Below are positions 1 to 64,000 of a stretch of DNA of 64,000 nt, one piece after another (position 1 is the stretch's first letter; every line of letters starts with the position of its first letter). The stretch spans positions 6,882 to 70,881 of the forward strand of contig CANQMS010000009.1 of assembly GCA_947624995.1 (NCBI GenBank). Direction: 5' to 3'. The position numbers and the translations under genes were made by a program. Origin of the DNA: an uncultured Clostridia bacterium. GTDB taxonomy: Bacteria > Bacillota > Clostridia > Oscillospirales > CAG-272. The notes under the pieces were generated by a model. That model made no database searches. It was not told the DNA's origin and worked only from the letters and a program-made list of their open reading frames with translations.

Positions 1-399
1 GTAGCCGACGAGGTCGACGTCGTTAAGGATCTTGTTTATGAGCTCGTCCGTCGCCTTTTTGCCCTGCAGCTCGAGGGCAAGCGCGATATTTGCGCCGACG
101 GTGAATTCGGGCAGGACGTTGTAGTCCTGGAAGATGAAGCCGACGTAGGTGTTCCTGTATGAGTCGAATCGCTCCTGCGAGAAATCGCGGGACGAGACGC
201 CCTTGATGATGATCTCGCCGCCGTCGTATTTGTCGAGCCCGCCGAGCAGGTTCAGAAGCGTCGATTTGCCGCTGCCCGACTTGCCGAGCAGAAACACCAT
301 CCCCCGCTCCGGGAACGTGAGCGAGATGCCGTCGAGCGCCGTCACCGGGACGCCCTTTTTCGGCGTGTATACCTTTCGCAGATCTTTCGTTTGCAGCAT
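1..399 (-). CDS. ABC transporter ATP-binding protein, N-terminal 133 aa (gene runs off the window start)
   Basis: Not in the ORF track because it is open at the window edge. Reverse complement from ATG at 399-397 reads MLQTKDLRKVYTPKKGVPVTALDGISLTFPERGMVFLLGKSGSGKSTLLNLLGGLDKYDGGEIIIKG... with Walker A GKSGSGKST. Layout is MacB/LolD/FtsE-like. Confidence 0.85.
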   Translation of the reverse strand, partial: MLQTKDLRKVYTPKKGVPVTALDGISLTFPERGMVFLLGKSGSGKSTLLNLLGGLDKYDGGEIIIKGVSSRDFSQERFDSYRNTYVGFIFQDYNVLPEFTVGANIALALELQGKKATDELINKILNDVDLVGY

Positions 400-540
400 A
401 AAGCTTTCCTCTCTTGTGTGTCATATATGTGTGTCAACTGTACTACTCTATATAGTACGCGTATATGATACTACACCGGAGAGGCGTTGTCAATAGAGTT
501 AATAAAAATTTAAAACTTTTTCGGGAATTCTAAAAAATTG

Positions 541-583
541 AAAAAAGAAAAGGCGCGGGGAGAGCGGCGCGCCGTCTCCCCGC
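541..583 (-). terminator. Rho-independent terminator downstream of the pseudouridine synthase gene
   Basis: Arms GCGGGGAGA (555-563) and TCTCCCCGC (575-583) pair. An A-run on the plus strand (541-550) gives a U-run on the minus-strand transcript. Confidence 0.6.
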
Positions 584-589
584 ACGTAT

Positions 590-1327
590 TCAGACCGTCA
601 TGGCGTCAACAGCCGCGCGCGTGTCGAAGCGGTCCCACGGGGCGCCCGTCGGGAGCGAAACGAACCTCATCCGCTCGCCCGTCACCGGGTGCGGGAAGGA
701 GAGGGAGACGCAGGCGAGCGCCATACCGCGGCTGCCGCAGCCGGCGCAGCCCCACCTGTATTCGTCCGATTTTCCGCCGTAGCGGCGGTCGCCGCAGACG
801 GGCGTCCCGCGCGAGGCGAACTGGACCCTTATCTGATGCGTGCGCCCCGTCAGAAGGCGGACGGCGACGAGCGTCCCCGCGCCGCACGAGCCGCAGACGC
901 GGTAGAGAAGGCGCGCCTCCCGGACGCCGCGCCGCGCGCAGGAGACGGCGTATGATTTGTTCCTCCGCGCGTCGTGATACAAAAGGTCGCGGTACTCGCC
1001 CCCGGGCGACTCCGGCTTGCCGAGCACGACCGCAAGGTAGAGCTTGTCGGTCCGAGGGCAGGTACGGTCGGATCCCCTGTCGTATCCGACCTCGGACGAA
1101 AAAGCGGCAGAGAGCGCGGACGCCGCCTCCGGCGTGCGAGCATAGACCATGACGCCGCGCGTTTCGCGGTCGAGGCGGTGGACGGGGAAGACGGCGCCGC
1201 CGAGCTCGTCCTCAAGGCGGGCGGCGAAGCTCGAGCGGATGTCGCCAGACTCGGAGAGCAGCCCCGCGGGCTTGACGGCGACGGCGACGGAGGCGTCCGA
1301 ATACAGTATATTTATCCGGTCTTCCAT
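590..1327 (-). CDS. RluA-family pseudouridine synthase
   Basis: 245 aa. Catalytic motif HRLDRETRG and the GRTHQIRVQ motif are typical of RluA/RluD-type synthases. Confidence 0.85.
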   Translation of the reverse strand: MEDRINILYSDASVAVAVKPAGLLSESGDIRSSFAARLEDELGGAVFPVHRLDRETRGVMVYARTPEAASALSAAFSSEVGYDRGSDRTCPRTDKLYLAVVLGKPESPGGEYRDLLYHDARRNKSYAVSCARRGVREARLLYRVCGSCGAGTLVAVRLLTGRTHQIRVQFASRGTPVCGDRRYGGKSDEYRWGCAGCGSRGMALACVSLSFPHPVTGERMRFVSLPTGAPWDRFDTRAAVDAMTV

Positions 1328-1328
1328 A

Positions 1329-1838
1329 TTATGATGCGATGACGGAGAGGACGTAGGGGTATATGCTGTCGCGCCCTATGACGTTGTCGCCGCTGTTGTA
1401 CGAGAGGACGGCGGCGTACGCGTACCCGCCGAGCTCCCACACGGCGATGACGGAGCTGCCGCCCGCGTAATACGTGACGGCGGCGGAGCCGAGCTTTTCG
1501 CTCGAGATCTCGCTGTCGGCGGGGATCGGGGATATGCCGGGTCCTCCGGTTTCCGCCGAGTATTTTGCGGCGTAGTCCGCGGTCGCCATGCGGAAGACGA
1601 GCGTCCCCTCGCCGAGCAGCTCGTCGACGATGCCGTACGTCAGCTCGCCGAGGCTCCCGTCCGCGGCGGCGAAGGCGACGGGCGTGTCAAGCCCCGGGAC
1701 CTCCGCCATGTCAAATCCGATGTTGTCCCGCATCAGCGACATGTTCTCGTAGTGTACGAGCGTGTACGTGTCGGGCGAGCACGAGACGAGCGTGAATATG
1801 AAAAAGAGCGTGAGCGTGGCACATAAAAGTCTTTTCAT
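1329..1838 (-). CDS. hypothetical lipoprotein
   Basis: 169 aa. Signal peptide with lipobox (FTLVSC). Lies 1 nt upstream of the rluA-like start, so probably co-transcribed. Confidence 0.6.
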   Translation of the reverse strand: MKRLLCATLTLFFIFTLVSCSPDTYTLVHYENMSLMRDNIGFDMAEVPGLDTPVAFAAADGSLGELTYGIVDELLGEGTLVFRMATADYAAKYSAETGGPGISPIPADSEISSEKLGSAAVTYYAGGSSVIAVWELGGYAYAAVLSYNSGDNVIGRDSIYPYVLSVIAS

Positions 1839-2052
1839 GATCTACTCCGAATATAATTTACCGCGAAAGGGTATTTTATCTTCACTTCCAAGACCGAATT
1901 ATATCACCGTTTCCGCTTTTTTTCAAGTAAGGGAGCGAAAAACCGTTGCGGCGGCGGCGCGGCGGTGGTAAAATATCGGGTGGAGATTTTTTGCACCCGA
2001 AGGGGGCGGTTTTACGGAACACATAGAGACGGAACGCAGGTTCCTGATAAAA

Positions 2053-2523
2053 ATGCCGGAGGCGGAGCTCCTCCGCCGGCTCGGCGGGGACGCGATAGAG
2101 CAGACGTACCTCGAGTCCGAGCCCGGGAGCACGGCGCGCATCCGCAAAAGGTCCGGGCACGGTGCGGTCACGCTCACATACACGGTCAAGCGGCGCGTCG
2201 GCGCGATATCCGCGGAGGAGGACGAGCGGACCGTCGACGCCGGAGAATATGCGGAGCTTTACCTCAGGCGGGAGGAAGGTACGCACACGGTAATGAAAAC
2301 GCGGTACGTTTTGCCGTACCGCGGACATGAGCTCGAAATAGACGTTTATCCCGAGTGGAAGACCGTCGCCGTGATGGAGGCGGAGCTTTCCGCAGAGGAC
2401 GAGGAGGTCGAGCTGCCGCCGGAGATCTCGGTGATAAGGGAAATCAGCGGGGACAGGACCCTGAGCAATCACGCGCTCTCCCGCCGCATGCCGGACGAGG
2501 GGGAGCTGTTACAGCAGCGATGA
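2053..2523 (+). CDS. CYTH-domain protein (CyaB/ThTPase-like triphosphate tunnel enzyme); start uncertain
   Basis: 156 aa from the first ATG. The in-frame upstream codons (2023-2052) read IETERRFLIK, which is the N-terminal ExExK-type CYTH signature, yet there is no ATG/GTG/TTG between the stop at 1969-1971 and 2053. Confidence 0.6.
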   Translation: MPEAELLRRLGGDAIEQTYLESEPGSTARIRKRSGHGAVTLTYTVKRRVGAISAEEDERTVDAGEYAELYLRREEGTHTVMKTRYVLPYRGHELEIDVYPEWKTVAVMEAELSAEDEEVELPPEISVIREISGDRTLSNHALSRRMPDEGELLQQR

Positions 2524-2952
2524 CGCCCAGCCGATGAGGTCGACCTTGTAAACGAGGACGAGGACGGCGGCGGCTGCGGCGAGCAGCGCGAAGAGGACCG
2601 CGCGGAGTATGACGACGGCGGCGCAGAGGCGGCGGCGCGCGACCTTTTTCGAGGCGAGCGCGAGGACGGCGGCGATCACGAAGCCGACGGCGGGGATCGC
2701 CGTGACCGCGAGCATCGCGATATAGCCGGGCACCCCCATCGGCGCGTATTTTGAGGACGGCGCGGGACGCATTTCGGCGTACGCGCTGTATATGAGGCGC
2801 GCAGTTTCGGGGCGGGGCGCGGCTTTTTCGGGCGGCGGCGCCGCCTCCGTATTATCCTGCTCGGACTCCGTGTGTACCCCGACCTCCCCGGCTCCGGGCT
2901 CGGCTTCGGGCTCGGTGACGGACCCCGTCGCCTGTTCTTCCTTTTCGTTCAT
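2509..2952 (-). CDS. hypothetical membrane protein with acidic/proline-rich N-terminus
   Basis: I chose the second Met of the ORF (MNEKEEQ...) because GGAGGG lies 9 nt upstream. Two or three hydrophobic helices at the C-terminus. Confidence 0.5.
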   Translation of the reverse strand: MNEKEEQATGSVTEPEAEPGAGEVGVHTESEQDNTEAAPPPEKAAPRPETARLIYSAYAEMRPAPSSKYAPMGVPGYIAMLAVTAIPAVGFVIAAVLALASKKVARRRLCAAVVILRAVLFALLAAAAAVLVLVYKVDLIGWASSLL

Positions 2953-3081
2953 ATATAAGTCCCTCCGGGATTTTATTTTTTGCACATCAACATTATGACA
3001 TATAAATTCGTTTTTGTAAAGTATGACGGCGCAAAAAAATATACCCGACCGTAAGGTTTACAAAATGTTTATTTTTCCGTC

Positions 3082-3110
3082 TTGATTTTTCCGGCTCAAA
3101 GTATTACAAT
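3082..3110 (+). promoter_or_regulatory. sigma-A type promoter candidate (TTGATT-17-TACAAT) for the LCP gene leader
   Basis: -35 TTGATT at 3082-3087, a 17-nt spacer, and -10 TACAAT at 3105-3110. Confidence 0.45.
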
Positions 3111-3208
3111 ATTTTGTACGGTATCGCTTTGCCGTTTTCGTGCGCGGCACGGGCATGTGTCACGCGGGCGAAATGACGGCTCGGCGAACTTCTCGGAACA
3201 TAAAAAGT

Positions 3209-3243
3209 CCCCGCCGAGCGGGAAGAGGCGGGCTGTTTTTTTT
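3209..3243 (+). terminator. intrinsic terminator-like hairpin inside the 5' leader of the first LCP gene (attenuator candidate)
   Basis: CCCGCC (3210-3215) pairs with GGCGGG (3227-3232), followed by CTG and T9. It lies about 30 nt before the ATG at 3275. Upstream GCTCGGCG (3179-3186) is complementary to CGCCGAGC (3212-3219). Confidence 0.45.
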
Positions 3244-3274
3244 GCATTTAATTTCAAAGGGGCGTCCTTAATTT

Positions 3275-4321
3275 ATGGCAAATAAAAGACCGGTCAAAAG
3301 CAAGGCGGCGAGCCGCGCTTCTATAATAATAATGTTCACGGTCATAACGATCGTGGCGATAATCGTCGGCTCCTGCTGGCTCATCATAGATCACTATCTC
3401 AACATGATAAACTACCTCGACCCGAACGACACGTCGCACATCGTGCCCCCAGGAGATCAGCAGGGATACGGTGACGAGTCGTACAATCCCGACGATTCGA
3501 TCCCCGTGATCAACGAGGGAGACGTTCTGTGGCCCGACGCCGGGGACATCAAGGATCTCGAGGACGACCATCTGCTCAACATTCTCATAATCGGTCAGGA
3601 CAGGCGCAGGGATGACCCGGAGCAGTGGCACTCTGACTCGATGATAGTCGCGAGCATAAATCCGGAAACGTGCGAGGTCTCGCTCATCTCGTTTTTGCGC
3701 GACATGTACGTGCAGATCCCGGGCGGCTATCAGGACAACAGGATCAACGTCGCGTACGCCTCCGGCGGCTTCAAGCTCTTAAAGGAGACGATCACATATA
3801 ATTTCGGCATCGAGATAGACGGCTGCTTCGAGGTCGATTTCGACGGATTCGAGGATATAATCGAGATCCTCGGCGGCGTCGAGGTCGAGCTGACGCAGGA
3901 GGAGGCGGACTACCTCCTCGAGATCACCGGCGTGTGGGTCCCCGCCGGGAAAACGCGGCTGACGCCCCCTGTCGCGCTTGAGCACGCCCGCAACAGGACC
4001 CTCGGCGACGACTTTGCGAGAACAAGACGTCAAAGAGACATCCTTCTCTCGATATTCAACGAATTCAAGGACGCGAGCCTCGGAGAGCTGAAGAGCATTG
4101 CTGACAAGATACTGCCGACGCTCTCGACCGATATGACAAAGTCTCAGGTCCTCGGGCTTTTGACGGAGTTTTTGCCTAAAGTCAGCAAAATGCAGATCTC
4201 GTCGTATTACGTGCCCGAGTACGGCTGCTTCCAGGACGTCTGGATCAGGGGGATGCGCGTGCTCCTGCCGGATCTGAAGCTCATCAGGGAAAAGCTCGAG
4301 GTCGAGTATCTGCCGTTCTGA
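3275..4321 (+). CDS. LytR-CpsA-Psr (LCP) family cell-wall glycopolymer ligase, paralogue 1
   Basis: 348 aa. N-terminal TM anchor followed by an LCP core: NILIIGQDRR...SDSMIVASINPE...SLISFLRDMYVQIPGG...NVAYASGG...IDGCFEVDFDGFEDIIEILGGVEV. Confidence 0.85.
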   Translation: MANKRPVKSKAASRASIIIMFTVITIVAIIVGSCWLIIDHYLNMINYLDPNDTSHIVPPGDQQGYGDESYNPDDSIPVINEGDVLWPDAGDIKDLEDDHLLNILIIGQDRRRDDPEQWHSDSMIVASINPETCEVSLISFLRDMYVQIPGGYQDNRINVAYASGGFKLLKETITYNFGIEIDGCFEVDFDGFEDIIEILGGVEVELTQEEADYLLEITGVWVPAGKTRLTPPVALEHARNRTLGDDFARTRRQRDILLSIFNEFKDASLGELKSIADKILPTLSTDMTKSQVLGLLTEFLPKVSKMQISSYYVPEYGCFQDVWIRGMRVLLPDLKLIREKLEVEYLPF

Positions 4322-4391
4322 CGCAGCATGACGGCGGCGGGAACCGAGCATTAGGGTCAATTTAAAAAGTATTAAGGATCAAAGGTGTTTT

Positions 4392-5570
4392 ATGGAAGAA
4401 AAGAACAACGGACTGAACAGCGAAGAGAACGAAAACAGCGTGCCCGGCGAGCCCGACGCGCTCGACGGCAAAACGCTGAAGAGTCAGAAGAAAAAGAAAA
4501 AAGGCGGCGTGAAAAAGGCGGTCATCATCACTGTCGTTGCCGTGATCGTGCTCATACTCTCGATCGTGGGCTCAGGGCTTCTTATCGTACACCACTATCT
4601 CGGGCAGATCGAGTATGTCGACCCGAACGATACGCAGCACGACGTTTTGCCGGGGAGCGATTTTATCTTCACGGACGACGAGCTCGGTCCGATAGCGCCG
4701 CCGGAGACGTCCCCCAGTCAGGACGGCACGGGCGGAACGCAGGACGGCACCGAGACCGCCCCGCCCGAGACGGACGTTCAGTGGCCCGAGATCGGCGAGC
4801 TGCCGAAGTTTGACGACGACAAGCTCATCAACATACTGATAGTCGGTCAGGACAGGCGCGCCGGTCAGGGGCGCCAGCGCTCGGACACGATGATCCTCGT
4901 CAGCATAAATCCCGAGACGAACAACGTCTCGCTCATCTCATTTTTGCGCGACATGTACGTCCAGATCCCGGGCGGATACATGGACAACAGGCTGAACACC
5001 GCGTACGTCTGGGGCGGGTTCCCGCTTCTGAAGGACACGCTGTACCAAAACTTCGGCGTGACCGTCGACGGATGCTTCGAGTGCGATTTCTTCGACTTCA
5101 TCGACATCATAAACCTGCTCGGCGGCGTCGAGATGGACATAACGCAGGCGGAATCCGACCACATGAGAGACTTCATGGGCGTCAGCGTCCCGGTCGGGCA
5201 CAGCAACCTGAACGGCGAGCAGGCGCTCGCGTACGCGCGCATCAGGTATATAGATTCCGACTTCCAGCGCACGGACAGGCAGAGAAAGATCCTGCTCTCG
5301 ATCTTCTATAAATTCAAGGATGCGAGCGTCTCCGAGCTGAAGAGCATCGCCGACGAGATACTCCCGAAGCTGGCAACGGATCTGACGGTCAGCGAGAGAT
5401 GGGGGCTTCTGATGCAGCTTTTGCCCGTAGTCAGCAGCATGAAGGTCTCGTCGTATTCGGTGCCGTTCATCGGCTCGTATTCGTCGCCGTGGATACGCGG
5501 GATGTGGGTTTTGTTGCCGGACCTCCCGATGATAAGAGAAAAGCTCGCAAACGAGTATCTGCCGTTCTGA
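4392..5570 (+). CDS. LCP family protein, paralogue 2
   Basis: 392 aa. Lys-rich cytoplasmic tail, TM anchor, and the same LCP core: NILIVGQDRR...SDTMILVSINPE...FLRDMYVQIPGG. Confidence 0.85.
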   Translation: MEEKNNGLNSEENENSVPGEPDALDGKTLKSQKKKKKGGVKKAVIITVVAVIVLILSIVGSGLLIVHHYLGQIEYVDPNDTQHDVLPGSDFIFTDDELGPIAPPETSPSQDGTGGTQDGTETAPPETDVQWPEIGELPKFDDDKLINILIVGQDRRAGQGRQRSDTMILVSINPETNNVSLISFLRDMYVQIPGGYMDNRLNTAYVWGGFPLLKDTLYQNFGVTVDGCFECDFFDFIDIINLLGGVEMDITQAESDHMRDFMGVSVPVGHSNLNGEQALAYARIRYIDSDFQRTDRQRKILLSIFYKFKDASVSELKSIADEILPKLATDLTVSERWGLLMQLLPVVSSMKVSSYSVPFIGSYSSPWIRGMWVLLPDLPMIREKLANEYLPF

Positions 5571-5593
5571 CGGCGTGCTGCGGCGAGACCGGT

Positions 5594-5629
5594 GCGGGGC
5601 GCCTTTCCCGAAAGGCGCCCCCGCTTTTT
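5594..5629 (+). terminator. Rho-independent terminator after LCP paralogue 2
   Basis: GC hairpin GCGGGGCGCCTTT-CCCG-AAAGGCGCCCC(C)GC followed by TTTTT. Confidence 0.7.
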
Positions 5630-5742
5630 CGGCTGCGGAGTTTTTTCAGCCGATTTGCCGCAGGGTATTGATTTTTTTGCGGTACTTTGATAAAATACAG
5701 TAAAAATAAAATTTTGTCGAAAAAAGTTATAGGGAGAAGCAT

Positions 5743-7131
5743 ATGGACGATCGCGAAAACGGTCCGGAAGCCGAAAACGGCGGCGCGGACGGTCGGGACA
5801 GCTTTAATGAGGCGGGGAACCGGGACAAGGCGGAGGCGACGGACTGCACGGACAGTGAGGTCGGAACGGACGGCGCAGAAACCGCCGACGTCGGCAGCGA
5901 CGGCACGGACAGCGAAGACAGCGACGACGGCGACAGCAAAGACAGCGACGACGGCGACAGCAAAGACACCGAGGACACCGAAGACAATAAAGACAACAAA
6001 GACAATAAAGACAGCAAGGAAGGCGACGGCAAAGGGAGCGATAGCAAAAAAAAGAAAAAGAAGATCACGGTAAAGAAGATCATCCTCGCGGTCGCAATAA
6101 CCGTGCTCGCCGCGGTGCTGCTGACGGTCGCCGCGGGTGCGCTCATAATAAACCACTATCTCGGTCAGATGGAGTATGTGGACCCGTCCGACACGGGGAA
6201 TGTGATCAGACCCGAGGACGTCGTCCCAGGAATGGACGGCGAGGAGGGGGATCAGCCGCAGCTCCCGCAGCCGCAGGACCCGGGCGGCAGCGGAAACGGC
6301 AACGGAAGCGGCAGTGAGACGGGCACACCCGAGACCGAGGTGCAGTGGCCCGACGCGGACGATATCACGTACTTCGAGGACGACAAGCTCATAAACATCA
6401 TGATCGTCGGGCAGGACAGGCGCGAGGGCATGGGGCGCATGCACTCGGACACGATGATCCTCGTGAGCATCAATCCCGACACGCGCAAGGCCTCGCTCAT
6501 CTCGTTCTTGCGCGACACGTGGGTGCCGATCCCGGGCTACTGGGACGAGAGGCTGAACGTCGCGTACTTCTACGGCGGCTTCCCGCTGATGAAGGACACG
6601 ATAAAGCAGAACTTCGGCGTCACGATCGACGGCTGCTTTGAGGTCGATTTTTACGACTTCATAGAAATAATAGATATGCTCGGCGGCGTCGAGATGGATG
6701 TGACTCAGGCGGAATCAGACCACATGAGGGACTTCATGGGCGTCGAGGTCCCGGTGGGGCACAGCAGGCTGAACGGCGAGCAGGCGCTCGCGTTTGCGCG
6801 CATCAGGAAGATCGACTGGGACTTCACCCGCACGGAGCGGCAGAGAAGGATCCTGCTCTCGCTCTTTGACGAATTCAAGGACGCGAGCGTCTTCGAGCTG
6901 AAGGGCATCGCGGACAAGATCATGCCGAAGCTCGCAACGGACATGACGCTCGGCGAGAGATGGGGGCTGCTGATACAGCTTCTGCCGATGGTGAGCAAGC
7001 TCGAGATCTCGACCTATTCAGTGCCGACGTGGGACGACTATACGAGGGCGTTCATAAACGGCAACGATGTGCTCGTGCCGGACCTCGTGAAGATCAGGGA
7101 AAGGCTCGCGAACACGTATCTGCCGTTCTGA
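5743..7131 (+). CDS. LCP family protein, paralogue 3, with a long acidic repeat-containing N-terminal tail
   Basis: 462 aa. The N-terminal ~105 aa are D/E/K-rich with repeats (DSDDGDSK x2, TED x2, NKD x3). Then a TM anchor and the LCP core: NIMIVGQDRR...SDTMILVSINPD...FLRDTWVPIPG. SD GGGAGA lies upstream. Confidence 0.85.
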   Translation: MDDRENGPEAENGGADGRDSFNEAGNRDKAEATDCTDSEVGTDGAETADVGSDGTDSEDSDDGDSKDSDDGDSKDTEDTEDNKDNKDNKDSKEGDGKGSDSKKKKKKITVKKIILAVAITVLAAVLLTVAAGALIINHYLGQMEYVDPSDTGNVIRPEDVVPGMDGEEGDQPQLPQPQDPGGSGNGNGSGSETGTPETEVQWPDADDITYFEDDKLINIMIVGQDRREGMGRMHSDTMILVSINPDTRKASLISFLRDTWVPIPGYWDERLNVAYFYGGFPLMKDTIKQNFGVTIDGCFEVDFYDFIEIIDMLGGVEMDVTQAESDHMRDFMGVEVPVGHSRLNGEQALAFARIRKIDWDFTRTERQRRILLSLFDEFKDASVFELKGIADKIMPKLATDMTLGERWGLLIQLLPMVSKLEISTYSVPTWDDYTRAFINGNDVLVPDLVKIRERLANTYLPF

Positions 7132-7180
7132 CAGGAAAAAAGCGCAAAAAACGCGCGTATAAAGCGCGAAAAAAATGACC

Positions 7181-7215
7181 GCCGGGAGGGACTTTTACCG
7201 AAAGTCCCTCCCGGC
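7181..7215. terminator. bidirectional terminator hairpin between convergent genes
   Basis: GCCGGGAGGGACTTT-TACCG-AAAGTCCCTCCCGGC, with an A-run before it and T-rich sequence after it. It lies between the LCP3 stop (7131) and the minus-strand gene stop (7242). Confidence 0.65.
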
Positions 7216-7241
7216 GTATTCTTATTTCGGTTGACCCGGGC

Positions 7242-8246
7242 TCAGATGCCGCGCTTTTTGAGCGGGAAGTGAACGGCGAAGAGCACTATGCCCGCGGCGG
7301 TGAGCACCGCGGCGCGTATCATGACGGAGACGTTGACGGTGCTGAGGATCGGCGCGAGCGCGCCGCCGAGGACGGAGCCTCCGGCGGCGAAAATGACCGC
7401 CGCGGCGGCAAAGAACAGGATCCCGACGACGAGGGACGGGACGGCGATGTACGTAAGCGACCTGCCGAACAGGAACCGGTGCAGCGCGAGGATCACGACC
7501 GCCAGCGCGGCGGAGGCGCAGATGGCGGCAATGTACCAGCCGGGAGAGGTGATTTTTGCGACTGTGGAGCGGACGGCGGAGAGATCGAAGCCGAGCCCGT
7601 CCTTTATGCCGGCGGTCGCCGTAGAATCGACGCGCCCGAGCACATCCGGAACGCGGCTGCGCAGCGCATCGTACTGCTCCTCGGTGACGCGGTGACCGGT
7701 CACCTCATATATCGTATCCTCGTTCTCGCGGACGAAGTCCACGAGCAGCTCAGGGTCAACGGCTTCCGCAATGCTGCCCTTTTCGAGGTAACCGGCGACG
7801 ATGTCGCCCGCGTTTTCCTTCGCGAATTCGCGGAAGGTGGAGCGGTCGATCAACTCGCCCATGTTGTCGCGGGTGACGCCGTAGTCCTCGAGCAGCTCGT
7901 CGAGCCCGAGCTCGTATGCCTTGTCGACGATGTCCTGCGTCTTCAAGCCGGCGACCGTGCCGGCGATGTCGGCGGAGGTGTCGGGCGTGCTCACGGCGGC
8001 GAGCTCGTACTCACGCGGAGCGGAGGCGAGCAGCCCTGAGCCGAGCACGGCGGAGACGATGCGCGAGATTCCCTCGGACGAGAGCGTCGCGCGCAGGATG
8101 CCGAGCGTGCAGGAGCACAAAAGCGTGAGGGCGAGGATGACGGACAGGATGACGGAGACGGGCTTTGCGGCGCCGAGCGGCTGCCGCGGCGATTTCGTCG
8201 CTTCTGCTGCGGCTTCTGCCGCGGCGGCTTCTGTTTTTTGTTCCAT
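7242..8246 (-). CDS. hypothetical multi-pass membrane protein
   Basis: Start set at the internal Met (MEQKTEAAAAE...). The longer ORF would overlap the upstream DUF4037 gene by over 100 nt. One TM near the N-terminus, a soluble central region, and several C-terminal TMs. Confidence 0.55.
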   Translation of the reverse strand: MEQKTEAAAAEAAAEATKSPRQPLGAAKPVSVILSVILALTLLCSCTLGILRATLSSEGISRIVSAVLGSGLLASAPREYELAAVSTPDTSADIAGTVAGLKTQDIVDKAYELGLDELLEDYGVTRDNMGELIDRSTFREFAKENAGDIVAGYLEKGSIAEAVDPELLVDFVRENEDTIYEVTGHRVTEEQYDALRSRVPDVLGRVDSTATAGIKDGLGFDLSAVRSTVAKITSPGWYIAAICASAALAVVILALHRFLFGRSLTYIAVPSLVVGILFFAAAAVIFAAGGSVLGGALAPILSTVNVSVMIRAAVLTAAGIVLFAVHFPLKKRGI

Positions 8247-8289
8247 TAGTATGATCCTCCTGTAAAAAATTATATTGAGTTTATTATTT

Positions 8290-9228
8290 TCAGTCGACGG
8301 CGTAAAGGATATTGAGCCCGCGTATGTCGGGGTCGGCGATCCTGTCGTTGCACGCATATGCGAGGCGCTCGAGATCTCCCGAGCTCTTGCCGATGCCGGC
8401 AAGCCTCGGCGCCGCGTCCGCGAGCGCGCGGACGATGTCGTCCGTCACCTCGGTCTTGACGGCGGCTGTCTTTTTGTCGTTGTCCGTCGTGATGAGGTAC
8501 AGAAACGCGTCCGTGAGCTCTGAAAACTCGGGTATGTCGGACAGCGCGCGGAACGCCCATTTGTAATACGGCATATAGCGCCCGGCGAGGTTGAAGCACG
8601 CCGCCATCGCGTGGCGCACGAACTCGATCGCCGAGAGCTGCGCCGCCGCTTCGTCGCCCCTCGAAATGCAGCGTCTGTAATTGTACGGACCCGCCTGCGC
8701 CGCGAGGAGCAGGTTGCCCGCAAGCTTTTTGAGCCGGACGGGCTCCGGCATGTGCGAAAGCGCGTCGCGCGCGGCGGTGAAAACGCCCGCGTCGTCGCGG
8801 AAGATCTCGCCGTTCGTCGCCTCGCAGAGGAACTGCTCCGGGACCCGCATCCACTCGCGCAGCGAGAGCTCGCCCGTCGGGCTGCCCGTCCTTTTGCCGA
8901 GGAATTCGGACTGGAGCATGACGCCGCGGCGGCTGCCGCCGACCGGGGCGACGCGCTGCCGCTCGAACCCGAGATACGAGTGCGGGAGGGAGGCGTACGC
9001 GCGTTCGAGCGAGAAAAGCGTTTTTCGGTCGATGCCGTCCGGCGCGAATATGCAGAAGCCGGGCTCGAAGTCATGGTCGGCGGAAATTTCGTCGTCGTAG
9101 CCGAAGCATTCGGAGCCGGGACCCGACAGCCCGACGGCGAGAATGCTCTCAAGCTCCGGGAAGCGCTCGCGGATCATCGGCGCGCCGAATTCGAGATAGT
9201 AGCGCCTCGAGAGCTCAAGCCCCTTCAT
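8290..9228 (-). CDS. DUF4037-type nucleotidyltransferase-fold protein
   Basis: 312 aa. The N-terminus MKGLELSRRYYLEFGAPMIRERFPELESILAVGLSGPGSECFGYDDEISADHDFEPGFCIF matches my memory of the DUF4037 family signature (GSGSECxGxDDExSxDHDFxPGF). Confidence 0.6.
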   Translation of the reverse strand: MKGLELSRRYYLEFGAPMIRERFPELESILAVGLSGPGSECFGYDDEISADHDFEPGFCIFAPDGIDRKTLFSLERAYASLPHSYLGFERQRVAPVGGSRRGVMLQSEFLGKRTGSPTGELSLREWMRVPEQFLCEATNGEIFRDDAGVFTAARDALSHMPEPVRLKKLAGNLLLAAQAGPYNYRRCISRGDEAAAQLSAIEFVRHAMAACFNLAGRYMPYYKWAFRALSDIPEFSELTDAFLYLITTDNDKKTAAVKTEVTDDIVRALADAAPRLAGIGKSSGDLERLAYACNDRIADPDIRGLNILYAVD

Positions 9229-10042
9229 AAATGCTCTTTGAGCGCGCGTCTATTTTGTCCGCGTACTCCGCCATGCCGTATCGGCGGAACGCGGGTGCGC
9301 AGCGGGCGCAGACGTAGGCGTAATATGCGTCGCGGCGGTCGGCGGCTGCCTCGAGCAGCTCCTCCGCGCAGCAGAGGTCCTCGTCGATCTTGTCCTTCGC
9401 CGCCGGGAGCCCGAGCTCCGCCTCGCGCGCGTTTGCCATGTTGAGGTACGAGATCGCGGCTTCGATCCCGCCGCGCTCGGTGTCGATCATTATGTTTATC
9501 GCTTTTTCGTACATTTCGTAAGCCTCTCCGTACCTGCCGAGGTCGGAGAGGGCGAGCGCCATGTTGTTGTAAAGACCGCCGAGCCGTTCGTCGTCGGGGG
9601 AGAGGGAGGACTCGTATATCTCCCGCGCGCGGACGAAGAGCGGATATGCGCGCTCCGGCTCGCCGAACGTCTTATATACGGTCGCGGCGTTTATGTACGT
9701 CGTCGCGGTGATGAGCCTGCCGTCATCGTGAACGGACCCGAGCCCGAGGTCGGCGTATTTGTACGCCTCGTCGCGGCGCTCCGTGTTGCGGTAGAACCCC
9801 ATGAATTCATTTATGACGGTAAGCCTGCCGTGCGTGTCGCCGCCTGCCTCCGCCTCCGCGAGCCAGTATTTAAGGTGGCGCTCTGCGCCGTCCGAGTCGC
9901 GGTGAGCGATATATTCGTCGTATTTTTCGATGACGCGGCTCACCGGTATGCGGGTGACGGCTCTGCCGTTCTCCTTATACTGCGGGACGCAGAAGGGACA
10001 CCTCGGCTCCGCGTAGTCTTCGGGTAAAAGTTCCATTGCCAT
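9215..10042 (-). CDS. tetratricopeptide-repeat (TPR) protein
   Basis: 275 aa. Repeated A/Y/L-patterned helical pairs (ATVYKTFGEPERAYPLF, YNNMALALSDLGRYGEAYEMYEKAI). Overlaps the downstream DUF4037 gene by 14 nt. Confidence 0.65.
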   Translation of the reverse strand: MAMELLPEDYAEPRCPFCVPQYKENGRAVTRIPVSRVIEKYDEYIAHRDSDGAERHLKYWLAEAEAGGDTHGRLTVINEFMGFYRNTERRDEAYKYADLGLGSVHDDGRLITATTYINAATVYKTFGEPERAYPLFVRAREIYESSLSPDDERLGGLYNNMALALSDLGRYGEAYEMYEKAINIMIDTERGGIEAAISYLNMANAREAELGLPAAKDKIDEDLCCAEELLEAAADRRDAYYAYVCARCAPAFRRYGMAEYADKIDARSKSIYEGA

Positions 10043-10165
10043 ACATGCCTCCGGCGAGATTTTTTTACATTATACACCAAAAGGAACGGTGCGTCAATGA
10101 AGATATAAAAAATGGAAGGCGGAATTCCCGGGTAAACTGATTTTTCAAAATTTTCAATTTCGATA

Positions 10166-10194
10166 TTGACAAACGGGCGCAGATGTATTATACT
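10166..10194 (+). promoter_or_regulatory. promoter for the tRNA gene (TTGACA-17-TATACT)
   Basis: -35 TTGACA at 10166-10171, a 17-nt spacer, and -10 TATACT at 10189-10194, about 18 nt before the tRNA 5' end. Confidence 0.6.
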
Positions 10195-10211
10195 ATTTAG
10201 GCACTGAGCAA

Positions 10212-10285
10212 GGGCCATTAGCTCAGTTGGTTAGAGCAACCGGCTCATAACCGGTCGGTCCGGGGTTCGAGTCCCTGATGGCCCA
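10212..10285 (+). tRNA. tRNA with anticodon CAT; sequence resembles tRNA-Ile2 (lysidine-modified) more than Met; CCA not encoded
   Basis: GGGCCAT-TA-GCTCAGTTGGTTAGAGC-A-ACCGG-CTCATAA-CCGGT-CGGTC-CGGGG-TTCGAGT-CCCTG-ATGGCCC-A folds as a canonical cloverleaf. The D arm, anticodon loop and variable region closely resemble Bacillus tRNA-Ile(CAU) as I remember it. Confidence 0.9.
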
Positions 10286-10290
10286 AAAAA

Positions 10291-10327
10291 GGGATACGGT
10301 GGGCATTGCCCACCGTATCCCTTTTTT
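10291..10327 (+). terminator. Rho-independent terminator after the tRNA
   Basis: GGGATACGGTGGG-CATTG-CCCACCGTATCCC followed by TTTTTT. Confidence 0.85.
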
Positions 10328-10337
10328 GGGTCATCTC

Positions 10338-10790
10338 GGTGAAAACGCCGCGCGAGAACGCGCTTCTGCGCGTTCTCGTTCGCGACAACAAGGCGCGTCA
10401 GCGCCTCGTGACGCGCGTTAGCGCGGCACCTATGTTGTCGCGTATGGGTTCGAGTCCCTGCGGCGAGAGCATCGCGACAACAAGGCGCGTCAGCGCCTCG
10501 TGACGCGCGTTAGCGCGGCACTCATGTTGTCGCGTACGGGTTCGAGTCCCGGCGGCGAGAGCATCGCGACAACAAGGCGCGGCAACGCGGCACTTATGTT
10601 GTCGCGTATGGGTTCGAGTCCCTGCGGCGAGAATCACGCGCGAGAACGCGCGGCAGCGCGGCACCTATGCTGTCGCATATGGGTTCGAGTCCCTGCGAGC
10701 GCATCGCGGCAACAAGGCGCGCCGGCGCCTCGTGACGCGCGGCAGCGCGGCACATATGCCGTCTCATATGGTCTAAGTCCACCCACGGAC
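10338..10790 (+). repeat. tandem array of five degenerate tRNA-3'-half-like units (period 92 nt for the first three unit starts)
   Basis: Units start at 10381, 10473, 10565, about 10637 and about 10705. Units 1 and 2 differ at 4 of 92 nt. Units 1-4 end in GGGTTCGAGTCCC, and GGGTTCGAGTCCCTG (units 1, 3, 4) is identical to the adjacent tRNA T arm. Unit 5 has only a degenerate GGTCTAAGTCCACC there. All five have a stem closing a 7-nt YAT loop. There are no unique spacers. Confidence 0.8.
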
Positions 10791-10936
10791 ACGCGAAAAA
10801 CAGACTCCGGCGCGCATTTTCTCACTTTTCGGGACAATATTCGCGGTACGCGGACTTTTATTTTTGTCTCATTTTTCGTAAAATACCGTTCGGACGGCGG
10901 AGAGCTCACGCCGATCAAAAAAACGGAGGAAAACAC

Positions 10937-12211
10937 ATGGAAAGAAAATCTATCGGAAGCTTTATCGCGGCGCTCCGCCGCGCAAACGGGATGACGCAGC
11001 AGGAGCTTGCCGACAGGCTGAACGTATCAAACAAGGCGGTGTCCCGCTGGGAGCGCGATGAAACGATGCCCGACCTCACGCTGATACCGTGCATCGCGGA
11101 GATATTCGGCGTCACGTGCGATGAAATACTGCGCGGCGAACCCGCATCCGTATATACTCCCGTTCGCCGCCCGGAGCCGGATCAGGACGGCACGGCGCCG
11201 CGGGCGCAGGAGCGCGGCGAGAGGCGAGGCGCCGCTCTGCTCGAACGGACAGCGTCACGGCTGCGGACGTCCGCCATCATCTCCCTTGCGCTCATCGCGC
11301 TGGGCGTTGTACTGATGTTCCTCGTCGGCTCGTTCTTTCAGGGCGGGATAACGGTCATCGGCGCGCTCGTTATGCTGATATTCGACATTGCCGCGGCGGT
11401 CATGGCGACGCTCTCCGCGCTGCGTGTGCGCGAGCTTCGCCGCGCCGCGGCGGAGGCGGGAGACACGGACGCCGAGCGGCTCGTGAAGAGCTCGGCGCGC
11501 CTGAGCTTTTCGGTGTTCGCGTCGCTGTTTCTCGTCCTGTGGCTCACGGTGACCGCCGGCTTTCTGCCGAAGGAAATATACTTTATGAATGTACACGAGA
11601 GGGCGGGCGGCAGCGGTATGACGGTATACGACCCGCCGGCGGTGAATGTGCCAGAGGGGACGGGCGGCAGCGTGATGACGGTATACGACCCGTCGGCGGC
11701 GAATCTCTTGCTCATAAGCCTGTGCCCCGTGCCGCTTTTATACATCTGTTACGAGCCGTATATGCGCATTTTGACCGGCGTGCGGCGCACGTATGAGGCG
11801 GGGCGTGAGGCGAGGCGTATGCGGGCCGTTGATGCCGCGCTCATATTATTGACCGCCGCGCTTGCCGTAAGCTCGGAAATTTTGTATATGTTCCCCGCAG
11901 CTTATGTCATCTCCCGCGTTTTGATGTGGTCCGCGCTCGCGCCCCTCGCCGCCTCTTTGGCAGTACCGATAATATACGCGGCGAGGACGCGCACCGCACC
12001 GTCGGTTTTCGAATGTGTGTCCGTGATCGGCATCGCTGTCGGCGCGTTTGTGACCGCACTGTCTGTAAGCGGGGTGACGTTCAACGGTGTGCCGACCGTA
12101 CGCTTCAGCGGGACGACGTTCCTCATCGGCGTGCTGACGAGCCTCGTCTTCATCGCGGCAAGGAGGCTTTTGATGCCGAAAATAAAAATCAGGGGCAGCG
12201 CCGACGTATAG
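10937..12211 (+). CDS. XRE-family HTH domain fused to a multi-pass membrane domain
   Basis: 424 aa. N-terminus SFIAALRRANGMTQQELADRLNVSNKAVSRWERDETMPDLTLIPCIAEIFGVTCDEIL is a classic Cro/C1 HTH. Six or more hydrophobic helices follow. Internal 57-nt duplication at about 11604-11700. SD GGAGGA. Confidence 0.75.
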   Translation: MERKSIGSFIAALRRANGMTQQELADRLNVSNKAVSRWERDETMPDLTLIPCIAEIFGVTCDEILRGEPASVYTPVRRPEPDQDGTAPRAQERGERRGAALLERTASRLRTSAIISLALIALGVVLMFLVGSFFQGGITVIGALVMLIFDIAAAVMATLSALRVRELRRAAAEAGDTDAERLVKSSARLSFSVFASLFLVLWLTVTAGFLPKEIYFMNVHERAGGSGMTVYDPPAVNVPEGTGGSVMTVYDPSAANLLLISLCPVPLLYICYEPYMRILTGVRRTYEAGREARRMRAVDAALILLTAALAVSSEILYMFPAAYVISRVLMWSALAPLAASLAVPIIYAARTRTAPSVFECVSVIGIAVGAFVTALSVSGVTFNGVPTVRFSGTTFLIGVLTSLVFIAARRLLMPKIKIRGSADV

Positions 12212-12283
12212 GCGCGCCTGTCATATCCTTTTTTTGCCCCGCATAAAAATAGAGCGGAATCGTGGCAAAAGAAAGGACATGGC

Positions 12284-13231
12284 ATGAAAGGCACGGAGAT
12301 TTTCACACCGGAAGGTTACAGGGTCGGCAGCGCCGAAAACAGGGAATACGTTTCGTCCGTCGCGGGGCTCTTGCGCGCGGCGGAAACGGGGGCGATATGC
12401 GAGGCGCCCGTCGTCATGTGCGACAGCGGGGATTACAGCCTCCGCGTCGAGCTCGGCGGCGCCGTAGGCATAATAAGGCGGGAGGATATATGCCTCACCT
12501 CCCCGGGCGAGGAGGTAAAGAGCATTGCCGCGGTGACGCGCGTCAGCAGGACGGTCGCGTTCGTCGTCCGGCACGTCGATATGACGGCGAGCCCGCCGGT
12601 CGCGTACCTGTCCCGGCGCGAGGCGCAGAGGCGGTGCATGAACGAGTACGTGTCGGGACTAATACCGGGCGACATCATCCCGGCAAAGGTGACTCACCTC
12701 GAGCGGTTCGGCGCGTTCGTCGACATCGGCTGCGGGATCGTGTCGCTTTTGCCCGTGGACGCGATATCGGTCTCGCGGATCTCGCACCCGCGCGAGCGGC
12801 TGCCCGTATCGTCGCGAATACACGTCGTCGTGCGCGGATTCGACGCGCTCGGGCGCGTCAACGTCTCGCACCGCGAGCTGTGCGGAACGTGGGAGGAAAA
12901 CGCCGCAATGTTCTCGCCGGGACAGACCGTCGCGGGCATCGTCCGCTCCGTCGAGAGCTACGGCATCTTCGTCGAACTGACGCCGAATCTGACGGGACTC
13001 GCCGAGCCGCACGAAGGCGTCACCGTCGGCGGCAGCGCCGCCGTCTACATAAAGAGCATCGCACCGGAACGGATGAAGGTGAAGCTCGCCGTCATCGGCG
13101 CGTACCGGGGCGAGATTTTGCGCGAGGTCTCCCCGCCGAGATATTTTATCGACACGGAGTCCGTCACACATATCGACGCCTGGCACTACTCGCCGCCGTC
13201 CTGCCCGCGCATCATCGAGACGGTGTTTTAG
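12284..13231 (+). CDS. S1 RNA-binding domain protein
   Basis: 315 aa. Two S1/OB-like segments (GDIIPAKVTHLERFGAFVDIGCGIVSLLPVDAIS; GQTVAGIVRSVESYGIFVELTPNLTGLAE). Confidence 0.65.
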   Translation: MKGTEIFTPEGYRVGSAENREYVSSVAGLLRAAETGAICEAPVVMCDSGDYSLRVELGGAVGIIRREDICLTSPGEEVKSIAAVTRVSRTVAFVVRHVDMTASPPVAYLSRREAQRRCMNEYVSGLIPGDIIPAKVTHLERFGAFVDIGCGIVSLLPVDAISVSRISHPRERLPVSSRIHVVVRGFDALGRVNVSHRELCGTWEENAAMFSPGQTVAGIVRSVESYGIFVELTPNLTGLAEPHEGVTVGGSAAVYIKSIAPERMKVKLAVIGAYRGEILREVSPPRYFIDTESVTHIDAWHYSPPSCPRIIETVF

Positions 13232-13255
13232 GGGGGGATTTATAACGGGGGATTT

Positions 13256-13313
13256 ACGGGGGAAAACTTTTCGAAGAAAAGTTTTCCCCCGTACCCCTTT
13301 TCAAAAGCTTTTT
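13256..13313 (+). repeat. intergenic palindromic repeat element, copy 1 (hairpin plus conserved U-rich flank; terminator orientation for the S1-domain gene)
   Basis: ACGGGGGAAAACTTTT-CGAA-GAAAAGTTTTCCCCCGT followed by ACCCCTTTTCAAAAGCTTTTTTT. Confidence 0.75.
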
Positions 13314-13419
13314 TTGCATATTGTCACTCGCTGATGCAGACATTATGGATGAGCGTGTCTTTATTTCACGCTGTTTGCGTTATATACTGATACGCAGATG
13401 CACAGAGCGAGGCGGGGAC

Positions 13420-13755
13420 ATGATCGACAAGCGGATCGGAAAACGAATAAAGCAGCACCGCGAGGAGCTCGGACTGACGCAGGAACAGTTCGCGGAGAAG
13501 ACCGGGCTGACGACGAATTATATTTCGACCGTCGAGAGGGGCGCTTCGTTCCCGCGGTGCGAAAAGCTCATTACCATCATAAACGCGCTCGGCGTTTCGG
13601 CGGACGCAATATTCTGCGACGTCGTAGAGCACCCGGGGCAGTATGCGGCTTCGGAGCTGTCTTCAAAGCTCGCGGAGCTTCCGGCTGATGAACAAAAACG
13701 AATACTCCGTATGGTAGAGCTGATGATCGAAGAATCTAAAGAATCGAGCGTTTGA
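13420..13755 (+). CDS. XRE-family transcriptional regulator
   Basis: Start set at the internal ATG (MIDKRIGKRIKQHREELGLTQEQFAEKTGLTTNYISTVERG...) with a GAGGCGGGG SD-like stretch upstream. Cro/C1 HTH. Confidence 0.75.
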   Translation: MIDKRIGKRIKQHREELGLTQEQFAEKTGLTTNYISTVERGASFPRCEKLITIINALGVSADAIFCDVVEHPGQYAASELSSKLAELPADEQKRILRMVELMIEESKESSV

Positions 13756-13797
13756 AAAATGCCGTGCAAAAAAACGCGCGGCATTTTATTTTTTTTT
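13756..13797 (+). terminator. Rho-independent terminator
   Basis: AAAATGCCG...CGGCATTTT stem followed by a long T-run (13784-13797). Confidence 0.6.
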
Positions 13798-13878
13798 GCA
13801 AAATCCGCTTTTTTGTGATATACTATGTATTAGAAAAGTTGAATAACACGCTAACCGTTAGAAAAAGGCTTTATTGAT

Positions 13879-14400
13879 ATGGACAGAATAACGTGTGCCT
13901 ACACGGGGCACAGACCGCAGGGGCTGCCGTTCGGCTATAATGAATCCGACCCGAGGTGCGCCGAGCTCAGAGAGGCTCTGCGGGCGGAGACGGTCAGCGC
14001 CGTCGAGCGAGACGGGGCGGCGCATTTTATAACGGGGATGGCGCTCGGAGTTGATATGCTCGCGGCGGAGATCGTGCTGGAGCTGAAAAAAACGCATCCC
14101 GAGCTGACGCTCGAGGCGGCAGTCCCGTGCCTCGATCAGGCGTCGAGATGGCGGGCGGAACAGATACAGCGATATAACAATATCCTGTCGGCAGCCGACA
14201 GGCGAACGCTCATTTCAAGGGAGTACACGCCAGACTGTATGCACCGGCGCAACAGGTACATGGTCGACGAGTGCGATTTTCTAATCGCGGTCTGGAACGG
14301 CAGCGCAGGCGGTACCGGTTCGACGGTCCGGTACGCGCTGCGCCGGAAAAAACGCATCCGCGTCATCGACCCGCAAACGCTCCGCGTCCGCGAGCTGTAA
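13879..14400 (+). CDS. SLOG-fold protein of the DUF1273 / YpsA family
   Basis: 173 aa. CAYTGHRP...HFITGMALGVDMLAAEIVLELK...LEAAVPC..Q...W......Y..IL..AD......Y....M.RRNRYMVD.CDFLIAVWNG..GGT matches the DUF1273 pattern. Confidence 0.7.
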   Translation: MDRITCAYTGHRPQGLPFGYNESDPRCAELREALRAETVSAVERDGAAHFITGMALGVDMLAAEIVLELKKTHPELTLEAAVPCLDQASRWRAEQIQRYNNILSAADRRTLISREYTPDCMHRRNRYMVDECDFLIAVWNGSAGGTGSTVRYALRRKKRIRVIDPQTLRVREL

Positions 14401-14526
14401 AAAACGCCGCCGCGCAAACGCCGACGTATACATAAAAAAAGCCCGCACCGGACAAAAGCCGCCGCGCAAAAGCCGACGTATACAAAAGCGCCCGAATCGT
14501 TGAAACGCCGCTCGCATAAAAAAGTC

Positions 14527-14587
14527 CAAAAAGTTTTGAAAAAGGGAGCGCGAGGGGGAAAACTTTTCCAAAAGTTTTCCCCCTCGC
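14527..14587 (-). repeat. intergenic palindromic repeat element, copy 2 (terminator orientation for metH)
   Basis: AAAAAGTTTTGAAAAAGGGAGCGCGAGGGGGAAAACTTTTCCAAAAGTTTTCCCCCTCGC. It lies 18 nt beyond the metH stop. Confidence 0.75.
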
Positions 14588-14604
14588 ATCTTATATATAA
14601 AAAT

Positions 14605-16929
14605 CTATCCCCCATAAACTTCCCCGGCGATGCGGACGTTTTCCATCGCGTCGCGGGAGTAATAGTCGGCGCCGAGGTCGGCGGCGAGCTCCGGCGTCAG
14701 CACGGCGCCGCCGACGACGATCTTGCAGTCACAGGCAGCGCGGAGCGCCTCTATTGTGCGGCGCATTGCGGGCACCGTTGTCGTCATGAGCGCGGACAGT
14801 CCCACGAGGCGCGCGCCGGTCGCGAGCGTTTCGGCGACGACGCGTGCGGGCGGGACGTCGCGCCCGAGGTCGCGGACGTCGTAACCGTAATTTGAAAGGA
14901 TCGCGGAGACGATGTTTTTGCCGATGTCGTGGACGTCACCCTCGACGGTCGCGAGAACGACGACGCCGCGCGAGGCGCCGGACGAATCCTTGGGGATATG
15001 TTTTTTCAGTTCCGCGAACGCCGCCGTCGCGGCGTCCGCCCCGGCGATGAGCTGGGGCAGGAACGCGCGCCCGGACTCGTATTCGCTCCCGAGGCGCGAC
15101 AGCCCGGGGATCACGTATCCGTCTATGACGGAGAGCGGCGGCTCGCCGCCCGCGACAAGCTCCGCCGCGAGGCGCGCGGCGTCCGCTTTCCTGCCGTGCA
15201 GTATCATTTCGGCAAGTGTCGAACAGTCTTCGACGCTTGCATTATTTAAATCGGAAAAGTCGCCGGACAGCGTTTTGAACGCCGATATCGCGCCGCGCAT
15301 CGCGGCGGATTCGGGATTCATTATCGCGGCGGAGAGCCCCTTTGAGAGCGCGAGCGTCAGGAAAGACGCGTTGACGGCGTCGCGGTCGGGGAGCCCGAAC
15401 GAGACGTTCGAGACGCCGAGCACGGTGCCGACGCCGAGCTCGCGCGTCACGCGGTCGACGACGTCGAGCGTCACCTTTGCCGCGCCGCCGTCGGCGGCGA
15501 CGGTAAGCGTTAAGGCGTCAATTAAGATGTCGCGGCGCGGGATGCCGAGGGCGACGGCATCGTCAACGATGCGGCGCGCTATGTTGAAGCGCCCGTCCGC
15601 CGTCGGCGGGATGCCGCCCTCGTCGAGCGCGAGCCCGATCAGGACGCCGCCGTATTTTTTGACGAGCGGGAGGACGCTTTCCATAACCTCGCGTTTGCCG
15701 TTCACGGAGTTGACGATCGGCTTGCCGGGGCAGACGCGGAGCGCCGCCTCCATCGCCGCGGGGTCCGAGGTGTCGATGACGAGCGGCAGCGGTACGGCGG
15801 AGGCGACAGCGCCGACAGTACGGACGAGCGTCTCCGCCTCGTTTATACCGGGGATGCCGCAGTTGATGTCGAGGGCGTCCGCTCCCGCCTCGGTTTGCGA
15901 GTATGCAAGGGAGAGGATGTAGTCGGTGTCGCCGTCGCGGAGGGCTGCTTTCAGCTTCGGCTTGCCTGTGGGATTTATGCGTTCGCCTATAATAACGGGC
16001 GAAGAACCGAACGTGACGGTTTTAGTGTTCGATGCGGCGCGCGTCGGCAGGGAGACCTCGCGCGTGACGACACTCATCCCGGAGACGAGGGCGGCTGTCG
16101 CGCGGATAAAATCGGGCGTCGTGCCGCAGCAGCCGCCGACGGCGGCCGCGCCCGCGAGCGCCATGCGGAGGTGATGTTCGGCGTAGTCCTCGGGAGAGGT
16201 GGGATAATACGTGTACTCACCGTCCGTGACGGGGAGCCCCGCGTTCGGACTGACGAAGACGGGGAGCGAGGTCGCGGACAAAAGACGGGGGAGCGAGCGC
16301 TCCATCGCGTCCGGACCGACGCCGCAGTTCATGCCGACAGCCGCCGCGCCGAGAGACTCGGTGACCGTCGCGAACGTCTCGATATCCGCGCCGGAGAGCA
16401 GCCGCCCGCCCGCGTCAACGGTGAAGGAGACGAAGATCGGCAGCGCGCAGGACTCCTTCGCGGCAATGATCGCCGCCTTTGCCTCGCCGATGTCCGTCAT
16501 CGTCTCGATGAGGACGCAGTCGCAGAACGGCGCGCCCGCGCGGATGACGGAGGAGAACAGCGACACGGCGTGCCCGAAGGAGAGATCGCCGAGCGGCTCC
16601 ATGAGGTGCCCGGTCGAGCCGATGTCGAGGGCGACAAAGCCGTGCCCCGCCGCGGTGACGGCGCGGCGCGCAAGCTCGCCGCCGGCGCGAGCTGTCGCCT
16701 CCGCGTCCGCGTTGCCGGGGCGGGCGGTGACGAACGTGTTCGTCTTGATGATGTCCGCGCCCGCGTCAAGATACGCGCGGTGGAGGGCGAGCACGTCGTC
16801 CGGGCGGGTGAGGCACCACGTGTCGGAGAATTCGCCGGGTCCCAGTCCCATGGACTGGAGGACCGTTCCGGTCGCGCCGTCAAATATCAAAAGGCGATTG
16901 CCTAAAAGATCGGTCAGCTTTTCGCTCAT
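14605..16929 (-). CDS. metH: cobalamin-dependent methionine synthase, short form (Hcy-binding, pterin-binding and B12-binding modules; no AdoMet reactivation module)
   Basis: 774 aa. N-terminal homocysteine S-methyltransferase region (LIFDGATGT...; GGCCGTTP), a pterin-binding barrel, and C-terminal B12 motif DVHDIGKN...DLG. Confidence 0.85.
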   Translation of the reverse strand: MSEKLTDLLGNRLLIFDGATGTVLQSMGLGPGEFSDTWCLTRPDDVLALHRAYLDAGADIIKTNTFVTARPGNADAEATARAGGELARRAVTAAGHGFVALDIGSTGHLMEPLGDLSFGHAVSLFSSVIRAGAPFCDCVLIETMTDIGEAKAAIIAAKESCALPIFVSFTVDAGGRLLSGADIETFATVTESLGAAAVGMNCGVGPDAMERSLPRLLSATSLPVFVSPNAGLPVTDGEYTYYPTSPEDYAEHHLRMALAGAAAVGGCCGTTPDFIRATAALVSGMSVVTREVSLPTRAASNTKTVTFGSSPVIIGERINPTGKPKLKAALRDGDTDYILSLAYSQTEAGADALDINCGIPGINEAETLVRTVGAVASAVPLPLVIDTSDPAAMEAALRVCPGKPIVNSVNGKREVMESVLPLVKKYGGVLIGLALDEGGIPPTADGRFNIARRIVDDAVALGIPRRDILIDALTLTVAADGGAAKVTLDVVDRVTRELGVGTVLGVSNVSFGLPDRDAVNASFLTLALSKGLSAAIMNPESAAMRGAISAFKTLSGDFSDLNNASVEDCSTLAEMILHGRKADAARLAAELVAGGEPPLSVIDGYVIPGLSRLGSEYESGRAFLPQLIAGADAATAAFAELKKHIPKDSSGASRGVVVLATVEGDVHDIGKNIVSAILSNYGYDVRDLGRDVPPARVVAETLATGARLVGLSALMTTTVPAMRRTIEALRAACDCKIVVGGAVLTPELAADLGADYYSRDAMENVRIAGEVYGG

Positions 16930-17786
16930 TTTCCTATTATGTCCGAGATATTGTTCATTATCGCCGCCGCCGTTTCGGGGCGGTTCATCGTGTATATGTG
17001 GACGTGGTTGACGCCGTGCGCGAACAGGTCGACGATCTGCTCGGTCGCGTATGCGATGCCGGCCTGCCGCGCGGCGGCGGGATCGTCACCGAAGCGGTCC
17101 GCGATGGCGCGCATACGCGGCGGCAGCGCCGTCCCCGACAGCTCTGCGGAGCGGATGATCTGGCGCGCGTTCGTGACGGGCATGATGCCCGCGATGACGG
17201 GGAGCTTTATCCCGGCGCGGAGCAGGCGGTACAGAAACGCGTAATAGAGGTCGTTGTCAAAGAACATCTGCGTTGTTAAAAATTCCGCGCCGGACGCTTC
17301 CTTTATGCGCAGGTGCTCGATGTCCTCGGCATAAGTGCGGGACTCGGGGTGGCGGTCCGGGTAGCAGGCGCCGCCGAGGCAGAAGGAGCCGCGCCGCTTT
17401 ATGTATGCGATGAGGTCGGAGGCGTGCGGGAAGTCGCCGGTCGGGAAGCTGCCGTCCGCCGGGAGGTCGCCGCGCAGCGCGAGTATATTTTCGATCCCGC
17501 GGGAGGCGAGGGCGTCCGTCAGCCTGTCCGCCTCGCGGCTGTCCGAGGAGACGCACGTCAGGTGCGCGAGCGCCGGTATGCCGAAGGATTCGACCGCCTC
17601 CGCGACCTTCACCGTATAGTCCGGGGTCGAGCCCGCGCGGCACGTCACCGAGATAAACGACGGGGCGAGCGGCGCTAATTTTTCGATGACGCGCACCGTC
17701 TCCTCCGTGCTCTGAGACGCCTTCGGCGGGAAGATCTCAAACGAGACGGAGGGGGAATCATTTTTCAGAATTTCACTGATTTTCAT
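16926..17786 (-). CDS. metF: 5,10-methylenetetrahydrofolate reductase
   Basis: 286 aa. SFEIFPPK, HLTC, LALRGD and YPDRHPE motifs. 4-nt overlap with metH. Confidence 0.85.
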   Translation of the reverse strand: MKISEILKNDSPSVSFEIFPPKASQSTEETVRVIEKLAPLAPSFISVTCRAGSTPDYTVKVAEAVESFGIPALAHLTCVSSDSREADRLTDALASRGIENILALRGDLPADGSFPTGDFPHASDLIAYIKRRGSFCLGGACYPDRHPESRTYAEDIEHLRIKEASGAEFLTTQMFFDNDLYYAFLYRLLRAGIKLPVIAGIMPVTNARQIIRSAELSGTALPPRMRAIADRFGDDPAAARQAGIAYATEQIVDLFAHGVNHVHIYTMNRPETAAAIMNNISDIIGK

Positions 17787-18588
17787 TTGCGGTTCCTTTT
17801 TTGTCCGATATCGCGAACGCCCGGCGCCAAAGAAGGCTGATGATATACGCGCCGAGCGACAGCGCGAGGATATATAAAACGGAGTTGACGCCCCAGCCGA
17901 ACATTTCCGTTATGTCGCGGCAGATGGGCAGATTTGACGGGGTCGGTCCGAGGTAAAACATGTTGACCTCGGGATTTGTTTTGTGAAAGCCGAGATTTAT
18001 CGCGAACGCGGCGGCGCAGAGCGCAAGATACAGCGCCAAGACGTCAGAAAAGCGACCGCCGGCGCGCCGGCTGACGGCGGCGCGGACGCCGAGGAAGATG
18101 AGGATCAGGTGCCACAGAAACGAGTGGACCGCGATCGGCAGATACGGGCGCAGCATCGTGCCGGGCGCGATATAGGAGGCGGCGCCGCCCATGAGCCCGA
18201 ACGTCGAAATAAACGTGTAGACGGCGCGGCGCGCGCGATCGTTTTTGATGAGGGGCGCCGCGATCGCGGCGTACATCGGGATCGAGCAGAGCTGGAACGG
18301 GAAGAGGTCGGCGCGCCACGCGCCCTCGACGGCGGGATAAAAGAGCTGTTTGTATGTCTCGCCGACGGCGAGCGCGATCCCGACCGCGAACGTGACCGAA
18401 TCGAACCCGTCGCCTTTCCGCCTCGCGGTGAGGATGCCGAGCGCGACCGCGGCGGGGACCCCGATGAGAAGGAAGCAGAGGTGGAACGCGCCGTACGGGC
18501 GCAGCCACGCCTCCGGCATCGGGATGGCAGTGTCCCCGATAAGTTCGAAGAGCGTCCCCAAAGCCATCGCCTCCGATAAATACGGCAT
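17773..18588 (-). CDS. integral membrane protein, YwaF/TMEM164-like (start uncertain)
   Basis: 271 aa with 7-8 hydrophobic helices. The FPFQLCSIPMY motif resembles the YwaF family. A TATAAT lies only about 12 nt upstream of the first ATG, so Met8 (18567) may be the true start. Confidence 0.45.
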   Translation of the reverse strand: MPYLSEAMALGTLFELIGDTAIPMPEAWLRPYGAFHLCFLLIGVPAAVALGILTARRKGDGFDSVTFAVGIALAVGETYKQLFYPAVEGAWRADLFPFQLCSIPMYAAIAAPLIKNDRARRAVYTFISTFGLMGGAASYIAPGTMLRPYLPIAVHSFLWHLILIFLGVRAAVSRRAGGRFSDVLALYLALCAAAFAINLGFHKTNPEVNMFYLGPTPSNLPICRDITEMFGWGVNSVLYILALSLGAYIISLLWRRAFAISDKKGTANENQ

Positions 18589-18675
18589 TTTACTACATTA
18601 TACAGTTTTTCGCGCCGATATGCAAGAGGCGGCTGTATTTTCGGCGCGAATGTGACGCGGACTCGCACGGTACAC

Positions 18676-18704
18676 TTGACAGCGCGGGGAAGCGGATGTA
18701 TAAT
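18676..18704 (+). promoter_or_regulatory. consensus sigma-A promoter (TTGACA-17-TATAAT)
   Basis: TTGACA at 18676-18681, a 17-nt spacer, and TATAAT at 18699-18704, upstream of the lipoprotein gene. Confidence 0.7.
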
Positions 18705-18732
18705 TTGAAAGGAGAAAAAATTTTCCGGAAGT

Positions 18733-19470
18733 GTGAAAATGAGAAGGACAGTTTCTTTGATCATCGCGGCGGCGCTCGCCGCCTCGCTTTTGTTCGCGCT
18801 CGCCGCTTGCAGCGGGCAGACGGGCGGCGATACTGATACGGACGGGTCGTCGGGCACCGCCGAAACGATCCGCAAAGCCGATTATCTCGAAGATTTCTTC
18901 CCGTACGACGGGGACGTGATCCCCGCCTCGATCGCGGTGAGCGGCTGGGGCGCGCCGGACGGCGAGAGCGTGTATTTCCCCGTGTCGCCCGAGAACGTGA
19001 TCCACGACGGGAAGGGCACGTGGAACAACATGACGGACCGCCTGCCGACGTGCGTCTTTGACGGCGACGTTCTGACCTGCTACGACTGCGACGAGACGGA
19101 GGCGACGGTCAACAACGCGGATATGAACGTCGGCATCCCGTACGACGGCGAGGAGCCGTTCCCGACGGGGTACGTCGGCGCGTATTTCGAGGACGGAATA
19201 ATACTCACGGCAATCCGGTGGCACGGCAGACCCGAGAATCCGGACAGGAACGCGGGCGGCGTCTTTCAGGCGTCGGTCGACGGGAAGGAATGGGTCGATC
19301 TGTACACGATAGAGAAGGATTCGCCGTGCATGGACTACGAGAATATCCACTCGGACGACATGCCCGAGGAGTGCGCCGGGACGGTGTATCACTACGTCCG
19401 CTACGTCAGCCCGCAGAACGGCTTCTGCAACATCACCGAGATCGAGTTCTGGGGCAAACCGGCGAAATGA
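18733..19470 (+). CDS. lipoprotein with C-terminal discoidin (F5/8 type C)-like carbohydrate-binding domain
   Basis: 245 aa. Lipobox LFALAAC. The C-terminal ...YHYVRYVSPQNGFCNITEIEFWG ending is typical of discoidin/CBM32-like domains. Start could be GTG 18733 or ATG 18739. Confidence 0.5.
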   Translation: MKMRRTVSLIIAAALAASLLFALAACSGQTGGDTDTDGSSGTAETIRKADYLEDFFPYDGDVIPASIAVSGWGAPDGESVYFPVSPENVIHDGKGTWNNMTDRLPTCVFDGDVLTCYDCDETEATVNNADMNVGIPYDGEEPFPTGYVGAYFEDGIILTAIRWHGRPENPDRNAGGVFQASVDGKEWVDLYTIEKDSPCMDYENIHSDDMPEECAGTVYHYVRYVSPQNGFCNITEIEFWGKPAK

Positions 19471-19502
19471 TCTCTGCCGGGTAAGCCCGCCGTTAAGTCA
19501 AT

Positions 19503-19564
19503 AAAAAGCTTTGAAAAGAGGGGCGCGGGGAGGAAAACTTTCACTCGAAAGTTTTCCTCCCCGC
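19503..19564 (-). repeat. intergenic palindromic repeat element, copy 3 (terminator orientation for purF)
   Basis: AAAAAGCTTTGAAAAGAGGGGCGCGGGGAGGAAAACTTTCACTCGAAAGTTTTCCTCCCCGC. Confidence 0.75.
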
Positions 19565-19586
19565 ATAATTTTTTATTAAGGTAGCT

Positions 19587-21035
19587 CTACGCCTCGAATT
19601 CGCCGCGGATGTCTTCTTCGGGGGGAGGGGTCGGGTAGTCGCCGGTGAAGCAGCCGCGGCAGATGCCGAGACCGCCGACGATGTCGGAGAGGCGCTCCGC
19701 GCGCAGGTACGCGAGCGTGTCCGATCCGATGATGGAGCGGATCTCCTCGATGGAACGGTTGTATGCCAAGAGCTGCGTGCGCGCGGGGACGTCGGTCCCG
19801 AAATAGCAGGACCACAGAAACGGCGGGGACGAGACGCGCATATGCACCTCGCGCGCGCCCGCCTCGCGCAGTATCTTTATGATGCGGTCGGACGTCGTGC
19901 CGCGGACTATCGAGTCGTCAATGATGATGACGCGCTTGCCCTCGACCGCCTCGCGGATCGGATTCAGCTTGACGCCGACGCTCGTCTCGCGGTTCTTCTG
20001 GCGCGGCTTGATAAACGTCCTGCCGACGTAGGCGTTCTTGACAAACGCGGTGCCGTACGGGATGCCGGACTGCAGCGAATACCCGAGCGCGGCGACGTTC
20101 CCCGATTCGGGCACGCCGACGACGAGGTCGGCGTCGACGGGCGAGTCTATCGCGAGATATTTTCCGGCGAGCATACGCGAATGATACACACTCATCCCGT
20201 CTATAATGCTGTCGGGGCGGGCAAAATATATGTATTCGAAGACGCAGCGCGCCTCACGCTCGCGCGGGAGCGCGCGGCTCGTGTCCGAGACGAGCCCTCC
20301 CTCGGAGATCGTGACGATCTCGCCGGGCATAACGTCGCGGACGAATTCGGCACCGACGGTGTCGAGCGCGCAGGACTCGCTCGCGAGCATGTATGTGTTG
20401 TCGCGCCTGCCGATGCAGAGCGGGCGGAACCCGAACGGGTCGCGGGCGCCGATCAGCTTGCGGGGCGACATTATGACGAGCGAGAACGCGCCGCGCAGCT
20501 TATCCATCGCTCTGCCGACCGCCTCCTCGACCGTCTTCGAGTTCAGGCGCTCGCGCGCAATGTGGTACGCGATCAGCTCCGTGTCGATCGTCGTCTGGAA
20601 TATGGCTCCCGTCCGCTCGAGCTCGCGGCGCAGCTCAGGCGCGTTGACAAGGTTGCCGTTGTGGGCGAGGGCGAGGGTGCCCTTGACGTAGTTGAGGACG
20701 AGCGGCTGAGCGTTTTCGCGCGTGGAGCCGCCCGCGGTCGAATAGCGGACGTGACCGACGCCCATGTCGCCGGGCAGCTTTTCAAGCGTGTCGTGCGTGA
20801 ACGACTCGTTCACGAGCCCCATCGACTTGTGCGAGAGGACGCGGCGCGGACCGTCCGTCCCGGTGACGGCGATGCCGCAGCTCTCCTGACCGCGGTGCTG
20901 GAGGGCGAGAAGCCCGTAATATATAGTCGAGGCGACGTCTCCGCCGTCAAGGTCGTATGCGCCGAAGACACCGCACTCCTCTCCGAGCCCCGATTCGAGC
21001 TCATCCGTACCGAAGATCGCGTTATCGTTTTCCAT
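19587..21035 (-). CDS. purF: amidophosphoribosyltransferase
   Basis: 482 aa. N-terminal ...ECGVFG (Ntn Cys), a PRPP-binding loop (VIIIDDSIVRGTT), and C-terminal Cys residues for the Fe-S cluster. Confidence 0.9.
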   Translation of the reverse strand: MENDNAIFGTDELESGLGEECGVFGAYDLDGGDVASTIYYGLLALQHRGQESCGIAVTGTDGPRRVLSHKSMGLVNESFTHDTLEKLPGDMGVGHVRYSTAGGSTRENAQPLVLNYVKGTLALAHNGNLVNAPELRRELERTGAIFQTTIDTELIAYHIARERLNSKTVEEAVGRAMDKLRGAFSLVIMSPRKLIGARDPFGFRPLCIGRRDNTYMLASESCALDTVGAEFVRDVMPGEIVTISEGGLVSDTSRALPREREARCVFEYIYFARPDSIIDGMSVYHSRMLAGKYLAIDSPVDADLVVGVPESGNVAALGYSLQSGIPYGTAFVKNAYVGRTFIKPRQKNRETSVGVKLNPIREAVEGKRVIIIDDSIVRGTTSDRIIKILREAGAREVHMRVSSPPFLWSCYFGTDVPARTQLLAYNRSIEEIRSIIGSDTLAYLRAERLSDIVGGLGICRGCFTGDYPTPPPEEDIRGEFEA

Positions 21036-21060
21036 AAAAATGCTCCGTTTTTAAAGTCGA

Positions 21061-21098
21061 TACGGCAGACCCCGGCTTTGCTTCCGGGGTCTGCCGTA
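21061..21098 (-). other. intercistronic GC hairpin between purC and purF (attenuator or mRNA-processing candidate)
   Basis: TACGGCAGACCCCGG-CTTTGCTT-CCGGGGTCTGCCGTA, a perfect 15-bp stem. There is no clear U-run on the minus-strand transcript. Confidence 0.4.
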
Positions 21099-21109
21099 TA
21101 TTGTAATTT

Positions 21110-21817
21110 TCAGTCGAGCCCGAGGCGGCGGAAGACTTCGTTGTACGCTTCCTCGACGTTGCCGAGGTCGCGGCGGAAGCGGTCCTTGTCGAGCTTTTCG
21201 TTTGTGTTCACGTCCCAGAGGCGGCACGTGTCGGGCGAGGTCTCGTCCGCGAGGATGATCTGCCCGTGATATCTGCCGAACTCGATCTTGAAGTCGATGA
21301 GCTTTATGCCCGCATCAAGGAAGTATGCCTTGAGCACGTCGTTGACGCGGAAGGCGTATTTCTTTATCGTCTCGATCTCGTCCCAGGTGGCGAGCCCGAG
21401 CGCAACGGCGAAATAATCGTTGATGAGCGGGTCGCCGAGCGCGTCGTTTTTATACGAGAACTCTATCGTCGGCTCGGCAAACGGCGTTCCCTCCGGGACG
21501 CCGAGGCGCTTTGAAAAGCTGCCGGCGGCAACGTTTCTGATAATGACCTCGAGCGGGACGATCTCGACCTTTTTCACCGCCGTCTCGCGGTCTGAGAGCT
21601 GCTTTATCAGGTGCGTCGGGACGCCTTCCTTTTCGAGGAGGCTGAAGACGCGGTTCGTCATCTTGTTGTTGATGACGCCCTTGCCGACGATGGTGCCGCG
21701 CTTCTCGCCGTTGAACGCGGTCGCGTCATCCTTATAGTCGACGATGACGACATCGGGGTCGTCCGTTGCAAAGACCTTCTTTGCTTTGCCTTCGTAAAGC
21801 TGCTGTAACTTCTGCAT
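21110..21817 (-). CDS. purC: phosphoribosylaminoimidazole-succinocarboxamide synthase
   Basis: 235 aa. [16 protein letters not shown]..., a SAICAR synthetase N-terminus, and ...[14 protein letters not shown]. Confidence 0.9.
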
Positions 21818-21965
21818 GATATACTCCCGTCCTGCGGACTTCGTTTTATTTCGACAGGGATATTATATATCACGCGCGCGCCAAAATCAATAGTCAAAAA
21901 GCACATACGCGCCGTTTTTTGCGGGCGGGCGTTTTGCTTTTTCCACGAAAAAGGTCGCGACCGTC

Positions 21966-21994
21966 TTTACAAGCGCGCGGGGACGTGGTATAAT
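21966..21994 (+). promoter_or_regulatory. uvrB promoter (TTTACA-17-TATAAT)
   Basis: TTTACA at 21966-21971, a 17-nt spacer, and TATAAT at 21989-21994. Confidence 0.65.
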
Positions 21995-22005
21995 AGCATA
22001 CGTTA

Positions 22006-22018
22006 CGAACACTTGTTC
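22006..22018 (+). promoter_or_regulatory. LexA/DinR SOS (Cheo) box CGAACACTTGTTC
   Basis: GAAC-N4-GTTC palindrome immediately downstream of the -10 and 8 nt before the uvrB ATG. uvrB is a classic SOS gene in Firmicutes. Confidence 0.7.
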
Positions 22019-22025
22019 ACGGGAG

Positions 22026-24035
22026 ATGGCAATGGCGGACAAATTCATACTGAAGGCGCCGTTTTCGCCGACGGGCGACCAGCCGCAGGCGATAGGCGCG
22101 CTGACGGAGGGCGTTCTGCGCGGGGACCGGATGCAGACGCTGCTCGGCGTCACGGGCTCGGGCAAGACGTTTACGATGGCGAACGTCATCGCGAACGTGA
22201 ACCGCCCGACGCTCATACTCGAGCCGAACAAAACGCTCGCGGCGCAGCTCTGCTCCGAGATGCGCGAGTTCTTCCCGGACGCCGCCGTCGAATATTTCGT
22301 TTCGTATTACGACTACTATCAGCCCGAGGCGTATATCCCGGGCAAGGATATGTATATAGAAAAGGATTCGCTCATCAACGACGAGATAGACAAGCTGCGC
22401 CACAGCGCGACCTCCGCGCTGTTTGAGCGGCGAGACGTCGTCATCGTCGCGTCCGTTTCGTGCATATATTCGCTCGGCGATCCGAACGAATACTGCCGCC
22501 AGCTCGTCTCGGTCCGCCCGGGGCAGCAGATGGAGCGCAACGACTTCATAAACAGGCTCATCTCTATCGGGTACGAGCGCAACGACATCGCGTTCGAGCG
22601 CACGAAGTTCCGCGTCCGCGGCGACACCGTGGACGTCCTCCCCTCAAACTCAGGGGAGCGCGCGATCCGCGTCGAGTTCTTCGGCGACGAGGTGGACAGG
22701 GTGACGGAGCTGTCGACCGTGACGGGCGAGGTCTCGGGGGAGCTGCGGTACGCGGCGATATTCCCGGCGACGCACTACGTCGCCGACCCTGCGAAGCGCG
22801 AGGCGGCGCTGCGCGAAATTGAGGATGAGATGTACGAGCGCGCCGACTTTTTCCGCGCGGAGAACAGGCTGCTCGAAGCGCAGAGGATAGAGGAGAGGAC
22901 GAGATACGACCTTGAGATGATGCGCGAGATCGGGTACTGCTCGGGGGTCGAGAATTATTCGCGCGTGCTCTCCGGGCGCGAGCCGGGATCGACGCCGTAT
23001 ACGCTGCTCGACTATTTCCCGCGCGATTTTCTCATGTTCATAGACGAGAGCCACGTCGCGATCCCGCAGGTGCGCGGGATGTCGGGCGGGGATATCGCGA
23101 GGAAGAAGAACCTCGTCGACTACGGGTTCCGCCTGCCGTCCGCGTATGACAACAGACCCTTACGGTTCGAAGAATTCGAGTCAAAGCTGAATCAGGTCAT
23201 ATTCGTTAGCGCGACGCCCGGTGACTACGAGCGGACGCACTCGTCCGCCGTCGCGGAGCAGATAATCCGCCCGACGGGGCTGTGCGACCCCATAGTCGAG
23301 GTGCGCGACGTCGGAACGCAGATCGACGACGTGCTCGGCGAAATAAAGGAACGGGCAGCTAAGGACGAGCGGTCGCTCGTCATGACGCTGACGACGAAGA
23401 TGGCGGAGGACATCACCGACTACTTCGAGTCCTGCGGGGTGCGCGTGCGGTATATACACCACGAGGTGGAGACGATGGAGCGGACGGAGCTTTTGCGCGA
23501 CCTGCGCCTCGGCGTCTTTGACGTGCTCGTCGGGATAAACCTCCTGCGTGAGGGGATTGATCTGCCGGAGGTGTCGCTCGTCGCGATACTCGACGCCGAC
23601 AAGGAGGGATTTTTGCGGAACGAAACGTCCCTCATCCAGACGATAGGGCGCGCCGCAAGGAACGCGAACGGCAAGGTCATCCTTTACGCGGCGGAGGAAA
23701 CGCGGTCGATAAAGGCTGCCGTCGCCGAGACGAACAGGCGGCGCGGGATCCAGACGGCGTACAACGAGGAACACGGCATAATCCCGCAGACGATAAAGAA
23801 GGACGTCCGCGAGCTCATCTCCATCGGCGGCGACGATGACGAGCGCCGCGGAAAGGGCAAGGGAAGCGGAAAGGCAGGCGCAAAGAGCAAGCGCGTCTCG
23901 ATGATGACGTCGGCGGAGAGGGCGGAATACATCGAGAGGCTGACGCGCGAAATGAAGGAGGCGGCGTCAAAGCTCGACTTCGAACGCGCCGCGTACCTGC
24001 GCGACAGGATAAAGGAAGCAAAGATAACGAAATGA
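22026..24035 (+). CDS. uvrB: excinuclease ABC subunit B
   Basis: 669 aa. [11 protein letters not shown], Walker A GVTGSGKT, the helicase motifs, and a C-terminal UVR domain ([10 protein letters not shown]). Confidence 0.95.
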
Positions 24036-24820
24036 CGGACGTACACATTCACCTCGAAGGGGGAGAATACACGCTCGGGTGGCTCGAAAAATTCGTCTCC
24101 CGGGCAAAAGAGACGGACACAGACGAGATATGGCTGCTCGAACACTCGTATCTCTTCCGCGAGTTTGCGCCGATGTACGGCTGCATACTCGGGAAAAACG
24201 CGTTTACGGACGGCTGGTTCTCGCGGCGTGGCGGGATCAGGGAGCTGTCGGAATATCTCGCGCTCATAGGCGAGGCGCGGCGGCGCTCATTCCCCGTCCG
24301 GGTGAGATTCGGGCTTGAGGTCTGCTATTTTGAGGGCGCGGAGGAGTTTGTCCGGGACGTGACGCGCGGCCTCGGGCTCGATTTCCTCGTCGGGAGCGTC
24401 CATTTCATAGACGGCTTCGCGTTCGACCACGAGGCGGCGCTGTGGGACGGTGTCGACATTGACCGCGCATACAGGCGCTATTTTGAATCGTCCGTACGCC
24501 TTGCGGAGAGCGGCGTTTTTGACGGGATAGCGCATCCCGACAGCATCGGGCTTTTCGGCTTTCAGCCGTCCTTCCCGCTCGACGAATACTATGACGCGCT
24601 CGCCGCCGCCGTATCGAACAGCGGCATGTACGCCGAGGAAAACGCCGGCACATACAGGCGGCACCCTGACACATCCCCGTTCGGTATGAACGCGTCCCTG
24701 ATCCGCGCGATGAAGCGGCACGGCGTCCGCATCGTCACCGCGTCCGACGCGCACACGCCATATGACGTCGGCGCCGGGATCCGTGAGGCGCAGCGCGCCG
24801 TCGATTCCGTCACTGTTTAA
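24032..24820 (+). CDS. PHP-domain phosphoesterase (HisJ-type histidinol-phosphatase family)
   Basis: 262 aa. N-terminal [17 protein letters not shown] and a C-terminal SDAH motif. The ATGA overlap with the uvrB stop suggests translational coupling. Confidence 0.7.
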
Positions 24821-24826
24821 GGTAAT

Positions 24827-24896
24827 AAAAAGTTCTGGAAAAGAGAGGGGTGCGGGGAGAGGAAGAACCTTTTCTAAGAGGTTTTCCTCTCCCCGC
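24827..24896 (-). repeat. intergenic palindromic repeat element, copy 4 (anti-oriented relative to the flanking plus-strand genes)
   Basis: AAAAAGTTCTGGAAAAGAGAGGGGTGCGGGGAGAGGAAGAACCTTTTCTAAGAGGTTTTCCTCTCCCCGC. It ends 15 nt before the uvrA ATG. Confidence 0.7.
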
Positions 24897-24911
24897 GAAA
24901 AAGACCTGTAC

Positions 24912-27743
24912 ATGGAACGCAACATAGAAATAAAAGGCGCAAGAGAAAACAATCTGAAGGACATAGACGTCACGATCCCGAGGGACAAGCTCATCGTTTT
25001 CACGGGGCTGTCGGGGTCGGGAAAGTCGTCGCTCGCGTTTGACACGCTGCACGCGGAGGGGCACCGCCGTTTTGTCGAATCTTTGTCCTCATACGCGAGG
25101 ATGTTTCTCGGGCAGATAGACAAGCCGGACGTTGACTCGATATCGGGGCTGTCGCCGTCTATCTCGATAGATCAGAAGACGACGTCGCAGAATCCGCGCT
25201 CGACGGTCGGGACCGTCACCGAGATATATGACTATCTGCGCCTGTTGTGGGCGAGGATCGGCATCCCGCACTGTCCCGTCTGCGGGCGGGAGATCAGCGC
25301 GCAGACGACGGACGTCATCCTCGACCGGATCATGACGCTGCCGGAGGGCGAGCGGTTCCTCGTGCTCGCGCCGGTCGTCAAGGGCAAGAAGGGAATGCAC
25401 GAGAAGGTGCTCGAGGGCGCGAAAAAAGCGGGGTACGTCCGCGTCCGCATCGACGGGAGCATATACGAGCTCTCGGAGGAGATAAAGCTCGACAAGAACA
25501 AAAAGCACTCGATAGACATCGTCGTCGACAGGCTCGTCTGCCGCCCGGACATAAGGACGCGGCTCTCGGACTCCGTCGAGGCGGCGCTGCGCGAGGCGGA
25601 CGGTTACGTCACGGTCGTGACGGTCCCGCGCGAGGGCGAGGCGATCGTCATGGAGTTCTCGCAGAACTACACGTGCGAGGAGCACGGGATCAGCATACCG
25701 GAGCTTGAGCCGAGGCTGTTCTCGTTCAACAATCCGTTCGGCGCGTGCCCGGACTGCGCGGGGCTCGGCGTCATCTCGAGCATTTCGCCGGACAAGATAA
25801 TATACGATAAGTCTCTCTCGCTGCGCGAGGGCGCCGTCAACGTGAACGGGTTCAAGTCGCTCGAGGAGGAGTCATGGATGGGACCGCTGTTCGCCGCGGT
25901 CGGCGAGGTCTACGGCTTTACGCTCGACACGCCGATAAAGGACTATTCCGAGCGCGCGCTGCACGCGCTTTTATGGGGGACGGGCGACAGATACTACGAG
26001 ATAGACAGGTATTTTGAGGGAACGGTGCGCCGACAGACGAAGAAATTCGAGGGGCTGATCCCGATGATAGAGTGGAGGCGGCGCGCGTTCGGCAACGCGG
26101 AGTATTACGACGAGTTCGTCGACGAGACGCCGTGCCCGCGCTGCCACGGCAGGAGGCTCTCGGACGCGGCGCTCGCCGTCACGGTCGGGGGCATCGCGAT
26201 AGACGAATACACGCGCAAATCGGTGACGGAGGCGCTCGACTTCATAAACAAGCTCGAGCTGACCGAAACGGAAGAGGTGATCGCGCACGAGATAAAGAAG
26301 GAGATCCGCTCGCGGCTCGGCTTTCTTTCGAGCGTCGGGCTCGACTATCTGACGCTCGACAGGCGTGCGGGTACGCTGTCCGGCGGCGAGGCGCAGAGGA
26401 TAAGACTCGCGACGCAGATCGGCAGCTCGCTCGTCGGCGTGATGTACATCCTTGACGAGCCGTCTATCGGGCTGCACCAGCGCGACAACGGCAGGCTGAT
26501 AGCGACGCTGCAGCGCCTGCGCGACCTCGGCAACACCGTCATCGTCGTCGAGCACGACGAGGAAACGATGTGGGCGGCGGACTGCATCGTCGACATCGGA
26601 CCGGGCGCGGGCGTTCACGGCGGGGAGCTCGTCGCGATAGGCACGCCGCAAGAGATCGCGGACAATGAAAACTCGATCACCGGCGCGTACCTCTCCGGGC
26701 GCAAGTCGATCCCCGTCCCGCAGACAAGGCGGGAGGGCAACGGGCACATCCTGCGCGTCGTCGGCGCGGCACAGAACAATCTTCGCGGGATAACGGTCGA
26801 TTTCCCGCTCGGAAAGTTCATCTGCGTCACGGGCGTCTCCGGCTCGGGCAAGTCGAGCCTCGTGAATTCGATACTGTATATGACGCTCGCAAAGCTTTTG
26901 AACCGCGCGCACACGTTCCCCGGAAAGTGCGAGCGGATCGAGGGGATCGAGTATCTTGACAAGATAATTGCGATAGACCAGTCGCCGATCGGGCGCATGC
27001 CGAGCTCGAACCCGGCGACGTACACCGGCGTGTTCACCGACCTGCGCGCGCTCTACGCCATGACGCCGGACGCGAAGCTGCGCGGGTACGGTCCCGGGCG
27101 GTTCTCGTTCAACGTCCGCGGCGGGCGGTGCGAGGCGTGCGAGGGCGCGGGCGTCAAAAAGATAGAGATGCACTTTCTGCCGGACGTCTACGTGACGTGC
27201 GACGTCTGCCACGGAAAACGGTACAACCGCGAGACGCTCGAGGTAAAATACAAGGGCAAAAATATCGGGGACGTGCTCGAGATGACGGTCGAGGAGGCGC
27301 TCGCGTTCTTCTCCGAGTATCCGAAGATAAAGCGGAAGCTCGCAACGCTGTTTGACGTCGGGCTCGGATATATGAAGCTCGGTCAGCCGTCGCCGACGCT
27401 GTCGGGCGGCGAGGCGCAGCGCGTCAAGCTGGCGACGGAGCTGTCAAAGCGCGACACCGGCAAGACGATATACGTCCTCGACGAGCCTACGACGGGGCTG
27501 CATACGGACGACGTCGCAAAGCTCGTCGGCATCCTGTCCCGCCTCACCGACTCGGGGAATACCGTCGTTGTGATCGAACACAATCTCGACCTCATCAAGA
27601 CGGCGGACTGGATAATCGACCTCGGTCCGGAGGGCGGCGTCGGCGGCGGCACCGTCGTCTGCGAGGGAACGCCCGAGGACGTCGCAATGTGCGACCGTTC
27701 GTACACCGGCAAATACCTCCGCGCTAAGCTGGGGATGGAATAG
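24912..27743 (+). CDS. uvrA: excinuclease ABC subunit A
   Basis: Start set at [45 protein letters not shown] (canonical UvrA N-terminus). The ORF-track start at 24762 overlaps the PHP gene. Two ABC modules and zinc-finger Cys clusters. Confidence 0.95.
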
Positions 27744-27757
27744 TAGGATAAATAATA

Positions 27758-27852
27758 TGCAGGGGAGGAAGACCTTTATAGCGCGTCGGAGACAGCGCGT
27801 CGGAGACGCGCGGAAAAGGTTCCTCCCCCGCACCCCCACTTTCAAAAGCTTT
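27758..27852 (+). repeat. intergenic palindromic repeat element, copy 5 (terminator orientation for uvrA) with an expanded loop
   Basis: GCAGGGGAGGAAGACCTTT...AAAAGGTTCCTCCCCCGC followed by ACCCCCACTTTCAAAAGCTTTT. The loop contains a tandem 14-nt duplication, AGCGCGTCGGAGAC x2 (27779-27806). Confidence 0.7.
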
Positions 27853-27962
27853 TATGGATAAGTTTTTTGGCGGGAGTTCGGTTTGCTATGGACAATAAAT
27901 CAAAAGTATGGTAGAATCGGGATGGCGAAGCCGGCAGAACGGCATAAACGGAGAATTTGACT

Positions 27963-29444
27963 ATGAATACGGCAGACAGAAACGCATATTTGAAAAAGAT
28001 TGAAGATACTATCGCGCGCGGAAGTTTTAAGGACAGCTGGGACTCGCTCTCGCAGTATGAGACGCCCGCATGGTACCGCGACGCGAAGTTCGGTATATTC
28101 CTGCACTGGGGGATATACAGCGTCCCCGCGTTCGGCAGCGAATGGTACTCGCGCGGGATGTACATAGAGGGCACGCGCGAATTCGAGCATCACGTGAAGA
28201 CGTACGGTCCGCAGAAGGAGTTCGGGTACAAGGATTTTATACCGATGTTCAAGGCGGAAAAATTCGACCCGGACGCGTGGGCGGAGCTTTTTTCACGCGC
28301 CGGGGCGAAGTATGTCGTCCCCGTCGCCGAGCATCACGACGGGTTCCAGATGTATAAGAGCGACCTCTCCGAGTGGTGCGCCGCCGAAAAGGGTCCTTGC
28401 CGCGACGTGCTCGGCGAGCTCAAGGCTGCGGTCGAGGCGCGCGGGATGAACATCTGCGCCTCGTCCCACCGCATCGAGCACTGGTTCTTCATGGGGCACG
28501 GCAAGGATTTTGACTCCGATATAAAGGAGCCTTTGAAGCTCGGCGATTTTTACTGGCCCGCGATGCCGGAGCCGAACCATCAGGATCTCTTCAGCACGCC
28601 GGCGCCGTCCGACGAATTCCTCACGGACTGGCTCCTGCGCTGCTGCGAGATCGTCGACAGATACGCGCCGAGGCTCATATATTTCGACTGGTGGATCCAG
28701 CACTCGGCGGCAAAGCCGTATCTGCGGAAATTCGCGGCGTACTACTACAACAGGGCGGAAGAGATGGGATATGAGCCCGTCATCTGCTATAAGCACGACG
28801 CGTTCGCGTTCGGGTGCGCGACGGTCGACGTCGAGAGGGGACAGTTCGCGGACTGCAAGCCGTACCCGTGGCAGACGGACACTGCGTGCGCGTTCAATTC
28901 GTGGTGCTACACCGAGGGGAACAGGTACAAGGACCCCGTCGACATCGTCCGCGACATGGTAGACATCGTGTCGAAGAACGGGTGCCTGCTTTTGAACGTC
29001 GGTCCGCGCGCGGACGGCACGATCACGGATGAGGACACGAACATCCTGCTCCGCATCGGCGACTGGCTCGGCAAAAACGGCGAGGCGATATACGGTACGC
29101 GCCCGTGGAGAGTCTCTGCGGAGGGACCGACGGCGGTCACGGAAGGGCAGTTCACGGACGGAAAGCACAAGGACTATACATCAAAGGATGTGCGCTACAC
29201 GTGCCGCGGAGATTCGATATACGCGACGGTGATGGTATTGCCCGAGTCAGGGGAGGTGGATTTCCCGGCGCTCGGCGAGCGGGACGCGTCATCGAAGCCG
29301 AATTTCCACGGGATAATAAAACGCGTATCGGCGCTCGGCTCGGACAGCGATGTCGAATGGAGTCGCGACGAGGACGCGCTGCACGTAAAGCTCCCGGGCG
29401 TCGTGACAGATATGCCCGTTTCGTTCCGCGTCGAGGTGCTTTAA
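27963..29444 (+). CDS. alpha-L-fucosidase (GH29)
   Basis: About 493 aa. WYRDAKFGIFLHWGIYSVPAFGSEWYSRGMY and ...AKYVVPVAEHHDGFQMY are GH29 signatures. ATG 27963 has GGAG 9 nt upstream. Confidence 0.85.
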   Translation: MNTADRNAYLKKIEDTIARGSFKDSWDSLSQYETPAWYRDAKFGIFLHWGIYSVPAFGSEWYSRGMYIEGTREFEHHVKTYGPQKEFGYKDFIPMFKAEKFDPDAWAELFSRAGAKYVVPVAEHHDGFQMYKSDLSEWCAAEKGPCRDVLGELKAAVEARGMNICASSHRIEHWFFMGHGKDFDSDIKEPLKLGDFYWPAMPEPNHQDLFSTPAPSDEFLTDWLLRCCEIVDRYAPRLIYFDWWIQHSAAKPYLRKFAAYYYNRAEEMGYEPVICYKHDAFAFGCATVDVERGQFADCKPYPWQTDTACAFNSWCYTEGNRYKDPVDIVRDMVDIVSKNGCLLLNVGPRADGTITDEDTNILLRIGDWLGKNGEAIYGTRPWRVSAEGPTAVTEGQFTDGKHKDYTSKDVRYTCRGDSIYATVMVLPESGEVDFPALGERDASSKPNFHGIIKRVSALGSDSDVEWSRDEDALHVKLPGVVTDMPVSFRVEVL

Positions 29445-29529
29445 TCCGTCGGGGAAAAGCGGGTTTAATAATACCGATATGCAATCGCGATCGCAATCGC
29501 GGAAAAGATCATATATAAACGGTCTTCAA

Positions 29530-29562
29530 GGCGGGAGAAATTTTTTCTCCCGCCTTTCATTT
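29530..29562 (+). terminator. Rho-independent terminator after the fucosidase gene
   Basis: GGCGGGAGAA-ATTTT-TTCTCCCGCC followed by T-rich sequence. Confidence 0.65.
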
Positions 29563-29567
29563 CTCTG

Positions 29568-29613
29568 TTGACATTTGTTACGGTTAGTGATATACTTATT
29601 ACAGTAACCGTAA
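29568..29613 (+). promoter_or_regulatory. PadR-operon promoter (TTGACA-17-TATACT) overlapped by inverted repeat TTACGGTTA-N18-TAACCGTAA (probable PadR operator)
   Basis: -35 at 29568-29573 and -10 at 29591-29596. Inverted-repeat arms at 29578-29586 and 29605-29613 bracket the -10. Confidence 0.55.
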
Positions 29614-29629
29614 TATAGGAGGCAAAGGT

Positions 29630-29956
29630 TTGCGAGACAACATAAAGGGCGGCGCGCTTACCGAAGTAACATTCTTTATTTTACTGTCTGTTTATCAGCC
29701 GAAACACGGATATGCGATCATGCAATTTGTTGAAGAAAAAACAGGCGGTCGGCTGTCGCTCGGAGCCGGAACGCTGTATGGCGCGCTTACATCTCTTGAG
29801 GATAAAGGATGGATCACGCCGTGCGGGGACACAGGAGGACGAAAAAAAGAGTATCTTATCACAAACGCGGGAAAAGAGATCTGCGAAAGAGAGCTTATCC
29901 GATTAAAAGAGCTTGTTCTGATTGCCGAAGATATCATGGAGGATAGTCATGAGTAA
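29630..29956 (+). CDS. PadR-family transcriptional regulator (TTG start)
   Basis: 108 aa. ILLSVYQPKHGYAIMQFVEEKTGGRLSLGAGTLYGALTSLEDKGWI is the PadR winged-helix signature. AGGAGG lies 7 nt upstream of the TTG. Confidence 0.8.
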   Translation: MRDNIKGGALTEVTFFILLSVYQPKHGYAIMQFVEEKTGGRLSLGAGTLYGALTSLEDKGWITPCGDTGGRKKEYLITNAGKEICERELIRLKELVLIAEDIMEDSHE

Positions 29957-30767
29957 AAAGTATTATCGCTTCTTTTGGGGCTTTTTGAAGAAACAGGAAC
30001 AGTGGCTGAACGAAATGGCGAATAAAGGGTGGCGGCTGGTTAACACAGGCAGAGCATGGTATGAGTTCGAGGAATGCGAGCCCGGAAAATACTGTTACGC
30101 GGTGGAATTTGTCGGGGAAAAATCAAATCGGGACCGGACCGAGTATGTTTCTTTTTTAGAAGACTGCGGTTATCGTGTGCTTTCTAAGAATTTAAACCTT
30201 GATTTTTCTGTCGGAAAAGCCGTTTATCGCCCGTGGGCGAATAAAGGCGGTAAAATTGCGACGACCAAAGGCTCCTACAACAAAGAACTTCTTCTTGTAG
30301 AAAAGGAAAACGATGGGAAGACCTTTGAACTGCACACGACAGAGGATGACATACGGGAATACCGAAGGACGATCCGCAAGCCGTGGATTTCTTTAATTGT
30401 GACATTACTGATAATTGTTTTAATTTTCTTTGGAAGTATTTGTTTATCAAGAGCTTTTGGTATTGGACCTGCGAGAAGCGCAACAAGGATCGGCTATATC
30501 GGCACAGAGGGGTGGAGCAGCTGGACCGGCAGCTATATGTCTCTTGACGGGACCATGAAGAAAAGTATTCATCCCAAGTCCGATGTGCTTCATATCGAAG
30601 TGAAAACAGACTCTGGGACGATCTCCATGGAAATACGGGATACGGATGGCAATATTATTTTTAATGAGTCCGATATCGGGACTGCGTCGTTTGATGTGAA
30701 CGTGCCCGGGAATGTTTCGGTTAAGATCGCTGCGAACAGTCACAGGGGCAGTTTTTCCATAGAATAA
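29949..30767 (+). CDS. DUF2812-family membrane protein (usual PadR partner)
   Basis: Start at MSKKYYRFFWGFLKKQEQWLNEMANKGWRLVNTGRAWYEFEECEPGKYCY, the DUF2812 signature. One TM in the middle. Overlaps the padR stop by 8 nt. Confidence 0.65.
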   Translation: MSKKYYRFFWGFLKKQEQWLNEMANKGWRLVNTGRAWYEFEECEPGKYCYAVEFVGEKSNRDRTEYVSFLEDCGYRVLSKNLNLDFSVGKAVYRPWANKGGKIATTKGSYNKELLLVEKENDGKTFELHTTEDDIREYRRTIRKPWISLIVTLLIIVLIFFGSICLSRAFGIGPARSATRIGYIGTEGWSSWTGSYMSLDGTMKKSIHPKSDVLHIEVKTDSGTISMEIRDTDGNIIFNESDIGTASFDVNVPGNVSVKIAANSHRGSFSIE

Positions 30768-30993
30768 AACAGCTCAGCAGATGTGCCTCTGCGTAAAAAC
30801 GGATGAAAATAATGATAAATGTAAGTTACCCACAATTGCGGCGGGAAGAAATTGCATAAAAAATATAAAGCCGCGAGTTTTTCATCGCGAATCCTGTGCG
30901 CTTTAAACTGTAAACCTTTTGTTAACAATCGCCCGGAGGCGTTGACAGCGGGGGGATATAAGCACAAAATAAATTCCCCTGCGGGAGGTCGAT

Positions 30994-31294
30994 ATGAAAC
31001 GTATGAAAAACAAGGCTTTTCTTCTGCTTGCGGGGGCGCTGCATTGATCGCGGTCTTCGGCGAATATAAAGACGCCGTTGCCCTCATGATCTACGGGAAA
31101 AATGCCTCGTACACTCAGGTAATGCGGAGCGAGGAGGTCGACGGAGTCACGTTCAATTATTGGGACGGGAACTTGACGGGAGCGGATTTTTGCGGCTGTC
31201 GGAGGCTTTCGAAAACGGGCTTCCGGCGCGTGACGATCTCGCGGAGACAGCGTCCCGACTGCCGAACTATAAGGAGCCCGCGGAAGAGAAATAA
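30994..31294 (+). pseudogene. possible frameshifted remnant of a small secreted protein
   Basis: GGGAGG SD then ATG 30994. MKRMKNKAFLLLAGAL stops after 17 codons. The reading continues sensibly in a second frame (ALIAVFGEYKDAVALMIYGKNASYTQVMRSEEVDGVTFNYWDGNLTG) and then a third (RLSEAFENGLPARDDLAETASRLPNYKEPAEEK*). Confidence 0.3.
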
Positions 31295-31328
31295 CCGTTC
31301 GGCATCGGCAAAAACGGCAAAAAAAGAT

Positions 31329-31361
31329 GGGATGAGAGGCGCTTATGCGCTTTCTCATCCC
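31329..31361. terminator. bidirectional terminator hairpin
   Basis: GGGATGAGA...TCTCATCCC (9-bp arms), flanked by an A-run upstream and a T-run downstream. It lies just beyond the ArsR-family gene stop. Confidence 0.55.
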
Positions 31362-31368
31362 TTTCTTT

Positions 31369-31734
31369 TTATTCCTCGAGATGCTCCATACCTTGGCTGA
31401 TGATCGTTCGGACGTGAGCGTCGGCGAGGGAGTAGAAGACGGACTTTCCGACGCGGCGGCTCTTGACGAGCTTATTGCGCTTGAGGATGCCGAGCTGATG
31501 CGAGACGGCGGAGTCCGTCATGTTGAGCGCGGCGGCGAGGTCGCAGACGCAGACCTCCGCCTCAAAGAGGACAAAGAGGATGCGGATGCGCGTTGAGTCG
31601 CCGAATATTTTGAAAAGCTCGGCGAGGTCGTAGAGCGCCTCCTCTCCGGGGAGCTTTTCGTTCACGATCGCGAGCAGCTCGCCGTGGACCTCGGTCGATT
31701 CGCATTTTTCGAAATTTTCCGTTATATTATCCAT
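31369..31734 (-). CDS. ArsR/SmtB-family metalloregulator
   Basis: Start set at MDNITENFEKCES... with AAGGAGG 10 nt upstream. ELFKIFGDSTRIRILFVLFEAEVCVCDLAAALNMTDSAVSHQLGILKRNKLV is the ArsR HTH, including a CVC metal site. Confidence 0.85.
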   Translation of the reverse strand: MDNITENFEKCESTEVHGELLAIVNEKLPGEEALYDLAELFKIFGDSTRIRILFVLFEAEVCVCDLAAALNMTDSAVSHQLGILKRNKLVKSRRVGKSVFYSLADAHVRTIISQGMEHLEE

Positions 31735-31738
31735 ATCG

Positions 31739-33664
31739 TCACACTGCCTCCTTATGCTTGAATCTTTTGACATTGAGCGCGCGTATCGCGTTGCAGACGG
31801 CGAGCACCATTACTCCTACGTCGGCGAAGATCGCCGCCCACATCCCGGCGGCGCCGAGCGCGCCGAGGATAAGGCAGAGGAGCTTCACGCCTATTGCAAA
31901 GGCGATGTTTTCATGCACGATCCTCATCGACGAGCGGGCGAGCATTATCGCGTCCGCGACGCGGCGCGGGTCGTCGTCCATGAGGACGACGTCGGCTGCC
32001 TCTATCGCGGCGTCCGAGCCGAGCGCTCCCATCGCGAAGCCGACGTCGGCGCGCGCGAGCACGGGCGCGTCGTTGATGCCGTCGCCGACGAAGGCGACGG
32101 CTTCATTTTTTTCGGCGGAGGCGATCAGCGATTCGACAACTCCGACCTTGCCGTCCGGCAAAAGCTCACAGTAAACGTCGTCGGCGCCGAGCTTTTCGGC
32201 GACGGCTTGCCCGACCGAGGCTTTGTCGCCCGTCAGCATGACGGTGCGCCGCACGCGGGCGCGGTGCATCGCGGCGACGGCTTCCGCCGCTTCGGGCTTG
32301 ATCTCGTCCGCGATAAGTATGTGCCCGACGTAGCGCCCGTCGAACGCGACGTGGACGACGGTGCCGACCTCGTGGCACTCGGAATATTCGATGCCGAGCG
32401 CGTCCATGAGCTTGCCGTTCCCGGCAGCGACCTTCACGCCGTCGACGGTCGCGGTGACGCCCTGCCCGCCGAGCTCGGTGACTTCGGTGACGCGCGAACG
32501 GTCGACGGAGCAGCCGGTTTTTTCGTATGCCTCGATGATGCTGCCGCCGATCGGGTGCGAGGATGCGGATTCCGCGTGCGCGGCAAAGTCGAGGATGACG
32601 GACTCTTCGACGCGCGGATGATGTATGCCGGAGACGGAGAAGGTCCCCTTCGTCATCGTGCCCGTCTTGTCAAAGACGACGGTCTTGACGTTTGAGAGCG
32701 TTTCGATGTAGTTTGAGCCCTTGATCAGGATGCCGAGTGTCCCGGCGCCGCCGATGGCGGCAAAGAACGTGAGCGGTATCGAGACGACGAGCGCGCACGG
32801 ACAGCTTATGACGAGGAACGTCAGCGCGCGGTATATCCACGTGCCGAAGTCCGCGCCGCCTCCGACTGCGAGCGTGACGAGCGGCGGTATTACTGCGAGC
32901 GCGAGCGCGCCGCCGCAGACGGCAGGCGTATATACGCGGGCGAATTTCGAGATGAAGTTTTCCGATTTCGATTTTTTCGAGCTCGCGCCCTCGAGCAGCT
33001 CGAGTATCTTTGACGCCGTCGACTCGCCGAATTCCTTTTCGGTGCGGATGCGGATGACGCCCGTGACGTTGATGCAGCCGCCCGAGACGGAATCCCCGGC
33101 GCGCGCGGTGCGCGGGACGGACTCCCCGGTCAGCGCGCGCGTGTCAAGCGACGTGACCCCCTCGATTATGACGCCGTCTATCGGGATCTTCTCCCCCGGG
33201 TTCACGACGATGACGGAGCCGACGGCGACCTCGTCCGGGTCGACGCGGGTGACATTTCCGTCTCCGTCCTCGAGGTTTGCGTAGTCGGGGCGGATGTCCA
33301 TGAGCGCGCCGATCGAGCGGCGGCTCTTTCCGACCGCGACGGACTGGAAGAGCTCCCCCGTCTGATAAAAGAGCATGACGGCGACGCCCTCCGCGTATTC
33401 GCCGAGCGCGAACGCGCCGACTGTCGCCACAGCCATGAGGAAGCATTCGTCAAACGGCTCAAAATGTATGACGCCGAGGACGGCTTTCACTAAAATGTCA
33501 TAGCCGACGAGCAGATACGGGACCGCGTAGAGCGCCGGGCGCAAGAGAGAGGTCGGCACGGCGCCGCCGGGCAATATCTCCATGTGATCGAGGACGGCGA
33601 GCGCGACGGTCATGACCGCGGCGGCGATTATGCGGATGAGCGTCCGCTTTTGCTTTTTGTTCAT
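31739..33664 (-). CDS. heavy-metal (Cd/Zn/Co-type) translocating P1B-type ATPase, lacking a fused N-terminal metal-binding domain
   Basis: 641 aa. Motifs present: TGES, CPC (SCPCALVVSIP), DKTGTMT, and GDGINDAP. Confidence 0.9.
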   Translation of the reverse strand: MNKKQKRTLIRIIAAAVMTVALAVLDHMEILPGGAVPTSLLRPALYAVPYLLVGYDILVKAVLGVIHFEPFDECFLMAVATVGAFALGEYAEGVAVMLFYQTGELFQSVAVGKSRRSIGALMDIRPDYANLEDGDGNVTRVDPDEVAVGSVIVVNPGEKIPIDGVIIEGVTSLDTRALTGESVPRTARAGDSVSGGCINVTGVIRIRTEKEFGESTASKILELLEGASSKKSKSENFISKFARVYTPAVCGGALALAVIPPLVTLAVGGGADFGTWIYRALTFLVISCPCALVVSIPLTFFAAIGGAGTLGILIKGSNYIETLSNVKTVVFDKTGTMTKGTFSVSGIHHPRVEESVILDFAAHAESASSHPIGGSIIEAYEKTGCSVDRSRVTEVTELGGQGVTATVDGVKVAAGNGKLMDALGIEYSECHEVGTVVHVAFDGRYVGHILIADEIKPEAAEAVAAMHRARVRRTVMLTGDKASVGQAVAEKLGADDVYCELLPDGKVGVVESLIASAEKNEAVAFVGDGINDAPVLARADVGFAMGALGSDAAIEAADVVLMDDDPRRVADAIMLARSSMRIVHENIAFAIGVKLLCLILGALGAAGMWAAIFADVGVMVLAVCNAIRALNVKRFKHKEAV

Positions 33665-33879
33665 AGATAGATCTCGCAGTCGCGCTCGACGCGCTTGCAG
33701 TTCGCCCGGACGGCGGTCATGATCTCCGCGGGGGAGACGCCCTCGTCAAATTCGACGGACATCCTGAGCGTCATAAAATTTACGGCGGCGGAGGCGACGC
33801 CGGGGGTCTTGTTCGCGGCGTCTTCCATCTTCTGTGCGCATGATGCGCAGTCGACGTCGATCTTGTAGGTCTTTTTCAT
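33661..33879 (-). CDS. stand-alone heavy-metal-associated (HMA) domain protein
   Basis: 72 aa. MKKTYKIDVDCASCAQKMEDAA... has the ferredoxin-like HMA fold pattern with a CxxC site. ATGA overlap with the ATPase start. Confidence 0.8.
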   Translation of the reverse strand: MKKTYKIDVDCASCAQKMEDAANKTPGVASAAVNFMTLRMSVEFDEGVSPAEIMTAVRANCKRVERDCEIYL

Positions 33880-33914
33880 GGCAGTCTTCTCACTCCTTCA
33901 GTTATTTAAAGTTT

Positions 33915-33936
33915 CAATTGAACAATCGTTCAATTG
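33915..33936. promoter_or_regulatory. 22-bp palindrome CAATTGAAC-AATC-GTTCAATTG, probable ArsR/SmtB operator of the metal operon
   Basis: A 9-4-9 inverted repeat 36 nt upstream of the HMA gene start. The TGAAC..GTTCA core is like known ArsR/SmtB 12-2-12 operators. Confidence 0.55.
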
Positions 33937-34140
33937 TTAAGGCTATTTTTTGCTCCCCGCCGGGGAGCATCCTTACGCTATTATAATACGCCGTTCGAGC
34001 GGATTTGTCAATACTTTTTTTCAAATTCACTATCAATTTTCTCCGCGAGGCGGTTACGAGCATATTTTATAAATAAATCTCGTGATACTTTAAAATCGGG
34101 GGAGCGGTCTCCCGAAGAAAGGAAACCGCTCCCCGCGTTC

Positions 34141-34740
34141 TTATTCGTCATAATTGATTTTTCCGGTCACCTGAAACCACCTTGGCGAGAGCCGCTGCAA
34201 GTAGTATGAATCATAGCCGTCAATGTCCGGCTTTGAGCCGTTTCTCATATATATGACCTCATACGTGGTTCCGGTGATGAAAGTGATGCGATCGCCCGAA
34301 ACCTTGACTGATGCAAGCCCGGGATAGTATTCGCTGTCGGTGAACAGCTCGCGGAGGCGCTTGTACGCCGCGAACTCCTCCTCGGACGCTTTTTCCGTCA
34401 ATTCATAATAAGTCTCCGTGTCCGTCCTGCACTCGAGCTCCCACGTGCAGAGCCCGCCGCCGTCGGATGAAACCTTGACGAACATCTGATCAAGACCGCC
34501 GTTTTTCGCTTTTTCTTCATCGAAAAGCGCGAGCGCCCTCTCCGCCACGGTATCAAAATATTTTTTGTTTTTTGAAAAATCCCTCACCTCGAACGATCCG
34601 ACGTCGTACAGTATATACTGCACGGTGTTATATAAATACGCGCAGATCAGCCCGAGGACGAGCACAACGGCGAGCAGCACGAGGATCGGGACTACTTTTT
34701 TTCTGAATATTATTTTTGCATAGTATAAATCGTCCGTCAT
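34141..34740 (-). CDS. hypothetical membrane-anchored protein
   Basis: 199 aa. Single N-terminal TM (VVPILVLLAVVLVLGLICAYLY). No family recognised. The gene is AT-richer than its surroundings. Confidence 0.5.
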   Translation of the reverse strand: MTDDLYYAKIIFRKKVVPILVLLAVVLVLGLICAYLYNTVQYILYDVGSFEVRDFSKNKKYFDTVAERALALFDEEKAKNGGLDQMFVKVSSDGGGLCTWELECRTDTETYYELTEKASEEEFAAYKRLRELFTDSEYYPGLASVKVSGDRITFITGTTYEVIYMRNGSKPDIDGYDSYYLQRLSPRWFQVTGKINYDE

Positions 34741-34902
34741 AAGCGCTGCCGCCTTTCTTTAGTTTTGCCCACAATCTATTATAGTCCGCGTTTGCCGAAT
34801 TGTAAATAGACAGCGACTGTTTTTTCATTAAATTTTGAGGGTTCTTTTTAAATTTAAAGCGGCGGGGCTGTAACACAGCCCCGCCGCGAGGGAGGCGCCT
34901 TT

Positions 34903-35976
34903 TCAGCGGCGCTTTGCGTTTTTGTCGATCGCTTCCCAGAGACCGTTGAGGTATGCGGCTCCGAGGGCGCGGTCGTAGAGACCGTAGCCGGGCATCGCGA
35001 CCTCGTCCCAGATCATGCGCCCGTGGTCCGGGCGGATCGGTCCGTCAAAGCCCGTCTCATACAGCGCGCGCATTATCTCGTACATGTCAAAAGTCCCGTC
35101 GGCGGAGAGGTGCGCGGCTTCCTCGAAGTCGTCGGGGGAGTTGAATTTCAGGTTGCGGACGTGGGCGAAGTGTATGCGCCCTTTGAGCGAGCGGATCATG
35201 TCCGGCAGATCGTTTTCGAGATTCGTGCCGTACGAGCCGGAGCAGAACGTGACGCCGTTGTGTACGTCGTCCACCATGCGCATCATGCGGAGGATGTTTT
35301 CCTTGTTTATGATTATGCGCGGCAAGCCGAAGATGGGCCACGCCGGGTCGTCCGGGTGGATCGCCATTTTTATGTCGTATTCGCGGCAAACGGGCATTAT
35401 GCGTTCGAGGAAGTACCGGAGATTTGCGAAAAGCGCCTCGTCGTCAACGGTGCGGTAGAGCTCGAAGAGCTCCTTAACGTGCGCGAGCCGCTCCGGCTCC
35501 CAGCCGGGCATGACGGTCCCGTTCGAGTTAACGCTTACCTCGGAGAACATCCTCTCCGGGTCGAGCGCGTCGACCGCCGCCTGCGTGTACGCAAGGACGG
35601 TTGAGCCGTCCTTGCGGCGGCGGGCGAGCTCGGTGCGCGTCCAGTCAAAGACGGGCATGAAGTTATAGCAGACGAGGCGGATGTCCGACTCGCCGAGGCG
35701 GCGCAGCGTCTCTATATAGTTGTCGATATAGACGTCGCGGTCGGGGGTGCCCGCCTTTATCGCGTCGTGTACGTTGACGGATTCGATCCCGGCTACCGTG
35801 AGCCCCGCAGCCTCGACTTCGGCCTTGAGCGCGGCGATGTCCTCGCGCCGCCAGACCTCGCCGGGTTCCGTGCCGTAAAGCGTCGTTATGACCCCGGTCA
35901 CGCCGGGGATCTGCCTGATTTGCGAAAGTGTGACGGTGTCGTATTTCGACCCGTACCAGCGGAGCGTCATCTGCAT
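34903..35976 (-). CDS. uxuA: mannonate dehydratase
   Basis: 357 aa. MQMTLRWYGSKYDTVTLSQIRQIPGVTGVITTLY... matches the UxuA N-terminus. Confidence 0.85.
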   Translation of the reverse strand: MQMTLRWYGSKYDTVTLSQIRQIPGVTGVITTLYGTEPGEVWRREDIAALKAEVEAAGLTVAGIESVNVHDAIKAGTPDRDVYIDNYIETLRRLGESDIRLVCYNFMPVFDWTRTELARRRKDGSTVLAYTQAAVDALDPERMFSEVSVNSNGTVMPGWEPERLAHVKELFELYRTVDDEALFANLRYFLERIMPVCREYDIKMAIHPDDPAWPIFGLPRIIINKENILRMMRMVDDVHNGVTFCSGSYGTNLENDLPDMIRSLKGRIHFAHVRNLKFNSPDDFEEAAHLSADGTFDMYEIMRALYETGFDGPIRPDHGRMIWDEVAMPGYGLYDRALGAAYLNGLWEAIDKNAKRR

Positions 35977-36072
35977 ATGTTTTTCCTCGAAAAAATGCGT
36001 ATTTGTTCATACATAATCTTACCACATCCGAAGAAAAAGTCAAGACGCAAATCCGCGCTTTCACGCGCCGGC

Positions 36073-38253
36073 TCAGCCGAAGATGAAATTCACGGCGGCG
36101 CAGGCTAAAAGACCGGCGGCGGTAGGGACCGCGAACGCGGCGAGCGTCCATTTGACGCTCTTTGTCTCGCTCATGACGGTCGAAAGCGTCGTCGAGCAGG
36201 GCCAGTGCATCAGCGAAAACAGCATGACGCAGACGGCGGTGACAGTCGTCCAGCCGTTCGCGGTCAAAAGCGCGCGCAGCTCGGAGAGGGAGGACCACTC
36301 GGTCAGCGTGCCGTTCGCGGTGTACGCCATGATGATGATCGGGATCACGATCTCGTTTGCGGGGAAGCCGAGGATAAAGGCGAGGAGTATCACGCCGTCG
36401 AGCCCGAAGAAGGCGGCGAACGGGTCGAGCGCGGAGGAGAGGAGCGCGAGCAGCGTCCGCCCGCCGAGGGTGACGTTCGCGAGCAGCCATAAAAGGAGCC
36501 CGGCGGGCGCAGCGGCGATGACGGCGCGGCGCAGGACGAAGAGCGTCCTGTCGAAGACGGAGCGGACGATTATCTCGCCGACGCGCGGCTTGCGGTACGG
36601 CGGGAGCTCGAGCGTGAACGACGAGGGCTCGCCGCGCAGGACCGTTTTCGAGAGGATATACGTCACCGCGAGCGAGACCGCGGCGGAGAAGACGACGGCG
36701 GCGGTCAAAATCAGCGCGGATGCGGCGGACGAGGATGCGGAGGATGAGACGAAAAACATCGTTATGAGCGCCGTCAGCGTCGGGAACCGACCGTTGCAGG
36801 GGACGAACGCGTTTGTCAGGATGGCGAGCAGGCGCTCGCGCGGCGAGTCTATGATCCGCGCGCCGACGACGCCGGCGGCGTTGCAGCCGAAGCCCATGCA
36901 CATCGTGAGCGCCTGCTTGCCGCAGGCGCCGCATTTTTGCAGCGGGCGGTCGAGGTCGTACGCGATGCGGGGCAGATATCCGACGTCCTCGAGCAGGGTG
37001 AAGAGCGGAAAAAAGATCGCCATCGGCGGCAGCATCACGGAGACGACCCACGCAAGGACGCGGTAAACGCCGTCGACGAGCGCGCCGCGGACGTATTCGG
37101 GCGCGCCGAGGCGCGTTACGAGCGAGGAGAGCGGGTCCTCGAACGAGAAGAGCAGTCCCGAGAGCGCGTCCGAGATCACGTTCGCGCCGGACACGGTTAT
37201 CCAGAGGATCAGGGCGAGAAAGAGCAGCATCACGGGGAACGCCGTGAACCGCCCGGTCAGGATGCGGTCGAGGCGGCGGTCGCGGACGTCGTGCCCGCGC
37301 TCGGGCATTTTGACGACTCCCGAGCATATCATCTCCGAGACGCGGGAAACCGTGTTCGCGATGTCGTCCCGCGCGGTGTCGCTGCCGGCGGCGCACGTCG
37401 TGATGTCGCGTATCGCGTACCAGCGGGCGCGCCTTTCGGGCTCCGCGCGGGGCACAGCGCAAGCGCCGCAGCCGGCGCAGAAACCTGCGCAGGGAGTCCG
37501 GTCCGCGCCGGGAGCGCAGTCCGTGCCGGGAGCGCAGTCCGTGCCGGGGGCGCAATCTGCGCCGGGAGTCTGGTCCGCGCCGGGAGCGCAGCCTGCGCCG
37601 GGAGCGTGACTTGCGTCACGGGCGCCGTTTGAATTGCGCATATATTTTTCCGCGAGCGACGATATTTCCGCCTCCGTCGCCTCGCTGTACGTGAGCGGCG
37701 GCGGGAACGGGGTGACGGCGCCGGACGCGACGCTGTCGAGCGCCGATACGAGGGCGGCGAGCGTCCGCTTTTTCTTCGCCGTCACACCGACGACGGGGAC
37801 GCCGAGGCGGCGGGAGAGGAGCGGCAGATCGAGCGCGATGCCGCGGCTCTTCGCCTCGTCCATGAGGTTGACGGCGACAACGATCCGGGGCGTTATCTCC
37901 GAGATTTGCAGGACGAGCCCGAGATTGCGGGAGAGGCACGTCGCGTCGCAGACGGCGATGACGCAGTCCGCCTCGCCGGAGGCGAGCATATCGCGCGCCG
38001 CCTCCTCGTCGCGCGAAGCGGCAAGTAGCGAATATGTACCCGGGATGTCGACGAGGGTGTAATCCGTCCCGCCGGACGAAAAGAAGCCCTCCGCCGTCCC
38101 GACCGTCTTTCCGGGCCAGTTCCCGGTGTGCTGATGCATCCCGGTCAGCGCGTTGAAGACGGTGCTCTTTCCGACGTTCGGATTGCCCGCGAGCGCGACG
38201 GTGACGCGGGCGGCGCGCTTTTTTTCGCCCGAGGGCGATTTTTTTTGCAGCAT
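36073..38253 (-). CDS. feoB: ferrous iron transporter FeoB carrying a Cys-rich repeat insertion
   Basis: 726 aa. G-domain GNPNVGKSTVFNALTG...DIPGTYSL...NLMD, followed by a polytopic membrane domain. Residues ~205-272 form an extra segment (see the repeat feature). Confidence 0.9.
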   Translation of the reverse strand: MLQKKSPSGEKKRAARVTVALAGNPNVGKSTVFNALTGMHQHTGNWPGKTVGTAEGFFSSGGTDYTLVDIPGTYSLLAASRDEEAARDMLASGEADCVIAVCDATCLSRNLGLVLQISEITPRIVVAVNLMDEAKSRGIALDLPLLSRRLGVPVVGVTAKKKRTLAALVSALDSVASGAVTPFPPPLTYSEATEAEISSLAEKYMRNSNGARDASHAPGAGCAPGADQTPGADCAPGTDCAPGTDCAPGADRTPCAGFCAGCGACAVPRAEPERRARWYAIRDITTCAAGSDTARDDIANTVSRVSEMICSGVVKMPERGHDVRDRRLDRILTGRFTAFPVMLLFLALILWITVSGANVISDALSGLLFSFEDPLSSLVTRLGAPEYVRGALVDGVYRVLAWVVSVMLPPMAIFFPLFTLLEDVGYLPRIAYDLDRPLQKCGACGKQALTMCMGFGCNAAGVVGARIIDSPRERLLAILTNAFVPCNGRFPTLTALITMFFVSSSASSSAASALILTAAVVFSAAVSLAVTYILSKTVLRGEPSSFTLELPPYRKPRVGEIIVRSVFDRTLFVLRRAVIAAAPAGLLLWLLANVTLGGRTLLALLSSALDPFAAFFGLDGVILLAFILGFPANEIVIPIIIMAYTANGTLTEWSSLSELRALLTANGWTTVTAVCVMLFSLMHWPCSTTLSTVMSETKSVKWTLAAFAVPTAAGLLACAAVNFIFG
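37498..37605 (-). repeat. 18-nt tandem repeat inside feoB encoding about six APG-x-D/G-C hexapeptides
   Basis: The plus strand reads CCGGGAGCGCAGTCCGTG-like units about six times. The protein reads APGAGC APGADQ TPGADC APGTDC APGTDC APGADR, followed by TPCAGFCAGCGACA. Confidence 0.8.
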
Positions 38254-38366
38254 ATATATTGACCTCCGGCGGCGCGCGGCATAGACGCGAAGACCGCCTC
38301 ATATCCTTTTTTATATATCATATTCGCGCGGGGACCCGCGCGACACATAATAAGGAGGGGGAAGCG

Positions 38367-38804
38367 TTGGCGGACGGATTTTACACGCAGCGCGGATATG
38401 AGGCGCGGGACGGCGCGCCGCTCACGGTCGGGATGGAGGACTACCTCGAGATGATGTGCCGCATCGAGCGGCAGGGCGGCGAGGTCCGCATACGCGAGCT
38501 CGCCGCGCGGCTGCACGTCAGCCCGTCGTCCGCGTCGAAGATGGTGGCGCACATCGCCGCCCTCGGCTACGTGAACGCCGAGCGGTACGGGCTCATAACG
38601 CTGACTGAGGCGGGAAGGGAGGCGGGCGGTTATCTGCTCTACCGCCACGGCGTCGTCGAGAGGTTCCTGCGCGCCGTCAACGGCTCGCGCGACGAGACGG
38701 AGCAGGCGGAGCGGATCGAGCACTTCCTCGACCGCCGCACCGTATATAACCTCGAACGGCTGACGCGGTCGATCCCGGGAGTTTTTTTCTCCGAAAACTG
38801 TTGA
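38367..38804 (+). CDS. DtxR/MntR-family metal-dependent repressor (TTG start proposed)
   Basis: MEDYLEMMCRIERQGGEVRIRELAARLHVSPSSASKMVAHIAALGYVNAERYGLITLTEAGREAG.. is a DtxR-type winged HTH. AAGGAGGGGG lies 7 nt upstream of TTG 38367. Divergent from feoB. Confidence 0.75.
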   Translation: MADGFYTQRGYEARDGAPLTVGMEDYLEMMCRIERQGGEVRIRELAARLHVSPSSASKMVAHIAALGYVNAERYGLITLTEAGREAGGYLLYRHGVVERFLRAVNGSRDETEQAERIEHFLDRRTVYNLERLTRSIPGVFFSENC

Positions 38805-38864
38805 AATCCCGCGCGCCTTGCGATAAAATAGGGGCGGGAAAATACACCTCTTCGGGAGGGAAAA

Positions 38865-41267
38865 ATGAAAGCTTCGGCAAAAGAAAAAAATAACGGCGGA
38901 AAAGCGTCCGAAAAGACGCTCCGCCGCCTGTGCCGCAGGGCGGCGGCTGAGGGCTGCGTCCTTTTGAAAAACGAAGGCGTGCTGCCGTTCACGGGCGGGG
39001 ACCGCGTCGCCGTCTTCGGGCGGACGGCGTTTGAGTATGTCGCGTCCGGGACGGGGTCGGGCGGCTGCGTCCACCCGCCGTACAGGACGGACATCATCGG
39101 CGCGCTGTCGCGCAGCCGCTCCGTCAAGGTCGACGGGCGGGTGCGGGAGCTCTATCGAAAATGGCTCGCGGAGCATCCGTTTGACGCGGGTAACGGCTGG
39201 GCGACGGAGCCGTGGTTCCAGACGGAATTCGTCCCGGACGCGGAGGACGTCGCGCGCGCCGCGAGAGAGAACGACGGGGCGCTCATCGTGCTCGGGCGGC
39301 TGGCGGGCGAGGACAAGGACAACGCGCCCGTCCCCGGAAGCTGGTATCTGACGGATGAGGAGCGGGCGCTGCTCGCCGCCGTGACGGGGAGCTTTTCCCG
39401 CGTCGCGGTGATCCTGAACACGGGCAACATCATCGACATGAGCTGGGTCTCCGAGTTCGGCGTCGGCGCCGTCATGTACGTGTGGCAGGGAGGACAGGAG
39501 GGCGGACTCGCCGCCGCGGACGTCATAACCGGGCGCGTCTCCCCCTGCGGCAAGCTGCCGGACACTGTCGCGCGCAGGATAGAGGACTACCCGTCTACGA
39601 AAAATTTCGGCAATCCCGATTATAACGTATACGAGGAAGACGTCTACGTCGGGTACAGGTATTTTGAGACGTTCTGCCCCGAGCGCGTCCTTTATCCGTT
39701 CGGGTTCGGGCTCTCGTATACAACGTTCAACGTCTCGTTTGCGGACGCTCACGCGGCAAACGGGAAAATATTCGTCACGGCAAGCGTGAAAAACACGGGC
39801 AAATATCCCGGACGCGAGACGGTGCAGCTCTACTTCTGCAAGCAGGGCGGCGCGATAATGACGCCGCACGCGGCGCTGACCGCGTACAAAAAAACGCGCA
39901 TGCTCGCCCCGGGGGAGACGCAGACGCTGAAGCTCTCGTTCCCCGTCTCGGAGATGGCGTCATACGACGACAGCGGGGCTTCGGGGTACAAGTCGTGCTA
40001 CGTGCTTGAGGCGTGCGGATATTTTATCTTTGCCGGAGTTGACGCGAGCTCCGCTGTCGGCGCGGGCGCGGTATTTACGTACAGGGTAAAAAAGACCGCA
40101 GTCGTCGAGCGCTGCCGGGAGGCGCTGTCTCCCACGCGCGAATTTTTCCGCCTGCGCCCGCATCAGGGCGCGACGGTCGAGGCGGGATATGAGCGCGTCC
40201 CGACGCGGACATACGACCTCGTCGCACGGATGGTGAACGAGCGCCCGGAGCTCGGAATACTGTACACCGGGGATCGCGGCATAAAGCTTTCGGACGTTAA
40301 GTCCGGCGCGCACACGATGGAGGAATTCGTCGCGCAGCTCAACGCGGACGAGCTCGCCTCACTCGTGAGGGCTGAGGGGACAGCGAGCCCGAAGGTGAGA
40401 GCGTGGACGACGGCGGCGTTCGGCGGCGTCACGGACACGCTCAAAAGATACGGCGTGCCGATCGTGACGAACGTCGACGGTCCGTCCGGGATCAGGTCCG
40501 ACGCGGGCGAGGAGGCGACGCTTTTGCCGAACGGGACGCTTCTCGCCTCGACGTTTGACGACGCGCTCGTAGAGGAGCTCTTCACTTACGAGGGGCGCGA
40601 GCTTCGGGAGCACGGCGTCGACGCGCTGCTCGGTCCGGGCGTGAACATACACCGCAGCCCGCTCTGCGGGCGGAACTTCGAGTATTTCTCGGAGGATCCG
40701 CTGCTGTCGGGGAAGATGGCTGCCGCCGTCTGCCGCGGCATCGGCAAGTCCGGCACGAACGCGACGCTGAAGCACTTCGCGGGCAACGATCAGGAGTTTC
40801 ACAGGAGCGACTGCGACTCGGTCATGAGCGAGAGGTGCGCGAGGGAAATTTATCTGCGCCCGTTCGAGATCGCCGTCAAGGAGGGAGGCGCCGTGTCGAT
40901 CATGACGTCGTACAACCTACTGAACGGCTGTCACTGCGCCTCAAATTACGACCTGACGACGACGATACTTCGCGGCGAGTGGGGCTTTGACGGTTTTGTC
41001 ATGACGGACTGGTGGGCAAAGGCGAACAGAGTCGGCATGCGCGGCGACAAGCGGAACCTTGCCGAGATGATCCGCGCGCAGAACGATATCTACATGGTCG
41101 TGCCGAACGCGGAGGAAAACGACGACAACATATGGGAGTCGCTCGAATATCCGGGAAAGCTGTCATTTGACGAGCTGCAAAGGTGCGCGATGAACATCCT
41201 CCGCTACATAATGAAAACGCCGGCGTTCGAGCGGGAATATATTGAAAAAACGGAGGCGGGAGGCTGA
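38865..41267 (+). CDS. GH3 beta-glucosidase-like enzyme with permuted domain order
   Basis: 800 aa. The N-terminal part looks like the GH3 C-terminal alpha/beta domain (VLLKNEGVLPF..GDRVAVFG) plus a FnIII-like domain (ETVQLYF...). The catalytic barrel motifs KHFAGNDQE and GFVMTDW sit in the last ~230 aa. Confidence 0.8.
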   Translation: MKASAKEKNNGGKASEKTLRRLCRRAAAEGCVLLKNEGVLPFTGGDRVAVFGRTAFEYVASGTGSGGCVHPPYRTDIIGALSRSRSVKVDGRVRELYRKWLAEHPFDAGNGWATEPWFQTEFVPDAEDVARAARENDGALIVLGRLAGEDKDNAPVPGSWYLTDEERALLAAVTGSFSRVAVILNTGNIIDMSWVSEFGVGAVMYVWQGGQEGGLAAADVITGRVSPCGKLPDTVARRIEDYPSTKNFGNPDYNVYEEDVYVGYRYFETFCPERVLYPFGFGLSYTTFNVSFADAHAANGKIFVTASVKNTGKYPGRETVQLYFCKQGGAIMTPHAALTAYKKTRMLAPGETQTLKLSFPVSEMASYDDSGASGYKSCYVLEACGYFIFAGVDASSAVGAGAVFTYRVKKTAVVERCREALSPTREFFRLRPHQGATVEAGYERVPTRTYDLVARMVNERPELGILYTGDRGIKLSDVKSGAHTMEEFVAQLNADELASLVRAEGTASPKVRAWTTAAFGGVTDTLKRYGVPIVTNVDGPSGIRSDAGEEATLLPNGTLLASTFDDALVEELFTYEGRELREHGVDALLGPGVNIHRSPLCGRNFEYFSEDPLLSGKMAAAVCRGIGKSGTNATLKHFAGNDQEFHRSDCDSVMSERCAREIYLRPFEIAVKEGGAVSIMTSYNLLNGCHCASNYDLTTTILRGEWGFDGFVMTDWWAKANRVGMRGDKRNLAEMIRAQNDIYMVVPNAEENDDNIWESLEYPGKLSFDELQRCAMNILRYIMKTPAFEREYIEKTEAGG

Positions 41268-41270
41268 AAA

Positions 41271-41915
41271 ATGGAGCTTGTAGGCAAACGCATAACATTT
41301 TTAGGCGACAGCATAACAGAGGGCTGGGGGACGAGCTGCCCGGAGGCGAGGTACGACAATGTCCTCGCGCGGGACGCGGAGCTCGGCAGCACGTTTACGA
41401 ACGGCGTCGGCGGGACGCGGATCGCGTACCAGCGCGGGGCGTCTGCCGATCCGAGGTGGGATCTCTACTTCTGCGGGCGCGCGGCGCAGCTCGACCTGTC
41501 GGGCGACGTCATCGTCGTCTTCGGCGGGACGAACGATTTCGGTCACGGCAACGCGCCGTTCGGGACGGACGGCGACAGGTCGCCGGACACGTTCTGCGGA
41601 GCCGTGAACTACCTCATGAAGTATCTGCGAGGGCGCTACCCGTCCGCGCGCGTCGTGTTCATGACGCCGGTCAGGCGTTGGGGAGGCGGCGTCCCGTCGA
41701 AGGAGACGGGGCGGACGCTCGCCGAATATGCGGACGCGATCGTCAGGGCGGGCGCGAAAAACGGCGTTTATGTGCTCGACCTCTATAACGAGCTGCCGCT
41801 CGACCCGGACCTCGAAGAAGACAGGCACGCGTACACGATCGACGGGCTGCACCCGAACGACGCGGGGCACGCCATGATCGCCGAGGCGCTCCTCCGCTTC
41901 CTCCGCGGGCTCTGA
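41271..41915 (+). CDS. SGNH/GDSL hydrolase
   Basis: 214 aa. Block I FLGDSITEG, GGTND, and a C-terminal DGLHPN. Confidence 0.8.
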   Translation: MELVGKRITFLGDSITEGWGTSCPEARYDNVLARDAELGSTFTNGVGGTRIAYQRGASADPRWDLYFCGRAAQLDLSGDVIVVFGGTNDFGHGNAPFGTDGDRSPDTFCGAVNYLMKYLRGRYPSARVVFMTPVRRWGGGVPSKETGRTLAEYADAIVRAGAKNGVYVLDLYNELPLDPDLEEDRHAYTIDGLHPNDAGHAMIAEALLRFLRGL

Positions 41916-42523
41916 TGTGCCGCTGCGGGGGCTGGCCCGGCTGGGGGGCGATGACGGAGTACCACGACGAAGAATGGGGCGCACCCGTGCATGACGACAG
42001 GGTGCTCTTCGAGCACCTGTCGCTCGAGGCGCTCCAGTGCGGGCTGTCGTGGACAGTGATAATGAAAAAGCGCCGCGCACTGCGCGCGGCGTTTGACGGA
42101 TTCGACTTTGAAAAGGTCGCGCTCTACGGTGAGGACGACGTGCGCCGGATAATGGAGGCGCCGGACGTCATAAGGTGCAGGCGAAAGATCGAGGCTGTCA
42201 TCGGAAACGCGCGGAGATTTTCCGAGGTGCGCGCGGAGTTCGGCACGTTCGACGCATATTTACGTAGATATACCGGAGGGCGGACGTTGCTGTATGAAGG
42301 ACACGAAAAGGGCGCCGTCCCGGCGAAAAACGCGCTGTCCGAGAAGATAAGCCGCGACCTGCGGGCGCGCGGGTTTTCGTATCTCGGACCGGTCACCGTA
42401 TATGCGTTCTTAGAGGCGTGCGGGGTCATCAACGACCATGAGGAGAGGTGCTTCCGATACGCGGAGATAAACGGCGCCGCCCCGACAGCGCGCGTCACGG
42501 AGGACTATGCCGGGGAGATATAA
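41915..42523 (+). CDS. tag: DNA-3-methyladenine glycosylase I
   Basis: 202 aa. CGW....EYHD.EWG.P.HDD..LFE.L.LE..Q.GLSW..I..KR..... aligns with E. coli Tag. Confidence 0.85.
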   Translation: MCRCGGWPGWGAMTEYHDEEWGAPVHDDRVLFEHLSLEALQCGLSWTVIMKKRRALRAAFDGFDFEKVALYGEDDVRRIMEAPDVIRCRRKIEAVIGNARRFSEVRAEFGTFDAYLRRYTGGRTLLYEGHEKGAVPAKNALSEKISRDLRARGFSYLGPVTVYAFLEACGVINDHEERCFRYAEINGAAPTARVTEDYAGEI

Positions 42524-42548
42524 AGATATAAAAAAGGAAAAAGGAAAG

Positions 42549-42578
42549 AGCCCCGATGCGGAAAACCGCATCGGGGCT
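42549..42578 (-). terminator. terminator hairpin downstream of the Cys-rich small gene (shared with the tag 3' end)
   Basis: AGCCCCGATGCGG-AAAA-CCGCATCGGGGCT, a perfect 13-bp stem. The A-rich plus-strand flank gives a U-tail on the minus transcript. Confidence 0.65.
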
Positions 42579-42594
42579 GCCCATTATGCAAAAA

Positions 42595-42906
42595 TTATTC
42601 GGCGTCCGCCTCGTCCGTGCTCTCGGACTCCTCGCACCCGCATCCGCATTCGCTGTCGTCGCAGCACTCGTCGTCGCAGCACTCGTCTTCGCACTCGCAT
42701 TCGTCGTCGCAGCAGCAGCACTCGTCGTCATCGTCATCGTCATCGTCGAGATCGTCGATGTCCTCGAGTTCGACGGTTATTTTCAGGTATTTCTTGAAAA
42801 TGCGTTCAAGAATGACCTCCATGGCAACAAAAGCTCCTATCACGGCGGCGATAACAATAAGCGCGCGCCAAAAACCTTTACTCGGGCAGTTTTTCTTCTC
42901 TTCCAT
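42595..42906 (-). CDS. small single-pass membrane protein with an extreme Asp/Glu/Cys-rich C-terminal tail
   Basis: 103 aa: MEEKKNCPSKGFWRALIVIAAVIGAFVAMEVIL...DDLDDDDDDDDECCCCDDECECEDECCDDECCDDSECGCGCEESESTDEADAE. AGGAGG lies 9 nt upstream of the ATG and a TATAAT lies further upstream. Confidence 0.65.
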   Translation of the reverse strand: MEEKKNCPSKGFWRALIVIAAVIGAFVAMEVILERIFKKYLKITVELEDIDDLDDDDDDDDECCCCDDECECEDECCDDECCDDSECGCGCEESESTDEADAE

Positions 42907-43094
42907 TTTAAAAAACTACCTCCTTTCTCATTCGATTTTGGGCGGCTTTTATTATGCCGCCATTTTGATTATATCATGTCGGACAAGCGCCGTCAAGTAG
43001 AAAAAGGGGAAAATATGCGATATGATACCGTGAAACGGGAAAAGCAAAAGGGAAAGGCGCGGCGGGAAAACGGGCGCCTCGCAATGTGCGGGTC

Positions 43095-43346
43095 CTACTG
43101 AATTTCCTGCTCAAGCGTGCGGAAAATATCGTCGTCGAAAAATTCCGTGACGGTCATGTCGAGACCGTCGCAAAGCTTTTTCAGCGTGATGACGGACAGA
43201 TCGCGGCGGCTTTCGCTCATTAAACTGTAAACCGTCGACGGAGTCATGCCGGAGCGGACCGCGAGCTCATTATAACGAATACCGCGCCTCTCGCATATTC
43301 CCTTCAGCCGCAGAACGATCGCATTTTTGATCAACATGTTCTTCAC
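43095..43346 (-). CDS. XRE-family HTH transcriptional regulator (small)
   Basis: 83 aa. LKGICERRGIRYNELAVRSGMTPSTVYSLMSESRRDLSVITLKKLCDGLDMTVTEFF. Confidence 0.75.
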   Translation of the reverse strand: MKNMLIKNAIVLRLKGICERRGIRYNELAVRSGMTPSTVYSLMSESRRDLSVITLKKLCDGLDMTVTEFFDDDIFRTLEQEIQ

Positions 43347-43443
43347 CTCATACGAATTTTACGGATAATTTCGCAATATATCACGGCAATAAAGCTCCGA
43401 AACCGACCGCATTCCGTCCGCTGTCCCTATATTATCCTATCCC

Positions 43444-43509
43444 GAAAAGTTTTGAAAAGAAGGGGGTGCGGGGGGAGGAAAACTTTTTCAAAAGTTTTCC
43501 TCCCCCCGC
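43444..43509 (-). repeat. intergenic palindromic repeat element, copy 6 (terminator orientation for pheT)
   Basis: GAAAAGTTTTGAAAAGAAGGGGGTGCGGGGGGAGGAAAACTTTTTCAAAAGTTTTCCTCCCCCCGC. It lies 19 nt beyond the pheT stop. Confidence 0.75.
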
Positions 43510-43527
43510 GGATAAATCAGCCCTATA

Positions 43528-45930
43528 TCACCTATCCCTGAGCGCGATGCCGAGCTCGTCCGAGAGGGCGCGGAGCATTTTTTCGGTGACCTTATCGGCG
43601 TCCTCGGTTGTGAGCGTGCGGTCGGCGGCGCGGAGCGTGACCCTGATCGAGACGCTCTTTCTGCCGGCGCCGACCTGAATGCCGCGGTAGACGTCGACGA
43701 CGACAGCGTCCTCGACGAGCTTGCCGCCCGCCTTTATGCAGACCTCCTCGATGCTGCCCGCCTCGAGCTCCTCGCTGCAGGAAAACGAGAAATCGCGCGT
43801 GATCGACGGATACTTCGGGAGGTGGCGGAACTCGACGTGAGTTTCGCGGAGCCCGAACACGCGGTCGATGTCGATCTCGGCGGCGTAAATATCGCCGGAC
43901 AGACCGAAGTTTGCCGCAGCCTCGGGATGAACGGCGCCGAGCGTAGCGAGCACCTCTCCCTCGCGGACGATGCGCGCGCAGCGCCCGGGGTGGTAGGACG
44001 GCTCATCCGTCACGGTGACGGTCTTATATCCCGAAACGCCCGCGAACATGAAGACGCGCTCGACTATCCCTTTGAGGTCGAAGAAGTCGCCGCTCGAATA
44101 CGAGCCGATGACGAGGACGCGGCGCTCGTCCGGCAGCGTGTCGGGCGAGGTCGGAATATAGACGGTGGCAAGCTCGTACATCGCCGCCGAGGCGTTTTTG
44201 TGGTTTTGGTTGTGCGACAGGACCTCGAGCATTGAGGGCAGCGCCGTCGTCCGCATGACGGAGGTGTCGAGCCCGAGCGGGTTCGAGATCACGACCGAAG
44301 TGCGGCGCGGGTCGTCCTTCGGCAGGCGGATCATGTCATAGGAGCGCGGTCCGATGAAGGAGAACATCGTCGCCTCCCAAAGCCCCATCCCGCAGAGCAG
44401 GGAGTGGAGCTCCTCGTCGAAGCGCTGGCGCTCGGTGCGACCGCCCTCCGCGATGCGCATCAGCGGCAGCGTCGTTTCGACCTCGTTGTAGCCGTGCATA
44501 CGTATCACTTCCTCGGCGATATCGCTCATGCACTCGACGTCGCCGCGCCATGACGGGACCGTGATAGTGTCGCCGTCGACGCGGAAGGAGAGCTTTTCGA
44601 GGATGTTTTTCATATAATCGCGGTCGAGGCTGACGCCGAGGAACGCGTTTATGCGGTCGGGCTCAAATTTGACCGTGCGCACCGGGCGCTTGCCCGGGTA
44701 TTCGTCGATGACGCCGTCGACAACGTCGCCCGCGTCGAGCAGGCGGACGAGCTCGCACGCGCGCAGGAGCGCGGGCATCGCGTTTTCGGGGTCCATGCCC
44801 TTTTCGAACCTGCCGGAGCTCTCCGTGCGGATGCCCATCGCCCTTGAGGTGCGGCGGACGGAGACGCCGTCAAAGTTCGCGGACTCGAAGATGACGGTGT
44901 GCGTGTCGTCGCGGATCTCGCTGTTCGCGCCGCCCATGACGCCCGCGAGGGCGACCGGCTTGTGCTCGTCCGCGATGACGAGCATCGAGGAGGTGAGCGG
45001 CGTGTCCTCGGCGTTAATGTCGAGGGAGCGGTAGAGCTCGCCGTCGGCAGCGCGGCGGACGCGGATGTGGGCGCCGTCGAGGCAGCCGTAGTCAAACGCG
45101 TGCATCGGCTGACCGTATTCGAGCATGACGTAGTTCGTGATGTCGACGATGTTGTTTATCGGGCGGACGCCGAGCGCGCGCAGCCGCATCCTCATCCAGA
45201 GCGGGGAGGGCGCGATGCGGACGTTCTTGACCGCCTTCGCGCAGTAGCGCGGGCAGAGGTCGGGCGCCTCGATATCGACCTTTACATAGTTTTCGACGCT
45301 GTCGCCGTCGCCGACGGGCGGGACCTCGGGCGTCGGGATATGATACGGGCGGTCAAAGCTGACGGCAGCCTCCTTCGCCAGTCCGATGACGGAGAGGCAG
45401 TCGGGGCGGTTCGGCGTGATCTCGTAGTCGAAGACGACGTCGGAGAGCAGCAGCGCCTCGCGGATGTCGTCACCGACCTTGTCGGCGAATTCGTCGCCGA
45501 GGATGAGGATGCCGTTGTTGTCGGCGCCGGGCATATCGTGGCTCGTGAGCCCGAGCTCGCCGATCGAGCAGAGCATCCCGTCCGAGGGGAGCCCGCGCAG
45601 CTTGCCGGACTTGATCTTCACGCCGCCGGGGAGCGACGCCGGAGCCTTCGCCGCGGGGACGACGGCGCCCTCAAAGACATTCTGCGCGCCGGTGATGATC
45701 TGACGGGGAGACTCTTCTCCTACGTCGACCAGACAGACGAGCAGGTGATCGGAGTCCGGGTGCTTTTCTATTTTTGTTATGCGGGCGACGACGACATTTT
45801 CGATGTCCTCCGCGAGCCGCTCGAAGCACTCGACCTTGCTGCCCGTGTCTGTCATGCGGTCCGCAAAGCGCTTCGGGTCTATGTCGGATACGTGTGTGAA
45901 ATCCTCACACCAGCGATAAGAAAGTTTCAT
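43528..45930 (-). CDS. pheT: phenylalanine--tRNA ligase beta subunit
   Basis: 800 aa. N-terminal tRNA-binding (OB) domain, then B3/4, B5 and FDX-ACB regions. MKLSYRWCEDFT... is a typical start. Confidence 0.95.
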   Translation of the reverse strand: MKLSYRWCEDFTHVSDIDPKRFADRMTDTGSKVECFERLAEDIENVVVARITKIEKHPDSDHLLVCLVDVGEESPRQIITGAQNVFEGAVVPAAKAPASLPGGVKIKSGKLRGLPSDGMLCSIGELGLTSHDMPGADNNGILILGDEFADKVGDDIREALLLSDVVFDYEITPNRPDCLSVIGLAKEAAVSFDRPYHIPTPEVPPVGDGDSVENYVKVDIEAPDLCPRYCAKAVKNVRIAPSPLWMRMRLRALGVRPINNIVDITNYVMLEYGQPMHAFDYGCLDGAHIRVRRAADGELYRSLDINAEDTPLTSSMLVIADEHKPVALAGVMGGANSEIRDDTHTVIFESANFDGVSVRRTSRAMGIRTESSGRFEKGMDPENAMPALLRACELVRLLDAGDVVDGVIDEYPGKRPVRTVKFEPDRINAFLGVSLDRDYMKNILEKLSFRVDGDTITVPSWRGDVECMSDIAEEVIRMHGYNEVETTLPLMRIAEGGRTERQRFDEELHSLLCGMGLWEATMFSFIGPRSYDMIRLPKDDPRRTSVVISNPLGLDTSVMRTTALPSMLEVLSHNQNHKNASAAMYELATVYIPTSPDTLPDERRVLVIGSYSSGDFFDLKGIVERVFMFAGVSGYKTVTVTDEPSYHPGRCARIVREGEVLATLGAVHPEAAANFGLSGDIYAAEIDIDRVFGLRETHVEFRHLPKYPSITRDFSFSCSEELEAGSIEEVCIKAGGKLVEDAVVVDVYRGIQVGAGRKSVSIRVTLRAADRTLTTEDADKVTEKMLRALSDELGIALRDR

Positions 45931-45954
45931 TATATATGTGTCTCCTTTCCGCTC

Positions 45955-46968
45955 TCAGAACTGACCGAGGAAGCGCAGGTCGTTTTCGTACAAGAGGCGC
46001 ATGTCGTCTATGTGGTACTTGAGCATCGTGACGCGCTCGATGCCGATGCCGAACGCAAAGCCGCTGTAAACGTCCGGGTCGATGCCGCAGCCGCGCAGCA
46101 CGTTCGGATGGACCATGCCGCAGCCGAGCACCTCGATCCAGCCCTCATTCTTGCAGAGGCGGCAGCCCTCGCCGCCGCAGACGAAGCACGAGACGTCGAC
46201 CTCGGCGGACGGCTCCGTGTACGGGAAATGGTGCGGGCGGAAGCGGATGCGCGTGTTCTCGCCGAAGAGCCCCTTCGCGAACGCGAGCAGCGTCCCGCGC
46301 AGATCCCCCATCGTGATCCCGCGGTCGACGACGAGACCCTCGACCTGATGGAAGAGCGGGGAATGCGTCGCGTCGACCTCGTCGGAGCGGTAGACGCGCC
46401 CGGGCGAGATTATGCGGATCGGCGGCTTTGTCTTCTCCATCGTGCGGATCTGGACGCCGGAGGTCTGCGAGCGGAGCAGGATCTTGTCTGTGATGTAGAA
46501 GGTGTCCTGCGTGTCGCGCGCGGGGTGACCCTCGGGCATGTTGAGCGCCTGGAAGTTGTAGTAGTCGAGCTCGACCTCGGGTCCGTCAACGATCGTAAAG
46601 CCCATGCCGAGGAATATGTCCTCCATGTCGCGCTGCGTCTGCGAGAGGGGGTGCCTGCCGCCGACGGCGGGCAGGCGCGCGGGCATCGTGACGTCGAGGC
46701 GCTCGGCGCGGAGCTTTTCCGCCTTCGCCTCAGCCTCGCGCTCCGCCTTCAGGCGGGCGATCTCGCCCTCGATGAAGGCGCGGACCTCGTTTGCAAGCGC
46801 GCCGATCGCGGGGCGCTCCTCGGGCGGCAGCGCGCCCATTCCGCGCGTTACCGCGGTCAGCTCGCCCTTTTTGCCGAGGTAGCGGACGCGCAGCTCCTCA
46901 AGATCCGAGGACGCCGAGCGGAGCGCCGCCTCAGCTTCCTTTTTTATTGAAAGAAGCTTTTCTTTCAT
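45955..46968 (-). CDS. pheS: phenylalanine--tRNA ligase alpha subunit
   Basis: Start set at [16 protein letters not shown]... (338 aa). Class II motifs present: [37 protein letters not shown]. Confidence 0.93.
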
Positions 46969-46984
46969 TATGATTCTTCCTTTC

Positions 46985-47270
46985 GGTTTTGATATAAATA
47001 TATCGGATATAAAAAAACCGCCCCATAGAGGACGGGACGGAGCTTTTTCGCTTCGCGGTACCACCCGGATTCCCGCACGTGTACGGGCGCCTTCGAGCGG
47101 TCTGTAACGGGACCTGCCGCCGCACGCTACTCATGATTTCACGCGCGGAGCTCCGGGGCGAAGTGCCGACCGCCTGCGTTATGCGCCCGTCTCAGCCGCG
47201 GGGCGCTCTCTGGAATAACGCGTGTGACGGGGGCTGTCCCCATCTCTGCTTTTATTTTTTATATTATTAT
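46985..47270 (-). promoter_or_regulatory. T-box riboswitch leader, Phe specifier (UUC)
   Basis: On the minus strand: an AGAGA stem I element, a GGCAC-UUC-GCC specifier context (UUC at 47162-47160), the T-box sequence GGGTGGTACCGCG (47066-47054), and terminator CCGTCCC...GGGGCGG plus U7 (47040-47011). Confidence 0.85.
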
Positions 47271-47281
47271 ATTATGTGCGT

Positions 47282-47310
47282 ATTTTACCACGCGCGCGCC
47301 CGGTTGTCAA
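47282..47310 (-). promoter_or_regulatory. pheST promoter (TTGACA-17-TAAAAT)
   Basis: On the minus strand, TTGACA at 47310-47305, a 17-nt spacer, and TAAAAT at 47287-47282 preceded by TGG. Confidence 0.65.
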
Positions 47311-47426
47311 GTGGCGCGGAAAAAAAGACGGCATATATTGCCGGCTGAAGGGGGATCATTGCCGACCGTGCGAGGCGCGCCCCCGGGGGCGTGCCTCGCA
47401 CGGTCCGATCGCAGTTTTTGCTTACG

Positions 47427-49001
47427 TCAGCCTTTGGCGGAGACGATGACTGTCGTCACCGACTCGGCGGGGATGACGACGGGAGTGTCGGTACCCGCGT
47501 ATTCGGTGCAATACGTCTCGCGCAGGCTGTACGACTTGTTCGTGACGACGGTCGAGATCCTGTTGTAGCCGTCGCCGAGACCGTCGACGCCGATGTTGAT
47601 GTCTTCCTTGTTACTGTTGACGAGCACGATTACGATTTCGTCCTCGCCGTTTTCGTTTTTGCCCTCGTAGGCGGAGGCGACGATGACGCCGGTCTCAAAG
47701 CCGCAGTCGACGCGGACGTAGCCGCGGTCGATGTAGCGGCTGTAATTGCCGAGCGCCCAGAGGCGCTTCGGGACGGTGACGTTGTTGCCGGAGGCGTCCG
47801 TGTATATGAGTCCGTCGCGGTAGTCGTAGCAGGAGACCGCGATCCAGTACTGCCACGAGACGCAGTCGAGGATCGTCATGTCCTCCTGCACCGTGCGTGC
47901 GAGGACGAGCGCGGAATCCATCGTCGTGTCGCGCCCGTTCGTCATCTCGCACCACTCGGACTGGCGGTACTTGAGGTTCGGCGCGATCTTGTCCATCTGC
48001 GCGCGGAACGCCTTCTTCGTGTTCGTCTCGGTCCAGTAGGAGTGGTTGTCGATCGCGCTCATGTGCTCGGAGAGAAATTTATCAGCCGCGATCATGCGGT
48101 TGAACTCGAGCGTGTCCGGGTTCCAGCTACCGCCCTCGGGACCGGAGATCTCGACTCCCTCGAGCCCGGGGCGTTTTTCGACCTCTTCGATGAATTTGGT
48201 CAGGATATTGACGATCTCGCGGTTGTCATAATGGCAGCCCTCCTGACCCCAGACGTTTTCGGGCGGATAGTTCCAGAAATACTGGGGCTCGTTTATCGGG
48301 GAGATGAACTTTATCGGGAGCCCTTCCTCCTTGAAGTGCTCGGCGACGTCGAGGACGTATTTCGCGAATTCGTCGTAGTTATCGGGGGAGAGGTTGCTCC
48401 GCTCGGTGTCCGCGTAAGTGCGCCCGTTCACTGTCAGGCGCTCGAGCGGGCTGTTGACGAACATGACGATCTCGTCCGCGCCGAGCTCGGCGGCGCGGCG
48501 CATCATCCAGACGGCGCCCTTGTCGCGGTCCCAGTCGTAGACGCCGGGCGATTTTTCAAAGCTGTATGTGCGGCGCCACACGTCGCCGATGGACTGGCTG
48601 TGCGAGCCCGCGTCGCGGCTGCCGCCGCCGATGTTGTAGCGGTAGCAGTTGAGACCGATGCCGTCCTCGGGGTCGAAGAGCAGCGTCGCTATGCGCTCGC
48701 GCGTGCTCTCGTTCGTGCCGATGATCTGCGCCCACCACGCGCCGGAAGCGCCGAAGCTCTCGACGGTCTGATGCTTTTTCGACGTGTCGACCGTTAGCGT
48801 CTTGACGTTGTCGAGCTTCAGCGGGTCGTCGAGCTCCTCGGGCTCGGTCGTCACAGTCGCCGAATCGTCGGATGCTGCCGTGTCATCCCCGCCGCCGGTA
48901 TTGTCCGCGCAGGCGATCAGCGCGAGGATGAGGGTCAGCGCAAGGATAAGTATCAGGATCTTTTTCATAAACGGCTCCTTTTTTGCCGAATTTTTTGTCA
49001 C
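47427..49001 (-). CDS. GH30-family glycoside hydrolase lipoprotein (paralogue A)
   Basis: 524 aa. Lipobox LALIAC. QTVESFGASGAWW and a TIM-barrel plus beta-sandwich layout are reminiscent of GH30 (beta-1,6-glucanase/xylanase-like). Confidence 0.6.
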   Translation of the reverse strand: MTKNSAKKEPFMKKILILILALTLILALIACADNTGGGDDTAASDDSATVTTEPEELDDPLKLDNVKTLTVDTSKKHQTVESFGASGAWWAQIIGTNESTRERIATLLFDPEDGIGLNCYRYNIGGGSRDAGSHSQSIGDVWRRTYSFEKSPGVYDWDRDKGAVWMMRRAAELGADEIVMFVNSPLERLTVNGRTYADTERSNLSPDNYDEFAKYVLDVAEHFKEEGLPIKFISPINEPQYFWNYPPENVWGQEGCHYDNREIVNILTKFIEEVEKRPGLEGVEISGPEGGSWNPDTLEFNRMIAADKFLSEHMSAIDNHSYWTETNTKKAFRAQMDKIAPNLKYRQSEWCEMTNGRDTTMDSALVLARTVQEDMTILDCVSWQYWIAVSCYDYRDGLIYTDASGNNVTVPKRLWALGNYSRYIDRGYVRVDCGFETGVIVASAYEGKNENGEDEIVIVLVNSNKEDINIGVDGLGDGYNRISTVVTNKSYSLRETYCTEYAGTDTPVVIPAESVTTVIVSAKG

Positions 49002-49152
49002 TGTCTACAATTATACATATATTCCTCCGCCGTGTCAATACCGGGCTGCGGACATGGACGGCGGCGAGGGCGGCAAATTCGGCGGCGAGGGCAAAAATGA
49101 GGGAAAGCGAAAAAGCGAGAGGGCAAAAGAGCGAAAAAGCCGATAAAAAGCG

Positions 49153-49178
49153 CGGGCGCCCGGAATTCCGGGCGCCCG
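49153..49178. terminator. bidirectional terminator hairpin
   Basis: CGGGCGCCCGG-AATT-CCGGGCGCCCG, an 11-bp perfect palindrome, with T-runs on both strands. Confidence 0.65.
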
Positions 49179-49199
49179 TTGGGTCTTTTTGCCGTATTA

Positions 49200-50759
49200 T
49201 TATTTTCCGCTGATGATGACGGTCGTGACGGACGTCGTCGGGATCGTGACGGCGGTGCCTTCGAGGAACTCGGCGTGGTACATTTCCTTCATGCTCCTCG
49301 ACTTGCTCGTGACGATCTCCGTGATCCTCGTGAACTTCGAGGTGTCGATGCCGGAGAAATCAATGTTGATGTCGCCCTTCGCCTCGTTTATGAACACGAG
49401 GACGATCTCGTCGACGCCGTCCTCGTTCTTGCCCGTGTAGGCGGAGACGGAGAGCCCGGGCGCGCCGGATGTGCAGTCGACGCGGACGTAACCGCGGTCG
49501 ATGTACTTGCTGTACTGACCGAGCGTGTAATATCTCTTCGGCAGCGTCGTCGAGGTCCCGTTCGGCTCGGTGTATATGAGCCCGTCGCGGTAGTCGCCGA
49601 AGCTGACAGCCGTCCAGAACGACCAGGAGACGCAGTCGAGGATCGTCATGTCCTCGTGGACCTGCTTTGCGAGAACGATGCCGGACTCGATCGTCGGATC
49701 CTTTTCGTTCTTCATGTCGCCCGTTGTCATCTCGCACCACTCAGTCTCGCGCAGGCGGATGTTCGGGTACTGCTTTCTGAAATGATTTGCGAAATTGGTC
49801 TTCGCAGCCGTCGTCGACCAGTATGAGTGGGCGTCGAGCGACTGGAAGTAATTGCCGAGGACGTCGTCCTTCATGATGCGCAGGCAGAGCCCGAGCGTGT
49901 CGTCCTCGTAGCGGCTGCCGGGAACATTCCTCCAGCTGCTCCCCTCGGGACCGGAGATCTCGACGCCCTCGAGGTCGGAGCGCGCCTCTATCGCCTCAAC
50001 GAACGCGCGCAGGCAGGCGACGACCTCCGCGTCCTCATAATGGCAGCCTTCCTGACCGCCCGCCCATTCGAACGCGGGCTCGTTTATCGGGGAGACATAC
50101 TTTATCGGGAGCCCCTCTTCCTTGAAGTGAGCGGCTACGTCGAGGACGTATTTCGCAAACGCCGCGTAGTTCTCGGGGGCGATGTTCGTCTTGAAGCCGG
50201 GGTCGCCCGCCGCCATGCCGTTCTTCGTCAGCCTCTCGAGCGGGCTGTTGCAGAACATGACGATCTCGTCGACGCCGAGCTCGACCGCCTTGCGCATGAA
50301 CCAGACCGCGTTCGCGTCGCGGTCCCAGTCATAGACGCCGGGGTCCGTTTCAAAGCTGTATGTACGGCGGTTTATGTCTGTGATCAACGCCGCGCTCTTC
50401 GAGCCCGCGTCCTTGCTGCCGGCGCCGATGTTGTAGCGGTAGCTGTTGAGCCCTATGCCCTCTTCGTCGTCAAAGAGCAGCTTCGCGATCTTTTCGCGCG
50501 TTTTCTCGTTGCCGCCGACAACCTGCGACCACCAGCATCCGGACGCGCCGAAGCTCTCGATAGTCTGATGCGTCTTTGAGGTGTCAACGGTGACCGTCGA
50601 CAGATTGTCCAGCTTCAGCTGTTCGTCGAGTTCCTCTCCTCCGCTCGGGGCAGCCGTCCCGCTGTCGGGTCCCGTCGTCTCGTCGCCGCCGTTTCCTGTG
50701 CAGGCGATGAGGGTGAGGATGACGATGAGCGAAAGTATCAGGATCAGTAACTTTTTCAT
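49200..50759 (-). CDS. GH30-family glycoside hydrolase lipoprotein (paralogue B)
   Basis: 519 aa. Lipobox LTLIAC. Collinear with paralogue A (QTIESFGASGCWW..., DEIVMFCNSPLERLT..., EGLPIKYVSPINEP...). Confidence 0.6.
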   Translation of the reverse strand: MKKLLILILSLIVILTLIACTGNGGDETTGPDSGTAAPSGGEELDEQLKLDNLSTVTVDTSKTHQTIESFGASGCWWSQVVGGNEKTREKIAKLLFDDEEGIGLNSYRYNIGAGSKDAGSKSAALITDINRRTYSFETDPGVYDWDRDANAVWFMRKAVELGVDEIVMFCNSPLERLTKNGMAAGDPGFKTNIAPENYAAFAKYVLDVAAHFKEEGLPIKYVSPINEPAFEWAGGQEGCHYEDAEVVACLRAFVEAIEARSDLEGVEISGPEGSSWRNVPGSRYEDDTLGLCLRIMKDDVLGNYFQSLDAHSYWSTTAAKTNFANHFRKQYPNIRLRETEWCEMTTGDMKNEKDPTIESGIVLAKQVHEDMTILDCVSWSFWTAVSFGDYRDGLIYTEPNGTSTTLPKRYYTLGQYSKYIDRGYVRVDCTSGAPGLSVSAYTGKNEDGVDEIVLVFINEAKGDINIDFSGIDTSKFTRITEIVTSKSRSMKEMYHAEFLEGTAVTIPTTSVTTVIISGK

Positions 50760-50849
50760 GTCTTTACCTCTGAATTTAACATTGTAACAATATTATACGA
50801 TCATATGCGGCGCGTGTCAAGGAGATTTATGCGCTTTAATTCATTTTCG

Positions 50850-52109
50850 TCACGTTTGGCGCGCTTTTTTGTGCTTTTCGCCGAGGAGGCGGCGCAGCTC
50901 CGCCGCGGCTGCGCTCTTCGGTATGTCGTAGACGTCGGTCATTATCCTGATCCCGTACAGCTCCGCGCGCTCGCGGACGCTCTTTATCCTCTGCGGCGGG
51001 ATGGTTCCGTCGCGCCCGTCGAGCGCGGGGGCGACGAGGACCGCGATCTTTTCGCTGCCGCCGAACTGCTCCGTCACGGCGGCGAATTTATACAGCTCCT
51101 CCGAGCCGACGCGCCCGTTCTTGCACGAGATGAAAACCGGGATCGGTCCGAGTGTGAAAATGCAGTCGATCTCGTTGTCGGAGCTGCCCTCCTCCCCGTC
51201 GAACGACAGGTACACGCCGGAGACGGCGCGCACGTCCGGCGAAAGCTCGCAGGCGACGGAGTTCATGTACAGCTCGAGCAGCGCCCCGGCGCTGCGCAGG
51301 CACGCGGCGACCGCGTACGAGCGGCAGCGGTACCATCGGCGCGACGGGTCCCCGCCGCGCGGAAACAGCGCGCCGGAGGCGACAAGGTCGGCGAGCAGGT
51401 TCGAGACGGCGCGTATTTTATATTCGTTCCCGTTCACGTAGAGGTCGAGCGAGCGCTCGCCGCGCATATGGATCCTGTCGGGGACGAGGTCGTTCCACGT
51501 GCGCCGCGAGCGGCGCAGCATCGCGCTCCAGACGCGCCCGGTGTCGGCGGAGATCTCCGCGGGCGTCATCCCCTTTGCGAGCAGGTCGGCGACGGTCGAG
51601 CGTTCGAGGACGCCGCCGTATATGCGTATGCACTCCTCGACCGAGAGGGCGACTCTGGCGCGCTCCTCGTCCGTGAAGTGGTGGATGACGGTCTCCGAGC
51701 CGTCGCCCGTGCGGCTGTATTCGGTGATCTTCCCGTCCGCGAAGTCTATGCGGATCGAGGAGAAGCCGCCGGGGGAGGTGCCGTACACGTAGCCGGCGGC
51801 GAGGTAGAGCTCGGGCGTCCCGCCCTCGACGTCGAGGACGGCGCCCTCGTCCGCGAACGCGTCTATGACGCAGGCGAGCTCCATTATGTCCGAGGTGTGC
51901 GTCTCGACGAACTCGACCCTCTCGGGGACAGCTCCGCGCGACTCCCAGAGGCGGCGGTACGCATCCTTATATTTGTCGTAGACGGCGGAGGCGTGCTCCG
52001 GCACGATGAAGACGACGCGGCGCGGGCGCAGGAGCAGCACGCCGAGCGCGTTGTAGATATGTGTGTCGGGGTCGTAGAGCTCGACGAGCGTGTCTGTCTT
52101 TTCAAGCAT
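50850..52109 (-). CDS. Card1/Can2-like protein: N-terminal CARF-like Rossmann domain plus C-terminal DUF1887-type PD-(D/E)xK nuclease
   Basis: 419 aa from ATG 52109 (GAGGCAGAGGA about 8 nt upstream). The C-terminal DNEIDCIFTLGPIPVFISCKNG...ELYKFAAVTEQFGG matches the (D/E)-x-D...(E/S)-C-K nuclease core of DUF1887/Card1. The N-terminus LVELYDPDTHIYNALGVLLLRPRRVVFIVPE is CARF-like. The 826-aa ORF in the track is a chimera with an antisense shadow. Confidence 0.6.
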   Translation of the reverse strand: MLEKTDTLVELYDPDTHIYNALGVLLLRPRRVVFIVPEHASAVYDKYKDAYRRLWESRGAVPERVEFVETHTSDIMELACVIDAFADEGAVLDVEGGTPELYLAAGYVYGTSPGGFSSIRIDFADGKITEYSRTGDGSETVIHHFTDEERARVALSVEECIRIYGGVLERSTVADLLAKGMTPAEISADTGRVWSAMLRRSRRTWNDLVPDRIHMRGERSLDLYVNGNEYKIRAVSNLLADLVASGALFPRGGDPSRRWYRCRSYAVAACLRSAGALLELYMNSVACELSPDVRAVSGVYLSFDGEEGSSDNEIDCIFTLGPIPVFISCKNGRVGSEELYKFAAVTEQFGGSEKIAVLVAPALDGRDGTIPPQRIKSVRERAELYGIRIMTDVYDIPKSAAAAELRRLLGEKHKKARQT

Positions 52110-52220
52110 ATTTATGTTCCTCTGCCTCATGCATTTCGGGTCACGGTTCAAGTATACACCATTTCCGCCCAAAAATAAAGTACCCGCGCGCTTTTTGCTC
52201 ACCGTTTTGCCCGGGAGCGC

Positions 52221-52249
52221 TTGACAAACGGCGCCGGCTGCCGTAAAAT
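52221..52249 (+). promoter_or_regulatory. consensus promoter (TTGACA-17-TAAAAT) for the large GH-like gene
   Basis: TTGACA at 52221-52226, a 17-nt spacer, and TAAAAT at 52244-52249. Confidence 0.65.
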
Positions 52250-52280
52250 TGCAGTGAAAGAAAAAGTCAGGGAGCATGTT

Positions 52281-54746
52281 ATGGAGATCGAAAGAAAGTA
52301 CGCGCCGATACTCCACACGGGGTTTTCGGAAAATTACTCGGGCGGCGACATGAAAAAATTCGCCGAGCTGCTCGAAAGCCGCGGATATTCGGGCTTTTCC
52401 GCCGAGGGAAAGTCGTCCGCGGGACCCGTCGACGACGTCGGCGGCTGGATCGACGGCTACATGAACGGGCTGCGCGAAGCGTGCCGCGAGTGTACGGAGC
52501 GCGGGCTCGACGTCTGGATCTTCGACGAGTGGGGGTACCCGACGGGGACCGCCGCCGGAAGGACGATGGCGGACCACCCCGAGTGGCGCTCGAAGACGCT
52601 GCACTGCGCCCTCGACATGATCGTCTCCGAGGGGGAGACCGTCACGGTGACGGCGCCGCAGCACCTGCTCGCCGCCGCGGCGTGGCACGTCGGGAAGAAC
52701 GTGTTCGCGGGACCGGCGGGCGGGTACGAGGTGATCCCCGCCGTCGACGGGAAGCTGACGTACACGGCGTCTCACCGGCGCTGCCGCCTCGTCGCCGCGA
52801 CGTGGGAGTTCGACACGACGCGGACGGTCGGCGTTTTCCGCCCCGACCCCGAGGATGACGCGCAGTGTACGCTCGACCTCTTGTCCCGCGAGGCTGTCGC
52901 GCGCCTGCTCGAGGTCATGCACGGCGAATATTACCGCCGGATGCCGGAATATTTCGGGAACACGATAAAGGGGTTCTTCTACGACGAGCCGTTTTTGTCG
53001 TTCCCGCTGCCGTACACGTTCGACCTCATAGACGAATTCATCGAAAAGAAAGGCTACGATCCGACGGAACAGCTGCCGCTGCTCGTGACGGGCGGGGGAG
53101 GGCGCGTCCGCGACGACTGGCGCGACGTCGCGACGACGCGCATGGCGGAGGCGTTCTTCGGCGGGATGCGGGACTGGTGCCATGCTCACGGCGTCGAGCT
53201 CGTCGGGCATCAGGACCTCGACCACGACGTCCGCTCGACGAACACCGTAAGCGGCGACTTTTTCAAGAACAACATATATAACGACGCGCCCGGCGTCGAC
53301 TACATCTGGGCGCAGATAAGACCGGATCACACAGCCGATTATCCGCGCCTCGCCGGGTCATTCCGGCGCATGACGGGAAAGGCACACGCGGCGAGCGAGA
53401 GCTTTGCCGCCGTCGGGAACTGTCTCTACCCGGACTATATGCGCTGGGCGATGGAGTATCAGGCGGTGCGCGGGATAGACAGGTTCTTCCTCATGATCGC
53501 GGCGCCGGAGGGCGGGCGCGGCTTCGGCACGCCGCTCGACTTCTCCCACCCGGTCTCGGAGATGTTTGCGCGCGACGTGAACAGGCACGTGGCGGCGGCG
53601 GTAAAGCTGCTCTCCGAGTCGTCGCCGTCCGCGTCGACGGCGCTCTACATCCCGCGCGACCGCATAAACGCGGAGTACCCGCCCGCGCGGGCGAACCGCG
53701 TGTCGCTGCATTTGCCGTGGGAGTGGGTGAACGACACGGCGGAGGCGATGCTGTACGCGCCGGTCGATTTCGAATACATCTGGGACGACCCGCTCGTCTC
53801 GCTGCCGCTCGCGGAGGACGGCTCGCTCTTAATGATGACGGGGCAGCGGATAAATACGCTCGTGATCCCCGCGGTGCCGAGGCTGCCGGATGGCGTCGGT
53901 GAGCGCGTACACGAGATGCAGTCGCGCGGCGCGCGCGTCATCTTCGTGAGCTTCGCGGCGGACGGGTTCGTCGGCTCGGAGGTCGTCACGTACCCGGAGG
54001 ACGTCGGCGAAGCGCTGACGGGCAGGCGGCGGGACGGCAGAGTCTCGCAAACGGTGCGGACTTCCGCGGAGCGGACTTTATACTTCTATCTCAACGAGTC
54101 GGCGAAAAAATACGAGGGCACGCTGAGGCTCCCCGGAGCGGATTCCGGGCGGCTCGAAAAATTCGACTTTTCCGACTGCGAGTGGTACGAGGCCGACGGC
54201 GGGACGCTCTCGCTCTGCCCGCTCGAATTGGGAATTTACAGCATTACTTTTGAAGGAAGTAATGCCCCCGGCAGCGGCAGGCGGAAGCCGACCGCGTACG
54301 GGGAGGCTCTGGTCCCGCGCGGATGGAGCGTTCGCAGGCGGGACGGCGGGGGAGAGGCGCATACGGATGAGCTCTGCGACTGGCGGGAGCTCTTCGGCGC
54401 GTACTCCGGCGTTGCCGATTACGGTGCGGAGGTGACGGTCCCCGAGGACGGGACGTACAGGCTGAACCTCGGGCGCGTGTGCTATGCCGCCGCCGTCTGT
54501 GTCGACGGCGGGGAGCCGGTGAACCTGCCGTTCGCGCCGTTCGAGACGGATCTTTGCCTTGCGGCGGGAGAACACACGCTCCGGATATCGGTCCTCAACG
54601 CGGACGCCGCGTCCGTCCTCGGGACGGCGGAGAGCGAGAAGCGCGCGAGGGCGGAGCGACGGTTCCGGGATATATGCGAAAACGACCGCGACTGCGTCGC
54701 CTCGGGGCTCTTCGGTCCCGTGACGCTGAGGCGGTGCCATAACTGA
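52281..54746 (+). CDS. putative glycoside hydrolase with C-terminal galactose-binding-like jelly-roll domain (family not resolved)
   Basis: Start at MEIERKYAPILH... (AGGGAG SD). About 821 aa, with no signal peptide. VWIFDEWGYPTG and the C-terminal YSGVADYGAEVTVPEDGTYRLNLGRV..AAAVCVDGGEPVNL...HTLRISVLN resemble glycosylhydrolase-like jelly-roll proteins. Confidence 0.45.
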   Translation: MEIERKYAPILHTGFSENYSGGDMKKFAELLESRGYSGFSAEGKSSAGPVDDVGGWIDGYMNGLREACRECTERGLDVWIFDEWGYPTGTAAGRTMADHPEWRSKTLHCALDMIVSEGETVTVTAPQHLLAAAAWHVGKNVFAGPAGGYEVIPAVDGKLTYTASHRRCRLVAATWEFDTTRTVGVFRPDPEDDAQCTLDLLSREAVARLLEVMHGEYYRRMPEYFGNTIKGFFYDEPFLSFPLPYTFDLIDEFIEKKGYDPTEQLPLLVTGGGGRVRDDWRDVATTRMAEAFFGGMRDWCHAHGVELVGHQDLDHDVRSTNTVSGDFFKNNIYNDAPGVDYIWAQIRPDHTADYPRLAGSFRRMTGKAHAASESFAAVGNCLYPDYMRWAMEYQAVRGIDRFFLMIAAPEGGRGFGTPLDFSHPVSEMFARDVNRHVAAAVKLLSESSPSASTALYIPRDRINAEYPPARANRVSLHLPWEWVNDTAEAMLYAPVDFEYIWDDPLVSLPLAEDGSLLMMTGQRINTLVIPAVPRLPDGVGERVHEMQSRGARVIFVSFAADGFVGSEVVTYPEDVGEALTGRRRDGRVSQTVRTSAERTLYFYLNESAKKYEGTLRLPGADSGRLEKFDFSDCEWYEADGGTLSLCPLELGIYSITFEGSNAPGSGRRKPTAYGEALVPRGWSVRRRDGGGEAHTDELCDWRELFGAYSGVADYGAEVTVPEDGTYRLNLGRVCYAAAVCVDGGEPVNLPFAPFETDLCLAAGEHTLRISVLNADAASVLGTAESEKRARAERRFRDICENDRDCVASGLFGPVTLRRCHN

Positions 54747-54770
54747 AAAACCGAAAGGGGATATACGAAA

Positions 54771-55775
54771 ATGAAAAAGACATTTGCGGCGAAAATTCGC
54801 GCCGCCGCGCTCATCACGGCGCTGGCGCTCGTTTTCATGCTCGCGGCGTGCGACGGCGGGACAGGCAGCTTCAACGGCGGGAACGGGAACGGGACCGGAA
54901 ACGGGAACGTGACCGGGAGCGCGGGCGGGACCGCGGGCGCGCCCGCGGATTCGGCGGCGCCGGGACCCGGCGGGGACGAGGTGACGGACCCGACGGGGCG
55001 GTACTCGAACTTTGACCTCCGCGCGACATACGACGAGAGGACGGCGACGAAGATAGTATTTTCGGACGGCGGCGCCTCCGTCGACGGCGCAGGCGCTTCC
55101 GCGGACGGGACGTCGGTCCTGATCGTCGGCGAGGGGACGTACATCGTTTCGGGCTCGTGCTCGGACGGGCAGCTCACCGTCGAGGTCAAGGACAAGGAAA
55201 AGGTGCAGCTCGTCTTTGACGGGCTGAAGCTCGCGTCAAAGACGAAGGCGCCGTTATGGATAAAGAGCGGCGACAAGGTCTCGGTCACGCTCGCCGACGG
55301 CACCGTCAGCACGCTCGAGGACAACTCCGCCTACACGGACGCGAACGCGGACGGCGAGCCGAACGCGTGCATGTTCTCGAAGGTCGACCTGACGATCAAC
55401 GGCACAGGCACGCTCAACGTCCACGGCAACGTCAACAACGGCATCACGACGAAGGACGACCTGAAGATCGTCAGCGGCACCGTCAACGTGACGGCGAAGA
55501 ACCACGGCATCCGCGGCAACGACAGCGTCAGCATCCGCGGCGGGAACATCACGGTCACGGCGGACAACGACGGGATCAAGACATCGAAGGACGACGACCC
55601 GGAGAAAGGGTACATATATATCGAGGGCGGCACGATCACGGTGACCGCCGGGGACGACTGCTTCCAGGCGGTGACGGGCATCACGGCGACTGCCGGGTCC
55701 ATCACGGCGACGGCGGGCGGCAAGCGCACGAACTGCCCGGTCGAGGACAATATCGCCGACGGCGTCATGAAGTGA
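54771..55775 (+). CDS. Cthe_2159-like carbohydrate-binding beta-helix lipoprotein
   Basis: 334 aa. Lipobox MLAAC and a G/N-rich linker. Then IVFSDGGASVDG....VLIVGEGTYIVSGSCSDGQLTVEVKDKEKVQLVFDGLKL.... and repeated I.G.N.T..A..DGI.. turns. Confidence 0.55.
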   Translation: MKKTFAAKIRAAALITALALVFMLAACDGGTGSFNGGNGNGTGNGNVTGSAGGTAGAPADSAAPGPGGDEVTDPTGRYSNFDLRATYDERTATKIVFSDGGASVDGAGASADGTSVLIVGEGTYIVSGSCSDGQLTVEVKDKEKVQLVFDGLKLASKTKAPLWIKSGDKVSVTLADGTVSTLEDNSAYTDANADGEPNACMFSKVDLTINGTGTLNVHGNVNNGITTKDDLKIVSGTVNVTAKNHGIRGNDSVSIRGGNITVTADNDGIKTSKDDDPEKGYIYIEGGTITVTAGDDCFQAVTGITATAGSITATAGGKRTNCPVEDNIADGVMK

Positions 55776-55832
55776 CGCCCGGGGCGAAGCGAAAAACCGG
55801 CGTACACATCATACGTTTGATAATATTTCGGA

Positions 55833-56879
55833 GTGGATTTTAATATGAAAAAACGGATCGCTTTGATTTCGGTCACTCTCGCCGTTCTTATGATATGTAT
55901 GTTTTCGTCCTGCGCGGACATGTACCCCGGCAGCGCCGGAGTGGAGGATCCGAACGGGAACTATAACGGCGACGTCAACGGCGAAAATGATAATTACAAT
56001 GACAATGACGACGATGACAATGACCGCACCGGCAACAGCAGCAACAGCGGCAGCAGCAGTAACAGCAGCGGCAGCAGCAACAGCGGTGGCAGCAGCAACA
56101 GCAACAGCGGTGGCAGCAGCAACAGCAACAGCAGCGGCAGCAGCAGCAACAACAGCGGCAGCAACAACAGCGGCAGCAGCGGAAATCAGTCTTCGGCGTC
56201 GTCCGTGACTTTGCCGGATCCGGGGGCGTTTTTGCACGGAAAAGTATCGCGGTCGACGGACGAAAAGATCACAAACGGGCGCAGCATCATATTCCTTTAT
56301 GAAGAGGACGGATGCGAGGGCGCCGAGGAGTACGCGGAGCTGCTGTCGGATCCGCGGTTCCATCTGCGGCTGACAGACGAAGGGGAATCGAAAGAATGGT
56401 CGGACGGGGATTTTTCCCGCTACTATGTCTTTGAGTATACGGGGTCGGGAAATGTCGGCAGCGTGGCGGTCTCGACGTCGTCCGGCAGTCTTACCGCTCC
56501 GGTCATCCTCCATTTTACCGACTTGCTCGGAAATGGCGCGATGACGGTTTCGTATTCGGACGGTTTCGAGCTCTCGGATATGGGTGACAGAAGCACGTAC
56601 GCAAGCTTTGTCGACAGGAACACCGGAGGCACATCCGGCAGCTCGGGTGACGGCGGTGATGCGGATCATCCCGGGAACTCGGGCGGCGGCTCGACCGGTC
56701 ACTGGGAATGGCAGAAGGTAAAGGTGGATTGCCCGTCCTGCGTCGGCGGCATATGCCCTCTCTGCAACGGCTCCGGAGTATACAGGATGTACGGGCAGTC
56801 GATCCCCTGCGAAAGACGCTGCAGCGTATGCGACGGGCTCGGATATTTCTATCAGGACGAATATGTTTATGTTCCGTGA
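55833..56879 (+). CDS. lipoprotein with a Ser/Asn/Gly low-complexity linker and a C-terminal DnaJ-like CxxCxGxG zinc-finger module
   Basis: 348 aa. Lipobox MFSSC. SNG repeats encoded at about 56035-56190. C-terminal CPSCVGGICPLCNGSGVYRMYGQSIPCERRCSVCDGLGYF. Confidence 0.55.
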   Translation: MDFNMKKRIALISVTLAVLMICMFSSCADMYPGSAGVEDPNGNYNGDVNGENDNYNDNDDDDNDRTGNSSNSGSSSNSSGSSNSGGSSNSNSGGSSNSNSSGSSSNNSGSNNSGSSGNQSSASSVTLPDPGAFLHGKVSRSTDEKITNGRSIIFLYEEDGCEGAEEYAELLSDPRFHLRLTDEGESKEWSDGDFSRYYVFEYTGSGNVGSVAVSTSSGSLTAPVILHFTDLLGNGAMTVSYSDGFELSDMGDRSTYASFVDRNTGGTSGSSGDGGDADHPGNSGGGSTGHWEWQKVKVDCPSCVGGICPLCNGSGVYRMYGQSIPCERRCSVCDGLGYFYQDEYVYVP

Positions 56880-56903
56880 TCTTTTGTAAGGGACAAACGG
56901 AAA

Positions 56904-56932
56904 GGCGGACCCGGACGGGTCCGCCTTTTGTT
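56904..56932. terminator. bidirectional terminator between convergent genes
   Basis: GGCGGACCC-GGAC-GGGTCCGCC with AAA before it and TTTTGTT after it. Confidence 0.7.
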
Positions 56933-56942
56933 CGGATCGGTA

Positions 56943-59171
56943 TCAGTATTTGAAGCTCGTGAAGTTCGAGACGGGGACGGAATAGTTCCCGGGGTCGCTC
57001 GCGGCTTCGTTTACGATGTATTTGCCGCCCGCGTCCTTTGCGTTGGCGACGATGCAGTTCCAGCCGCCTTTTAAAAGAACGGAGCTGTCAAACGTCGCCG
57101 AGGCGGCGCCGCCCGAGACGGCAGCCTCGGCGACGGTTTTGCCGTTGATCTGGAACGAGACGGTTTTTATTCCCGGGTCCCCGACCTCGCAGCTGACCGT
57201 CACGGTGTCTCCGGAAACGGCGTATTCGGGGGCGGATATCAGGTCGGGCGCGATATCGTACATCCCGAGCGAGGCCGCGAGCGCGCCGACGCCGGTGAAG
57301 CGTTTGTCGAGCCACGAGATGCGCTTTGAGATGAACGCCTCCATGCGCGTGTATTCCTCGTCAAACGTTGTGCCGTAACTTTCGGAGGAAAAGCTCGGTA
57401 TACGCGACATCTCATCCGACCAGCGCGCGTCGTTCGCGAGCGCGGCGCGGTATATGTAGTCGCCGTAGGAATCGACGGCGGAGAGCAGGTCCTCGATCAC
57501 GGTGCCGCGCAGCTCCTGCCACCTTTCGTATACGAGCGTCAGGAAGTACGGGTCGCGGACGAGCATCCTGTTCCACTGCTCCTCCTGATAGTACTGCTCG
57601 ATCATGAAGTTATCGCACGTCGTGTGCCACGCCTCGGGCTCCCACGTCGCGCTGTTCCAGAGGACGTTGCCCCACGCCCAGTCGAAATCCCACTGGGGAC
57701 CGATCTTTCCCTGTCCGTCCGTGTCCTTATAGACGAAAAAGCTGTTCTTCATGCTGTCCCAGTTCATCGCGAGCTCGCAGAATATGAAGTTGTCGACGAG
57801 GCTGTCCATGTCGAAGAGCTCGGAATAATGCTTCCCGTCGAACGCCGGGGCGGAAAAATCCACCGGTATATACTCCCGGTCGCTGTATTTCCACCAGTCC
57901 GTCGGCGCGTAATGCGCGTCGCCGTCGCGGTAGAAAAAGTCGTCGCTGTGCAGCGCGAATTCGAACGCCTGCATGTAGGAGGCGGTGTAGGAATAGAGCT
58001 CCGAGGCGTAAAACGAGTCAAACGCTTCGGGCGACTCGGGGGCGGGGGAATTGAAGTAGAGCGGCAGCGAGTAGTACGAGAAGAGCTGCACGATGTCGTA
58101 ATTTGTGTAGGCGTAGAAGTCCATTTCGAGCAGAAATCCGCCCGTCTGCGGCGGGAGCGGGGCGAGCCCCAAATCGTCCGTGAAGGAATACGTTTTCCCG
58201 TTATAGCGGATCTGACCCGTCTTCATCCACGACCAGTCGCGCAGCATCTCGCTCTCGACCGTTTCGGGGGCGCTGTCCGGGTCGCCGAGCAGCTCGCCGA
58301 CCGCCTTGCCCGCGTCCTCGGCGTACGCCTCCCAGTCAAAGATGTTGACGCGGGAATCGGCTATGCGGACGTGCTCGGCGAGCTCGTAGACGCCGCAGTA
58401 TTCGCCGTTATAGATGAGGACGACGTTCTCGGAGCCCATGGCGGCGCGCTCCCCGCCCTCCGACATCGAGCGCCATAATCCGAGCAGCAGCTTGTTGCGC
58501 ATCAGCGTCGGGTCCTTCGCGTTCGCGAGCAGGCACCAGTGCTTGCTCTTCCCGTCGCCGGTCGTGCCGATGCCGAGGAGGTTCGCCTTTTTGTCGAGCT
58601 TCAGCTTGAAGGGGCGCTTCGGCAGCGTCTCCGTCGAGTTCCCGCGCAGGTGGACCGAGGCGCCGCCGGTGTAGCCGTCCTTGCCGTCCTCGCCGGCGAG
58701 GCGGACCGTGACCTCGGAGTACCTCTCGGCTCTGACGGCGCCGTAATCCGTGTCGCTGTCCATATAGAGCACGGGGAGGGCGCTGAAGTATACGCGCTCC
58801 GTGCTCGCGCCGCCGGCGCTCACGGTGAGAAAGCACTCCGTGTCGCCGTCGCCGAGCGTCAGGCTCGGGGACGGCGTCTTCTTTTCCGATACCGTGCCGT
58901 CGATGGCGGACTCGAGCTTCCACGTGTATTCGATCCCGTCGGGACCGTCAACGGTTATGGGCTCGCCGGGGGCGAGCCGTTCGGTCACAAATCCGAGGCT
59001 GTCGAGCTCGACACCGCCCGCGTCTGTGGCGGCGCCGCCCGGCGAGTCACCCCCGCCGGTTTCGCCCGTTTCGGCGCCGTCAGGACCGCTGCACGAGACG
59101 ACGGCTGCCAGCAGCACGGGCAGAAAGCACGCGGCTATGACGGAAATGATGCGGTGTGTGTGTCGTTTCAT
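56943..59171 (-). CDS. CotH-family protein (atypical kinase fold) lipoprotein with a C-terminal Ig-like domain
   Basis: Start set at MKRHTHRIISVIAACFLPVLLAAVVSC (GGGGAG SD). The central KNSFFVYKDTDGQGKIGPQWDFDWAWGN matches the CotH signature (WDxDxxxG). Confidence 0.7.
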   Translation of the reverse strand: MKRHTHRIISVIAACFLPVLLAAVVSCSGPDGAETGETGGGDSPGGAATDAGGVELDSLGFVTERLAPGEPITVDGPDGIEYTWKLESAIDGTVSEKKTPSPSLTLGDGDTECFLTVSAGGASTERVYFSALPVLYMDSDTDYGAVRAERYSEVTVRLAGEDGKDGYTGGASVHLRGNSTETLPKRPFKLKLDKKANLLGIGTTGDGKSKHWCLLANAKDPTLMRNKLLLGLWRSMSEGGERAAMGSENVVLIYNGEYCGVYELAEHVRIADSRVNIFDWEAYAEDAGKAVGELLGDPDSAPETVESEMLRDWSWMKTGQIRYNGKTYSFTDDLGLAPLPPQTGGFLLEMDFYAYTNYDIVQLFSYYSLPLYFNSPAPESPEAFDSFYASELYSYTASYMQAFEFALHSDDFFYRDGDAHYAPTDWWKYSDREYIPVDFSAPAFDGKHYSELFDMDSLVDNFIFCELAMNWDSMKNSFFVYKDTDGQGKIGPQWDFDWAWGNVLWNSATWEPEAWHTTCDNFMIEQYYQEEQWNRMLVRDPYFLTLVYERWQELRGTVIEDLLSAVDSYGDYIYRAALANDARWSDEMSRIPSFSSESYGTTFDEEYTRMEAFISKRISWLDKRFTGVGALAASLGMYDIAPDLISAPEYAVSGDTVTVSCEVGDPGIKTVSFQINGKTVAEAAVSGGAASATFDSSVLLKGGWNCIVANAKDAGGKYIVNEAASDPGNYSVPVSNFTSFKY

Positions 59172-59247
59172 ATTTCGGCTCCCCGTTTTCTTTTTCGGAT
59201 GTGCCGCGGCAACGCTGCCGCGGCGCGTTTTTCGGTAAGTCACTGTT

Positions 59248-59865
59248 TTATCTTTGCCCGATGCGCATCACCATGCGCCGCAGGCTGTCCGCCGTTTGGA
59301 TGATCCCGTATGACACGGGGACGGCGGCGAAGTATGCGCCGCCGGCGCCCGGCGCATCCCCGGGGTATTCGCCGCGGTAGACCTCGCGCCCGGACAGGAT
59401 CATGTGCAGGTCGCGGATCGAGTAGAATCTGTCGCGGATGGGGAAGCCAGCCGTGATCAGTATGCTGACGGCGAATTCGATGCACGTGTAGCAGTCCCTT
59501 ATCGGCGCGCGCACGCGCAGCGGGACGAGCGCGGCGGACGCCATGTTGTAAATGTATCTGTCGGGGTCGGACGCGAGCATCGCGTCTATGCGGCGGCGGA
59601 CGGCGAGCATGTGATCCTCGTCGACATTGACGGCGCAGACGGAGACGTCCGCGCGCTCCCCGCCGACGATGAAGCGCTCGCGCCCCTCACGGACGAATCC
59701 GCCGCAGAACGGTGCGTGCAGCCTTATCCTGCCGAACGAATATACCTCCTCGAGCCCGGGATCGAACGCCACGGAGACGTGGTTGTACCCGAAGCGCGTC
59801 ATCGCGCGGATGAAGCCGCCGGTCTTGTACCGGGTCGCGGTGAAAACGATGTACAGTGTCGCCAT
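59248..59865 (-). CDS. hypothetical protein, possibly a permuted papain-like (NlpC/P60, YiiX-type) fold
   Basis: Start at MATLYIVFTATRY... (AAGGAGGGAGG SD). A His (YNHVSVAFD) precedes a Cys (CYTCIEF), as in permuted NlpC/P60 enzymes. This is a weak call. Confidence 0.3.
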   Translation of the reverse strand: MATLYIVFTATRYKTGGFIRAMTRFGYNHVSVAFDPGLEEVYSFGRIRLHAPFCGGFVREGRERFIVGGERADVSVCAVNVDEDHMLAVRRRIDAMLASDPDRYIYNMASAALVPLRVRAPIRDCYTCIEFAVSILITAGFPIRDRFYSIRDLHMILSGREVYRGEYPGDAPGAGGAYFAAVPVSYGIIQTADSLRRMVMRIGQR

Positions 59866-59879
59866 GCGTGCCTCCCTCC

Positions 59880-60599
59880 TTATATTATCCCGAAAAGTAT
59901 GAGCCCGACCGTGTTTATGCCGAGATTTGCGAATATATGTACGATGTAGGACGGAAGGACGCTCCCGCACCGCTCGTCAAAGAAGTCGAGGACGGCGCCC
60001 GCGAGGAAGAGGGCGGCGATCAGCAGCGCGAAGGTGACGGGCGAGAACCAGCCGGACATTATCGCGATGTGATAGAGTGCGAAGGCGGCGGAGGAAAAGA
60101 CGTACGCCGTCCTCCTGCCGGCGTGTTCCCGCAGCACGCCGAAGGCGAGCCCGCGGAACAAGAGCTCCTCGCAGAACGAGTTTACGAACGAAATGTAGAG
60201 CGCGACGAAAATAAAATTATCGCGCGTGATGCCCTCTCCCGAGGCGAGCGACGCCGTGACGGCGGAAAAGTCAACGACGCCGCGCAGGGCGAAAAAACCG
60301 CCGACGATGACGGCGTAGACTATGACCCCGGCTCCGGCGGCGGCAGTACACGCGCGGGCGGCGCCGACGGGAGCGGGAGATTTGCCTGCATCTTTTCGGG
60401 GGAGGATGAAGCGCAAGACCCCGTCGCCCGAGAGGGACAAATACAGGAGCGGGAGCGCGACGAAAAAGACGAGCTTTACCGCGGACTTGACCGCGTACGG
60501 GGGAGATATGACCCCGTCGACGACAGCCATCACGGCGCAGGCGAGCAGCGTTATCGCCGCGGAAGAGAGGGCTCGCTTTTTGTCCGATAAATTTGCCAT
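59880..60599 (-). CDS. CPBP-family intramembrane glutamic endopeptidase (CAAX/Abi)
   Basis: 239 aa, polytopic. Motif 1 CEELLFRG, motif 2 FALYH, and a later H in IVHIFANL. Confidence 0.8.
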   Translation of the reverse strand: MANLSDKKRALSSAAITLLACAVMAVVDGVISPPYAVKSAVKLVFFVALPLLYLSLSGDGVLRFILPRKDAGKSPAPVGAARACTAAAGAGVIVYAVIVGGFFALRGVVDFSAVTASLASGEGITRDNFIFVALYISFVNSFCEELLFRGLAFGVLREHAGRRTAYVFSSAAFALYHIAIMSGWFSPVTFALLIAALFLAGAVLDFFDERCGSVLPSYIVHIFANLGINTVGLILFGII

Positions 60600-60725
60600 A
60601 ATGCGCCCTCTTCTTTCGCGTAGCGTCCATTATATTAATTATACTACCGCACAGCGCGTTTGTCAACAAAAAGCGGCAGCGGCGCGGGCGGCGGACGGAG
60701 GAGACGGGATCGGGCGGGAGAGGGA

Positions 60726-60766
60726 TTTTATACGTTTGCATAACAAAGTTATGCAAACGTATAAAA
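60726..60766. repeat. 41-bp perfect AT-rich palindrome TTTTATACGTTTGCATAAC-AAA-GTTATGCAAACGTATAAAA
   Basis: 19-bp arms with no mismatch, in the 490-bp intergenic region between the CPBP gene and potA. Confidence 0.85.
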
Positions 60767-60838
60767 AGCCTTTTCTTCCTTTTGCGGGCGGGGAAAACAG
60801 ATATTTCGACCCGATGCAAAAAAATTTTCAAAAAACTA

Positions 60839-60867
60839 TTGCAATCGCAGAATATATCTGTTACAAT
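60839..60867 (+). promoter_or_regulatory. potABCD promoter candidate (TTGCAA-17-TACAAT)
   Basis: TTGCAA at 60839-60844, a 17-nt spacer, and TACAAT at 60862-60867. This implies a 5' leader of about 220 nt. Confidence 0.5.
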
Positions 60868-61091
60868 AAAGCGCAAGTCGGAGGAGCGCACGCAAAAGGT
60901 GCATTTTTCCGCCCGGCTGTTCAGCGAAATTCGCCGATCTCAATCGAATAAAAAAACCGCCCGGTTTCGACGGGCTGCTGTGAGGTAATTGCGTACGGTG
61001 GTCTGTCCCAGATAGAGGGCGGTTTTCTTTGTATTTGAGGCGAGGCGTGTAATGCGAAAGGGGAGTTCCGCGCGAAGGGCGCGCGGCACAC

Positions 61092-62225
61092 ATGTCCATG
61101 AACGGAAAAAAACTGATCGAGCTTCGGGGCATCACGAAATCGTTTGACGGCGAGGTCGTGCTCGACAACATCTCTCTCGACATCTATGAGGACGAGTTCA
61201 TAACCTTGCTCGGTCCTTCGGGCTGCGGAAAGACGACTACCCTCCGCATTATCGGCGGCTTTGAGTCGCCGGACTCGGGCGACGTCTTCTTTGACGGCGT
61301 CCGCATCAACGACACCCCGCCTTATAAGAGGCACATCAACACCGTCTTCCAGCGGTACGCGCTGTTCCCGCACCTGAACGTGTACGAGAATATCGCGTTC
61401 GGTCTGCGCGTCGCAAAGGTGAAGGACGACGGGGAGATCTCGCGCCGCGTCCGTGAAATGCTCGAAATGGTCAACTTAAAGGGCTTTGAGCGCAGGCACG
61501 TGACGACGCTGTCCGGCGGGCAGCAGCAGCGCGTGGCGATCGCGCGCGCGCTCATCAACAAGCCGCGCGTTCTGCTCCTCGACGAGCCGCTCGGCGCGCT
61601 CGATCTTAAGCTGCGCAAGGACATGCAGAACGAGCTGAAAAACATGCAGAAGCGCACGGGGATCACGTTCATATACGTAACGCACGATCAGGAGGAGGCG
61701 CTCTCGATGTCCGATACCGTCGTCGTCATGAACGGCGGGTCGATAATGCAGATCGGAACGCCGACGGATATATATAACGAGCCGAAAAACGCCTATGTCG
61801 CCGACTTCATCGGCGAATCGAACATCGTTGACGGCGTGATGCTCGACGACTTTTCGGTCAAGATGTCGGGGCAGACGTTCGTCTGCGTCGACAAGGGCTT
61901 CGGCAAGGACACGCCGGTCGACGTCGTCGTGCGCCCGGAGGACGTGGACGTCGTCTCGCCCGAGTCCGGGATGCTGAGAGGAAAGGTCACCTCCGTCACG
62001 TTCAAGGGCGTTCACTACGAGGTCATCGTCGACATCGGCGGCTTCAAGTGGATGATACAGACGACGGATTACGTCGCGCCGGACGCCGTTATCGGCATCG
62101 ACATCGAGCCGGACGCGATACACATAATGAACAAATCGGAATATTCGGGGATGTTCGGCGACTATTCGTCGTTCTCCGACGAGCTTGACGCGCTCTCCGA
62201 GAACAGCGAGGAGGAAGAGGATTGA
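61092..62225 (+). CDS. potA: spermidine/putrescine ABC transporter ATP-binding protein
   Basis: 377 aa. Walker [36 protein letters not shown], and a C-terminal TOBE-like domain plus an acidic tail. Confidence 0.9.
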
Positions 62226-63055
62226 AAAAGAGCTTTTTGGAGCGGGCGTCCGCGTACCCGCACATCGTCTGGAGCGTGCTCTTCATCATCGCACCGCTCA
62301 TCTTTGTCGTGTACTACACGTTCACCGACGCGGACGGCGCGTTCACGACCGAGAACATCGCGCGCCTGTTCACCTCGAATTACGTTCTCATCTTCGTCAA
62401 CTCCGTCTGCCTCGCGCTGATCGCGACGGTGATCTGCCTCGTGATCGCGTACCCGCTCGCGTACATCTTCTCCCGCATGAGAGAGAAGTGGCAGCGCATC
62501 ATGATACTGCTCATCATGATACCGCTCTGGATGAACTTCCTCATCACGACGTATTCGTGGATGACGATCCTTGAGGACACGGGCATCATCAACTCGATCC
62601 TCTCCGTCTTCGGGCTCTCCGTCCACATGATCAACACGCCGGGCGCCGTCGTCGTCGGGATGGTGTTCTGCTTTTTGCCGTACATGATCCTGCCGATATA
62701 CACGGTCATGTCCGGCATCGACGAAAAACTGCTTGAAGCGGCTTCAGACCTCGGCTGCTCCGGCTGGCAGCGGCTGACAAAGGTCGTGATGCCGATGTCG
62801 CTCTCCGGCGTCATCTCCGGCATAACGATGGTGTTCGTCCCGTCGATCTCCACGTTCTATATTTCACAGAAGCTCGGCGGCGGCACGTTCCAGCTCATAG
62901 GCGACACGATAGAGAGCTACTTCGTCGGGACGGCGATAAACTACCACTTCGGCGCGGCGCTCTCGCTCGTCCTGATGATACTTATCCTGATCTCGATGGC
63001 GGTCATGAACCATTACACCGACGCCGAGGAGACGGAGAGGAGGCGCATTAAATAA
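62222..63055 (+). CDS. potB: spermidine/putrescine ABC transporter permease
   Basis: 277 aa. TTG start overlapping the potA stop. EAA-loop region [21 protein letters not shown]. Confidence 0.85.
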
Positions 63056-63906
63056 TGAAGATACTTTCGCGCATTTATCTGATCCTCGTCTTTATCTTTC
63101 TCTACGCGCCGATCGCGGTCATGATCCTGATCTCGTTCAACTCGGGCGAGTCGACGACCGAGATGCAGGGGCTCTCTCTCTACTGGTACCGCGAGATGCT
63201 CCGCGACTCGGCGACGCTCGAAGCGCTGCGCAACACTCTCGTGCTCTCGATCTCCTCCGCCGTGATCTCGACCGTCGTCGGCACGCTCGCCGCCGTCGGC
63301 ATACACAAAATGCGGAACCGCTTTATGCGCGGCGCCGTCATGTCCGTGACAAACATCCCGATGATGAATCCCGACATCGTGACCGGTATCTCGCTGATGC
63401 TGCTCTTCGTCTTTGTCGGGACGCTGCTCGGGCTCGAGTCGTACCTCTCGTTCTGGACGCTCTTGATCGCGCACGTGACGTTCAATCTGCCGTACGTGAT
63501 CCTGTCCGTCCTGCCGAAGCTGAAGCAGATGGACAAAAATATTCCTGAGGCGGCGCTCGACCTCGGCTGCACGCCGATACAGTCGTTTTTCAAGGTGGAG
63601 CTGCCGTTCATCATGCCCGGCGTCGTGACCGGGCTCATCATGGCGTTCACGCTGTCGTTTGACGACTTCGTCATCAGCAATTTCACGAGCGGCTCGTCGT
63701 TTGAGACGCTGACGATACACATTTATTCGATGATAAAGAAGAGCGTCAAGCCGGATATTTACGCGCTCTCGACGCTCATCTTCGCCGCCGTCCTGCTCCT
63801 GCTCGTCGTCTACAACATGAGCGACCGGAGCGAGCGCGCCGACGCGAAGACGGAAAAGCGCCGCACGCTGCGCTTCCGCGGGAAGGAAGGGGGCGCCGCG
63901 AAATGA
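63055..63906 (+). CDS. potC: spermidine/putrescine ABC transporter permease
   Basis: 283 aa. EAALDLGCTPIQSFFKVELP. Overlaps the potB stop. Confidence 0.85.
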   Translation: MKILSRIYLILVFIFLYAPIAVMILISFNSGESTTEMQGLSLYWYREMLRDSATLEALRNTLVLSISSAVISTVVGTLAAVGIHKMRNRFMRGAVMSVTNIPMMNPDIVTGISLMLLFVFVGTLLGLESYLSFWTLLIAHVTFNLPYVILSVLPKLKQMDKNIPEAALDLGCTPIQSFFKVELPFIMPGVVTGLIMAFTLSFDDFVISNFTSGSSFETLTIHIYSMIKKSVKPDIYALSTLIFAAVLLLLVVYNMSDRSERADAKTEKRRTLRFRGKEGGAAK

Positions 63907-64000
63907 AAAAGCTGTTTTTCGCCGTGATCGCCCTCGCCTCGCTTTTGATGCTCGCGTCCTGCTCGGGCGGCGAGCACGACGACCTCTATGTCTACAACTG
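63903..64000 (+). CDS. potD: spermidine/putrescine-binding lipoprotein, N-terminal fragment (runs off the window end)
   Basis: MKKLFFAVIALASLLMLASCSGGEHDDLYVYN. It has a lipobox and the PotD-typical LYVYNW start of the mature domain. ATGA overlap with the potC stop. Confidence 0.75.
   Translation, partial: MKKLFFAVIALASLLMLASCSGGEHDDLYVYN

Follow-up and report, generated by a model that had tools for sequence, protein, structure and literature searches.

A hairpin-rich array behind a tRNA(CAU) gene of an uncultured Clostridia bacterium as a probable locus-specific variable-number tandem repeat

Five head-to-tail units of 92, 92, 72, 68, and 92 nt follow the terminator of a tRNA(CAU) gene in the window, the whole stretch of 64,000 nt of DNA from an uncultured Clostridia bacterium that was analyzed here. 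We favor reading the region as a locus-specific variable-number tandem repeat (VNTR), that is, a bacterial minisatellite, with a probability of roughly 0.6. The units stand head to tail in non-coding DNA, and their copy number at this one locus is 5, 4, 2, 1, 1, and 0 across the window and its relatives. Alignments of the units and of the loci show whole and partial unit duplications, deletions, and copy-number differences at the level of sequence. An earlier sequence-only reading of the window had already described five head-to-tail units after the tRNA terminator, and both Tandem Repeats Finder and a repeat search recover them. Tandem Repeats Finder reports a period of 92 with 2.3 copies and a 94% match at 10380-10588 (score, 376), together with a period of 72 with 3.2 copies at 10503-10728 (score, 282). 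The 92-nt period proposed earlier therefore stands, with the correction that the true unit starts found by the repeat search (10380, 10472, 10564, 10636, and 10704) lie one base before those first given.

Orthologous loci were fetched via the flanking TPR and XRE proteins, with the window and its five units as the reference. Within the same species, four units are present in a 3.5x short-read assembly (L001), a count that could reflect assembly collapse, and in a second assembly (L002) the contig breaks within the array. Of the relatives on long contigs, the closest is a rabbit-gut Clostridia metagenome-assembled genome (MAG) (L005; TPR protein, 96% identical), which carries two units with a period of approximately 106 to 125 nt, including a hairpin, hereafter hairpin 0, at the head of each. 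A single truncated unit is found in L027 (XRE, 88% identical) and a single divergent unit in L019 (TPR, 83% identical), the latter aligning to L005 with 70.8% identity over 96 nt (blastn; E = 1e-4); the downstream DNA of L019 is unrelated. L015 and L016 (TPR, 81% identical) and L028 (XRE, 65% identical over the aligned half) have no units. These three loci keep the tRNA-XRE-S1 gene order and, where the units would stand, have an unrelated insert of higher AT content; in L015, this insert follows the tRNA and measures approximately 270 to 330 nt. Since the array is present in the independent assemblies L001, L002, L005, and L027, it is not an assembly artifact. In more distant relatives (TPR identity, <=73%), the tRNA is absent at the site, and these loci therefore offer no comparison.

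On the sequences searched, the array is restricted to a single locus and to one narrow clade among the uncultured gut Clostridia. All five units match a 19-base degenerate pattern, which was run against one genome per GTDB species, where its single true match was the orthologous L005 locus, next to six chance matches inside genes. The same pattern gave only five chance matches in JGI metagenomes, all in genes. Two pattern scans of viral contigs returned zero unit matches, blastn with the unit found no match among phage and plasmid records, and no second copy was found in the 64-kb window or in approximately 150 kb of fetched loci. An exact-sequence look-up of the XRE and S1 proteins of the window returned no record. 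A 38-nt degenerate unit pattern matches four times, versus zero times in shuffled sequence.

The features of the locus are listed in Table 1. The tRNA is called as Met from its CAT anticodon, and a lysidine-type tRNA-Ile2 may be its identity instead. Its promoter-like site is conserved in L005 and L001. The terminator hairpin behind the gene is preceded by an A-run and followed by a T-run, which gives it a bidirectional form. The G+C content is 63 to 66% in the array (10337 to ~10795), compared to 40 to 50% in the adjoining spacers. Upstream of the XRE gene, a conserved box and a terminator-like hairpin with a T-run (10840-10863) mark the right boundary of the variable zone; box and hairpin are both kept in L027, L015, and L028, and the box is kept in L005.

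Table 1. Features of the tRNA(CAU)-XRE region, in positions of the window
Feature	Position	Strand	Basis or remark
Promoter-like site of tRNA, TTGACA / 17-nt spacer / TATACT	10166..10194	+	11/12 consensus matches
tRNA, anticodon CAT	10212..10285	+	ARAGORN; Rfam RF00005, 71.1 bits
Terminator hairpin, 29-bp arms, A-run 5', T-run 3'	10277..10335		Inverted repeat, 97% complementary
Head of ancestral unit: lead CGGTGAAAACGCCGC and hairpin 0	10337..10379	+	One copy in window
Hairpin 0, 12 bp, CGAGAACGCGC-TTCT-GCGCGTTCTCG	10353-10378	+	At head of every L005 and L027 unit
Unit 1, 92 nt	10380..10471	+	Tandem Repeats Finder and repeat search
Unit 2, 92 nt	10472..10563	+	96% identical to unit 1, 4/92 positions differ
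Unit 3, 72 nt	10564..10635	+	20-nt deletion variant
Unit 4, 68 nt	10636..10703	+	Repeats and alignment
Unit 5, 92 nt, terminal type, ends GGTCTAAGTCCACCCACGGACACGCG	10704..10795	+	Counterpart of L005 unit B and L027 unit
Conserved box TTCTCACTTTTCGGGACAAT and terminator-like hairpin (TTCGCGGTACGCGGA, T-run)	10816..10863	+	Terminator scan
XRE gene: N-terminal HTH_3 and long hydrophobic C-terminal part	10937..12211	+	Pfam HTH_3, E = 6.8e-14

Unit 1 opens with a 10-bp helix, P1 (strands CGCGACAACA/TGTTGTCGCG), placed around two GC hairpins, continues with the T-arm-like 15-mer GGGTTCGAGTCCCTG, and closes with the tail CGGCGAGAGCA. In the units, a 6-bp stem (GCGGCA/TGTCGC) closes a 7-nt loop, which reads CTCATGT in unit 2, as it also does in L005. 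The identity of units 1 and 2 spans the full 92 nt, including the parts that do not resemble tRNA, and two of the four differences are accounted for by a C-G pair in unit 2 that replaces the T.T of unit 1. All of these elements had been pointed out before: the four differences, the stem with its loop, the helix around two GC hairpins, and the T.T versus C-G change are present in the sequence as described, and alignment confirms that the 15-mer is common to the tRNA T arm and units 1, 3, and 4.

The remaining units record how the array has been rearranged. The deletion in unit 3 fuses both inner hairpins at a GCGCG microhomology, and a comparable fusion is seen in L005 unit B. In unit 4, the 5' half of hairpin 0 leads directly into the 3' half of the second inner hairpin, with the T-arm-like 15-mer coming next, as seen from the 78% repeat between 10625-10660 and 10337-10372. 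Units 2 and 3 are without hairpin 0 and are partial duplications, with a junction that connects GAGAGCA to TCGCGAC. Unit 5 had been taken for a decayed copy; it is more than that, being the counterpart of the terminal unit in the relatives, with a tail, GTCCACCCACGGACACGCGAAAAACAGACT, that matches the terminal unit of L005 as well as the only unit of L027. Because the same hairpin heads the L005 and L027 units, the ancestral unit should include hairpin 0, which also aligns with a second terminator hairpin in L015. Judged by these relatives, the first unit starts at approximately 10337 with hairpin 0, and the ancestral unit is larger than first described.

From the relatives, the ancestor would have been one GC-rich spacer element of approximately 120 nt between the tRNA(CAU) terminator and the XRE promoter region, consisting of hairpin 0, the 10-bp helix around one or two GC hairpins, and a short T-arm-like hairpin. 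The T-arm-like piece was probably either an old tRNA-gene fragment or a piece made tRNA-like by exchange with the tRNA. The array would then have grown by replication slippage or unequal exchange, promoted by the hairpins, with five units in the window and 4, 2, 1, or 1 in the relatives as the outcome. Most likely, the units do not constitute separate genes. Any transcript would reach them by read-through from the tRNA and would be a hairpin-stack RNA whose role would be generic at most, for example preventing read-through from entering the XRE gene.

The rate of change across the region was assessed by comparing the window with L005 and L027. Identity amounts to 97.6 to 100% for the tRNA and its terminator, 94.8% for the spacer upstream of the tRNA, 97 to 97.5% for the spacer between the array and the XRE start, and 93 to 96% for the first 520 to 600 nt of the XRE gene. 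For the terminal unit, it equals 87.5% with 19 gap columns versus L005 and 86.3% with 24 gap columns versus L027. The units have thus diverged three to five times faster than the flanking non-coding DNA. The array is the fastest-changing part of the region, which argues against constraint at the sequence level.

A consensus scan of both strands found no promoter-like site within the array or immediately ahead of it. A very strong terminator lies upstream, and a transcript of the array would need read-through of this terminator. None of the periods of 92, 71, and 89 nt is a multiple of 3, and the reading frame is thus lost between units, which argues that the array is not coding, and an overlapping 164-aa ORF has a third-position GC of 0.58 versus approximately 0.8 for the Pfam-matched genes of the window. 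Both observations bear out the earlier view of the array as non-coding. A CRISPR array is ruled out, again in line with what had been noted before, as each unit directly adjoins the next, head to tail, and no unique spacers intervene. Among the 38 largest non-overlapping ORFs of the window, screened with Pfam (a few were omitted, e.g., at 29.6 to 31.4 kb), no integrase, phage, or TROVE/Ro60 domain was found, in keeping with the previous remark that no integrase is nearby; the scanned ORFs comprise housekeeping and carbohydrate-use genes. Likewise, the array had not been recognized as any named RNA family, and the Rfam checks agree, returning the real tRNA and chance matches: with cmscan at E up to 10, the best matches in the array reach 13 to 20 bits compared to gathering thresholds of 40 to 93 bits, and at E up to 0.1 no family match was obtained for L019, L027, or L028.

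The units had been labeled tRNA-3'-half-like. This label holds in this genome only, and there only for the T-arm-like 15-mer; it fails beyond it, for both the acceptor-like part and the anticodon-like loop. In the 64 kb, GGGTTCGAGTCCC has exactly five occurrences: the tRNA contains one, and units 1 to 4 contain one each. The best local alignment between unit and tRNA is the 15-mer itself (score of 30 versus 13.7 ± 2.5 for shuffles); the unit then continues with CGGCGAG and the tRNA with ATGGCCC, and identity is lost within the T stem. With the Rfam tRNA covariance model, no match is obtained in the array at E up to 10. ARAGORN at default settings reports the real tRNA only, with none in the units and no tmRNA; a tmRNA was rejected as a candidate, since the one call at the 70% threshold, a permuted one on the minus strand, is spurious. 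A relaxed ARAGORN run had been recommended as a check, and at 80% thresholds it draws cloverleaves in units 1 to 4, L005 unit A, and L019. However, it makes 79 calls in 64 kb (~1.2 per kb) at that setting, nearly all inside genes, and these cloverleaves were therefore discarded as evidence. The acceptor 5' strand it selects is a different segment in different loci.

The alignment of nine units gives a similar picture. A hairpin model leaves 87.5% of cells paired with seven pairs changed on both sides, versus 74% and two for the cloverleaf model, which was rejected as the worse fit. The acceptor-like helix is paired in 57% of cells and has no consistent partner strand, and the outer two T-stem pairs are unpaired in 8/9 and 6/8 units. 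The canonical 7-nt T loop (TTCGANT) is limited to window units 1 to 4 and is absent from all units of the relatives, where its counterparts are TTCAGAGT in both L005 units, TTCAGAAT in L027, and TTCAGGGT in L019; the corresponding position in unit 5 reads TCTAAGT. In the closest relatives, this loop departs from the canonical form, through an extra base or in other ways, and the anticodon-like loop varies freely. Since the extra base is common to L005, the sister, and L019, the outgroup, the canonical T loop of the window is most simply derived. A one-base deletion may have produced it, or else exchange with the tRNA located 183 bp upstream, and it would then have been copied into units 1 to 4. 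A tRNA or tRNA pseudogene was rejected, given that there is no model match, the stems are not kept paired, and the T loop lacks conservation. DNA without conserved tRNA likeness can therefore contain a perfect T-arm 15-mer, which calls for caution when mimicry is read from a single genome.

The seven double-sided changes bear on an alternative that we regard as unlikely, namely, that the ancestral unit of approximately 120 nt is a functional plus-strand structured RNA shaped as a four-way junction, one arm of which resembles a T arm, and that the array is its recent amplification. Such an RNA could act on tRNA-handling enzymes, or it could be a 3' trailer or regulatory element. Shuffled alignments give 3.5 ± 1.3 double-sided changes, and 5 of 500 reach seven; together with the level of pairing, this means that something keeps the stems complementary. 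One pair of hairpin 0 goes from C-G (window) through U.G (L005) to U-A (L027), a path that pairs only in plus-strand RNA. In L019, the first inner hairpin has changed from C-G to U-A and the second from G-C to A-U, and the C-G pair of unit 2 was likewise created by paired change. The predicted folds are stable: unit 1 reaches -46.2 kcal/mol (z = -3.1), the full first unit (10337-10471) forms a closed four-way junction at -77.5 kcal/mol (z = -4.65), and L005 units B and A have z values of -4.2 and -4.0; L005 unit B and L019 also allow closing helices, of differing sequence, to be drawn. In addition, homologous units occur at the same position in at least four lineages, and the bracketing of the array by two terminator-like hairpins would fit a read-through transcript. 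However, quasi-palindromes can regain complementarity via hairpin-templated repair, without selection on RNA, so compensatory changes in such palindromes could also arise in this way. RNAalifold finds no closing helix in its own consensus, and its covariation term of +2.64 provides no net covariation support. Entire hairpins have disappeared from L027, L005 unit B, and window units 3 and 4, the units change faster than the neighboring non-coding DNA, and the T-loop-like motif is not conserved. The element is also wholly absent from L015, L016, and L028, matches no Rfam family, and lies without a detected promoter behind a terminator with 29-bp arms. It is quite doubtful that the unit is a young, clade-specific structured RNA derived from a tRNA fragment and seen in mid-amplification, with its helices under selection and its T loop re-acquired here; were this so, the canonical T loop could engage enzymes that recognize T arms or factors that target tRNA. 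The array of tRNA-like ncRNAs or decoys suggested by the sequence-only reading is not borne out by these results, as the array has neither a tRNA-model or Rfam match nor a promoter and evolves faster than its flanks.

The position directly 3' of a tRNA gene, the 15-mer common to units and T arm, and the variability of the post-tRNA space among close relatives (the insert in L015, the unrelated DNA in L019) could also be expected if each unit were a separate scar of mobile-element integration or excision at the tRNA 3' end. Displaced tRNA fragments of this kind are used for mapping islands in Islander (PMC4383910). However, the identity with the tRNA stops in the T stem, short of the tRNA 3' end, the non-tRNA 5' parts are up to 96% identical with exact periodicity, no integrase or phage gene occurs among the 38 largest non-overlapping ORFs, and the phage, plasmid, and viral collections contain no match. 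The high identity of the non-tRNA parts points to tandem duplication rather than separate integrations, with the units copied from each other. Serial integration, one of the explanations offered earlier, is thus largely refuted and in our view very improbable at best, whereas a single old tRNA-fragment origin of the T-arm-like piece is possible. A further proposal draws on the HTH_3 gene downstream and the wealth of palindromes in the units: the array would be a row of protein-binding palindromes, e.g., operators of the XRE regulator, or a leader of the XRE gene. This we consider scarcely credible at best. L015, L016, and L028 have the orthologous XRE gene and its upstream box but no units, copy number and unit content vary freely, and the conserved terminator-like hairpin and an AT-rich putative promoter zone intervene between array and gene. 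The XRE leader proposed in the sequence-only reading accordingly finds no support, as the gene is kept in sister lineages without units and the hairpin separates the two.

If the VNTR reading is correct, the locus offers a tidy case of hairpin-rich spacer turnover by duplication and microhomology deletion beside a tRNA gene and a possible strain marker for an uncultured gut Clostridia lineage, and little beyond that. It would bear on the birth of structured RNAs from tRNA fragments only if the units are expressed and selected.

Several known systems resemble the array in part. Like the displaced tRNA 3' fragments of Islander (PMC4383910), it places a tRNA-like piece 3' of an intact tRNA in a variable zone. 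It differs in that the identity spans only 15 nt of the T arm and ends short of the acceptor strand, in that there is no island or, among the scanned ORFs, integrase, and in that the fragments are embedded in a repeated non-tRNA unit. With the YrlA Y-RNA-like tRNA mimics (PMC4201824), it shares a T-arm-like hairpin within a larger multi-helix fold. Unlike YrlA, the array has no Rfam match, conserved T loop, promoter, or, among the scanned genes, Ro60-type neighbor. A YrlA- or Y-RNA-like mimic was rejected, as cmscan gave no match (E up to 10 in the window and up to 0.1 in the relatives) and no TROVE/Ro60 domain was found.

REP/BIME elements are palindromic and dispersed in tens to hundreds of copies. 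The array is similar to them in its clustered, GC-rich, imperfect palindromes after a gene and next to a terminator, which may act as generic RNA or DNA hairpins. It differs in its longer (68 to 135 nt), composite unit and in having no second locus found, and a dispersed element of this type was rejected because only one locus occurs in the 64-kb window, the approximately 150 kb of fetched loci, and the GTDB species genomes. Mycobacterial MIRU loci are intergenic VNTRs or minisatellites with units at many loci per genome. In contrast to these, the units described here were found at one locus and are unusually rich in hairpins, with a T-arm-like 15-mer. In other respects, the array is like MIRU-type VNTRs, consisting of head-to-tail, non-coding intergenic units of tens to approximately 100 bp with variable copy number and indels.

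In the related loci that keep the tRNA-XRE-S1 gene order but carry no units (L015, L016, and L028), the position of the repeat is occupied by an AT-richer insert unrelated to it. Hairpin 0, the 12-bp hairpin heading the ancestral unit in the window, aligns with a second terminator hairpin inside this insert, where the stem-loop GAGAGAACGG-TTTT-CCGTTCTC precedes a T-run. In addition, the insert contains two copies of TTGATGCGGCTTT and promoter-like elements, comprising TTGAAT/TTGCAT, a 17-nt spacer, and TAAAAT with a TG extension. The insert could represent a small RNA gene.

The terminator of the adjacent tRNA is symmetric in all unit-bearing lineages, with an A-run, a hairpin, and a T-run, whereas it is one-directional in the unit-free lineages. 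This association may simply reflect common descent. Alternatively, the symmetric form may hint at minus-strand transcription across the array.

Coordinates of features in the window and related loci
Feature	Location	Strand
tRNA, anticodon CAT	window:10212-10285	
Symmetric tRNA terminator (examples)	window:10277-10335; L019:378-425	
One-directional tRNA terminator	L015:3695-3730	
AT-richer insert, ~270-330 nt	L015:3330-3700	minus
Equivalent insert	L016	
Equivalent insert	L028:60-340	
DNA unrelated to window, downstream of single unit	L019:1-260	minus
Site of ~130 nt absent relative to window	L005:7470-7482	
Direct repeat in XRE-membrane gene, 57 nt, 2.1 copies, 85% match	window:11586-11704	
Further in-frame tandem repeats in coding DNA	window:5862-6017, 37485-37625, 56030-56182	

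Two unit-bearing relatives depart from the window downstream of the array. Unrelated DNA follows the single unit of L019, and no XRE gene occurs in the 260 nt left before the contig ends. In the rabbit-gut genome L005, the absent stretch includes the terminator-like hairpin together with the ribosome-binding site and ATG of the XRE gene, which reflects either a true deletion or an assembly fault; a 422-aa product is nonetheless annotated on this contig.

The XRE-membrane protein shares 86 to 88% identity with its relatives, compared to 96% for the TPR protein, and diverges faster than the neighboring proteins. Its internal repeat doubles a peptide of the type GGSGMTVYDPPA. The three other coding repeats of the window include an acidic Asp/Ser/Lys-rich repeat at the N terminus of a LytR_cpsA_psr protein, an 18/36/72-nt period within the FeoB gene region, and a GCAGCA-type run carried by a 348-aa ORF without a Pfam match.

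The CAT-anticodon tRNA of the window was typed as Met by ARAGORN. Judged from its sequence, it is probably a non-initiator, because it has a G1-C72 pair and its anticodon stem lacks three consecutive G-C pairs. Its D arm and CTCATAA loop resemble those of lysidine-type tRNA-Ile2, making this a candidate identity.
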